Source: Lenisia limosa (lineage: Eukaryota; Protista; Breviatea). Taken from it: DNA of 64,000 bases. The translations under genes and the position numbers were made by a program. The notes under the pieces were generated by a model that searched no databases, had not been told where the DNA came from, and saw only the letters and a program-made list of their open reading frames with translations. This document shows, piece by piece, positions 1 through 64,000 of this stretch. The stretch covers positions 5,711-69,710 of the forward strand of contig LPNZ01008239.1 in NCBI GenBank assembly GCA_001655205.1. Reading direction: 5' to 3'. The first letter of the stretch is position 1. Each line of letters opens with the position of its first letter.

Positions 1-3000
1 CTTTAATATCATGCTATAACTTTTTTTCATAGGTCGTGGCTTTCACTCATTGCCCTAGGCCTTGTGCCAACAGTTCAATACCACGCACTTCACCCAGGGT
101 GCCAGCACGGTCGTGGGCGAGTTGGCCAGATTGACTGACTCTGTTGTGCGGGACTCCTTTGAGTTGGCGGCTGCTTTTAATGATTGACTTGATTACTTCA
201 GAGTATTTCTCATTTCTACAGCTTTATCATCTTCTTAGTTCATAGCACTCTTTATATTCTCGCAACACTATTTTTATACACACCCATAATCTGCAGACTT
301 GCTCATGCATAACAGGACACGGGTTCGCAACCTGACACCTGAGGTTATGCGGGGCCTTGGTGAAATCGACCAGCTGTCCTCAGATTTCAACATCGCTCTC
401 ACTAAGTGTGCACAAAACTGCTTTCATTCGACTCCACTCAGTTGTCAACAGGAAACACTTCTAACAACATAGGGCGCGACATTTGGAAACCTCAAGTCTT
501 CCACCCAGTTCGGAGGGTCCTCCTAGTTATCAAGGTTTGCTCAAGATCACCTTTCAGAAAGAAATGAGAATTTGGGATGCTTTGATGCTCTGTGTGACTC
601 TTCTAGAAGCCTTGGATGACAAAACAAAACTCAGCAATATACCCGTTATCAACTTTGAACCCTACTTTCTGCCGCTTGTTAATAGGTATAGACAGGATAG
701 GCTTTTTCTACACAGGCATTATCCCATTAACGTATTAGACTGTCTGGTACCTCTTTTTCATTTCTCTTTTCTACATCTTTTGTTTTGCCTCGCATATCTG
801 TTTACCTTCAGATGGGTTAGTGACACTGAGAAAAAATGGATGAATTGGACGGACAACGCTCTAAGTGACGAAACTTGGGACCCCAACGCACAACCGGGTA
901 AGTATCATTACTCTTCTATCGTAAACTTGTTTTTTTTTACCTCTTCGCATCATTCTTTAGGCCCTGCACCATCTTGTCACACTGTTTTGACAATGATCAA
1001 CCAAGTGGGTGGATAGGGTTTAATTTTATCATACTGCTGAGGGTTTCTTTGATTCTTTAGATCTTGCCGCTTTTGTCGAACATCACAGCGCAAAGTGCTG
1101 CTCAGGGAGTTCTCTTTCCCATTGCCAATGCGTGAGATGGTTGTTCTTGACTACTTATAATCACTGATGATACGACAAAATGAAATTCATATTATTTCAT
1201 ATGATATGCCCTAATATCATGTGATGGTATTATTTGTGTTAAAAACAAGCATAGATATGGTAATTCTTTGCTTTTGACATTTTAGAGTGGATCGCCTCCT
1301 TGTCCACTACTCAAACAAAATTACACTTGACTTGGGCAACAGGGTTGGTGTCGTATTGAAACCTGTGAAAATTTTCTTTCAACTCTACTCTGATACTGAT
1401 TAACTATTTTAGTTGGCTATGTCATAGTGAATTCATTCTTCTTCTCATCCCATTCAGACGAGCATGCTACCTTCAAGAATGTATCAGAAAGTCGACCGTC
1501 CCAAGTCCACTCTTGGCATCTTCAAGGTTAGCTCTTACTCAAAATTCTTTCCCCACTGACAGCCCTGACAGCCTGTAGGACTCGAAGCCACCACTACCAG
1601 CTTTGCCGCAATCTGCCATCGATCAGCTCGAAAAATTCACTACACAATCGGTGAGCCGTTGTATTCAATTCTTCTGCTACCCCCCCCCCCCNNNNNNNNN
1701 NNNNNNNNNNNNNNNNNNNNNNNNNNNNNNNNNNNNNNNNNNNNNNNNNNNNNNNNNNNNNNNNNNNNNNNNNNNNNNCGCCTATCCTCGCTCTGCTGGA
1801 TGCTCCAGCAAATTCGAACAATCAAGGTTTGGAAGAGGCTAGCAGTTGCACAGAGGATATCGCGAAGTCCTGATATTGTACTATTACCTGGAACTCCTTT
1901 CCCAGCTAATTGGATATCCCCAAAATGAAACATTGTCCTCCTCTACTCAACCGAATCAGACCGTTATCGGTGCTTCTGAGCTTAGACACTCAGGCTTTTC
2001 GGGACTCTCTATCCGCTCTCTATCTCACTTTCCAGGAGCAGCTACTAGGATCGTGTGGATGGGCAGCAGATCTCGGAGAGTCGAATAGAAACCTCTTTAA
2101 AACAGGTCGCTCAGCTATCACCCAGGTTCTGGGGATGTGTACATTTTACCCTACCTCCCAACCATCCCAGCCTCTCATCACGTGCAGGTTGTCAATGGGC
2201 TCTTTGAATTTCTTGCTCGGTTCATTGTCTTCTTCAAACACAGGTTAGGATACTCGAATTATGCCTTTCGTATGTATGATTCGAATTCCATTTCAATTTA
2301 TAGTACGATGTATTATATTATATCTATGATATTCTAATATATCATATGATAATACTGAGCTTTAGATTTGGATAACGATTCTAGTTCCAAGGTTACAATT
2401 CTCTGTTTTGTTTGTTTTAGCTTTCAAGATAAAGCCCATTTGATTGATTACGTGGAGGGTGGAATCTGCATTGTTAAAAAGGTCTCATCTGTCACTCTGG
2501 TGTATTATCCAAATCAATCATTTCTAAGGAGGGGGTACTATTCTTTCTTCTATAATTTGTCTTATCCCTCCCACAGAAAGTCACTGGTGGAGGAGATGTA
2601 CGTCCCATCTATCAAGTACAACAACTGGGCCTCGCTGCAGTCAGGCTTCTATGCTGAGCTTTCTGAGATATGTAGCATAACAAATGTGGAATGTGGTAGA
2701 AATACCTCTGAGACCTACGTAGAAATGTGGTAGGTCAGAGAACCTAATCAATGATAGGCCTTCTCTAGTATCACCTGACAACTCAGCGCCAAGTCGGTTC
2801 TCAGCGGGCTTGTCGAGGGTCTGGACTTTGTACTGTTCTCAGGAGGGAGGTACGTTGCAAAGCAGTTGACCTATCCTCCCATCACCCTTGTCACTTTACA
2901 GACGGCGTGTGTTCTATCCTGATGATTTCAACCAGCTGATCAATGAAGTTAATGTTTGTGGATACCTTTATTTCGTCTTCAGATACTATTTCATTGAGTT

Positions 3001-3480
3001 GACTATTCAGCAAATCCGAGGCTTCTTTGTCGATGAGCAGTCTGACGGCACCATCAATGGATTACATCCTTCAAGTACGTAAATGTCAAGGAATTCCATT
3101 GATATCTTATGTAGTTAATAATATTATCATAGATTTCTGAAATAAGAACGTTTTGACTGTTTTATACATAAATATCAAATGAGAATGTCTAAGTATTTCT
3201 AACTCGAAGTTGTGAACCAGTACCTCATGCCAATATCTTCAATGACTGCCGTTTTACGTGAGCCAAGTGCTGAGCTTATTCGTCGTTTTGACACTGCGGT
3301 GAGTCTCAGTTATTGTTTTTTTTTATTTCTAACACAAAACAGCCTTACAAATCCTCTGTGTCTCAATTCACAAAATCTAATATCTACCGGGTGCTTCTCC
3401 ACCGCGATGACCCTCGTGCGATTAAGTTCAAAAAGAAGGAGAAGAAGAACCATGATATGCTGGAGGCATCAAGAGACTAG
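1..3480 (+). CDS. Munc13-like MUN-domain protein (DUF810/PATROL1-like), 3' portion, multi-exon
   Basis: Joined exons give KWMNWTDNALSDETWDP...VLTMINQILPLL, KSLVEEMYVPSIKYN, AKSVLSGLVEGLDFVLFSGG-RRVFYPDDFNQLINEV and terminal NIYRVLLHRDDPRAIKFKKKEKK...SRD* (TAG 3478-3480). These match my recollection of DUF810/MHD2 C-terminal motifs (VLL.GGP.R.F...D; LRVLCHR.D..A.KF). The 5' end lies outside the window. Confidence 0.75.
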
Positions 3481-3691
3481 TTTTTTGTCAAGTGGTTGCG
3501 TTTTTGTTTTGTTTTTTGTTGCTTTCTGTTATTTATTATTTATTAAAGGTATTTGGGTCACTGCAAAATGAACCTTTTGTGAAAACTCCTATACGTTTGT
3601 TTGGGTGTCTAAATTAACTTGATCATTTCATTCTACAAATAGTACATCATTAAAAAAAATACAGGATAACCATGTAATCCGAGGAATGTAA

Positions 3692-6600
3692 TCACCCATT
3701 CATACGAGGATTCTCCACAAAATTGAACTTTGCTGACCTATATAGTCAAGGCATCAACAAGGACATCTTAGCACCAAAAATGTCTTTCATTTCTCTAATA
3801 TGAAGCCCTCAATAGTTCTTTATCAACCGCATCAACAAACCTTTGGCCATAACAATCTGGGTCGAAGCACTTTTGCCAGCACTGTCGTTTTGAGAGATCG
3901 GCCACCCAGTAAACGCCATTGGACCTAAATATCAGATGCCAGCTGAGGGAAAAGCTTCCTCTACAAACATCAAGAATTCCCTCCAACTTGTGATTCCGTC
4001 CGACATTCAAACAATATCTGCTTGCAGTGATATTGACCCACAGCAAGTCTCCTGCTCCATCTGGCACTTTAATTGACCTGAAAAATAAATGACTCTCATA
4101 CAGGAACCAGCAGCGTCACTCACACAGACACTCAGCGATTATAAAGAAAATGGATGAATTGCTGTCAAATGAGCATGTCCGTAATAGATAGAGCAGCAAG
4201 GGGGGGTGTCAAATGAGCATGTCCGTAATAGATAGAGTAGCAACGGGGGCTGTCAAATGAGCATGTCCGTAATAGATAGAGTAGCAAGGGGGGCTGTCAA
4301 CAGTATATCTAAGAAAATAACTACTGTTATTCAATGAAGAAAATATTTGACCAGAGAGAAGCCTTGGTCAAGCTCACGAGACAACAGCGTTGGGGTCAAT
4401 GATTTTGGCATGGTGCTGGACTGCCGCCTTGGCCTCTTCAACGGTAGCGTTTTGCGATGACGTCTACAAAGTTCAGGGGTTATAATGACATCAATAAACC
4501 AAGCTAAAAACAACTCTAATTAACCAAGAACAATACCATTATTTAATCATACCTCCCCAGGTCGGAATTGCGAGTGTGGGGCTAGAGCTGGGGGTTTTCC
4601 CACAAGAGGAGTCTCGGGCTGAGTCCTAAATGAGGTTATTCTCACTAAGGGGGGTCGTCATATATGATATACATTAGTATTACTTATTTCATGTACTATA
4701 CTATATGCATATACTATATCATATACTACGCCATACTGGGTGTGTGGTATGTCAGGGCATAATTTCAAATGTACATGTATCTATAATATATAATTTATAT
4801 GTAGTAGCTATATGATATGTCCATACCCCATGGGGGTATGGCAAAAAGCCAAATGTATATGATATGATATTATATATGATATTTATAAAACCGTATTTTT
4901 GCCTGGAAAAGAGAATTGAGCCCATCAATCTTTCGGAAAAATTGGCTTTAACATTGGAAGATGTTCAAAATCCATTGAAGATCCCTTGACTATTGTTGAT
5001 CATCAGATCCGTGAGATTAATAGCCTATTTAACTCACCTGTTCTAATGCATTTTTATACCATCATCAATCAGGAATTGTAAAAATGTATTTAGTAATATA
5101 ATTTGTATTATATGAATGGGGGTATGTCATATTTACCTTGTATGTATTATATGACATAAAAACAGGGCTTCCCTACGGTCTGAAAAATACCGTTAAAACA
5201 TCGATATTTATCGAAAATTTATCGAGAAATTCAGTCTTTTTGGGACTGTAGGGAAGCCCTACATATAAATATTTCAATGGGGGCATGTCTAAGGCCAAAA
5301 ATGTATACAATATACAATATGACGACGCCCCTAAGGTATGAGGATTGCTACGCAGTGTGNNNNNNNNNNNNNNNNNNNNNNNNNNNNNNNNNNNNNNNNN
5401 NNNNNNNNNNNNNNNNNNNNNNNNNNNNGTTTTTGGGGGGACTTGAAGCCGAACCGTCCGACTGGAATTCGGATGTCTGAATGAAGGTGCGCCGAAATCG
5501 ATCTGTTTTGTCAGCAACAAGACAATAAGTAAATGCACAAAGTTGCATAACAACTTAATACTACCCCCACAACACCACCAGATCACACTCTCTGCAATTA
5601 TAAGGATTCAAATCATATATCATATCATAGTATATCATATCATATTGTACAGTATCAAAATAGTATGCATATAGTATACTATATCATAGGTCCTTTATTG
5701 TGCCTTTGGTCCAATAATATAGATATTTTTTGGAATAGCTATTGAAGTGAACGCCTACTTTGGAGGGCTCTGTGGTAAAGGCACAAATCGAGGGGACTCC
5801 CATGACGACTGGTTTACTTTGCGAGTGACAATTCTGTACGTGATGTTAGAGAACAATATTATTGTATCATCTCAAAACATTCAAAACTAAGCTCAATTTG
5901 CCACAATGAAAAAGCAAACATAATAAACAAACGTTTTATCTGGAGTCTTGAAAGAAGCAGAGGATGGAAGGATTTTACATCGGGTAGCATGGGCAAACTT
6001 CTTTGAAAGAGAAACGGGAACCCCCTAAAAAGTGAGCACTCATCACGACCAGAAAACGGGTACAACCCAGGAAGCCTACTCTAACAATCAGAGGATTCAG
6101 GCGGTTGGGGCAATACGACGCCATGCTCCAGGCCAGGTCAGCAAAATTCACTTCATCCGACTCCCCATCCGAAGTGGTGAACCTGAACTCTTAGATAAGA
6201 AAACACCTCCTAAGTGAATTGTTCATCAGTCCTCCAAATGTTTTGGCCCCTGTATACTTCGATATAGTAAATTGATATGACATAATGTGCATAATTTCTT
6301 AACTTACGTGGCTTGAACTGGGCTGATGGGAAGCGGAAGTTCAGAAATAAAACGACTTGAGGGTCGCCCAGTTTGACCTAAAACAACTCTCTTGGTGCAA
6401 TCCTGTGAAGGTAAGAGCAAGATGCTGCCATTATAGTAACAATAGATGAAGTCCCCAAACCAGCCAAATTGTAGCTGATTTGGTAAATAATACACCAATT
6501 TTCCTTCCTTAATAATTTTCCAATTTTGTAATAACAAAGATAACACTCACCTGGTCAGAGAATGGCGTGACTGTTGGCGCTGCTTCCTGGAATTTTAGAT

Positions 6601-8908
6601 GCTATGAGCTGAATAGTGAAATCCCCGTCATACGTCATCACCAATGTGGGTATCTTGGGGAGTGGTTTTCGCCTAAGGTGTAAAAATCAATGTTGAAAAA
6701 GAGTGTGTGTTGACCCCCCCCCCCCTTCGGATGGTTTTGANNNNNNNNNNNNNNNCCAGCCCACCTTGTCAGGGTTGATGAGGGAGATATCGAGGTGGAG
6801 TGTCACCGGGCGGAAGAACGCTTGTTTGCCCTGCTTGCTACTCACTAAAAGCCGCAACAGACGGTTTCGGCTATACACCGAACAATCTATAATCGTTGTC
6901 TGCCTTCCTAGGGGGGGGGGGGGTTGGNNNNNNNNNNNNNNNNNNNNNNNNNCGTCAATGACAAGAAGCGCTTTCAGTTCACGCTCTGTTGGCATGGGCA
7001 TGTCGGACACCTTGCCAAAATACAGGGGAACATCAGTCAATGCGTTGCTATCGGTTTGTCCAATATTAGTGACACGAACAAGAACGGAACTTTCTAAATA
7101 GATCACTGCCATGCTCTTGGCTTTGTAGATTTGGTCTTATTACTTCCTAAATAAACCAAAATAAACCCTCATTAAAAGTGGCTCACCAGAGTTTGACGCC
7201 AATGGCACTGAGAGGCCATGTCCATGGGCGGTTTCTTTGGTTCCTGGCACCCTCTCACTCTCAAACACCACCCTGCATTTTGAGTAGCTGGCTAAATAAG
7301 GGTACCCTCTTTATAGCTATGCTGGGGAGGCAAGCTATGTATTGTAAGGCATATGATTGGGTGAATTGATATTATACTATAAATAAACCCATAGATGCCC
7401 ACTTGGACAAGTCGCTGGTCCGAGTTGAGAGTTTAGCAGCCAGCATTATACGGTCAGTGAGAAGGGTGACAAACACACCCGTATCGCCATTAGAGAGAAA
7501 CTGGAAACATGGAAACCTGAATGAATAAGGCTTTTAATTGTACTGAACAGTTTCGCCACCCGTAATAGTTATCAAAATACGAATGGATAAGATCTGAACA
7601 GACAAGGAGGAAAAGCAGTGCAAAGACTATTTACCTGATGATCAGATGCTGCGAGAACTTTGTGTTTGTGGAACTATCGAGAACGCTGATGTGACCTGCA
7701 GGCCTGACGGGTGAAACACATATGAAAAACACACACCAAGGTTACAATGCATTACAAAATACCTACACAATAATTCGCCAAGTGCTGTAAATGACTCGTA
7801 AAATATACGACAAAACACACTGTGTAACCTAAAAATTGTCAAGGAAAGTCAATATAAGAAGAAGGTCAGAAAGAGATAACAACACAAGAGGGTGATTTTT
7901 CACATATGATAAGATATGTAAACAAACCTCATTATCGGATACATGGTTCGGATTTAAGTCCCGAAGATACTCCACATCAAAGTAAAGACAACATGGGGTA
8001 CCCTCCCGAAGAAGCTAAGAAATAAAGGATGCGATGATAGTGACATCTGACTCCACCTCACCTCATAATAAACACGTTTCGCAGGAGAGAGTGTCTATGA
8101 CCATGAGCAAAACAATTTGACTTCAAAAAACCCCTCACTAACCTGGTACTGCTTCCAGAATTCGGGTAGAGTCGTGACGACATACTTCCTTGTACCCCCA
8201 GGTTTACTATCCTAATTATTGGAAGTTAAGTCCATGATAGTAGTAGATCCAACAATAAAGAGCTTCAATGCGGTTAATTTTGAGGAGGAGGAAAGGCATC
8301 AGGCAGCCCACAAACCGATGGGATCTGAGACAGTTGGAAAGAGGAGAGATGTGGTTCAAACGCCAGCACAACTTGTCCGTCTGAATTCAACCTGATGGGT
8401 TACTCCCCAACAATGAATGTTACTATCAAGTATAGAAATTGTCTTAAGCTGAACCCACTTATCAAGTCGCTCAAAAGCCGATTTCTGCCGGCCGAAGACA
8501 TTCCAAAGAGGCACTGGAGACTGCTTAATAAAGACCGGAGTAATACTTGTACCAAATCAATGTTCAAACATATGCCAAATACCAAAACATGGTTGTGTTG
8601 CAAACCTCTTGTGTTTGCTGTGAACCTGACAAGTCATTCTAAAGATATGAGGTGTGAGGAATCTTGATCACGAATATGTGCCTTGTGGCAATCATGCATT
8701 GTTAAATCCATTTGAACTTACCCTCTGTTGGAGTAATTGAGCTTTTTCTTTCAGCTTCTTTGTGACAGGCGACGTTTTTGGGTAAAACCTACCAAGGTGA
8801 ACCAACGGAAAAAAAATAAGAAATATTCCCCAAAAAATGCAATGAAATTCCAACCCACGAGGCAGTTTTCACCAGTGGAACTTCGTTCTTCTTCATTGCG
8901 CCTTCCAT
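3692..8908 (-). CDS. PRIMPOL: PrimPol DNA primase-polymerase (AEP family), multi-exon
   Basis: Motif I LYFDVEY (~7960-7985), motif II LDSSTNTKFSQHLII (~7640-7690), motif III IIDCSVYSRNRLLRLLVSSK (~6850-6900) and C-terminal UL52-type Zn finger YCLNVGRNHKSNGVYWVADL...QKCFDPDC (3860-4020, split by an intron). Start codon is tentative. Confidence 0.92.
4163..4300. repeat. 44-bp tandem repeat, 3 copies plus partial (PrimPol intron)
   Basis: TGTCAAATGAGCATGTCCGTAATAGATAGAG... starts at 4163, 4207, 4251 and 4295. Confidence 0.95.
4645..5335. mobile_element. Putative ~690-bp non-autonomous element with imperfect terminal inverted repeats
   Basis: Left end CTAAGGGGGGTCGTCATAT versus reverse complement of right end CTTAGGGGCGTCGTCATAT (17/19 identical). 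It lies inside the 1.13-kb PrimPol intron 4626-5758. Confidence 0.45.
5164..5260. mobile_element. ~100-bp MITE-like element, copy 1 (PrimPol intron)
   Basis: Terminal inverted repeat AGGGCTTCCCTAC...GTAGGGAAGCCCT. Internal core ATTTATCGAGAAATTCAGTCT is shared with other copies. Confidence 0.75.
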
Positions 8909-9115
8909 TCTACGTAATCATCCATAGCATGTTCCCCCTTAGAATGATAAATGATAGAAGAGGGCGAAGTGTATCATGCTGTGGCTGTGGACATAGAGAA
9001 CTTCTCTGACTCCTTCTGATTCCTGGAATTTCCTTGCGGGGTCAAGTCAGGGTGAGGTGGGGCTCAGGGTATAAATATAAACGTTTATTCTATCAGATGT
9101 CAGTTTTTGGTGTGT

Positions 9116-9183
9116 TGGTGCTCCTTGGTCTGCTTGGTTGGAGGGGGGTGGTGCTCCTTGGTCTGCTTGGTTGGAGGGGGGGG
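9116..9183. repeat. 33-bp tandem duplication
   Basis: TGGTGCTCCTTGGTCTGCTTGGTTGGAGGGGGG at 9116 and 9149. Confidence 0.92.
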
Positions 9184-9699
9184 TTGGTTGAGGGCAGTCA
9201 GGTGTTGGCACAGGAGGATGGATTTTACTGACTGTTCAGACGGCCTGATGGTTATGGCTTGGCTACGGCGCTATGGCGCTATGGCTAAGCTACTAAGCTA
9301 CTGACGCCACCTTGCGCGCCACTGTTTTTGGCACGGGGGTTGTAGTAGAGTATAGGATATTACTACCCCATGGTTTTTGATGTTTGCTAAATAGTAATAT
9401 ATTTCTACTACCCCATTGCTCAGGTTTGCTTGCGCGCTCGTTTTCATTGTTGACGTTTGTTTGTGGTGCTCATTTTGTGCTGACAGAAGAGGCGAAGAAG
9501 CACTCATAAGTCAGAAGAAAGAAAGTTTGCTGGGTTTTGGGGTGGGCCCAAACCCGCTATCGCTAAAGGGGTAGAAATATATGATATAAGCAAGAGAGCA
9601 ATAGTAGTTTATTCAGATTCTCCGCCCAAACCTAGGGATAAACTTGTGTATATTTATAACCCTTGCCCAAATATACTCTATATATATAATATTATATAG

Positions 9700-11197
9700 C
9701 TTGGTTCTTGGATTGGTGTCAGGTATGCTGTAATAATCCTTGTGTAGGGCACCAAAGGTGGCAAGGAGTGTGGCAGGAGTGGCAGACAGGATAAGGTATG
9801 TAGTTCCAAAAAAGGAAATTTGTGAAATGATTTGGACATATATTACATGCTGTTTCTCTCTATGACAAATGATTAGGGATAATAACAGGATTTTTCTTTG
9901 GATTCTTGATGTTAATCAGGTGAGATCGTTTCTATCATGCTGAATCGGCTACAGCCTCTCTTTAGGACTGTGAACACAACCATCTTTTTTGGTCAGTGGT
10001 TATTAATATTTCAACAAGACACGGGATATGTATATGATATACTATATTATATGATATGTATATATACATGTATATGATATGTATCTGATATATAATATAT
10101 GATATCATTTATATGATGTTTAATATAATATACGATATTGATATATTTAAAAAATATATTCATATTCTAATGAAACTTCATCTATCTTCAACTTGATTGA
10201 TAGGAGGACTTCTCAACGTACCTCCCCACTAGGTTCATATTGTGTCAGAGCTTTCGCTGCCTTAAGTTGCCAGCAGTATTTGAGACATCTTCCTTACACT
10301 TTCTCAGGTAAGAATGGTGCAAATTACACCCTTGATGACAACATATCATATAATACATAATACATATAATACTTGTAATATTATGTACTATATTTTCTGA
10401 AATCACATTAGTGCGTTATCGCAATTAATCCAGCCCTGTGTTATCCTGCAGAGAGTGAGGTGACGTCCCTCTGCGAGGGAGGCCGCAACAAGGACTTCTC
10501 ACTGCCGCCACTAGAGAATCTCTCGACCCAGCCATGGCACCACCAGTTGTCCGAGGAATTCAAGCGATGTGACCTTTCATCAAGAGACCAAGGTACCAGG
10601 GCAACATTTTAGATTGATTTAAAGTCCCTTGAATAAGAAATCTGCTTTTATATTGGATAATATTCTATCAAATCATGTTAATCAGAAATAAACCTAGGGG
10701 AATAAGCACATAATACTGCGTTAGAAAATGGGAGTACGAAGAAATAGCCGCCAACCCAGCCAAAAGAATGAACTGAACTTTAGAATTCTACCCTGTTTTT
10801 ATCTAAAGGAACTCTTTTTTTTGCCTTCCACCCCATATAGTAAATATAAAGTTTGCATAACCCATGAATTCAGCACTTTTTGTTTTCTCCAACATATTTA
10901 GGGGCAATTGTAGCTCTGTTCCCGTCTTTACTCTTACAAAACGGTGCAATGCACGCGAAGGCAAAAATTGACCAACTACGTTCGACTACTTGCTGGGAAC
11001 CAGATAAGGTTGAAGGGCTCAAGTTTCCATTGTCTTGTTGATAATTATTCTAACTTATTAGATTCACAACGCCATTGTGTCGGAACCTGGATTACTGGTT
11101 CCGAATGGCCACATTTCAACACTCCAAGACCAACTCAGTGAGGATAAATCCGCTGCTCGTCAAAAAATGGAGTTGCCTGCCCTTATTGCGTTTAAGG
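9700..11197 (+). CDS. Hypothetical multi-exon protein, possibly the N-terminal part of the YgbA-domain gene; weak mTERF-like repeat
   Basis: Phase-consistent exon chain LGSWIGVR-APKVARSV...-ESEVTSLCEGG...DQG-AIVALFPSLLLQN...WEPDK-IHNAIVSEPGLLVP...LIAFK. True start not found. Family not recognised. Confidence 0.5.
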
Positions 11198-11341
11198 TGA
11201 GATTTATGTTGTTTTTACCCTTTCTCTTTTTCTTGTTCCAAGCTTTTTTGTTCTTTTGTTTTTCCTCGAAGATAAAAATGAAATCTATCAAAATATATTT
11301 GAGACGTGGAAATTATGTTATTGAAGGGCATCATTACCTTA

Positions 11342-12381
11342 ATGATTCAGGGAAACGGTAACTCTCCTCGGTTGACTTGGAACAAGCAAAAAACTGGTCA
11401 ACTAAAGGTATCAAGCAGTTTTCAAGTAATATCCCAGTACATTTCTAACCATATAGTATATATATACTAGATATGATTTAGCTATAATATGATAAGTACT
11501 AGTAAAGATCATATGGGATCTCAATTATGAAGGTGCTTGAAGAGTTCTTTCCGACCTTTTGTGACCATCATCATACTGGTATGTTAAGGGGGGGGGGGTC
11601 TTTTCTTGTCGTTCACAAATATTTACTCTCTTAGACCAGAAGAGAGCTCCTCTTGTGTCCCCTCTTTCTGACAAAAAGATGAAGAAAGAGGTTAGAAGCG
11701 TTTTGCTTTGATTTTTTACTTCTTGTTGCTATTTTCCTCTATTTTTTATTTGATATGTATGTAATATAGTAGTATATCATGTAATAGATATCATATGATA
11801 GCATATGATATCTATCATACAGTAGTATTGATTTTTCCTTCAGCGGCTTCTTTGTGAAGACTGTCAAGAGCTATTTGATTACGCATCGGGTCAACTCGCA
11901 GCATGCAAAATGAAGCCTAAACCGTGGGGAGCTTAAACAACACATGGTATTGAACATGTTCTGGGCTTCTGGTTTATTGAATTTGCTCAGTTATCTAGGA
12001 TTTTGTGAGGAGCTGTATTGCGACATACTATATCATCTACTATAATATGCATATTAGTATTTTTCATAATAGTAAATATGTCATAATACTATTGAATATC
12101 ATATCAAATAATTGAAATGGCGTAGTATGATAATCGAATACCGCATTCTTAACATGATATCACCAAATCCAGGTCCTGTAAATTCTGCCCAGACCATTGC
12201 TTTGACGAAGCTCATCGACAAAGAATGAAAGAGGTCGGAGGCGCATTTATCTGATATCCTAATCCCATTTTGGCTTTCCTCTGGACCCTTGTTCTCAAAT
12301 ATGCAGGTCATGAAGTGGACAGGAATGCACTTTGTCCGCAAGGGGCGTCTTGATTGGTGCCTAAAATATTTCATGGGGTGA
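11342..12381 (+). CDS. ygbA: YgbA-like ('nitrous oxide-stimulated promoter' family) Cys/His-rich protein with 5 internal introns
   Basis: Spliced: MIQGNGNSPRLTWNKQKTGQLK|VLEEFFPTFCDHHHT|DQKRAPLVSPLSDKKMKKE|RLLCEDCQELFDYASGQLAACKMKPK|PSCKFCPDHCFDEAHRQRMKE|VMKWTGMHFVRKGRLDWCLKYFMG* (TGA 12379-12381). All junctions are GT-AG and in phase. It carries the family pattern C..HH / LC.EC..L..YA....C / KP.C..C..HC / M..VM. Confidence 0.8.
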
Positions 12382-12630
12382 GGCTTTTTCTCTTTTTGAC
12401 ATTTTTTTCTCTTCTCTGAACGTTTTTTGGCCTTTTTCTTATTTATTATTATGTTTTCCCCAGGAGTATTTGCGATCAGAACATCTCCCCCCCCCCTCCT
12501 TTCTACTCAACTAAAAGAGAACAGGTATTAGAATTCAACTGTAGACAAGATGTGGCTGGTATTATAAACAGAACGCTAATCGCCATTCTTGACATCTCAG
12601 ACTTGGATAAACAAGGATACATAAAAAATT

Positions 12631-15600
12631 TTATTGGGGAACAACGTTATCCTCCCAATACCACTCTTCAAGATTAGCCACTGCCATTCTGGTTGTAGCG
12701 TCACGGAGTTCTTTGGTCCTTCCAATTGGGGGCGTGCAGTATTCAGCCTGCAGCGACCTGTTTTCGTTAGTACTAATCAAGCAAGAAAAAACGGTTGGTG
12801 TCAGTTACAATCTTGCCACAAACCGAACAGCCTGGTTAGCAATACGGCAAGTGGAAGTGATAAGGGCAGGGGCGGCGGAAGGATGGAGAAGACAGTGACC
12901 GGAAATGGGCCCGACCGGCGGAACCTAAAATATCAATGTTGACAACTGCCAATATCAAGGATAGAAATGTCACAGAGAGCATAGAAAGTCGTAAAAACAT
13001 CAGAACGTACCCTTGGTTTTGTATGCAGGCATGTGGGCAGTACGTGATTTGCTCGGGTTACAACAATGTGCGCGTCGTTGAACTGAAACATAACGTAACG
13101 GTCTAAGGGGATACTGAACATGATAATGGCTAATGATCAAAGTTCCCCCTCACCTGAGAAGTGATAGTGGTTGGTCTATAAGCCTCATGGTGCTCACTGT
13201 AGATGATGTGCGCAATATCGTTACCAACATGCCGCTTCTACAACACATGAGAACTGGAGATTATGCGTTAGGATTAACCAGAGAAGAGAATATGCGTACC
13301 TTGGAGATTTGCTGGGGGTCGGAGAGACTAGTTGGCATAGACGTGACAATGTGGAACATTGTCTCTTGTTGTCCGGCAGCATGGTAGTGTGAGAGACGAC
13401 CTGTCCAATCAGGATGAAAAGATGCGCCAGAAAGAAATCTCATAAAATGCTGTGGACAAGATGTTGATTCATATTTTCAGAGAAGCCGCCGCCATCATAC
13501 CAGTACTCAACTGCTGCTTGTCCAAGCCGCCAAGGAAACCTGTATGTCGACCCACGTCCACAGGCCAACCCAAACTGTCCATGAATTCACTGAAAGGTCA
13601 GATGCATCTTACAAATGTTGACATCCCCCCCCCCCCCCCNNNNNNNNNNNNNNNNNNNNNNNNNNNNNNNNNNNNNNNNNNNNNNNNNNNNNNNNNNNNN
13701 NNNNNNNNNNNNNNNNNNNNNNNNNNNNNNNNNNNNNNNNNNNNNNGGCGGCCTTGACTGGTGTGCGCGAGAATATCTGGAATATTAAAAAAGGAATAGA
13801 GCCATAGTAGAACGTGAAAAAAGAAACCCCCAACCCTTAGAAAAGACAGCAAGTAGAAAACCATTCCGGCAGACCTTGTCGAGATCTTTCCAGCGTCTCC
13901 ACGCCCGAAGAGTGTTCGAGATACCGGCGTAGGCCTCGCCACTGCGGCGTCCGGTTGACGACTGTTTCAGCTCAGCAATGGTTCTTGGGGCCGTGCGTGA
14001 GTTCGGCGCTATCGATACTCTGAAGAGGTGAGGTATATGCGCCAGGTTCGGTTTTGTTTTTTGATCGCATATTACTACCATTTGTAACTCGTTTGAGTGA
14101 TAAATAAAACATTGATTACACCGCAAAAAACCACTTTCGAAATAGAGAGAGGATTTTAAGCAATACATCAACCCACGAGATTCCCTTCGGCATTGGCACT
14201 GTTGGAATGCCAGAGTCAGAAATCGAGCCTTGGAATACCTAAAGTGTCAAATGAGGCTTTTCTCATGCGACATTGAACAACAATTCACGGTAGTGGAAAT
14301 AAATAAAAACACTTCAACAGTAGAAAAAGAGAACATTCTTAAACAGTAGAAAAAGAGAACAGGCCCTCCAAAAGAGCAGCCCAATAATGAAGGACATACC
14401 TGGGGGGCAACTCTGAGGTAATGCAACAGTGGTGAAAGGGACTGGGGTTTTGAGGGGTTCACAAGAGGCGCAGGGCAGTGGGGGATACAGTCTCCTTCGT
14501 TCATTTCCTGGTTCGTGAATCACTTTGATTCAAAATGGACTCCAACAGTACAAATAGAAAAACACCCAATGTTTCGGAGCTGGGTAAGATATGGACTAAC
14601 AGCCCATAAGAAAACAATACATCATGCTTTCTCACAACCTTCGGGCCTTGACAGTGACATGTTCGATCCCAACAAACCACGGTGCTCATGTCGATGGTAA
14701 TCTCGCCATGGTGGGGGTTGATGATGCGCTGTGGAGGCTGGAAAATGGCTTCTGGCAACTTTCCTGTCATTCTCTGGATAGTGGTGAATACCCTATAAGG
14801 AGATATATTGGAAACACAAAGATATGACCCCCCCCCCCCCNNNNNNNNNNNNNNNNNNNNNNNNNNNNNNNNNNNNNNNNNNNNNNNNNNNNNNNNNNNN
14901 NNNNNNNNNNNNNNNNNNNNGAATGTGAAAAGAGAATGGCTAAAAGTCTCAACATTTGTACACACCTATCTTCGTCATCAGCGCCGCGGCCGTACGCCAC
15001 TGGCTTCTTCTCGTCAACAACCTGGGACCATAACAATAACTTTTGGCAAAGAGCTGTAGCGACTGTCTCAGGTTGGGTGAAATTTTCACTCTCCAAGCAA
15101 ACCGTTTCTTCGGGGCAGGTATCAACAAAACCGTCCTTGTTGACCCAGGTGAATTGGCACTCGATCGACTCACTTAAACTGTCGTCTCCATCTTCCAAAC
15201 TCATGGTCTGGAAGGTTAACGGAACACTGTTAAAAGACGCGGCAAAAGAGTACGCAAGTAAAGCCTAGTTCAAGAGCTTCAGACCTGCATGGCCTCAAGC
15301 CCATCAAGTTCAGTGGTGGATCCTCGGCGCATTGGGCTGGTGTCACGGACAAGCTTCGGTGTTGACGGCAGACATGACTCAATTTCAGCCTTCAATGTCA
15401 CGATAATAATATACTATATATATATTCGGAAGTTATCAAAGCTTTCGATCGTGACATAAAGAAAAACAAGATCTCAAAGCTTTCGATAGCGTGACATACC
15501 GTTTTGAACTCGATTCTACTGAGGCCGCTTGAGCCTCTGCAGTCGACTGTCCAAGACTGGCTGAAGGGCGGGATCAGGTGTGACGGCGGCGTAGTGTCTG

Positions 15601-18600
15601 TGCGGTCAGCAATATGATAGCCTTGTAAGTATTTCTCAACTCCCCCGTCCCCTCAACCCAGCTACACCGCCCCTTTCACCCACCATGGTCCACACCACCC
15701 CTTTCCAGGCATCGCACAATGACACTGTGACTGCCTCGATAGCTGAAAAGTGAAAAGCGTGATGAAGGGAACAAAAGAAGTGAAAGTTGTGAAGAAGAAG
15801 CAGGGGGAACGAGACAATAAGAAGCAAGGGGAAGGAACAGACCTGAGCTGGACCGCCGGCTGGTCTGTGTCGGCGGCACCGGCCGGGAGATGTGGGTTCT
15901 CCGGTCCTGTGAACGTCAGAAATGGTGCATTTTATGGATAGAGTGTCTAGTATCAGTTTTTTCAATCAGTGCCATCAATATGACCTGGTACGCATAGCTC
16001 ACCAGCAAGAGCAGGATTGGGCCAGTGATGGAGCATGAACGTGTTGAGGGTGTGTCGCGCAAGAGCCGCGGTGTTGTCTTGTCTACCCCGTCAATAAAGA
16101 GTATACTGTCACTATTCATAACCTGGAACTCCTTATCTAAACCATGCCCTCCCTCAACAGCCTAACTTGCCGCCCACCCTGCTTCAGCAATGCCAACAAG
16201 AACTTTGAGGATGGTGTCGACAGCAACTACTTGCCCCTAAACTGTCATTCATTGCATTGTACCTCTATCATCTCTTGTGTTGGAAGAGGAAGCCTACCAT
16301 TCTCCATTGCTGCCACGCCTCAATGATAGTTAACGCGAATTGAGGAGAGGAAGCTTGTTCCGCGGCATGTGCTAACCCGGTGCAAGCCGTTTCTAGGGGG
16401 GGGGGGGGGNNNNNNNNNNNNNNNNNNNNNNNNNNNNNNNNNNNNNNNNNNNNNNNNNNNNNNNNNNNNNNNNNNNNNNNNNNNNNNNNNNNNNNNNNNN
16501 NNNNNNNNNNNNNNNNNNNNNNNNNNNNNNNNNNNNNNNNNNNNNNNNNNNNNNNNNNNNNNNNNNNNNNNTCATTTGGCATACCTTTGATTTGCTTGGT
16601 TTCCTCGAGAGCAGCGCCGGACCTGAACGTTTCACCACCCTTCGTGATCCACTGTGCGTATAGAGTCGAGAACACTGTGCCAGCCTGAGAGGTGACTAGC
16701 CAACAACACATCATAACATCATATTCGTAACTGGCCGAATTTATCATCAACCAAGTTTAACCGATTTTGTACCCGGGCACCGTTGAAAGGCATTCGACCG
16801 CTGCCTGAGCTATGCGCGCGGCAGGCTCCAACGACGCCGCAGTTAGTGCATCCAGACTGGGGGGGGGGGGANNNNNNNNNNNNNNNNNNNNNNNNNNNNN
16901 NNNNNNNNNNNNNNNNNNNNNNNNNNNNNNNNNNNNNNNNNNNNNNNNNNNNNNNNNNNNNNNNNNNTTGTCTTTTTGGAAATCAATTGAAACTCCAAGG
17001 CCTACCACAGAGAGCAGTTAGTTGAGATGTCATTAGTGGCAATGAGCGTGGCAAAACACCTGCCAATAGCGTAGAGTGCTTGCAGTCTGCAGAATAATAC
17101 GAAGGAAAGGGAGGTGAGGGCAAAGTGCATTCAAAGAGAGAAGGGGCGTGGAGCGAGGAAGGTAAAAAGAGTCACAGAAGAATAATCAGAATCACAGTCA
17201 AAATAAGGGGGGATATTCGGCATGAGAAAGACTCAGCAGATATTCGGCCTGAGAAAGACTAGGAGATATACGGCCTGAGAAAGACTCACCTTGTTGGCTC
17301 ATCGACTGACGAGTTAGTCACCACACCTCGAAGGCAAGTCAGACACTGGTTGATGGCGTTGTCTCGTGGGATGCCTTAACGGTCAAAATTATAACAAGAG
17401 GAAGTAGCAAGCAAGAGGAATAAACTATTAGGTAAAAAAAAAAAAGTGTATCTACCTCAAGTATAGAAGAAAGCAAATAGTACATAATTCAAGGCTCCAT
17501 TTCTGTCTAAAAAAAAAGTCACACCATTTGGGTTGCCCATGTCAGTTAGTCGGTCAATTTCGTGGCATCCAAGCCAGTCCAGAGCTGCACCCTGGGGGGT
17601 TATACCACCATCAATGTCAACAACACAAAAACAGGGGAGGTACAAACAGTGAATTCGGTGGCGGCCTGGAGGTCTTTGGAGCCGGTCCCAGGTCGCGACA
17701 AACGAATAGCCAATCTGGGGCTGTCAAAAAATGCTCATGTGAAGAGTGTAAAGCCCAAAGAATGCTTATGTGAAGAGTGCCAAGACCGCTCACCTGAGAG
17801 CGTTCAGGAAGGTTAGCGACACGCCTTCCAAAGGCATAAGTGTCAATTTGGAGAGGGACTGCAGACACGTACGAGGATGGACATCTCGCTCTAGACAGTT
17901 GAACCAAAGGAACTGCTACATTCAGTTGATTGCTGTTTTGGGAGGATACATGGGCAAAACGGAGAAATCTAGTAATATGATATGTTACATTTATTTTTAT
18001 TATCTTCTTCAGGACGCAAAAGCCCACGGATAAGATGGTTGATCCAAAGCCTACGAATAAGATGGTTGATGGATAAGAGGCATAGGTCACGAAGGGCTGG
18101 AGGGATGATGTCGCGTGGAAGGGACATCACCAGAGAGACAACAACGTCGACAGCCTAAGCTTAGGTCACCCATTTATAAAGATTAGCTTCACTCCGAGCT
18201 CAAAAAGGCCAGTCAAATAGTGATGATTTGATTAGCCCTTTATCAATTGGCATTTGAGCTTCACTTCGGTTCAAAAAAGAACGGTACAATATCGATAGTT
18301 TTCGAGAATTTATCGAGAAATTCAGTCTATTTTTGAACCGAAGTGAAGCCCTAATTGGCACTAATTGTGTAACCACTGAAAATCCGCACTCGTAAAGAAG
18401 CCTACCGTTTCCAGAAGGGGAGAGTTGCTCAGGCACGCAGCCACTGCCCATCCTACATCGTCATAATGCGACTTCATTTGAAAGGCTCTGTTACAAAGGC
18501 ACATTGAAAAAAATAATGTGTATACTGTTTTTAGTCTGAATAATTATTCCTGCCCCTATGATATGCCTGTACCCTCTAGAAAGATATTAGAAGTTCCCTC

Positions 18601-21600
18601 AAACCGAAAGTTTGCCAAAATGCTCTGATCTGTCCAGGCAGGGACTTGAGAACGGACGATACCGCCACCAGTTCGTAACCCTGGTCAAGGTCCAAAGCGT
18701 TCTGGGGGGGGGGGTGAATGGCTGTATCTGGGTGCTGTTTGTAAAGGACGGAGAGGAAGCGATATAATAGAAATAGCATACCAAAGGCGCAATGACGCGA
18801 GAAGGCGGAACACAATGAGTGTCCATCATTTCATCGGTCCAGAGCCGGCTGCCGTAGTGCTCCGAGCAACTTGCTTCCTCCATGGTAACTGCCTGTCGGA
18901 GTGTCTGGAAAATGCACCCCGTGCCGGCCTGTTCTGAGGCCTCTATCGGGTCGTCGGCCATGAGGCGCAGCAGGAAGGAGAGCATTTTTGAGGACCTGCC
19001 AGAGTCACATGGAGGGCTGATAAGGGCAAATACCATCCCTAAAAAGCAAACGCAATGAAAGTGGAAGGCTCTTTCGAGGGCACAAATGAGCCGTCAGGTC
19101 CGGAGGCGATGACCTTCTGTGAAATCCGAAGAACCAGTTCCTAGGAAGTCAGCTCAAAACAACAGTGAAGAAATCAGAAACGGCTAAGCATCATCACTAT
19201 CATCGAACCTTCCATGCAAGTAGCCCATTGAGAGAGGACCGGATCTTTTCAAAGGATGGGAAGATTTTGTCGAAGAATTCTGGGGTCGCAATCGGGATAT
19301 GAAGAGACAAAAGGTCGAAGAACGTCTAAATTGATCAGCAGCGTAATATCAACGAAAAAAGAAGTGGCAGTTTACCCACATCAACAAGGGAGGAATAGCC
19401 GGATTGGTCAGCCTTTCGGCCCTTTTCGGTCATTTTATCAACAGTTGCAGCAATGATTTGTCCAATACTGATGATCACATACTCCCTGGATAACATAAGT
19501 GGAGGATACTGTTAAACGAGAAATCATCTTCATTCCTACTTGTGCTCATCAGCAACTCTGAGATCATAGATCATGGACATGAACTCACGCACAACCTCGA
19601 TAAGCTTCGGCTGCTTTGCCATTTGGGCAACATCCTGGGGGGGGAGGTTACGTTTCCTTATGCCAAATTATCATATTACGCTTGACAGACTCAACAATGT
19701 ACAAAAAGATAGACAAGAATAGGAGATGTACAATAAGAGCTGACGCTTACAAATTTGAAAAGACAGGTCATTAGGCATTCCAATGACTGGGTAGCACAAG
19801 AAAGCCATTGTGTAACCTCAAAACCAAAGCCAGACTAAAACTTATCAAAAACGGAACTGAGGGGAGAATAGCACAGCAAAATTGGGTAAAATAACCACTA
19901 TTATCATTGCTTTTTCTTTGAAAAGAGAAAATTGGTGATAATAAATGATGATACTTTGAACCATTAGATAATGAGTACAAGAAGCCGGAACAAAAGCAAA
20001 GATATTACCGCTATTTGCTGGGGTAGTAATATTGAGTGGTTCCTGATTTCTATATATGTAGTTCCAACCTTAATCAGCTTGAGAAGAGCTTCAATAGCAG
20101 TACGAATTGCCTACATTAATAAATTGGCCTGAAACTTCATTGCTTTAATAATACATATATCATATCATAGTATATCATATTTAGTGTTTCCCCCAATAAA
20201 ACATTACCAACCTGTGGGTATGACGGGGAGAAGAGACAGAGAATAGTAAGTCCGCGACGGGCCACCTCCAAGTCAGTGAACAGGACCTCACGTAGAACGG
20301 GGTTGCTCACAAGGGCTGACAACAGCCTGAATGGTCAAAAAATTGCTTTGTTGCCCAAAGAGAGGCGCTTGAGCTTACATCACAACTTGAGGCTGAATGG
20401 AAGGAACTATGAAGGCGGAACTCAGGCCAATGTTTGGGGGAGTAAGATGATCCATTGGCAAAAGGCAAACATCAAGAGCGGGATACAACTCTTTCATAAT
20501 CTGAATACATCAAAAGGGGTCTCCAACAGGTGCAGAATAACACAAGCACATACACTGTTAAAAGTCAGGTCAATCCAAAGCTCCTTGCACTGTGCCGTTT
20601 CTTAAGGGTGAGTAAAATAATTACAATAAGCAAATTGGTAGTGAGGGGGGGGGGGAGCAAACAAATGTAGTTTTTTGTGGTTTATTCACTCCCTTGGATT
20701 TCTATGATTTTCAAGTGATTCCCCCACGAAGCTTACTGAGGAATTTATCGAAGATGTTCCAAAGCTCAATGACCTCCTCTCTTTGGACTACTGCCGAAGG
20801 ACGGGGGACCAGAGGCTGTGCTGTGGATGGTGATTGGAGCAAAACAAAGGGAATATGAGGGTTATAAGGGTGATTGGAGCAAAGCAAAGGGAATATGAGG
20901 GTTATAAGGGTGATTATACTATGTTGACCTATTGGAAAGGGGGAAGAACATCATGTTAGGAATAACCCACAGGAGGAACGCTGGGCGACTTAGTCCGATC
21001 CTCGATAAATATTGACACATCTCAGACCCTCTTACGTTGGTCTCCGTCAGCCTCATTCTCGAGCAGGACAAATCGGAGGGCGTTCTCTGCCTGTTTGTCA
21101 ACTCCAGTACCGACAAGATCTACAATGTCAATGCTAAGGGTGAGAGATTGAGCATATTAGCTGTTTGCATCTTCTACAAATAGATACTCAATTTGGCATT
21201 ATTGTAGAAAGATACCGATGTATTTGCAGAGGAGTTCAAGGCCTGCGTTACGAACGACACTGATGTTGCGCGCAGAAACTAATTTACAGAGTACTGTAAC
21301 TAATGCTCGCGACTAAGATTGTCATTTCCAGCCTCAAATATGAGCCTACAAACACAAAAGGAATGAATGCAACAACTTTACTTTGATGAACGCATCTTAA
21401 GCTACTCGTGTACTAACCTGCCATTTTTTCGCAATAAGATCAGGTAACTTCTCAAAAAGCATTGTAAGGATCTTTAAGGCGTTTATGAACTCCTGGATCT
21501 GAAGACATAATGAGAAAACATGAATCCCAAGTGGAGAAACAAGAACTCTCCACAAACAGCCGAGGAACTGGGCGGCTTCGCCTTTGGCGCATTGATTCCA

Positions 21601-21851
21601 AACTCCCAGTTGTTGAACCATGTGTGAAATACCTAGAATGTGAGAAGAAAGGCAAGAAAAAAGGATTCCGACAGAGAAGATTTGGAAAGAGTGGTTGCTG
21701 TAGAGCGAATTCAGATCTGGTGATGAATCTAGATTGTTAATTGATTGAACGGACAAAGCAGTCTCGTACCAAGGTATTGAAGAAGATACTTAAGCCGCTT
21801 CTCGGGCTTAACCGAGACATCAAGGAACTTATCCAGTTTTTTACTTGCCAT
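12631..21851 (-). CDS. RALGAPA: Ral GTPase-activating protein alpha-like (HEAT repeats plus C-terminal RapGAP domain), multi-exon
   Basis: N-terminus MASKKLDKFLDVSVKPEKRLKYLL, LFEKLPDLIAKKWQ, KLVSARNISVVRNAGLELL. Middle EPTRLQALYAIG and AARIAQAAVECL. GAP domain EFMDSLGWPVDVGRHTGFLGGLD, ETMFHIVTSMP, KRHVGNDIAHIIYSEH...FNDAHIVV, VPPVGPISG. All are colinear with RalGAPA1/2 as I recall them. Confidence 0.85.
17212..17289. repeat. 26-27-bp tandem repeat x3 at a RalGAP 5' splice site
   Basis: GATATWCGGCMTGAGAAAGACT at 17212, 17239 and 17265. The last copy ends in the donor (GTGAGTC on the minus strand). Confidence 0.9.
18256..18353. mobile_element. ~100-bp MITE-like element, copy 2 (RalGAP intron)
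   Basis: Inverted termini GCTTCACTTCGGTTCAAAA...TTTTGAACCGAAGTGAAGC(CCTA). It has the same core ATTTATCGAGAAATTCAGTCT. Confidence 0.72.
20829..20915. repeat. 40-bp tandem duplication (RalGAP intron)
   Basis: GGTGATTGGAGCAAARCAAAGGGAATATGAGGGTTATAAG occurs twice with period 40. Confidence 0.92.
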
Positions 21852-22161
21852 ACTGACGTATAACAAGTGAGAAACCCCGAATCAGCCCCGAATAGCCGAA
21901 AATTGGAAACTATATCTGGCAACTATCCGCTAACCGTCATTCAACTTTACTTATAAAACAGGTTTCCGCTAAAAAAACAGCCTTGATGAGCTAAACTAAT
22001 AAATACAGTTAACTACCACTAAAAAATATTGTGTGCAATATTGTCTGTTTGACCTTTTTGACCTTAGAAAGATAACCTAACCGCTTCCTTCCTGAACCGG
22101 AACCTCGTCCCCTTTTCCGTGCTTTATCACGCTGGGAGGATAATTATTATTTTTTAATCCA

Positions 22162-24596
22162 ATGACAGAAGCTATCAGGCAGGTTTGCCAATCACAGCAT
22201 GATCATGGGTCATGCCACCCTTCTCCAATTGTTACCAATGCCATTCATCCTAACAATTAAACCACTGAAACTTCTAAGATAAATGTATTTGTGCTCACCC
22301 TTCAGGCTCCTTTGGTGTGTCCAGGGCACTCAAGACCAGTGGTTGACTTACAGGTAAACTGGGTATCACGTCTTTTGCATTCCTACTCAAATGGGTTCTT
22401 ACACTTATTGCCCCAGTTTTCGAAGCTCCTTCAGCCTGATGAGTTCTATTTGATTTCTGCATGCAAAGGTATGGTTGCAACTCTCTGGAAGCTCGGTTTT
22501 GGTGGTCCATTTCTGACACTGCAGATGGTAACCCTATGATCAGACATGGTGTGACCGGAGACTGGATCGGAACTTTCAAAGTGAGTTCCCTTTAATGCCA
22601 GTGGAAAATAGAAATGAGAGTGTTACAGCTATCATTCAACGTTGATTATAAACCTCTTTACTGATGTGACTCCAGGGCCATAAGGGGTGTGTTTGGGGCT
22701 CGCGCCTGAATCATGATGCTACAGTTGCCGCAACTGCCAGTGCCGACTTCACCTGGTAGGATGATTAAATACTTGGAACACAACTGAGCAAAAAAGACTT
22801 CAGTTTCCGCAGTTTTGGCGATTGTTACAAAGGACCAAATAGGAGTTTCTCTTTCAGAGTCCACAAGCAATATTTATATCAGACATTTCAGACTTTATTG
22901 TGTGGTCAACTTTTATATATATTGTAATTGAGTTATATATTATTTGTTTGTTTCATACATCCCCTTCTTGTTACACCGCTTACTTAACAGTAAAATCTGG
23001 AACGCTGTGTCTGGTGAATGCCTTCATACTTTCGAACACAATCACATTGTCCGTACGTGTAACTTCAACATGGTTTGGGGAGGGGGGTCTACATTGTACC
23101 AGACAGAAATTTATCAGTAATCTCATTGACTTAGGGAGGAGACAAAGTGGTGACAGGAGGACATGAGAAACTAGTACGTGTGTTCGACATCAACAAACCC
23201 GATAGTGAAGTTCTTTCAATGTAAGTTTGGAAGAGGTGCGTGCAAAAAGCTATTTTTACGAATTTGTGAGATGAAAACTGAACAAAATGCTGTCAATTTT
23301 CCCCTTCTTCAAGCGTTTTAATGATAGTTATCGATAGTACTATTAATTATGAATAATGGTGCTAAACTATGGGGTTATATCAATAAGAAAATACTCAATG
23401 TTTATGGGGGTATTTGATTCACCCCCTTAGGCAAGGACATGAAAAGCCAATCAAAGCCCTGATGTTCACTTCCGAAAATAACATCATCTCTGCAGGAGAT
23501 GATCCTTTCTTTGCGTAAGTCTTGCTCCATATCCTCATACCAGTATCATACTACCACCATTTTCCATCGCTCAGCGTTGATGAAATCTTGCTTCGTAAAA
23601 TAACATGACTTCTGAGTTTCGCTCTTTTGTTATATCTTTTTAACATTTCTTTAATTATCGCCTCAACTCTCATTGTCTAGGATGTGGGATATCAGGACAG
23701 GGAAAATTGAAAGGAAAATCGAAACGGCCCCACTCTTGCACAGTGAGGGGTGCTTCTTGATAAGCTTTGGGATAAAGTTGTTGTCAGAATGTCTTGAAAA
23801 TGGTGGTTACTTTTTTTGCCTCGGTTGAAGGTTTAGTTCAACGCACATGGGATGAGAAGTCGATTGTAGTGGCACATGACACTGAGATTTCAGTTCTCAA
23901 TTCCATCAGGTTTGTATTGCCTTATAATATTGCTGATAGTACATTGGGTGTCTATAGTTTTATTTGGTTAATAATGCTGGAAGTTAACTACTTACCGGTG
24001 GAAGGTGATAGTTGATGAATTCAGTCTGGAAAAGGAACAGGCATGGAGTGTTGATGTACAATGCGAGGCCGCTGCTCTTTCTCCGGATAGGTTTGCTGGT
24101 AATTTACTTTTCTAAAAAGAAGCCGCTCTGACAAACCTTATCTTACAAACACTTTAGGAAAGAGTTCATCTGTGGAGGATCAGACTTCTACGTGCATGTT
24201 TTCGACTCAACAACAGGGAAGGAAAGCCGTGAGGGGATGCATATCCTTGACTTGGTTATGAACCTAATATTCATTCCATGTAGAATGCCACAAAGGTCAC
24301 CATGGACCAGTGCATTGTATGCAGTATTCACCAGATGGGGAGATCTTCGCATCTGGGTTGGCTATCCCTTCAAGTATTTCTGACGTAATATTTTAGATCA
24401 GAAGACGGAACCATTCGCCTTTGGCAGAGAACCCCTGGTACTTCATACGGATTATGGACTGGCATGGTAGGGGGGTCTTTTATATGATATCTGTACATAT
24501 CATATATGATATCATATGATAGTACTATATTAATTGTTTGAAGATCTCAAAAATAGGTATTGCCTGTCTCTAACCTTTCAGGAAAAGGTGGAGTAA
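22162..24596 (+). CDS. STRAP: STRAP/Unrip WD40-repeat protein
   Basis: [104 protein letters not shown]...YGLW. Stop TAA 24594-24596. Confidence 0.95.
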
Positions 24597-24781
24597 TTGT
24601 AATAGCTATTATACATGTAATTCTGATACAACAGGAGGCCATACTTCCCATTTCATCCCAATTATAAATATCATACTGTACATTACATTACAAAAGGGGA
24701 CTCCTCTATCACAACATGAGGTGGTGGGATCCTAGATTGATGAGATTGATGACCCAATGAATTGAATCCTGATAAGTCCGA

Positions 24782-27700
24782 TTAACACTGATATTCATCA
24801 TTAATGCCTACGCTCTCATTGACGAATTCAAAAGTGAGCGCTTCGACTGGGATTGGTCTAAACTTGTAAGATTCTTTATTGGGAAAAAATTAATTTGTTC
24901 CAAGCTATTTAGCCAAAAGATTTTGAACAGAAGACATTCAAAGAGATTCAATCTCACCCGAGTTCGACGCCAACGTTGCACTTGAACTGTGCAGCTGAAA
25001 GGTAAAGGAAGAATAATTGTGATCCAGTTCAATAATCACCAAGATAGCCTTTAGGTGAGGAATCCTGACAATGAGTAATACTCACATCAGAGTCAATAGC
25101 CCTCGTTTCCCCTCACCCTAGCTTGGGAAGATGATGGTGTCGTAATATGTGACGGAGGAGGTCTGCGATATTGTTAAATATTGTACACTGATAAAAGGGT
25201 ATCCGGTGTCATACTCTTCTTCTTTTGTGGCCACAACGATGTACCGTTTGCAATGCGAAAAGCGGTGAAAAGGCACTTCTTCAGGGGCAGGCTAAAATAT
25301 CAGGATTCGAGGTCAACCAAATCTTCCAAAACTATTGCAAAAATGACCATTAATTAGGCTATACAAACGTCACCAAAAGATACCCAACTGGAGGTTGGAA
25401 GAGCTCATCATCGTCATAATATGGTAATTCAGGCATTGGTGGAGGCTCAGGGGTGGCTGTCCTACTGCATGAGAAAAAAAATTATAATGTTGTTCTTGAC
25501 AGATTAGTTTTTTCACAATCCTCCTACCTGTTTGTCATTTTGTGAGACTTTGGGGGAACAGGAGACTCAGTTCGTTGTACCGACGTAATGATCGGTGTCA
25601 CAGTACTGCTAGCTACGGCGTGAATTGCTTCATATAATACCTCATATCCACTTCGACAAGCCTCAATGATTCTCTGTTACAATGGGATAAACCCTCGTGT
25701 ACGAAAATCGGTCATTTATCATCACAAGTGGATATGGGTTAACAAATGATATACTATACTATATTATAGTAGATACTAGTACTAATAGATATTATATGTT
25801 ATAAAAAGTAGCTATATGATATGTTTTACATAAGTTTTAGCTGTGAGTCGTTTGTAAGCTGCCCTTAAAACAATTTCGTAATAAATCTATAAAGCAACCC
25901 GTACTTGTTTTCTTAAAAGGTGTGGAAGGCGAAGAAGAACCTCTTGCAACTCGGACACTACAGTATAAAGGTTTCAACAAGAAGGCCCTTGAGACCCAGA
26001 GTGGACTTACCTGTAGGGTTGGGCAGGCTCTTTTCCAAGAAGGTTTGACATGAGAGGGGATGTTTGATGGAATGACTTAAAAAATTAAAAGCTTGGAACA
26101 ATAAAATGATAACGATAACAGTACTACCTTGATAATAGACGCCCCTGGTTTCTTTCTAGTAATAACAACCTCTTTGTCTCGATATAAATCGCGAAGTTTT
26201 GGAATTTCTGGCTCACCTGAAAAGACTAAGACCACACACCATAACTTGATTACAATCGATCTTTATTAACTTAAATGAATTGTATTTCACCATCAACCCC
26301 TTCTTCCTTCCCACTTTCTGAAGCAGATTGTCTCGTGTTGATGTTGAAAGTATCCGACCTAAGAACCCTACCAATTTCCTGTGTTGTTAAACTGAAAAAA
26401 ACTTAAAAGAAATTAAGACTATTTTTACTGCTACATCGTCTCACCTGTGTCAAATCGTTCCAACTTCGTCGTGGAAAGGCTGCAAAGGAAACATGGCACA
26501 TCATATTATGTACTGTCTGAAGGTAATAAGCAACTGAAAAAAGCACAATCCCAAAAATGACCAAGTTGGACTCCAATATACAAACCTCAAAAAAGAGCCG
26601 ATCTAAAAGGTTAGAAGCAAGAGAACAAGCTCATTGCACAAACCTTCCACTATATGCCGTGGTTTTGAAAAATGGATAATAATGTGTCCATAAAAGTAAG
26701 CCAGTTCTCTGCTGAAACGTTCAACATCTCCTTCTGCTTCTTCTCTGAAACGAGTATTAAGATATTTTGAATACTGCTATAATATGAGACAACTATTTTG
26801 GTTCAAGACAATAAGCTGTTGTCTTGTCGATTTCCCACTCTGAGGCATGTCCAAGTTGAAGTATCGCTCCAAGGTAAAAGAGCCCACTCCAAAGAAATTC
26901 ATGACTAAGAGAAGTGAATACCGAAAATGCCTTCAGAACGATACTCTGAACACCATTCAGAGTCGTCCCTACCAGAGCGTTGTTCTCGTAAAACTCTCAA
27001 AAGGGCCTCTTTTAGCGTCACTTGGCATGAACATTAACGACCGGGCTGATTGGTTATTAATCCAGATCAATAGATCAATACTCACTAATAACTGCTGCCA
27101 TATTGAATGAAGGGCTCTCAACATAAGGTGACCCCTGGGTAGCCGCTACTATTGATGAGCGTCTGGTTCGCCTGAATGGTTATCTCTGTCGGTTTCTTTT
27201 CACCTAAAAAAAGAAGAATCTCTTCGATGAAGTAATAGTTTCCAGACCAAAGCGTGAGTACAAGACAAAAAGATATGATATCATAGCATATGTAGGTTTG
27301 CCTCGGTTAAAAAGACTGATTAAACATTGAGGCTTAACGAGTACTTCTCAAGACAGTCTTTTTTAGAATGATATCAAATTTACTGAAGAGATGCCAACAT
27401 TTGAGGAGTGGGTGCGGAAAGAGACGACCGTCTTGTTGCCATTCTAGGAGGCTGTAGGGCCTACTGCATTAATATGTGTGTCAAGAGCAATTATCCAAAA
27501 CACCACCAAAGATTGTTATTCTTCTAGCTTTTGTCTTCCCCAAGTTACATCGATAAAAATACAAAGGTACTAAAATTATTACATGCTGGAACCAAGGAGG
27601 AGTATTACGCCTCCTAGCTGGAACAGCTTAGAGTTTAAACGCCCGACCATTCCTGCCACGGTATTTCAAAAGCTAAACTCACATTTGATGTCAGAGGCGA

Positions 27701-28076
27701 ATCCATCTGATTGTCCAAGTCCAGGGTTTGCAAAGAAGACCGGCGAGGCGTTGACGCCTGGTTGGTCAATTGGGAACAACACTTGGTGAAATCTACAAAA
27801 ATGACCCAGGGCGGAGTATGCACTTACCGCCAACACCACTTCACTCAAAACCTCAATCTGAAGTCCTCCAGGTGAGACCCCCCTTCCTCCCACAAGGCCC
27901 ACCACTCAACAACAGACCCCCCTTCCTCCCACAANNNNNNNNNNNNNNNNNNNNNNNNNNNNNNNNNNNNNNNNNNNNNNNNNNNNNNNNNNNNNNNNNN
28001 NNNNNNNNNNNNNNNGCGGTGTTGTTACCTCAACAACAGACGAAAGTGGTTCAACTCGAAATGAAGAAGTCCCCAT
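24782..28076 (-). CDS. Multi-exon hypothetical protein, possibly a divergent DH-PH (RhoGEF-like) protein with Pro-rich tail
   Basis: Many clean exons: SIVLKAFSVFTSLSHEFL, EIGRVLRSDTFNIN, LRDLYRDKEVVITRKK, RIIEACRSGY, TPEPPPMPELPYY. Resemblance to DH-PH is only loose. The 5' exons could not be phased unambiguously and may belong to a second gene. Confidence 0.35.
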
Positions 28077-28518
28077 GCTTAATGACTAAAGTTGATTATA
28101 ACATAAGAATATTTCACCATCCTCATTTTGCTGAAGACTTTTTTATTGAAGAATACAAACAACCACCAACTGAAGCTGAAGGGGGGGTACTGTGCTTTTC
28201 TTGATCTTGTTTGTATCGCTGGTTTGCACGTGTGATTAGGGTAGGTGGAGTCTGGATGGGAGAGCCACTCCTTAGTGTGCCCTTAGTCCACCCTGAGTCA
28301 ATTATTAGTTATTTCACTATTTCACTGTCGTTTCACTGTGATTTGATTGGTTAGCGTTGGGTTAGCGGGGGGGGGCAAGCATTTATCAATTTTTTTCGAA
28401 GAGTATCGAAAAGTTTCGATGGGTGTACAATATAAATACCGCATGGTTGTTTTTTAAAACGCCGGAGGAAATTGTTTCCGTGAACAAAAACAACAACAAA
28501 AGAACAAAAGAGTAAATT

Positions 28519-31500
28519 ATGGGGGATGCAGAGCCACGTGAATTGAGCAAGCCTTTCTGGGTAAATGGGCTTATTTGCAAACATACGAGAAATTTGGAGA
28601 ATACAAGTGTAATTAATGATTAGGTTGTTGCTAAGCATCGCTTTGAAGCCCAGGAAGATAGCGATTTACCTTTTGTGAAGGGTGATCACATCCTTGTTAC
28701 CCATGAAATTGACACAGGTTGGTATAATCATGCGGAATCTGTGCTCAGAACAAATAAGTATGGAGAGTTTGGAATCTCAAGATTCCTTCAATCAATTTTG
28801 CCTCTCCTCCCTTCCCTAGCTCTGATATATCGTGGATATACCTGTCTTTCAGTCTGTTTTTACATAACTTTTATTCTGTGCTCTTTCATGTCTATCCCCT
28901 GTCCAGTGTCGTCACCCTTTTGCTTTCCTCTCTTCTTTTATGGACAGAATGGCAAAAATGAAGAGATTAATTATCATTGGCTATTCATAAAGTATTTCAA
29001 GTTTTTTGAATATCAAAGTATAAAATTTCAGTTCTTTTTAATTTGATTGTCAAATCCGCGTTTACCCCTTAGAGTGGAGTTTGGGCACTTTGAATGGCAA
29101 ATCCGGTCAGATTCCAATGAACTATGTTGAAAAAGTGGTTGATGGAAACAGCATTGAAGCGGGCACCAAGGTTAGTGAGAATAAAGGCTTGTAAGAGATT
29201 GATCTCCACAGTTACGAGCGTTATATGACTTCGATGTGCAAGAAGACGACGATCTTGGGTTCAGTGAGGGCCAGATTATCGAGGTCATCACATCGGACGG
29301 TGACTGGTGGACTGGCAAGGTTGATGGCAAAGAAGGCAAATTCCCCTCAAGTGGGTGTTGCATTGTCTTTTCTGTTTTTAACTTTTAGACTATGTTCGCG
29401 AACTCGAAGAAGGAGAGGTCGGTTTCATTGTGTTGCACTTTTGTTGTTTTGTGTTTTCGCCTCAGATAGTGGTTGTCCCAAAAAACATATTTTTCTTCAG
29501 CCATTGTTTTTTTTCTAAGTCCTCAAAGTCACGATTTTAGCTGACAGCTGATGCAACTAAGAAATCATGCGCTCCTCTTCCCCCCAAAGTAGGAGTGCTA
29601 TATTTGTTGATTACTAAAACCAAGGCTACTTTTAACGTGAAAATATATCATATAGTATATGATATATGTATATGATATGTATAATATATATATATCATAT
29701 ATATATATATGAAATAACAATTCCCGAATATGTTTTTTTTTTTTTTTTTTTTAACTGATCTTTGGGTATTANNNNNNNNNNNNNNNNNNNNNNNNNNNNN
29801 NNNNNNNNNNNNNNNNNNNNNNNNNNNNNNNNNNNNNNNNNNNNNNNNNNNNCAGGTGGACCGAAGCGATTAGAGGCTCAAATATACTTTTAAAATCGCA
29901 GAACATAACTAAACTCCAAGTTTTGATAATTCAATATGGTTATATTATAGACCCAAATGTCAGCTTGCTATTAATGTAACCGTGTTACGCTGTTATTCTC
30001 CTCAGGCTAACCCTCCTGCTTTCAAGCCTGGTGATTACATTTCTGTAACTAAAGACTATGAAGGACAAAGTAGGTGTAACTAACATTTTGTTCAAATCAA
30101 TGGTTGGGCTCAAATGTTTAGAGTCAGATGAGCTTTCCATGACCAAAGGAGATGAAGCCCAGATCCTCACTGTTCGTATGTTGGGTAGTGGGAAGAACCA
30201 TATGCTGAGTTGGGAGGGAACATATTGATAATTACCATGTTATTTAAAACTACAATGTCAGCAATTACCCTTCCAGAAGGTGACTGGTTGATGTTGACCT
30301 TTAAGGGTCGAGAAGGACTCTTCCCCACCACCCACATTATCAACCGTTTGTTTGGTTTGGGCGTTGGAAGGACTTTTAATTCAGAATATTAACTAGTTTA
30401 GGCAAGGACCTTCCGGTCGAGGAAGAAAAACCTGTTGAGCCTCTTCCTGAAGAAGACGTAAGCCTCAGCCAGAATGATCAAAGTTTATCCCTTTAGTCCA
30501 CTGAACAGTTCTTTGTTGAACCAGAAGAGACCAAGTAGGCTGTTGTGGTATTTCTTTGCGACTCTTTTACCTTGGTAATTACCCCCAGACCTGAAGAGCC
30601 TGTTGTTGCCGTGGATGACGGGAGGATTGCGGAGCTACAGGCCTCAAACGCTACCCTCCAGGAACAGGTTAAGACCGCTGAGGTGGGCTTGCTTTGACTA
30701 CTGGCAGGGATTTTGTGATAAATTTAGATCCTATCTTGGTGTTTTGTTATAATTTTCGTTCTTACAACCCTAGGCTGCCTTGGCAGCATCGTCAGAAGAA
30801 GTTACCTCAGCTAGAGCCGACTTGGATCAGACTAAAACGGAACTGCAATCCACCGCCGCCGTATGTCGGAGTTCAACGGGCTACTTTCTGCATCCATGCT
30901 AATGCTGTTCTAGGACCTGGAGGCAAAAATGACCGAACTCAGCAGCAAGGCTGACGATATCGAGGCTTTGACCAAACAGGTGGAAAGTGTATCGCGGAAA
31001 CTCGAAGCAAAAGAGGCTGAAGTGGAACAAAAGGAAAACGAGAGACTTGACGCAACTGAGGAAGCACAAACCGCCAAAAACGAAGTCTGCCTTCTAGGGT
31101 GTCAAAATGCAATGCGCAGTGACTAATAATGCAGACTGAGGCCATGCGCGCTGAGCGTGATGAAGCGGTCCATGCCAGGGCCGCAGCCGAGGATGAACTT
31201 AAATCCGCGGGTGCTGCTGCTGAAGGGTGGGTAAAGGGAGATTCCTTAAATCCTAAAAAAAATAATCATAAACAAGCAAAAACACTCAAGGAAGGGTTCA
31301 AAAACGGGTAGTGTCTCTTGAATTCATGCTAAAATAACCATGCAGCACACAAGCCCTGGTTGATGAGCTGAACACCGAGCAAAGTGCCCATCAAGAAACC
31401 AGTGTTGCCCTCCAAAATATCACCCAGGAGAAAAAGGTCCTTGAAGATCAGGTTGGTACCCTTCTTGCTGTTGTGATCTTTTCTACAATTTTAGTCAGCT

Positions 31501-33590
31501 CATCCCCCAGGTTGCCTCGCTCAAAGCTGAGCTTGAATCAACGAAGTCTTCTGCTGGTTTGGACAATTGGGCAGTTATTTTTGAAATGTTCATGAAACTA
31601 CGTTAAATGTTTATGATGATGTTATTGATATGATGCTCTGATAGGATCTACTATGTCATACATACCATATCATATGATATATTATGATATCAGTTCTGTG
31701 CAGATGGTATAATATTGAAATACCCTATTTAATGGTATGTATAGAAGCCGCCACTCAAAAAGCCTCTTCAAATGGTGCTGCTGCTGATGAAGATAAACAA
31801 CTGGTACGGGAAGAGCTGTACAATACACACAGGCTTGAATTTTCCCAAAGCTGTTATGACCTCATTTTTCTCACTATTATTTGCAGTTGGAAGCAGAAGT
31901 GGCACAATTGAAGCAGGCACTGGAGGAAGAAAAGGCCAAAACTACAAGTCAAGCCCAAGAGAACGACGAACTGAAGAAGGTTAGTTCCTAAATACTTTCA
32001 AAAAGCAACATTCACAAAAGGCTAACTCTATTTAGGAGGCAGCAGCTCACGACAACGCCCAAGCCAAGACCCAAGGTAGCTGGCAACTATCACCTTCGCA
32101 CTGCACTTTTTTGGCTATCTTCAAAATAGCTTATCAAACCGGTCAATAGCTCCATCATAGTACATAGTATTATATGATATACTATATGATATACTATACT
32201 ACTATATGATATATATTGTCAGATGATCTACTAGATTATATCGATATCATATGATATTATTATAATATACTACGTATGATATAATATGACATGAGAGGTT
32301 ATGGGGAAAACTTGCTTCGGTAAACTTGGTCATAACAAGGGAAGTCTCGATTACAATAAGGGGGTTTTGAAGCACTGAGAGAAGATGTGACGAATATCAT
32401 CTCTACAGCTCATGAATAGCTTTCCTGTATCAGGACATCTACTCTCCTCTTTTTTTTAAGTTTTGTACATATGATATGTATCCAATATCACAACATTGTA
32501 TCTAAATAGACCAGAGTTGGTGAGGAAATTATCACAANNNNNNNNNNNNNNNNNNNNNNNNNNNNNNNNNNNNNNNNNNNNNNNNNNNNNNNNNNNNNNN
32601 NNNNNNNNNNNNNNNNNNNNNNNNNNNNNNNNNNNNNNNNNNNNNNTAATATGTATTCAACTCTACTTTTTACTTTGCTCCGTCCCCCCCTCTCTTACAC
32701 TAAAGCTGCTGAAGATCGGGCTATCAAGGCGGAGAAGAGGGTTACTGAGCTAGAGAATGAACTCAAGGAAGCTAAGAAGGCAAAGGGTAGGCAGAGAATT
32801 ATGCCCACAATGGTGCTTATCACTTCGCAGCTCCAGCGCCAGCAAAACCTGCCTCAACTAAACCTGCCCCGGCGAAGGCTCAGTCCAAGCCCGCTCCAGC
32901 CCAGGGTAAGCGCAGACATTACTTGCAATCTTTTACGTTTTTATTTGTTGTTATTTGAAAACCTTAAATTTCAGCTCCGAAGCCTACCCCTGCTCCTGCT
33001 AAAGGTTGGTATCGCCATTGTCGTCGTGTTCCTTATTAAAAAGGAGATCATACGTTTGAAATGATAGTATTTTGAAAAGTAATATATGATATACTATACT
33101 ATAGTCATTTCATATATGCATATGGATATGATATGATATAGTATATAATATAGTATATCTAATAATTATCATATACTATGATATAATATTACATTCAATA
33201 TTATAGTAAAACATATCACATGTACATGTGTGCTTATTGAGCGTTTTACTCTCTTCCTTTTAAATGACCGTCCTTTAGCTCCCGCGCGCCCCGCTGAGCC
33301 AGTTCGTTCCAATTCTCCCCAGAAGTCTGAAACACCGGCTAAGAATGAGCAGTTCCTTTCTGGTGGGTGAACTTGGACCTCTCTCGATTCTTTCTCAACC
33401 CAGTGTATAAGTTGGAGTTACTTTTACTTGCAGTTCGTGAGCTTCTCGCCCGGGGCCGTTTTGAAAAGAAGGAAGAGGATAGCCTTCCTAAGCGTAAGGG
33501 GCTTTGCTGTTATGGATTCGCTGTAACATCATATCTCATAACCTGACAGGTCCCCCTCCCCCTCGTAAAGAGTTCCGTGGAAATTATTAA
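28519..33590 (+). CDS. Adaptor with three N-terminal SH3 domains, a long coiled coil and a Pro/Ala-rich C-terminus
   Basis: SH3-1 VVAKHRFEAQEDSDLPFVKGD...EWSLGTLNGKSGQIPMNYV. SH3-2 LRALYDFDVQEDDDLGFSEGQIIEVITSDGDWWTGKVDGKEGKFPSNYV. SH3-3 KDYEG..ESDELSMTKGD...GDWLMLTFKGREGLFP. These are followed by E/K/A-rich heptads and PAPAKP-type repeats. Stop TAA 33588-33590. Confidence 0.85.
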
Positions 33591-33723
33591 TTTTGACTTT
33601 TTTGGGGTTTTTGTTGTTGTGTAATATGTATTTAATGGGTGTGGAAACTGGGGAAAGAAAATTAACTCCATTGTGACAAAGACTTAAAAATAGATCTAGA
33701 TACCTGATGGGTTTGGTGAAGCC

Positions 33724-36700
33724 CTACATTCCAATGACGCTCATCTAAATGGTCAATTGGCAATTCATTTTAACAGAAAAGCTAAGATAAAGTGAAGCCA
33801 GCTTTCTTTACCACCAAACCTTAGACGTAGCAGCATTACGTTTTGTCTGCTCAAGCTCAACCTCCTTGAACATGGCCTTGGTTTGCTTCTTACGGCTTCG
33901 CGCTTCCTATGAAAATTAGACCACAAATTACATAAAGACCCCTACCCTCTTTTCAGCCTTAAGCTGAGCCTTTCTCTCCTTTTTGTCGCTTTTGTCTTCC
34001 TTCTTTTCTCTCTTCTCTCCTTTATTGACAATTCTGGGGAGGGGTAAAATGAATAAGTGACACAGAATTGTCCAAAAAAAAAACTCAAAATCCACACACA
34101 GCCAAAGTTCATCAAGTGACACAAATAACATCAAAGCCCTACATTAGGTCGTCGTCAAGCTCATCAAGATCAGATTCGGACTCCGATTCCTCCTTCACTC
34201 TTCAATAGTTAAAAAGTGCATTGCCAAAGCTGACAACATGCTACCGTAACAATTCATTCTCCCCTCTCACGTTCTGCCGTAGCCTACTGGAACACCTTGT
34301 TTGTCCAGTTCAATCTTCTTGCGGGGTTTTCTAGTTCATTGTAAGTCTCGTCGAAAGGGTGGAATATGAACCTTGCAACATGCCAAATACAAACCAACCT
34401 GGTGTCAATAATGCGAGGGTGATTCTCAGTGTTGGTGTAGGTAGTGATAATCGTCTCACAGTCCCATTGCTGACCTTGATTTTGTGGAATATTATCCTAA
34501 ATTGCCAGATTAATCTGATTATAATATAACATAATATGATGGCGGTATGATTTTTTAATTAACTATTTCAGGATGTTCAGAGGGACGGACGAGGATTTGA
34601 TGAAAAAACAATCATGACTATACAAGAGGGCTGCGACGGGTAGATATGAGCAATCATACACCGGAAGATTGGAAACGTCATTTTTTACAGTGATATTGGT
34701 CCAATATTGTCATTCAAATGAAAGTCCTCAAACTTTATCACATGACATTTGCCATATTCGGGCTTCATATACATACGTCATATTTTTTTCCTTTGACGTG
34801 TCACCAAAGTTTCCTTTCTTTCCCCCTCCCNNNNNNNNNNNNNNNNNNNNNNNNNNNNNNNNNNNNNNNNNNNNNNNNNNNNNNNNNNNNNNNNNNNNNN
34901 NNNNNNNNNNNNNNNNNNNNNNNATTTATTTGAAAATTTGGTTTTGAAAAAAATATGACGCATTTCTCAAAAAAAAGACATTTCCAATTGCCCTTGGGTA
35001 TATGATACAAAAAAAACAGTTATTTAATACTAAAACGATGATAACTTCAACATTTCGTATTATTTATGCTGTAGACAATCGATAAAAACGTCAATTTTTT
35101 ATGAAAAGGATCATCACATCCACACCTTGAGAGGGTCATACCAAACAGTCTTTTTCTTCATACGTGCAGCTGGGGCACTTGCCTAAAGAGTAAGGGAATA
35201 TTTCAAATAACAACTGAGAGTTTTCAAAATCAAAAGAAAACGGGGACCCCTCACCTGAGCCAGAGCAGCGAAAGTTAATTTGGGAGCTTCTGTTTTCTCT
35301 GTAACTGATTCTGGTACTGCCTGCGCTTCAGCTTCCTTTAGTTGCTGAAAGGTCAATCTCCAGTTTGAAAAAATATAATAGTAAGTAGTTCCTAACCCCC
35401 ACTTTTTCTTTTTTAAGCTGCTCGCGCCTCAGGGCCTTTTCTTCCTCCTTCTTGTTCAATCGCTCAATCTTAGACTGTGAAAACTAAATTCAAAGTTGAA
35501 AGATTTCAAAGGCAAGATAAAACTGTGAATTAAAACGGCCCTTGTACTCTGGCGATTTCTCTGTGTGCCGTTTCCCGAGTGAAGTCATCCATTTGTGCTT
35601 CATATGTTCCCTTCTTGTTTTGTTCGTCCTAGACAATTAGAAATGAAACCCAAAATGTAATTTTTGGATAACAAATGCTGTCATTATTTACCTCCCTTCC
35701 ATAAAAAATATCACACTGTGGTTCACAATATCGACGGCTCTCTGGCACCGCCCACTGAGAGATACTGGTCAAACACGTGGTCAAAAGCAGACATATCCTT
35801 GGTGGTTCCTGCAGTGATTCTTTCGTCACTCTGTGCAATGAGGCATGAATCACGTTCACATTAACAAATCAAACAACTTACCTCGCTGAGATACCCGATA
35901 TCCTCATCTCTGTATTCATTCTCGAGAAGTTCGTCAAATTCATCATTCATTGTCTGTTCAAACTCATTTGTTCTTGAGACGTCCCTTGAATCTCCGAGTG
36001 CAAGAGCCTGTTGAGTCAGAAGAGAAAAATAATAGTGGTCCATACCTTATGGAAGTTCATTCCAGCACCACCCAAGAATGGCGCAGCCGCCATCAGAGCG
36101 TCAATGTCCACTTCCTCCTCTTCAACTGGAATAGTTGAACAGTGGAACTTAGTAAAGGATGAATGATGTGGCATAAACTAAATACTATGTGTAATAATTA
36201 GGGCTTCCTTATGATCCAAAAAAAGACTGAATTTTTCGATCAATCCTCGAAAAATATCAATATATTACCTTTCTTTTTTTCCGACCAAAGGGAAGCCCTA
36301 GTAATAACATTTTGATGTTACAATAAAACAGGATTGTCAATCCAAACAGGGACCGCACCAATTGTAGGGGTGGAAAAGAGTTAATAGTAGTACGAACTAA
36401 AACACCAAATAGATCACAAAAACTGACATAGTACCACACAAAACTCCATTGGTTTGAAGATATTGGCTTACCTTCCTCTACCATATCCGAGTATTCTGAT
36501 CCACTGTCTTCTCCATCTCCATCACTAAAAAAATGTTATTTTGCAGTTGACTTAATCGAAATAATAAAGGGATATACAGTCTCAAGAACAAACAAAATAC
36601 ATCCAAATTATACCTGAACATATCATCATCATCAATATCTTCCCATTCGTCGTCATTGTCATCCTCCTGATCTTGGCCTTCAACTAAACCATGATAGACT

Positions 36701-38549
36701 GAAATATCGAAAATGTATTGATGCAAAGCCGAATTGAGCAAAAACATACCCTTCTTTCTGCCATTTGCAAGGGTCATAAATTCATCATCCAACTAAAACA
36801 AGAGTCAGAAAACGAAAACCATTATTAATTGAAGGATCCCTCAACTATCAGGATGTTGGAACCCTACATATAAACAGGTAAAGTAACTAACTGGGTGGAA
36901 ACAGATGTCAAGGTTCTCTATTTTAAAGCTATATCAACGTGAAATACAAATGACTATATCATATAAACCTTAAAAAATACAGTTAGTCTACTGCTCAATT
37001 TCTTATAACCTCCCGCCATCACATTCTGTCTGCTGGTCGATGCAATGACCAACTTTACGGTTCAAATGACGAAAAAAACAAGCGGCTCTTCAAAATAATC
37101 ACGTTTTTCAAACATGTTTTAACCCTCATACATCATCTTCTACCATCTGCTCATCAGCTAGCATGTCAACCCGGTGGAACTCATTTTCAATGTCAATATC
37201 CAGACCGTCTCCATACTCCGCTGAATGCACGATGGTTGGATCGTCATCTGAGATTGTGGGACTGCATATTCAACAATTCAACTACAACCACCAGCAGCAT
37301 ACCTTTAGAACCAGGAAGAAGATGGGGAGGAAGCTTCTCAAGTAAAGCTTGAGGAATCTCACTGAGTCCCTTTTTACGAAGATCTACCACGCCAATATCA
37401 ACATCCTAAATACCATCAAACAAGAAAACTGTACAGGAAAGGGAAAAAACAAAAGATATTGATAAAAGATTTTTAAAAATCATCATGCTGCCCACCTCCT
37501 TCTTGACCTTTTTCAATCCAAGAGCCTCCACAAAGTGCCCTGTACCCATCTGCTTCATATGCTTGCTGCAAGATGAGGGTTGTGAACGGAGGTTTAAGAA
37601 TAGAGGAATGGAAAACCTGATAAAAAGGAGTATACCTGTAGTCATAGCCATCGTCTGGCACTCCATGATCGAGGAGCTCAGCGGCTGTTAACTTCTTGTT
37701 ATCCTAATAGATGTAACCATGTTGACAAGGCAGTTACCAAATGCCATTTCCCAACCTTCTCTTTTTGCTTTTCGTTCTGAATAGTTCCACCAGTCGGAAA
37801 CTCCTCTGATAAAAATAAGCAAATAATAATAAATGACAATTGCCAAAAAACAATTCCAAATCCCAAGTCAAAAAAAGAGAGTGAACTGGAGTTCACATCC
37901 CAATCTGAGGACTTCTCAAAAAACCCAACTCCCTTGTCAGTCCCCTCCTCCATAAGGACGTACATATCTCACCACCTCCAACCACACCACACCACCTTCA
38001 AGTATCCCTTGGAACTACCTCCAACCCACACAACCACTATTTTTGACCAAACCACCTTCAACAATGGTCACTAAAAGACCCAGGGAGTATCCATTGGGAC
38101 CGTTTTCAAAGGGAAATAATTTTTGTAGGACGCAACCCATGGGATTATCTATGGGATTTGGGTGGGCGGAAAAGCGGGACGTGGGTCTGCTCCTCCCAAA
38201 TCCCATCTGCCAAAATCTCTAATATACTAAAAAAAAAAAATAGTATTTGAAGTGGGGAGTCACACGACAATCACCAAAAGACAGAAACCATCATAACATC
38301 ATAACCATTCATACTCGTTGTCCCCTTGACTGGCATAAGATAGAAGTCGCCATCATCGGAAGGGTCAACAACATAGTCCTCATTGGAAACTTTAGACTAA
38401 AGTAGAGTGAAAAAGCCCCAGGTAGACGGTTGAGACTTACAGCCTTGTGGACCAAGTGGTAGGTTTGGCCTTGCTTTTTGTCAAAACGCTTTTTTCTTCC
38501 CTACAGATGGATATTAGCAGCCTATTTCCTCAGAGAGACACTGTACCAT
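33724..38549 (-). CDS. LTV1: LTV1 40S ribosome biogenesis factor
   Basis: MGRKKRFDKKQGQTYHLVHKA, GVPDDGYDY..HMKQMG, acidic middle, WDCETIITTYTNTENHPRII and basic C-terminus RKKQTKAMFK. Confidence 0.88.
36199..36300. mobile_element. ~100-bp MITE-like element, copy 3 (LTV1 intron, opposite orientation)
   Basis: TA-GGGCTTCC...GGAAGCCC-TA termini (TA-flanked). It contains AGACTGAATTTTTCGAT, the reverse complement of the core with one mismatch. Confidence 0.72.
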
Positions 38550-38840
38550 ATTGAAAAAGACTTTAGCTGCTACTGATCGACAAACTTGGCGTGATAACCG
38601 CTGACCAACTGTCTAAACTCCACTAAAACGCAGCTACAACGTGACTAAACACCTATAAACACCTAACCAAAACACCAGAACTTGCACCGGGCAACTTGGC
38701 AACACTTGGGTGCCTTTTGGGGTTTTGGGGGGATATTACATACTCTACTACCCCATGGTTCAGTTTATTATATGCAGTTTTTTTTTTTCGCTTTTACTCG
38801 CTTCAGGTTGTTTGCAGGCTGTTCTCACACTGCAGCAATA
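38550..38840. promoter_or_regulatory. Probable bidirectional promoter between LTV1 and LIS1
   Basis: Only 291 nt separate the divergent ATGs. It contains CCGCTGAC and TACTACCCCATGG motifs that also occur in other divergent spacers. Confidence 0.55.
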
Positions 38841-41800
38841 ATGGGGCTTACTCCCAAACAAAAGGAAGACCTCAACAAGGCGATTGTTGAGTACCTGCTC
38901 ATTTCAGGGCATAAGGTTTGCTCAAGTACTTCTACTTTATTTCTATTTCTTTTACGTGTGAGCTTTTGTATTAATTTGTGGCTAACTGGCGATGTCCTAG
39001 ATTAATGCGATCGGTCGTATCTGGCTCATGTGTGGAGAGACAATGAATCAGAGAAACCCTCCCCACAGCTTTTTTAGTTTTTATTTTACAATTCAAGGAT
39101 TGTGCGAAAGCGGTTGCTGAGGAAACTGGTGCTGAAATCCAATCAAGTTTGCCTCGGGCTGGAATTCTAGAAAGAAAATGGACCTCTGTCGTACGTTTGT
39201 CGAAAAAAGTATGTGGGGAGTGTTGTGGCTGTAATCACACTCTATGTTTTGAACCTTGTTATGTATCTTATGTTTAAAAGAGTCACCCCTCAGAATCTTG
39301 AGCTTGAAGCTGAAGTCCAACGCCTCTCTGAACAGCTTGCCTCAGCACCAAAACCAAGGTGAATTTGATAAGGATTTTTCTTTGCTTTGGTTCAAAAAAG
39401 GGAAAATGAAAGCTTTTCTTTGCATTCACTCATTTAGGGCAAAAATTACCACTCTTGGCCTCCCATCACCTCCTTCAAAGTTAGCACAATAAGGCTATCA
39501 TTCATTTTTCAATCCCCATAATTTAATGACTTCTTAATGAAATTTATTTACTTCAATGTAGAACTACAATGACAGGACATCGCTTTGCCCTAACTTCCGT
39601 TGATATTCATCCAGGTTGGGGCTGAAACAATTGGGATGTCCCTCTGTGATTTGGGACCAGTGCAGTTTGTATTGTTCCCCTTTTTATTACTCTAAAATAG
39701 TTTTTCCTATGATTGCCACTGCTGCTGAAGGGTCGGAAATCAAGATATGGGATGGAGATACCGGAGAACTTGAGAGGACTTTAAAGGTATGAGAGTTTTT
39801 CATAATCGCTTAAGAAAAAGACTGATATTGTATTGTTTTATCAAGAAAATTTATTGTGGGATAAGTGAAACCTTCGTAACACAACTGATCTTCAAAATAT
39901 GTATATGATGATATACTATATGTATACTATATATTATATATATCATATCATAGTATATATATAATAGTATATGATATACATATGATATAATATTACATAT
40001 ACTATATACAGTATATTGTTTCACCATCGTTAATCTCTCCTACCTACAGCACTGTTGCCATATTTACCTTTAAGTCGCATATGAACACAGTTAATGGGTT
40101 GGCGTTCTCTCCACAAGGTTCAGTCCTGGCATCTTGCTCAACGGATCTCACTGTAAAGGTTTGCTGATGAACTACCTTGTGTATTATAATGTTGATCTTT
40201 ATTGCTTTCGGGTGGGTGTTATGTAAAAGACTATTCACATATGATGTTGAAAAATGACACTGTATATCATGGAAACTACACTGTATTAGATGGTATTAAA
40301 TGCTATGTCACATTAATTTCAGCACTATCATTCACCATATTGATTATTGAAGCTATATCATTATTATATTGTAGCTTTGGTCCACAGAGACATTTGATAA
40401 CTTTAAAACGCTCCGAGGGCACAGTCATACCATCTCCGCAGTTGCTTTCAGTCCTTCAGGTATGATCGCAATTTTGGTTCAATAATGCAGTCAGTCTAGT
40501 TCGCTTAGCCCCACAACTTAATTTAACGTTTTTTTAGGGGGGGGAGGGGAGAGAATAATCAATTCAGAGATTTGATTTGTGTTTTCAAAACCCTGTGTAT
40601 GTCTTCGATGTGTGGTCAAAATGTTACCATTTTTTCCCTCACCCATTAGGTGATTATATTTTGTCGGCATCACGTGATGGAACCGTGCGGATTTGGGATA
40701 TTTCCACTGGCCAATGCCCAAAGACACTTTATCACCCCCAGGTTGGTTGCTCAATAATGCCTTTTGAGTTTTGATACTTTTCAACAGACAATCTAAAAAG
40801 ATGACGGAATGTAGACTTATTGACAATTAATTCAAGCATATATTTAGTTTTTCCGTTTTGGGAAAATTATTATGTAGACCCCCGAAACTGTTTGGATCCG
40901 CGCGTTGGATATTATGTCTCTTGCCCAGGAACAGGTAATTATATCAAGTGGTTTAACATTGATGTTGTGAATTGAGTGGCTAATATTAATCCTTGTAGGA
41001 GTCAGCAGATAGCTCTGTGATTGTGGCCACTGCTGGAAGCGACCATCATGCAAGGATCTGGGAAGGATCTGTTAGTACTCTCTCTTCTCAGCCAATCATT
41101 CTTGCTGGTGAGGGTTGCTTTACTGTACTTAATGTTTATTTATTAATTATTGGTTTTGGGAAGTCTCTGGCTCCTTTTTCACCTTTATAGGACATTCTCA
41201 CGTTATTGAAGATATTTGCCTGTCTCCAAAAGTGAGCGCCATTTTGTCGGATGCATACATGTAGCTATATGTTCAGTAAATGTAACTATATTTAGTATAG
41301 TGTTTTATTTTACTATCTGAACCGTGACTGTGTTTAGACATCATGCGCATTTATGCAAGCAGCCCAAGAAGCCAACCAAAAGGGTGGCCAAGCAGCAATG
41401 TTACAGTAGGAAGGGCCTACATTGTTAAATGATTGGACTTGCGTTTTTGCTTGACATTTTGTTTCACTCAACGCTAACTACCAAGATTGGCGGCTAACAC
41501 TACCTCTGAAAATGACCTTAAATTATTCAACTCATCTGAAGCTACTTCAGGTATGCTCGTTCTTCTAAAACCCTCACTATCGCCTGGTCTTAAGTTTATT
41601 TTTCTACAGGCACTTACGTCGCAACGGCTTCGAGAGACAAGACCATCAAAGTCTGGCATGTGCCCAGCAAGGAGTGTGTGTTTACTCTAAAGGGGCATGA
41701 CAACTGGGTTCGAGCCCTGGCGTGGCACCCTTGTAGGTGGATTTCTGCTTGCATTCTTAGCAAATATCCCTGACCCCTTCCAGGTGGCCGTTATTTGATA

Positions 41801-42111
41801 TCTTCAAGTGATGACCGAACTATCCGCTGTTGGGATCTTCTTGCTGGTGGAAAAATGGTTAGTTTTTGTCTTCTTGTTGTTATTTGACATTTTAGATCCG
41901 AGTAATTCGAGATGCACACAACCATTTTATCTCAGGAATGGCTCTGGACAAAAAGGTAGCTGGATATTTGGTACCCTTTGGACTTGGACGAGACAAAAAC
42001 GGAAATTACCTTTCCTAAAACACCTCTTTCCCCTATTATCTCACTTCACAGGCTACACTTTTAGCAACCGTGGGAGTGGACAAGGAAGTTAGATTATGGG
42101 AATGTAAATAA
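38841..42111 (+). CDS. PAFAH1B1: LIS1/PAFAH1B1 dynein regulator (LisH plus WD40), about 16 introns
   Basis: [100 protein letters not shown]. Confidence 0.96.
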
Positions 42112-42211
42112 ATCTACTGTACTATCATATGCATTATATTTATTTTTTTTGTTTTGAAACCCTCCCACCTCTAAAGAAAGAAATATCCTCACAATAGTCC
42201 CCCATTTAAGA

Positions 42212-43689
42212 TCATGAATCCATTTCACGAGCGATCCACTTAAAAGCCTTTTCAATTCCTGTACCGTCCATCACGCTGCATGACGTACACTACTCAATTA
42301 CTGCATCTCAACCAAAACAATAATCATCAGAATAGTAAACGTCCCTGTCTCGCCACTCCAAAGTTATATGAGAAATGAAAAATAAACAAGGTTGTATCTG
42401 GCCGAAGCCGTNNNNNNNNNNNNNNNNNNNNNNNNNNNNNNNNNNNNNNNNNNNNNNNNNNNNNNNNNNNNNNNNNNNNNNNNNNNNNNNNNNNNNNNNN
42501 NNNNNNNNNNNNNNNNNNNNNNNNNNNNNNNNNNNNNNNNNNNCGATTCAGGAGGTGCCCGAGAGTTAAAATTGCAGACATCAAAGGCTTTATAGAATAA
42601 TAATATCTTACATAAATATTGATAAGAGTGTAACTCAATAGTATTATACTACTTAACAATTAATATACTATTCCTCTGTATGTATAGATACATATGCATA
42701 CGTTATTACATAAACGAAAATAAGAATACAGCATACCAAACAAGAGCGATTTGATTCAATTGAAGACACCATCAGGGCTTCATGCACCTTGTTAATAGGC
42801 TGTGATGCCTGGATTCGTTATTCCAAAGATAGGAAGAGGCCAAGACATCATACATCACCCTCGCTAACTTGCAGATCGATCTTGTTTGATAAAACCACCA
42901 CTGGGGCCTTGTCAAGCAAAATATCATTCTAAGGTATCAATTACTAGTATAAGATACATCCAACCAAGAAATAGTACTCAAAATGATGATAAGATATGGG
43001 CACTTCTCCAACCATCATTCGATGCAGCTCTTCCCTTGCTTCTTCCCATCTTTCAGGATCAGTAGAATCAACCTAGGTAATGAAGGTATTGTAGCAGTTT
43101 ATAACACAAAACAGTAATAGAGAAGGTGATAAACAAACCCCAAGTAACAATAACAATTAGTCTCTAGTTACCATAAAAACAATCGCATCAGCGAAAGAGA
43201 AATATTCCCTCCAAATGGCACGAGCATGAGAATGCCCCCCCATGTCGATGGTCGTAAATGTGATACCATCCATTTTCTAAAGTATTAAGAACAAGACTGC
43301 CAAGATTCATCAAATGATGATCTTCTGTTAGGTTATTTGAAAGTGAAAAGAAAAGAATTTTGAACCCCAATCTAACAATTTCTTGTTGTTGCGGTCTTTG
43401 GGTGGGCAAATAGGCTTCAACCTGCCCAGTCTTTAGCTTATACCTTAAAAAGTCAGGGTGTCCAGCTCATCAAGAACCCTCCAAAGGGTACAAATATAAA
43501 CAAGTTAAATATTCTCCAAGAACCCTCTTACAAAAGTGAAGTTTTCCCTGCATTATCTAATCCTAAAAAGTAAAAGAAGCAAATTATGTCCACCCTCTAA
43601 GTCCTCAAACCAATTAGTAGAATTCGAGCCTGCTTCTCTGCATTGAAAAGAGAGAAAATAGAACTCCAAAACCAGCTGAACCAATTCAT
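42212..43689 (-). CDS. Divergent Sar1-related small GTPase (Arf/Sar family; SarB-like candidate)
   Basis: MNWFSWFWSSIFSLFNAEKQARILLIGLDNAGKTSLL, LPTQRPQQQEI, TFTTIDMGGHSHARAIW (Sar1-type DxGGH), VLSNKID, CSVMDGTGIEKAFKWIA...*. Confidence 0.85.
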
Positions 43690-44188
43690 ACTTGGAGAAA
43701 TTCACTTGCCTTGCTTGACTTACCAGTTACTTACTCCTGCTTATTCAAATACAAGTGCATCAGCGTATAAAATCAGTGTGCAGTATATATGTATATAAAA
43801 TTACCAAAACCCAACCAAAAACAGAGCATACATTTGTAGCATTAATTACATGTCCATTTTTGGCCCTTTTCGCCGCGACCGACAAGCGACCCAACAGCGA
43901 GCTACCAATCACCAACCAACCGCGAGAACAGCAGCAAGGCAGCAAGACACCAGCCCCAGCCAAATCGCAGCCACACACAGACAGCACGACAACAGTAGTG
44001 TACCTGCCTTATATTTTGAGCACCAAATTTTAGCGTTATATCGCTTTTAATAAAATCCAATCAGATCCAAAGCATCTCCACAGCGTCGCAAAGTGTTGTG
44101 AAAGGGTGGGAAAAGGGGCTTGGAGTAAGAAGTGAGTGCAGAGACGCTTTTTCCATTTCGTTTTTCACCAACCCAGCCTGTGTTCAAA

Positions 44189-45456
44189 ATGGAAGGGGAC
44201 GCAACACCAGTCAAGCTTATTCTTCTTGGAGACTCTGCTGTTGGAAAGTCAAAGTTAGTTGATGAATTGACTATTTTCTCCTGTTTTGTTCGTTTTAGTC
44301 AAGGCGGTTTTAGTGTAATTATTGAATAACTTTTAAAGATTGGTGGAGAGGTACCTTATGGATGACTTCCATCCTCAACAACTCTCAACCTACGCTCTAA
44401 CCCTGTTCCAACATGAGGCGGTTCTTTCAGATGGTACCAAAGTTCCTTTAAGTAGGAGGGAGGAGAGGAGGATGGGGATTGTGCTTGAAGGGATTCACTT
44501 TATCATTAATATGGAATTTGACCCATTAGATATTTGGGATACAGCTGGACAGGAAGTGTTCTCCAATATGCACCCGGCGTACTATGACAAAGCACATGTG
44601 TGTATTTTGGTAGGTAAACTCTTGTGAAAGCCATAGCAGTCCCAGCCTTCCTTTTTTTTCGTTCTTGTAATTATTAACAATTTTAGGCTTTTGATGTCAC
44701 TCGTAAGAGCACATATAAGAACCTGACAAAATGGCACAAGGAGCTAACTGACCATCGACCTGATATCCCAATCATTGTTGTCGCTAACAAAGTTGATAGT
44801 GGGTTTTTTGCCAAATTTTTCTGCGTAATGGAGTTGATGGAAGGCAAAGTGATGCCTTTCCGAAACTTGATGTAGACCTTCCTACTGTTTTTTGTCTTGA
44901 TATATCAATAATCATATGACCGATAAGAAGATCACACGAGGGTTTATCCTGAGTGTATCAGAGTATCATTGAGACTTGTTGTTCTATTTCCTACGAGTGG
45001 ATATGAGGTATCCCTTCACTGCGTGGAAAAATGATTAATACGCGTGAAAATGATCCAAAAAGTAATAATAACTTTAATAAAAATGAAAAAATATTGATAA
45101 CCAACTTACTTTCTTTGAGCCTTTGCTTTTGATTACTTCTGCTCTTTTATTTCAGTTTTCATGTTTGTAATACCTCTCAGCCGACTATTCTGTTACAAGC
45201 AAGTCTTACAATTTCGCCACCAAGAGGAATCTACCCTTCCATTTTGTCTCAGCTGCTGATGGGACCAATGTTGTTAAAGTGGGTGTTTGTTTTTATATTT
45301 AGGGTGTTTGTTGCTAAAGTGGTGTTATAATGGGTCTTTGCTGTTGTCGTTCACCTCCCTCAGGTTTTTACTGAGGCTGTTAAACTGGGTAAAAAGTTCC
45401 AAGAACACGCTCCAAAGAACTTTGTTGCTGACGTAATGGACTTATTGGTGGGATGA
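44189..45456 (+). CDS. RABL2: RABL2 ciliary/IFT Rab-like GTPase
   Basis: VKLILLGDSAVGKSKLVERYLMDDFHPQQLSTYALTLF...WDTAGQE...HPAYY.KAH...VVANKVD...FVSAADGTNVVKVF. This is near-colinear with RABL2. Stop TGA 45454-45456. Confidence 0.95.
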
Positions 45457-45996
45457 AGTAGACTTCATTGGTCATGGAACATGGACTTTTCTGACCTTCT
45501 CAGGACACTATTGACGACGAACTTGCTGAATAACTGCCAAGGCAGCGGTTGGGGGGAGAGCTATAGTATTGAGTGTTGGTATTGGGTTTACCGTTGTACC
45601 TCAATTTTGATATGTGCTCTAATGCATGGGGTTCCGATTACAGAGGTTACTCCTATTATGACCAACTTATCACCATAGATGATATGTAATATTACCATAG
45701 ATGATATGAATAACTTCATATTTACCCTGTTTCATCTATGAACTGATCTCTATTTCGCTTACAGCACCTTTTATGCATACGCACCGCACCTTTTTCTGAC
45801 TCCTTTAGGTAGGCACTAAGGGTATTCCCACTCCATAGAAAGGTGTAAGAGAGGGAAGGGAATAATGACTTTTTCGATCAAACTCATTACTTTTCTCATT
45901 TTGCTACATTCACTCATGTATATAAATAATTACTGACAAAACACAACAAAAATATTAAAAGATAATGTACAACAATAGAGAGGAGAGTAAGATAAC

Positions 45997-48900
45997 TTAT
46001 TTTGCTTTAAATTTCTTGGAAATTGACCTTGAGGAACCCTAAAATTGTTAGAAAGTAATTTCAGGATTCTCGTTGAATCAAATGTATTCACCCTATCTGA
46101 AAATAGAAACTCACCTTATATTGGTAAATACCCATAATGGTATGAGCATATTCGTACAGCTCTGGTCGTAAACTATTGAGTTAGGAACAACCTTCATCCA
46201 TGCCAAAGGCTTCTTTTCTCACTCTTTTCCAAAGTACAGCCCCACCTGATAACGATGAATTGAGCCTGAGACTTGGCTGCATGCTTGGTCATAAACTTTG
46301 CTACTCGGTTCACTGCCCGTGTGTCCTGAATATTAGTGTATAAGTCTTCATTTCAAGAGAAAAACTGATGTACATGTCAAAAACAATCCTCTCTAATGGT
46401 TGACTACTTCTCTCTCACCAAAGAAGCGTCAATTTCATCAAACAAATACAAAGGTGACGGGTAAGATGTTTGGAAGGAGAGAGAAAGCGAAAGGGCGGAG
46501 AGTGCTTTTTCACCTCCCGACAGCTGGTTGAACAGCTTCCATGTTCTTTCCGGCTTGATCTAGATGGAATTACTGCAGTGAAGTCTTTATTGAAACTAAT
46601 CTTCATATAGATCCGGCGGTCTTTGTACAATAAAGAGAGACAGAACAGAAAAAGACAGAAGTTAGAAAGAGTTGTTACCTTCTTGCTTTATTACCCTCTC
46701 ACATGGAATGAGATTCCTTCACGAAAAGCAACATAAGGGTCAGGTGACATGTGCAAAAAGGAGTCGCCAATTGTGGTGACTAAAGCGTAAAACCGAGCGT
46801 GCTCAGACTCCACAGAATAATGATCTTCCTACGCTCTTTAAATATCTTCGAAAGATTGGCATTTACCGTCTTAAGAGACTGTTGGAGATGGAAGTACCTT
46901 GATTGACCAAGTTGAGAAAACTCATCTTTTAATCCATCAACCATTACGACCAAAGTAAAAAAACCTTGCTTTTTATATTTGATTTGAATATTTACGTTCT
47001 GCTCTTCTAGCTGTTGATCAAGCTTTTGAGCTATCATGACCTGATGGTAATAAGTAAGGGAGTAAGGAAATGGAACAACGCTGATAATTTTGACATCATT
47101 ATTACCTTTTCAAAGTCAATATCTTCTTTCATTTTCTCTACCACAGCTTCTTCGTTTTCAATCCAATATCTAGTTATCTCCAAATAGGAACCTTTTTTCG
47201 TTAAGTTGCTCAATAACCTGTTCGTTTTCAAACAAATAGTCCTCTACTTGGTTACATTCATTGAAGAACAGAATTTCATTTTCCTAAAGTAGTTAGCAAC
47301 AAAAGCACTTAATGTAAATCAAAACGTGGTTGGACTGACCTTTAAGCAGTCAATTTTTTGAAGTAATTCTGACACTGACGAATTTGAGGAAGCTTCCTCA
47401 TCATCAAGTTGAACTTTTGGAATCAGAGGAGTTATCTGCGTAATGGACTTGTTTATCGAATGAAGGTTTATAAAAAACAGTTTGAACATGTTTTTGAATT
47501 GGAGCTATCTTTCCTTTTTTGCTTGATATCGAAAGCTCTTGATTGGATTTCTAAACGCAGTAAGGTCCATAAATTCATCACAAAGCATGACTGTATTGAA
47601 ACCAACTTCATGGAGTAAACTCCTCTGTTTAGTTTTCAAATCATTTAGGTCTTCTAATGATTTGTCCATAACATCCCTGTTTGATTGCTGCTTGAGAATC
47701 AATTCTTTCAATGACTTTTCGCTAGTTAAGAGAAACAAAAACCATTTAGTTTTCAAATCCAAGAGCTTCTTTTGTTTTTCGTTAACTTGTTCCTTTTTAC
47801 TTTTAATTTTCAAGAGCTAAACATGAAAAACCCCTCTTTTCACAAACCTTTTTCGTATTCTTTTTCTTGGCCTGTTTAAAGTTAATCAATTGAGACTTCT
47901 TTTCTTGGAGAGTTGTACAAATTAAAACGACTTATAAACTGTGATGATTGAAGACTTGCTTGTAATTTCAACAAGATATCTTTGTTTGGAGGACCATATG
48001 TTTCAAGAATGTGGTTGAAGCCTCCACTCATAGCCTTTGGTTAACATTAAATCTTACCTTTTGATCTTTAATATTTGCCTTCAAATCACTCAGTTTTTGC
48101 TCCAAAGTACTGTTTTTCTTTTTCATATTTTCAGCTGAACTTTTAAACACAAACAGTCCAATAATTGTGTCTTCCATCACATTCTCTCTCACCTTCTTCA
48201 GATTTCTGAACGACAAGCTTTTCTTGACGTCTTATGGACTCAAATGACCCTTTGATGGCCTACACTGTGAAAATATATATTCTATGTTGGTTCTGGAAGT
48301 TGGTTCAGTAAATACAATTTGTATTTCATCCTGAAGTCACCCTTAGTATTAAGATTTTTACAGCAAGTAATATCCAGAATTAATTCATTCATAGCACATA
48401 AAATGGGGCTTATAATCAGAGATATGAAGAATATGTTGGAAAAATAATAGCTTTCAAGTAGGAAAATAGGCGACTATTATTTTTGTCATAATTGGAACCA
48501 GTTTGCACCCCCTTGAAAATAGGGTAATTCATTCCTGTTTAAATAAACTATTGACAACAAATATACGTATACTGCGGTGCACTTTGTGTGCAACCTGATT
48601 CAAATTTGGAATTGTAACAAGAAGGCTATTTCAGGCACTTTAACTTCAATCTTAAAATGAATTGCAGAGTCCTAATAAAACGGTTTATACTCTGTTATTC
48701 TGTAACTAAAAGTATTGCAACTACAAAAATAAGTACAGACTATGTTGTTGTATGAAATGTATATAAGGCACAATAAATGATGAGTCTCTTATCACAAACA
48801 ATAACTGTTCACACCCAATTGTCGGGATGAATCGGATTTTTTTTCTCTTATCAAACCGAAAATAGTTTGAACAATCCTAAATGCTACGGTGACACATATC

Positions 48901-51900
48901 CCATTTACTTTCTTTGAAGAGTTGATCTTTCTCGTGATTTCTTGTTTCTTCTTTGACCATCTCTGAGAGATACACTCATTTTTAGCCAAATTTTTCTTTA
49001 GGCCACTTTGTTTCCTAAAGGATAAGCTGGAAACAATTAATGATAAACATTTCAGATAATAATAATATTATGATATATTAGTAGATCAAACTAGTATAAT
49101 ATACTTAAACTAGTATTCTGTTCAAATGAACATATCACTTATGACCATAATCAACTTGGGTAATAATACTATATGTAATAGTAATGATTATCATAATAAT
49201 TAAAATGATAATAACGTAAGTAAATATCCGTTTTGGCTCACTCTTGTATTATGTTTAGGTCATTTTTAAATCTTCCTATTTTGACTTTCATTTCAACAAG
49301 ATCGGTTGTTGAGAGTCGCAATCCATCTGTTATCCAAAACCTAGAGAAACTCAAGAAAGAAATGAAAACAGGAAAAAGTTAGACATATTATCGTGATTTG
49401 TGATACCCTAATTCAGCAATGACTATGCTTGACACCAACCGTGAAGTTATCATATTCGGAGACTGTGATCCTATTTCACCATTTTGAAGAAACATCTGGA
49501 TAGATGAGTAGTGCAAGAAACACACAAAACAAATAACACAACACTCACTTTGCCTGTCTGATCTACTATGTTGTAGGAAAGTAAGGATGAATTTGGGATA
49601 TAATCGTCTTTTTCGCAAAACTGCCATCTTCCAAGCAATTGGATAAATGCCTGAATTAATCATAAACGTGCTTGTATAAAAACCCTGATACTCTCCAACA
49701 CAAACAAACCGGTAGGATGTCCTTCGAACAAGTAATGCAATCAATAAGCGGTTTCATATCCGTGCTGCAACGCTTGTATTGCTTGCATTCGGATGTAATT
49801 AAACACGTCACTGGTGTCTTGATGCGTCTTTCTTCCACGATGGAAAGTACCACATTTGATGCTTCTCTTGATGCAACTAACACTGAAGGAGATAAATTGC
49901 TTTTGATAATTCCAATTCTTCACGTTTTCCTTAATCCTCACCAGTTGTTTCTAACTTTCCTTGTAAAACAGAATTGACAGCCAAACTGTACTTTTTATCG
50001 ACCAATGTAGCTATTGAGTGAGATAAAGTTTGATAATGGTTTATTAAGGGTTATATACAAGGTTATTATTACCTTGAGTTGACAGTATGCCAAAAACTTC
50101 AGAAGATTTCTGTTTTGCATCAGCAACAATAGTTTCAATTTCGGTCTCTGTCTACAGTTACTAAGTGAAATAACATTTCCAAAGATCAGTGAGTTGAGAT
50201 CTGAAAGACACTTAACAATACTTTCCTCTCTAAACAATGTAAAAAGATACTCCGGAACACCATCTCACTCTCTTTCTTTCAGTAGCATTTCATCTTTTGT
50301 TAAGTTAATCTGGGCACCAATTACATTGTACCTAAACATGTCAAAAAGTCCCCGCATCAAAGAAGATAAACAATTCTAATAGTTCTCTCACTGGGTTTGC
50401 GCTTCTGAAAAGTCCTCTTGATGGACCTCTTGTGCTTTTTTATGATCATTAATAGCTAAGTTTAGTACCTCAATTGATTTTTCTGCATCATTTATCGAAT
50501 AAATGTTTTAAAACAACTTCTTTGTGAATTTTGCTGATAATATCTTGATTTTGGACAAGTAATCTCTGCATTTTTGACAGTCTGAAACGTGACAAAAGGT
50601 TAACCTACTCTGTTTCGGTGATTAAAAGGCTTTCAGATCTAAATATTGAGAAATTTTAAGTAAATCCCACTTTGAAGCATCATTTCTTAAAGATAACCCA
50701 ATTGAAGCAGCAACTGAACCGGTAAAAGAATTATTTTCAATAATGGATGCCTCAGCTTTCCCTATTTCACTTTCCTATGTTGAGGTTAATGGTTAATAAA
50801 TGGACTAAGATTTTAAACCTACAAAATCAAATGCAAATGACTGGTTTTTTTCGGCAGCTTTCTCAACTTCTATTATTGCGTTGGCAATCATCTTTTGATT
50901 CTAGACAATAAGAGTTTTGTCTAAAACCTCAGCTTCATTGTCATTTTCAAATGTCATCTTTTCTGTCAAGGTTAGCATTTCATGATTAAATCCTCTTAAT
51001 TCTTTTTCAACGAGAGATGCTTCTTTCTGTAAAATTAAATATCAAATGGACACACCTTCAATTGAGCAATTTCAGTGGAATTTAATAAACTGGTTTGATA
51101 CTCCATTTGAATTAACTTGTCAGTCTTTTCTATTTGTTGAGAAATTGATTTTTCTTCATTTTCCTGTAATTTGAGTGTATTACTCAATTTTTCCAAATCT
51201 TCATTTAGTAAGCTTATATGATTGGTGAATTTGCCAGATTTATTTTCAAGAAGTTTAAGAATCTGATTAGTTTTAACCTTCAAACTGCAGTGAGCACCAT
51301 TCTTGAAAGTAGGTAATGATCATGCTTTTCTTGATTGAGAATATCAGATCGTTGTTCATATCAAATTAGTAAAGATCATAAACTGAACATGCTTCTCTAT
51401 TACATCATCATAAATTGCTCTTTTCAGTTGACAATTCAAGTTAACCAAAAAAAAATACTTGATGTTCAATTTCTAAATCATCAACTTCTTGTTGTACCTC
51501 TAAAAGAGCTGTTTGATATGTGGTCATCTTCTCTCTTATTTGACCATTACCTGAAAGAGTGAGAGTGCTTTCTATGAGAAAATGGAATCAATAATAAAAA
51601 TGTGTAGAAATCACAGAGATGCAATAATAGAATGGTTCTTTTGTCACAATATTTGATTGTGTCTGTTGAACTAAAAGAAAGTGTTACACATACCAATCAC
51701 GTTTTCAACCCAATGGAGAAGATCCACGGGGCCTTTTGCAATGAGAAGAGTTGAGTGCTGTTGTATAATGCACCTTTCAGGGTATTCAAGATTGAGGTTG
51801 AAGCGATACAGTAGTAATGAAAAGAGCTCTGCAGTTTTAGTACTTATCATTAGCACAAACGCAAATACAATATCAAATCAGCACAAAATACATCGATTCA

Positions 51901-52543
51901 TACTTACCTTGTTTTGTAATCTTTTTGCCAGGGTGAATACCTTGACTGAAAGGAATGATGACTCTAGAGAATAAATGGGGTTGATTTTGAGCTATCTTAC
52001 TCTGATTGGTATTCTTCTTCAAAGCAATAGTAAGATGAAAATGTTTTTGTGACGTAACGAGTAATTTTCAATAGATTTGATCTGAAAAAAATCACAACAA
52101 AAGATTTCAAACTTTTGCGGGCTGACGGTGTGAAAGTTGAGACATACAGCAGCAAATGACTTGTTTGACTTAACAGAATCTTCATTCAAAAGCGACTGGA
52201 CATTGTTTCCTCTGATTGATGCGGCTGAAAAGCCAAAAACAAAGCAGACAGCTAAGTTCATAAAATAGGGGAAACATACAGTATTTGGCTATTTGAAAAA
52301 CCAAGCTCACCATCAAAAACAGTAGATTTACCTGTTCCATTTGGGCCAATAACAGCAGAAAAATTCTCATCAAATACGCCCTACAGAAATAATAAAGTGG
52401 AATAAAACATATAGAAATTTAGGAAGAGGACAAAAAGTAAGACGACCACCAAGGAACCTTACAATTAATTCAGGGTCTCTGAAGCACTTAAATCCTTGGA
52501 GTTCAATGCTTTCCAGAACCAGTCTTTCTGTTTTGGCAACCAT
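45997..52543 (-). CDS. SMC4: SMC family ATPase, divergent SMC4-like
   Basis: N-head LVLESIELQGFKCF...FSAVIGPNGTGK...AVCFVFGFSAASIR. Long coiled coils flank a hinge-like segment (~49400-49950). C-head DPYVAFREGISFH, LSGGEKALSALSL...PLYLFDEIDASLD...AQFIVISLRPELYE.AHTIMGIY. The N-terminus may extend upstream to about 53000. Confidence 0.85.
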
Positions 52544-53325
52544 CTTAACAAGAGTCAATCTCAATTGCAATCTGCATCATCACACAACTGTCCTTTTTCT
52601 TTATTTTTTATTCCTTGATCCTGGAGAGTCGGGAAATCCAAGGGGAATCTCAACAAAGTTTTTCCCCTCTTGTTCCCAGCTCACCTTTGATAGTTTCTTT
52701 TCAGCTTCTGCTCCTCCTCGTGGATCAGGATCAGGATTAGTGAGTCGTGAAGATGTCAGCTGTCCCGTTTGTTGTATTATTATTAAGTTATTGAGTGAGT
52801 TATATCAATGAAAAAAAAACACTGTTGTTGGGGAACAATGTTGGTGGAGCATCAATCAAATGAGACAGAAAAGTTACGCCGCCGTATGGAATTGAGAGGA
52901 ACGCTGCGGCACGGCAACGGGAGATGAGAGCTGGATAATGAGAGGTGGATGGGAGCTACGCTAGACGGAGGGAGAGACAGAGGAGGAGTTGGTGACGAGT
53001 TGCAGAGGAATTGAAAATCTAAAGGATTCATCCGCCGCCGGATTTCTATAGGCGAGCGTACGAGCACGCAAATCGCACGCAAACACACAAAACGAAAAAA
53101 AAGAAAGTTGGAAAGTTTGTCTAGAGTTCAGCATTTCAAGTTCAAGTTCAAGTTCAGCAGTCCAGCGCCATCATACATACATTTATAATATTTAAACGAT
53201 GAAACGATGAATATGCGATGAATATCTATCTACCTCTCTTCTATCCACTAGGTGTCCACTAGTGATCCACAACTAAAAAAACAAAAGAACAGCAATAATC
53301 TGAACCCTTTCTTCAGAGACTAAAT

Positions 53326-54530
53326 ATGGGTTTGCCCGCTTTAATCTCTTCTTGATAACTCCTTTAGAATCGTCATCTCAAAAGTAGGCTTGATAGATAC
53401 TTTGGCATCATTATCAACCTGTATATATTTATATGACTAGACTTGAGGATTTATTCCAAAAGGACCTTGTCAAGTACTGCGATTTGGTACAACGAGAAGA
53501 GAACCTGTTTGCTGTTGTTTCTAACTTAGGGGAGTGGCCATTCAAGAGATTGGAGTTCTTGGGTGGACTGGTGGTTATGCTGCTCAATGTTTGCTTGGGA
53601 TTCAGAGGTTTATGCATAATTTTTCTTTGGGCTCATCAACGCAGCGTATACGAATAGAAGTGGTACGCTGTCAAAAATTATCAACTTGGTCAATAATGAA
53701 GCTTATCCTATCCACCTACAACTTGTTGGTGGGGTTCTGTATGGGGCCTTCAATTTTCCCTCCTTTTCATTCCAACAATAACCCATTCTAGACAGCTATT
53801 CAGTGTTTGACAACTTTGGTCCGAAACCACAGACCAAACCAAGGTGAGATGAGGATGACTGATAGTAACTACTTTTTCTATTTCTGATTTCAAAAAGTGA
53901 CGCTAATTCCTCACCTCTAGAATTAGCAAAGTCCTCTGGGCTAATAGGGAATCTTGCTGCTCTCCTCGAATCTCAGCATGAAGAGACAGTTTGCTTGAGC
54001 TACTTCATTCCTCATACTTGTGAAAATTGTGACAAGTTAAATATTTTGATCGAATAATATTATCTTTTAGAGAAAATGGGGTGCCCATTGCCTTCTCTTT
54101 ACAATTAGTGGGAACAGTTCCTGTCAAGCCACTGCGATGAAAGTGCCCAATTTGAAAGTATGTGTTTCAATTGTATTTTCAGTTTCAAGGCCTATGAATA
54201 CCCTTTTCCAGATGTGATAAGATAAAATCACACTAAAAAAAATGACCTTTCCAAACAGTCCTTTGGTGTATAGTTGCACATATCTACTCGTCTCAGCCCT
54301 CGTGAATGGTCTTGAATTATTTTATTTAATTATTTATGGATGCTCAGAGGGAGGAACGAGGCTCATTACATTTTTGGTGATCCTTTGTCTTAGTTTATTC
54401 ATTATAGTAGTTGTGTTAAAACTCCTCTTATTTCTTGTAGCGATTACTCACTGATGTGTCTCGAGATGACTGGTACTATTGGACTGTAAACGACGCATAT
54501 GAGATCCAAAAGCTCCTCCAATGGGCTTAA
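53326..54530 (+). CDS. ARMH2: Small armadillo-like helical protein, ARMH2-like
   Basis: Exons GVAIQEIGVLGWTG, AIQCLTTLVRNHRPNQELAKSSGLIGNLAALLE and terminal RLLTDVSRDDWYYWTVNDAYEIQKLLQWA*. These resemble human ARMH2 (AAQKIGLLAFTGG; LAAENWSGWTENFAEVL) as recalled. The 5' exons are tentative. Confidence 0.55.
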
Positions 54531-54675
54531 TACCATTGGGCTTCATCTATGGATGGATTTGCCTTGAACAGGAAATAATGGTGTCCTGTTGTTTCTCTTG
54601 TATTGGGAACATTAAATAGATGAATCAATACAAGTAACTTACAACCAAACTACACACTATACAATACCTAAATTA

Positions 54676-57600
54676 TTACATCATTAACTCATTGGGGGAT
54701 AATTGGTCGAAGTTTCCAGGGCCTTGGCTGTTCAGAGCATTCTCGAACTTTGAGCAAGTGTCCAACACACACTCCAGTTCATCATAGAGCTTATCTCTCT
54801 CATCTGGATAATTAGCGGCCAATTACATGTGTTAAGGGTAAATACAAGTTCACTCACTAGCAATAGCGATGACTTCGGCTTCGAGAGCGGTCACCTGGAG
54901 GGTAAGTTTTTTTTACAATGCGATTTGGAATAATGATTCAATTAGATAACACAATGCATGTTGCTATTGATTATGTCCATTCACATCTGTCCCAAAAAAA
55001 AGACAGAATTACTTAATATCGATATTATAGTATAGGTGAAAACTGATTAAGAGATGTTTATGATACCTGAGCTCGAAGAGGCGCCACTTCTCCAGCAGTA
55101 GCCCGCAAAAGGGACGACTCTGCCTCTAATGAGTTCACGGCTCGTTGTGAGACTGCTGCAACTTCCTGAAAGAATAGTAGATAAAAGAAATATCAGAAGC
55201 AGCTAACCTCAGTATTCATCACAGAATGCCTCAGTTCTCCAGCCTCATCCAGTAATAAACTTGCCTTCTTTCGACTATCGTCAATTTCCTGAGTCAACTC
55301 TTCGTTATCACCTTCCAATTTCGAAACCCTGTCAGTTAAGTGTTGAATCTGATTATCTTTGATATTGAGGGAAAACTGGTTAACGAAACAAGGAACTTCT
55401 GACTCCTCAGCTGAAGACGACAATTGGAGTTGTAACTGTGAAAGAGCGGCCTTCAGGCAATTGTTTTCTTCAGCCAGTTCCTTGAGAGTATTTTTTGACT
55501 AATAAACACTAAATAAAAACGTTTTCGAGCTGATCTGTTACAGCTTGAACAATTTCTTCCATTTTTGAAATCTCCAATTCATGAGTCTCGTTTGTGGTTC
55601 TTAGAAGTGATGGTTTTGTTCAAATAGCTTACTGTTGGATTGATTTGGAAACTTGTTCAACTTCTCGCAGTCGTGACAACAAGCTTGCTTCCGCTTCTTG
55701 ATGTTGAACAACCAATTCTGTCTAAAAAAAATATAAAAACAAACTAAACACCTCCTGAATACAATAAAACACGAGAGCCCAAAACCTTCTCATAACGGAA
55801 CTCTTCAAAAAGTGCCTCCTTTTGTTCAATGGCTAAATTCTGATGAAGATAAACTCAGAAAAGAGGTAACTCTCACCTTTAAGTTGTTAATAGTTTGTTT
55901 CATTTCCTCATTTTCTGTCTGAGCATTATCGAGCTTTGCTTGAATTGAGTTTAAGGCGTTCTAAAGAATTTTAAACATTGAGCACATGTTATGTATAATT
56001 GACATAATCTAAATAAATGCTTCCTACCTGAAGCTTGAAGGATTTTTCGGTTTCCTCTGAAAGCAACGATTCTTGGTTTGTCATATTTTTTGAATATTGC
56101 TCATCTGAAGAAACAATCTTTGTTTTAAGGGTTGAAACATGCGTTTCATAGTGTTGTTCTGCGAGGTTAAAGGTGTGTCACATGTTCAAATAAGCGAGGT
56201 GGAATCCCAACCAACTCATTTCTTCACTTCTAAGGGCTGCAGCTTGCTTTTCAGCCTCAAGCTCTTCGGTGTGAATAGTTCTGAGATCATCGATAAGGGA
56301 GAGGGACTCGGACAGCTGTTGTTCATTGGACTTTCGCTGGTTGTGCTCTTCCTTGAGAGCCTGTGTTTTGGCTTTGAGACTCTCGCGAATGATCTGAACA
56401 TCTTGCTTGATGGTCTCAATCACCTAAAATGTGAGAAACTATTGACAGGGAGATTCCATAAAAGTCAAAAACAACGGTTTTTTCACCAGTTCATAGTTTA
56501 GGGGGTCCACTACAAAAAACCTACCTTTTCCTTCGTCTTGACATCCACAAGTAACAGGGCATTGCGCTCATTAACTACACTTAAGGAATTTTTCAGCTCA
56601 TTTAGATCATGGCTTATTTTTTCTAAGGCCTCTGTCTTTGTGTCTGCCCTTTGCTTGTGGCGTATAATGTCTATCTCGAGCTGTGACTTCTGGAAAAGGT
56701 AAATACAACCCAATTCAAAATAGATGAAATAAGGTAAGTCACCCACTTCTTTTTGAAATATTGACTTTACTTCTTCGATTTTAATAGCGTTCAAAGTATC
56801 TTTTGAAGTCAAGGCATCCTAAATAATTGGATAAACAAGGCTAGCCAAAAAAGTAAAAATGTATTTTTGACTCCCCGGAAGGTGACCAACCGAATACTCT
56901 ATTCCAGCTGTTTTGAGTTCAGATTTAAGCTTTTGGATCTCTATTGAATGATCAAGAACAAGCTGCTTCTTTTGGGTTTCTTCATCATAGGTCAACTGCT
57001 TCTTATGAGACTCAAAATCATAAAAGAGGTCCTTTTTCTGCGTTTCTAAGTCAGCAATGATAATGTCTTTCTCCATGACAAGCATCGTCTTTTGAGACTC
57101 AAGTTCGTTTTGAAGCTCCTTCTTTTGTGCTTCAAAAGTGGAAATAATACTTGTTTTCTCTTTCGAGAATCAGGTTAATAGCAAAAACAAACTCGAGTTT
57201 TAAGGTATTTATTTCCTCTTTAGATTTGGTAAGGTTGTTGTCGAGGGCGTTTTTGACTTCTTTAAGAAGGGAAGAAACCTAAAGAGTAAATTAATAAGAA
57301 TTACTCATAATCAGCGAAAAACATTAAGGGCATACTTGCTGGAATGACTCTTGCGCTTGAGCAACTTCTTCTGACAGCTGCGTTACCTGCTGCTGAGACT
57401 CCTCATATTCATCCTAAAAACAATAAACCAAAAAGATACGTAAACCAACAGATTTCTGCTCAAGTTTGTCTTGCTTGTCTTGAAGATTCAATTGGCAGGA
57501 TTCAATTTCGACAGCTAATTCTAAGAGACTATTAGCTATGCTCAAAAAAAGGTCTTGTATTGGATTTAAGGTTTAACCTGAATTGGTGGTTATAACACAA

Positions 57601-60600
57601 ACCTCCGATTTCTAGAACTAAAGATTCATTTTTGGCTGTCAATTCATCGACTCGAGTGTTGGCATCTAAAGTAAAATCAAGGTGGTGGAACTAACAAACC
57701 GTTGAAATCATCCAATAGCTTCTTGAATTTCATCTCTTGCTCGGATCTAAGTGCGGCAGCTTGGTTTAGATCACGTTGCAAACTAGAATGTTTAATGAAC
57801 ATTTTCCAATCAAAGATACCTTTCAACTTGTTGGGTTAAGAAGTTGTTGTTTTCTGTGAATTCGTTTTGGAGTTTTTCACAGATATCCTTCGCTTCTTCA
57901 GCAACGATCTTGCGATCAATCGATTGCTAGTTTAAAGTGAGTTTAAAATTATCCATTCTACACAACTGGCAGATTATGAGGGAAAAGAGCAGAACACAAA
58001 GCCATATTATAACCGATTCTGTTTGCCAAAACAAAAATTGAATCAATAACCTACCTTCATCTCAAGGTCATGAAGAGCGGATTCCAAACAGTCAACCTGG
58101 GTTCTAGATTGAGCAAGCTGCTTTTCAAGATAGTTGATGGCCGCTCGGGCCGCACCTAAATCACCATGCTTCTCTTCCAACTCTAAAAACATATAAACGT
58201 TTCAAAAATATTGCATGGAATTTTAAAAAAATTCAAGCCAAAAGTTTGTTACATTTTTGGTGTAATACTATATGATATGCATATGGTATAGTATATACTA
58301 TATACCTTATTTCTAATGATTGTATTATTGTATTTCTTTAAACAAACCTTTGGTTGTTTCAGCGGCATGAGAAGCAGCGGTTTCAAGAGACTCTGACCTA
58401 AGCAGTAAGAGTATTACTCGAGTGTATACAAACCTCAAAACTGCGGCGTTCAAAAGTGCTGTGGTTTTCAATAGAATTCCCTAATTGAATTAAAAAACAG
58501 ACTTTCATCATATTATTTTTTTGAAGGAAAAAACTTGCATTCCAACATTCATATCTTCACAAGTGGTTTGAAGATCAGCAGCTCGTTTTTGGCTCTGCTT
58601 ATGTGCCTGGAGGATCATAATGGAAATTCAGTTGAATGACAAAAGAGAAAAGTCACAAGAATGAAAAGAAACCACATTTTACCTCCTCAATCTGTGACGT
58701 TTGGTTCTTTGTTTTCACGAATCGGATCTTAAAAAAAGGTAAGATTATAGTAACATAACAGTAAATATGGGAAGGAAAAAAAAAGAGCTTTTTTTCTGAA
58801 TAATAAAAATAATAATTTGTTTACCTGAGTGGATTCATCCTTTTGAATCATTTCCTTGATGATTTGTTGAAGTTCAACATTTTTCGACTCCAACACCGAA
58901 TACTACAGATAATAAACCAACAATTAAGCAGGACAAAGAGGAAAAAGAGAAAAGTCATCATACTTTGTTCTGCATTTCTTTGTTTAACTTCTGGAACTGT
59001 TTGAGAGTCTTTTTCATATGTGCGTCCGACTGAACCTCATTCTCCAATTGGTGCACCTAAAGGTATTATTGACAAACAAAACTACAACCACATACCATCT
59101 GTTCAAGCTGGTTTCCCCTTGTAGTTTCCTGCTGAGCAATATCAACCGCCTCATTCACTGACGCTTCCAATATAGCATGACGCTTGGTGAGGCTCTTACT
59201 CTCATCTGAAGGTCAGAAAGATAACATCAGTATTGAGAAAGTTGATTGTAATGACCCACTTTTCAGGGAAGCGAGCTTGCTTCTTAAGGCATTGACCTCC
59301 AGTTTAGCGTCATTGTAAAGTTGAACCTGGTTCTCCAGACGGGACTTGCTTTTGTCAGTCTAGTATGTGAGAATTTGAGCGCTAAAGGAAAAGGCAGCGT
59401 GACAGACTTACACAACAATATTATCCATATGATATATTAGTCACATATGATTGAGAAAATATGATTATCTAGTATTATATCTTAAATATTACAATAATGC
59501 AATAGAAAACAAAACAAAAAAAAGCAAACTTCCTTCTGAGACTTCAAACATTCGCGCTCAAGTGTTTGGATTTGAGACTGAAGGGTTTCAATCGCTGTGG
59601 TGCTCTGTTTCAGGTCCATCTCGCTGATGAGAGTCTTCTCTTTCGATATCTAAAGATAACTTAGTTATTCACTTGTGTAACTATTACCAGCTCGGGACCA
59701 ACGGGAAGCCCCGCTACACATTGAGTACATTCATTCTTTTACAAAAATCAAGATTGTTTGCTTCCCTCCAACCTGGTTTTGCTGTTGTAGGTGTGAAACA
59801 GTCAACTCTGCCATGTGGTTCTTGGAAGACTCTTCTGCATGGGCCATTTTCAGTTGGGCCATTTCATCCAATTTTCGGAATTAACAAGAAAGCAAACCTT
59901 TCCAATTTGGATACGTCTTTCTGTGAATTATTTTTTGCATTTGTATACTCCTCTTTCAACCTATTCAATTCTGATTGACACAGCTTGTGTTCAGCTGTAA
60001 GCTCAGCTTGCTTTTCTCGTACCGAAGCCAGCTCCTCAGATATCTAAAATGTTGAAATCATGGGAACACGCAAAAAATCCTTGACATTCCATACCACATA
60101 CCTTTTCACCCTTCAAACGCTCGGCTGAAAGTGCGTCATCCTTCTGAGCATTTTCTCCTTGAAGCAGCGAGTAGTTTTGTCCTAGAACCTCCAATGACAT
60201 TTGGAGATGTGAATTCTCCTGGCGCATAGACTCCACTCTAGCTTCTGTAGTTCTGACCTCCTCAATCAGATCTTGATAGGCCTGTCTGTAGCGTTTGACT
60301 TTTGAGACGTTTTTAGTCAGGTCTCGATCACGGTCAATGGCTTGCTGTTGATAAAGAACGTGGGTCTAAATGGTCAAATGATGTTGCAATCATGAGCCGA
60401 ACTATCCCATTCATTAGTTGCATATTCAATTCAATAGGATCTTCTTTTCCAATGGACAAATATCATCATGAAGATAATTCACCTTTCACAGAGCACCCAC
60501 CCCCTCGCTTCCAATAACTTTTCAACATCCACATACGTCCTCAAATTGTTGTTTCTCAATTTGAAGGTTCATAATGACATTCTCCAACTCTCCAAATCTC

Positions 60601-63600
60601 TCGTCGTTATCATTTCGATCAGCTTGCTGGTTCTCTATGTATTGTGAGATTTATTTGAATATATCCCACAGAATAGTTCCTAATTCAAACAAGATTTTCC
60701 TTCCTACCAATAGTATCAGTTGCTGTGGAAAGAAGGTGATTTAGTTGTTCGTTGGATAAGGTGATCTGAAATATTATAATTTAAATAAATTTCATTTCCT
60801 CAACACATTATCACACGTTTCCCTCTATATTAACCAACTGATTGAAGCTCGTTTTGAGCGGCATCTAGGCGGTCTACCGTCCCCTGATTCTGCTCCTCAA
60901 GACAAATAATCCGCTACAAAGTGAAAACGACAGCAGGGTTATTGTAAGAACGCCAGAAATACCTGAATCATGAATATGTCACGATGAAGTGCATTTTGTA
61001 ACATGACCTGATATTCTTGGGTTGTGTCTTCCTTCTGAACTGGCTGAAAAATGTGTGAAAATAATGGAAATTTAATAGGAAAACTGTTCTCATCTCATTG
61101 TAGAGAAAACCACTCTCACTGTTTTAGAAGTCAAGTGAATCTGCTCGAAGAGGGATTGTCGTAACTTGTAAGACTAATGGGTGAGGAGATTGGAAATAGA
61201 TTGATATCTCAAGAAGTTGGCTGAAATAAAAAGTTCTTCAAAAGATAAGTAGGATAGGCATTATTACTTATTTTAAAAATTTGAGGTGTTCAAAATTTGA
61301 CTCACCTCATTTCTGAGCTCGTGCACTGCTCTGACCCTTGCAGTTTGGTTTGGTTCCTAAAAGAAAAACCGTATTAAAGTGGGAAAAAGCAGTATTAGAC
61401 ACTGTTTCCTACAAAACAAGTCAACTTACTTTCGGTTTTTCTATTTTAAGAATACTGACCACTTTTTCAATTTCATTGCATGAAGTTCTAGATTTCTGAA
61501 GCATGGAGCTTAGAAGCGATATGTGATGTTCGTAGCGGTCCTTTTTAGCCTGGATATTTTAGGGCTGCAGTCACAGCTCATGAAAAAAAGCCCATTCGGA
61601 CCTCAACTTGCAGCATTAGCTGTCTCGCCTTACGGAATGCTTCAGACGTCTGCTGTGTGGGTTCGGCTAACTAATTGTTTTTATCAGTTGGTATATTTAT
61701 GATTGGTAAATATGCCAATTTGGATCAATTAGATAGAGCCTGTGAGATCATAAAATTATGTTGTCAGGTATTCAATGAATAACCTGTCCTTGCTATTGAA
61801 AGGGAGACAAAATACTCACCAGGATATCCTCCATTTTGCCTTGTGGGGGAGGAGGCTCATTGTTTTGAAGGGAAATATTCTATTATGTNNNNNNNNNNNN
61901 NNNNNNNNNNNNNNNNNNNNNNNNNNNNNNNNNNNNNNNNNNNNNNNNNNNNNNNNNNNNNNNNNNNNNNNNNNNNNNNNNNNNNNNNNNNNNNNNNNNN
62001 NNNNNNNNNNNNNNNGAAGAATGTCCTTTTCGTTTCTCAATTTATTCATAAATCCCTAAGATTGTCACATTAATCTGTCTCAAAAAGAAACTCAAGTAAC
62101 AGCACTAATCGAACCTCAGTGTGGGATGTTGAAGTTTGAAGCTGTGATAGGAAAGAACTTATCACTTCCCTGGCCTTCACTATTCTCTGTACAGTCATTT
62201 TTTTTTTAAAAAAAAGAACAGACAGTGATGAAAAGACTTTAGTATACCTTCATCCAAATGCTGTTGTGTTTGTACACTCTCTTTAGCACGCGAATTGTTT
62301 CGTCAAGATCAATTCTGTAATGGTCAGTAGTATTTTTAGGTATCATGATCCAGATGACCCAATGTACTCAAGTTCTTTCTTCTGATATGCTATTTGCTGG
62401 CAGTCTTCAAGAACTAAAAAAGTAAAAAAAAAAAAAAAAAAAAAAANNNNNNNNNNNNNNNNNNNNNNNNNNNCCTCACAAACCCAAGTCATATCTTTCA
62501 TTTTCTTCCCTTTTCTGATTTTCTAGCTGCTGAAGTTGGGCTTGGCATTCATCAAGATCTTGGTAAACAGAATGGTCAATGGGCTCGGGAGCTTTTTGGC
62601 TGTCAAGCTGTTTCTGAAGAGTTACACTCAATTCAAAAATCCAACCCTAAGCTCGACAATGGTGGCTTTGAGCCCTTCACTCTCGGCTTTTGCATTGAGA
62701 AGCTCAGCCTCAAAGTTTCGGAATGTTTCTTGAGAAGAATTCTAGAACACAATCAGGGGTATTCTAAAAAGAAAAAGTAAGCTAATGCTCACCGAATCTT
62801 TAGCAACAGATGAAAGTTCTTCTTTCATTCTCTCGATCTCTTGAACTAAACTATAAACGAACAAAAACTAATCACAATTCTGATTCAACACAATACACAT
62901 CACTCACCAAAGACTACAGTTTTGTTTTCTGATTCTCTTTGAGTCTGTTTCAAACTCTCAGACTCCATCTCGAATTGCTGCAATGATGAGACATATACAA
63001 CGAAGACAGATTCCATATAATATAATATATATAGTATATATTCCTTCTGGATATCATTATCAACAAACCTCAACATCGAAGAGAGAACTTTGTAACTGCC
63101 CAGAAAGGTGGTCTTTTTCGAGCTCCAGTTTGGTTATTGTTGTATGAAGCTCAGATCTTTCCCCTTCCAGCGCTGAAATAGCACTGTCCATCTCAGTAAT
63201 CAGTGAACGTTGCTTCTCATTCTCATTCTCAAGGAGCGTTCTTTGACCATCATTCTCATTTTGCTGACGATTGTTTCCTTCTCTTAGTTCGTGAATTTCC
63301 TTTTCAAGGGACTCAACCTAAAAATAAAGATAAAATGGCCACTTAGAAGAATATTCCAGGACGTTTTCTTACCTGGCGTTGTGAAAGGACAAGCGATTCT
63401 TGAAGGTCTTTTTGACTACCCTGCAATTGACTAACGCTGGATTGAAGAATGTTGTTATCATGTTCATACTGCAGAATCATCTTCTGTGCTTCAAGCACCT
63501 CTTCACTATTTTCATTCTGCAAAATTAGAAGTTGAAGGTTGAGTTCCTGTTCTGGGATATGAGGTATAGAGGAGAAAAAAAAAATACCAAAACTCACCAA

Positions 63601-64000
63601 TTTTAGATCAGCTTCTTCAGCTACCTTCTGCATTGCAGCGGTTAAGCCCTCCACTTGAGAAGCGAGATCATTGCTTTCAAAAGTAATTTCTTTGATTTCT
63701 AGAAAATAAATTATTGATTGAGACTGGTCCATCCTCAGAAGGTATAAAAGTGCAAAAAATATCAGGAGGTTACCTTGACGCAGCTTTTGATTCTCTTTTT
63801 CAAGATCTTTATTCCTCCTTATCTGCAAATCAGTTGGAAGGAAACACAAAAAAAAGAGTAAATGTAGTACTCGTTGCCTACTACGATCTCACGGTCATCA
63901 ACCCAAGCCTGTAAATCAGAATTGGCAGAAGAAGGCATCTTGAAAATATGTTTCCTCAACTTCTTCTCCTCCTCTCCTGTCTTTCGCGCTCCTAGAACTA
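54676..64000 (-). CDS. Very long coiled-coil protein (golgin/centrosomal-like), 5' end beyond the window
   Basis: Dozens of E/Q/K/L/S-rich heptad exons on the minus strand, e.g. LTDRVSKLEGDNEELTQEIDDSRKK and MESMRQENSHLQMSLE. It ends ...DQLSPNELMM* (TAA 54676-54678). No globular domain was recognised, and it could be more than one gene. Confidence 0.7.

Follow-up and report, generated by a model that had tools for sequence, protein, structure and literature searches.

Does the breviate Lenisia limosa carry, in a genuine gene of its own, a domain of the YgbA family (PF11756, 'nitrous oxide-stimulated promoter'), and if so, from where may the domain have come and what may it do in an anaerobic protist? 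A sequence-only reading of the locus had proposed a complete gene of six exons and five introns, encoding 127 amino acids from an ATG at 11342, and had interpreted it as an old lateral transfer. In the window, the whole 64-kb stretch of DNA analysed here, the domain is encoded by a longer eukaryotic gene of L. limosa on the plus strand, modelled with 11 exons, 10 GT..AG introns and about 290 codons. We consider that this is a single expressed and spliced eukaryotic gene with a divergent YgbA domain, acquired long ago and with a putative role that relates to metal binding and nitric oxide (NO) stress, and we give this combined reading a probability of about 0.7.

The gene model is based on RNA of one public poly(A) run from the same study as the DNA, the library being labelled metatranscriptomic, as would fit a protist cultured together with bacteria. 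One 1057-nt RNA contig of this run displays eight GT..AG junctions directly, so that 8 of the 10 introns of the model are read in RNA and 2 are inferred; its aligned pieces match the window with 0 mismatches, and the coordinates of the contig record sum exactly to the exon lengths of the model. The segments 11351-11407, 11533-11578, 11635-11690, 11844-11923, 12173-12233 and 12307-12381 join in one open frame. The five introns that separate them (11408-11532, 11579-11634, 11691-11843, 11924-12172 and 12234-12306) had been predicted from the sequence and are real, all being GT..AG and all being removed in the contig, with RNA support for each of the five predicted junctions. The same contig contains three further GT..AG junctions (10592/10902, 11008/11062 and 11196/11351), which add exon 3 (10452..10592), exon 4 (10902..11008) and exon 5 (11062..11196) to the gene, and its loose 5' end matches 10275-10304 exactly, which implies a further junction from 10307 to 10452. 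At least four extra exons are joined in frame upstream of 11351, and the six exons described earlier are consequently the 3' part of a larger gene. A single open frame runs through every exon in translation, the other two frames being stop-rich. The exons had been called 'in-phase', a loose term for introns whose phases are, in order, 2, 1, 1, 0, 0, 0, 1, 0, 2 and 0. The exons have a GC content of 47%, versus 31% in the introns.

From 10452 onward the exons and their splicing are observed directly, and the gene is expressed. Exon 2 (10204..10307), which encodes an N-terminus rich in Arg, Ser and Thr, has the RNA match at 10275-10304, an open frame and a predicted acceptor at 10203/10204. The first exon and its start codon, ATG 9909, are inferred: the putative coding part (9909..9919) is followed by a donor GT at 9920, the frame is closed by a TGA at 9870 and shows no ATG from there to 9909, and the 148 extra bases of the RNA contig upstream of exon 2 would place the start of the 5' UTR probably near 9772. 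At the other end, an RNA piece (12305-12428) covers the coding part of exon 11 (12307..12381), which closes with a TGA stop, and extends the 3' UTR to at least 12428.

The YgbA-like domain occupies the C-terminal ~110 amino acids (residues ~180-290) of the ~290-residue protein. The Cys/His motifs noticed from the sequence (C.HHH / LCEDC / C / CKFCPDHC) and the C-terminal end are all present in the spliced product, which reads F-C-D-H-H-H, L-C-E-D-C, a lone C and C-K-F-C-P-D-H-C and terminates with ...RKGRLDWCLKYFMG-stop (...LKYFMG-stop). Exon 6 (11351..11407), identical to the first exon of the earlier model minus its first 9 bases, encodes the linker to the domain. Exon 7 (11533..11578) encodes the first domain helix and the F-C-D-H-H-H motif with the invariant C195, as seen in an alignment with 87 prokaryotic members, and exon 8 (11635..11690) encodes a lysine-rich insert of ~17 amino acids, which separates the first Cys/His motif from L-C-x-x-C and faces a gap in all prokaryotic rows. 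Exon 9 (11844..11923) contributes the LCxxC..Y-A..C block with C223, C226 and C240, exon 10 (12173..12233) the CxxCxxHC block with C248, C251, H254 and C255, and exon 11 a divergent C-terminal tail. Exons 6, 7, 8 and 10 are bounded by RNA junctions, while exons 9 and 11 are covered by RNA pieces.

Homology of this domain to YgbA (PF11756) is solid. BLASTP against YgbA of Escherichia coli K-12 (b2732) gives 44% identity over 50 amino acids (E 9e-13) with one single-residue gap, and the alignment crosses exon 10 and runs unbroken over the last two splice junctions. Six more members, Chloroflexota, Bacteroidota, Bacillota and Vibrio among them, match with BLASTP E values from 1e-9 to 7e-14. The spliced 290-amino-acid protein scores 53.8 bits on a profile built from the 87 prokaryotic members, a significant match to the family. 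With the PF11756 model of Pfam itself, which was run exon by exon, exon 9 reaches 15.9 bits (E 0.017) on its own against a cut-off of 25 bits; the remaining pieces are of insufficient length. Together with the RNA junctions, these matches bear out the claim that a YgbA-family domain forms part of a real eukaryotic gene that is spliced.

The L. limosa protein is at the same time a highly divergent and strongly aberrant member of the family, as judged from the alignment. The closest prokaryotic sequences reach 33% identity over 91 columns, or 46% over a 52-residue core, and the identity is approximately equal across phyla, none of them being preferred. Of the alignment columns, 30 show at least 85% conservation among the 87 members; L. 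limosa has the same residue in 16 of them and a different one in 14. The family C-terminal motif, V-M-R-x-x-G-P-R-M...H-P...R-H, is lost except for its V, M and G; where the motif has P, R, M, P and H, L. limosa has M, H, F, R and Y. The C-terminal tail is the least conserved and worst-aligned part of the domain and resembles that of none of the 87 prokaryotic members, so that the similarity to Geobacter-like homologues, which had been suggested for this tail, is not borne out. What is kept is the set of eight residues C195, C223, C226, C240, C248, C251, H254 and C255, whose columns are 99-100% conserved in the 87 members.

The retention of these eight Cys and His residues against near-total divergence elsewhere is the reason for which we tentatively propose, as one possibility, that the domain is a metal-binding module (iron-sulfur or zinc) acting when iron-sulfur proteins are under NO stress. 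The domain would be a small, mostly helical module in which seven Cys and one His hold the metal, and it would act in the response to NO or other stress on iron-sulfur proteins, by protection, repair or sensing. A serious alternative to this metal and NO-stress proposal is a change of role after the loss of the C-terminal motif: the domain would be a relic or would have taken on a new job after its acquisition, and neither the role of bacterial YgbA nor the link to NO would carry over. The change of 14 of the 30 conserved columns, including the whole GPRM..P..H, means that the ancestral activity may be altered or lost, and the 17-residue insert, the extremely long branch of the domain in the tree described below and the N-terminal 170 amino acids, which are without relatives, fit the same explanation. 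The fact that all eight invariant Cys and His residues are kept, that the reading frame is unbroken through 11 exons and that spliced mRNA is present in a poly(A) library argues, however, for selection on a metal site, and we regard a relic or a domain with a new job as rather unlikely.

The stress part of the proposal is drawn by analogy from bacteria. In E. coli and Salmonella, as the sequence-only reading had rightly stated for E. coli, ygbA is a gene without known function in the NsrR regulon, its repressor being the NO sensor NsrR (PMC2884951, PMC5320621, PMC1274295). A Salmonella nsrR mutant has 31.8-fold more of its transcript (PMC2884951); in uropathogenic E. coli (UPEC) it is among the most nitrate-induced genes and is dispensable for the NO-scavenging activity that was studied there (PMC5320621). 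Because the bacterial gene is controlled by NsrR, a role in NO or other stress may be supposed for the L. limosa domain. For a bacterial member, structure prediction gives a confident model (pLDDT 86) in which four helices make up most of the chain. A YgbA relative was found in the PDB neither by sequence nor by fold, which leaves the YgbA fold without a solved structure. We know of no NsrR system in eukaryotes. Among 80 prokaryotic ygbA loci no recurrent functional partner was found: an ABC transporter accompanies the gene in 13 related Bacillota, and the neighbourhoods otherwise consist of unrelated genes and shadow open reading frames.

As regards origin, the family is prokaryotic as far as it was sampled, in agreement with the earlier claim. 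A scan of GTDB, with one genome per prokaryotic species, found it in at least 600 species; most carriers among the species listed live as anaerobes or facultative anaerobes and come from many bacterial phyla, Bathyarchaeia and Methanomethylophilaceae being represented in addition. The neighbours of a bacterial member in the Atlas and among the AFDB clusters all belong to PF11756, with only bacterial clusters in the Atlas, and their taxa are bacterial wherever given. Every member met in these searches of GTDB, the Atlas and AFDB is prokaryotic, and no mention of a eukaryotic YgbA was found in the literature searched. A maximum likelihood (ML) tree of 88 rows (the 87 prokaryotic members, a sample biased to Bacteroidota, and L. 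limosa) over 106 columns gives the terminal branch of the L. limosa domain a length of 8.85 changes per column, the median being 0.31, and no supported clade of this tree holds the domain. Unplaced on a very long branch, the domain points to no donor lineage that could be named.

Searches for closer relatives gave little further information. Two word-based searches of 5.8 billion proteins with profiles made from the L. limosa exons only (54-173 aa and 97-310 aa) found nothing; the same profiles scored the domain of L. limosa itself with 101 and 79 bits locally. Since a match must share 5-mers to pass the prefilter, and since the profiles are jumbled, the empty searches exclude close relatives only. 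The same reading applies to exon 3, which as protein had no match in the JGI metagenomes. With E. coli YgbA combined with an exon-piece profile as query, the best 120 matches are enterobacterial clusters and are uninformative on the relatives of the L. limosa domain. A degenerate C-x-x-C-P-D-H-C-F-D pattern returned 2 matches from the JGI metagenomes, which we rejected as chance occurrences that are not YgbA-like. Paralogues of the gene were not found within the 64-kb window.

Gene transfer into anaerobic protists is well known, and the simplest and, in our view, the probable reading of the data is an old acquisition from a prokaryote by a eukaryote, a reading that rests on distribution and gets no support from the tree. 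A prokaryotic ygbA-type gene would have been acquired long ago, after which introns would have been gained, an N-terminal extension added and the sequence rapidly changed; the ten introns and the host-like composition place any transfer in the distant past. The old lateral transfer proposed from the sequence therefore stands as plausible on account of the distribution of the family and the eukaryotic processing of the transcript, and lacks a supported prokaryotic placement in the ML tree. Alternatively, the gene could be an old eukaryotic one, inherited vertically or spread among eukaryotes and lost or unsampled in most lineages. Such a history would accommodate a divergence from all prokaryotes that is far above the distance between bacteria and archaea, the absence of nesting in any prokaryotic clade and the fully 'naturalised' state of the gene, with 10 introns and a host-like GC content of exons and introns, and eukaryotic proteomes lay outside the family searches made with the spliced protein. 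The purely prokaryotic membership met in every search, the silence of the literature searched on a eukaryotic YgbA and the empty exon-built word searches nevertheless make this history unlikely, and we retain an old acquisition from a prokaryote as the preferred explanation.

Some 170 residues precede the YgbA domain, exons 3, 4 and 5 encoding most of the part that is directly supported by the RNA contig and its junctions. This N-terminal part has no Pfam match. An exhaustive phmmer search with the exon-3 stretch against 1.8 billion cluster representatives matched only long proteins in several short stretches; with no full-length match, the L. limosa protein seems to be absent from that library. 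Exons 4 and 5 (10902-11008 and 11062-11196) are weakly similar to each other and have a common motif, P-x-L-L-x-x-N-G...D-Q-L (BLASTP E 0.007), a similarity that may reflect an old exon duplication. Residues 1-38, counted from the inferred start, include 5 Arg and 9 Ser/Thr, and no acidic residue occurs before position 39. A basic, acid-free N-terminus rich in Arg, Ser and Thr is the usual look of a mitochondrial-type presequence. It is thus possible, judging by residue composition and depending on the inferred start, that the first ~38 residues target the protein to a mitochondrion-related organelle, and the extension may then serve to send the YgbA-like protein there.

The ATG at 11342, taken as the start codon in the sequence-only reading, lies within intron 5 (11197..11350), a GT..AG intron of 154 bases that is skipped by an RNA junction joining 11196 to 11351. 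It could still be used if an internal promoter within this intron gave rise to a short isoform, that is, to the 127-residue protein, in addition to the long one; the ATG is in frame with the next exon, and assembled contigs drop rare isoforms. The sole RNA contig has, however, the ATG removed by the junction, and no RNA words fall on the bin 11209-11309 (depth 0), so that we consider production of the short isoform very unlikely.

The surroundings of the gene are eukaryotic as well. Downstream, the RNA run also shows splicing of the neighbour gene, which is on the minus strand: at 12654-13239 it has three CT..AC junctions (GT..AG on the minus strand), with a word depth ~4x that of the YgbA-like gene. 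The splicing of the gene in poly(A) RNA and that of its neighbour mark the locus as eukaryotic DNA and not as that of a bacterial contaminant. Bacterial contamination or a chimeric assembly, which might be suspected with cultures that hold many bacteria and libraries labelled metatranscriptomic, is refuted by 10 spliceosomal introns that interrupt the coding sequence and are spliced out of the poly(A) RNA, by the spliced neighbour, by the one DNA contig that covers the whole stretch of the gene in one piece, and by an identity to any prokaryote of at most 46%.

A few other features of the window were recorded. The first intron (9920-10203) harbours, at 10026-10145, an AT-rich element of ~110 nt consisting of ATATGATAT-like palindromic runs, of which the window holds at least 10 copies with 72-78% identity (for instance 32171-32283, 39897-40006, 25746-25839 and 33082-33170). 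Short pieces similar to it occur in other introns of the YgbA-like gene and are touched by other DNA contigs. An origin of the introns from introners or MITEs was considered and rejected, the dispersed repeat being confined to the first intron and the others having no more than low-complexity ATATGATAT-like runs in common. A G12 run in the intron 11579-11634 (11587-11611) and a C11 run past the 3' UTR (12473-12497) pair as an imperfect inverted repeat of 25 nt, with most of the YgbA-domain exons lying between them. At 483-1016 on the plus strand lies the longest open frame of the window (177 amino acids), which weakly matches PATROL1-like TPR repeats (E 0.009) and is probably an exon of another gene; Pfam gave no match on ten other long open reading frames of the window.

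YgbA is widespread in prokaryotes, its function and structure are unsolved, and yet ygbA is among the most consistently NO-induced enterobacterial genes. The eukaryotic copy, which keeps exactly the eight Cys and His residues while nearly all else has changed, points to the putative metal site as what is essential in the family and offers a second, independent system in which the function of YgbA can be asked. Nitric oxide is an intermediate of denitrification, and the denitrifying partners of L. limosa make NO. The hydrogen of L. limosa is used by a denitrifying Arcobacter living with it (PMC12453579). One may imagine that this hydrogen-producing anaerobic protist, living beside denitrifiers, recruited a YgbA domain and provided it with an organelle-targeting extension, and that the protein senses or repairs NO damage to the iron-sulfur enzymes (PFOR and hydrogenase) of a hydrogenosome-like organelle. 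As a whole this scenario is doubtful; if true, it would give the YgbA family its first functional setting in a eukaryote. The gene adds one more prokaryote-type gene to those of the breviates, an addition of limited value in that neither donor nor function is established and in that such transfers into anaerobic protists are familiar.

Compared with bacterial YgbA, such as b2732 of E. coli K-12, the L. limosa domain is collinear from the first helix to the V-M-[RK]-x-x-G turn and has the invariant seven Cys and one His in common. It differs in size (~290 amino acids in L. limosa, 100-130 in the bacterial proteins), in the 170-residue N-terminal extension, in the 17-residue insert, in the replaced C-terminal motif and in the ten introns. 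Longer bacterial forms do exist; one of them, a 263-residue fusion of a YgbA domain with DUF454 (PF04304) from Bacillota, in an ESM Atlas cluster of 92, is a possible functional lead. The partners of ygbA in the NsrR regulon, hmp, ytfE and hcp-hcr, are derepressed together with the bacterial gene under NO (PMC2884951, PMC5320621) and have no sequence relation to YgbA. The nearest parallel among eukaryotes is the SMS iron-sulfur system of breviates, which was laterally acquired (bioRxiv 10.64898/2026.01.29.702055). SMS has a known function and a phylogeny that supports the transfer, unlike the L. limosa YgbA-like gene; both are, on the reading of an old acquisition from a prokaryote, prokaryote-derived genes in a breviate, and the YgbA-like gene is prokaryote-type, fully intronised and may carry an added N-terminal targeting sequence.
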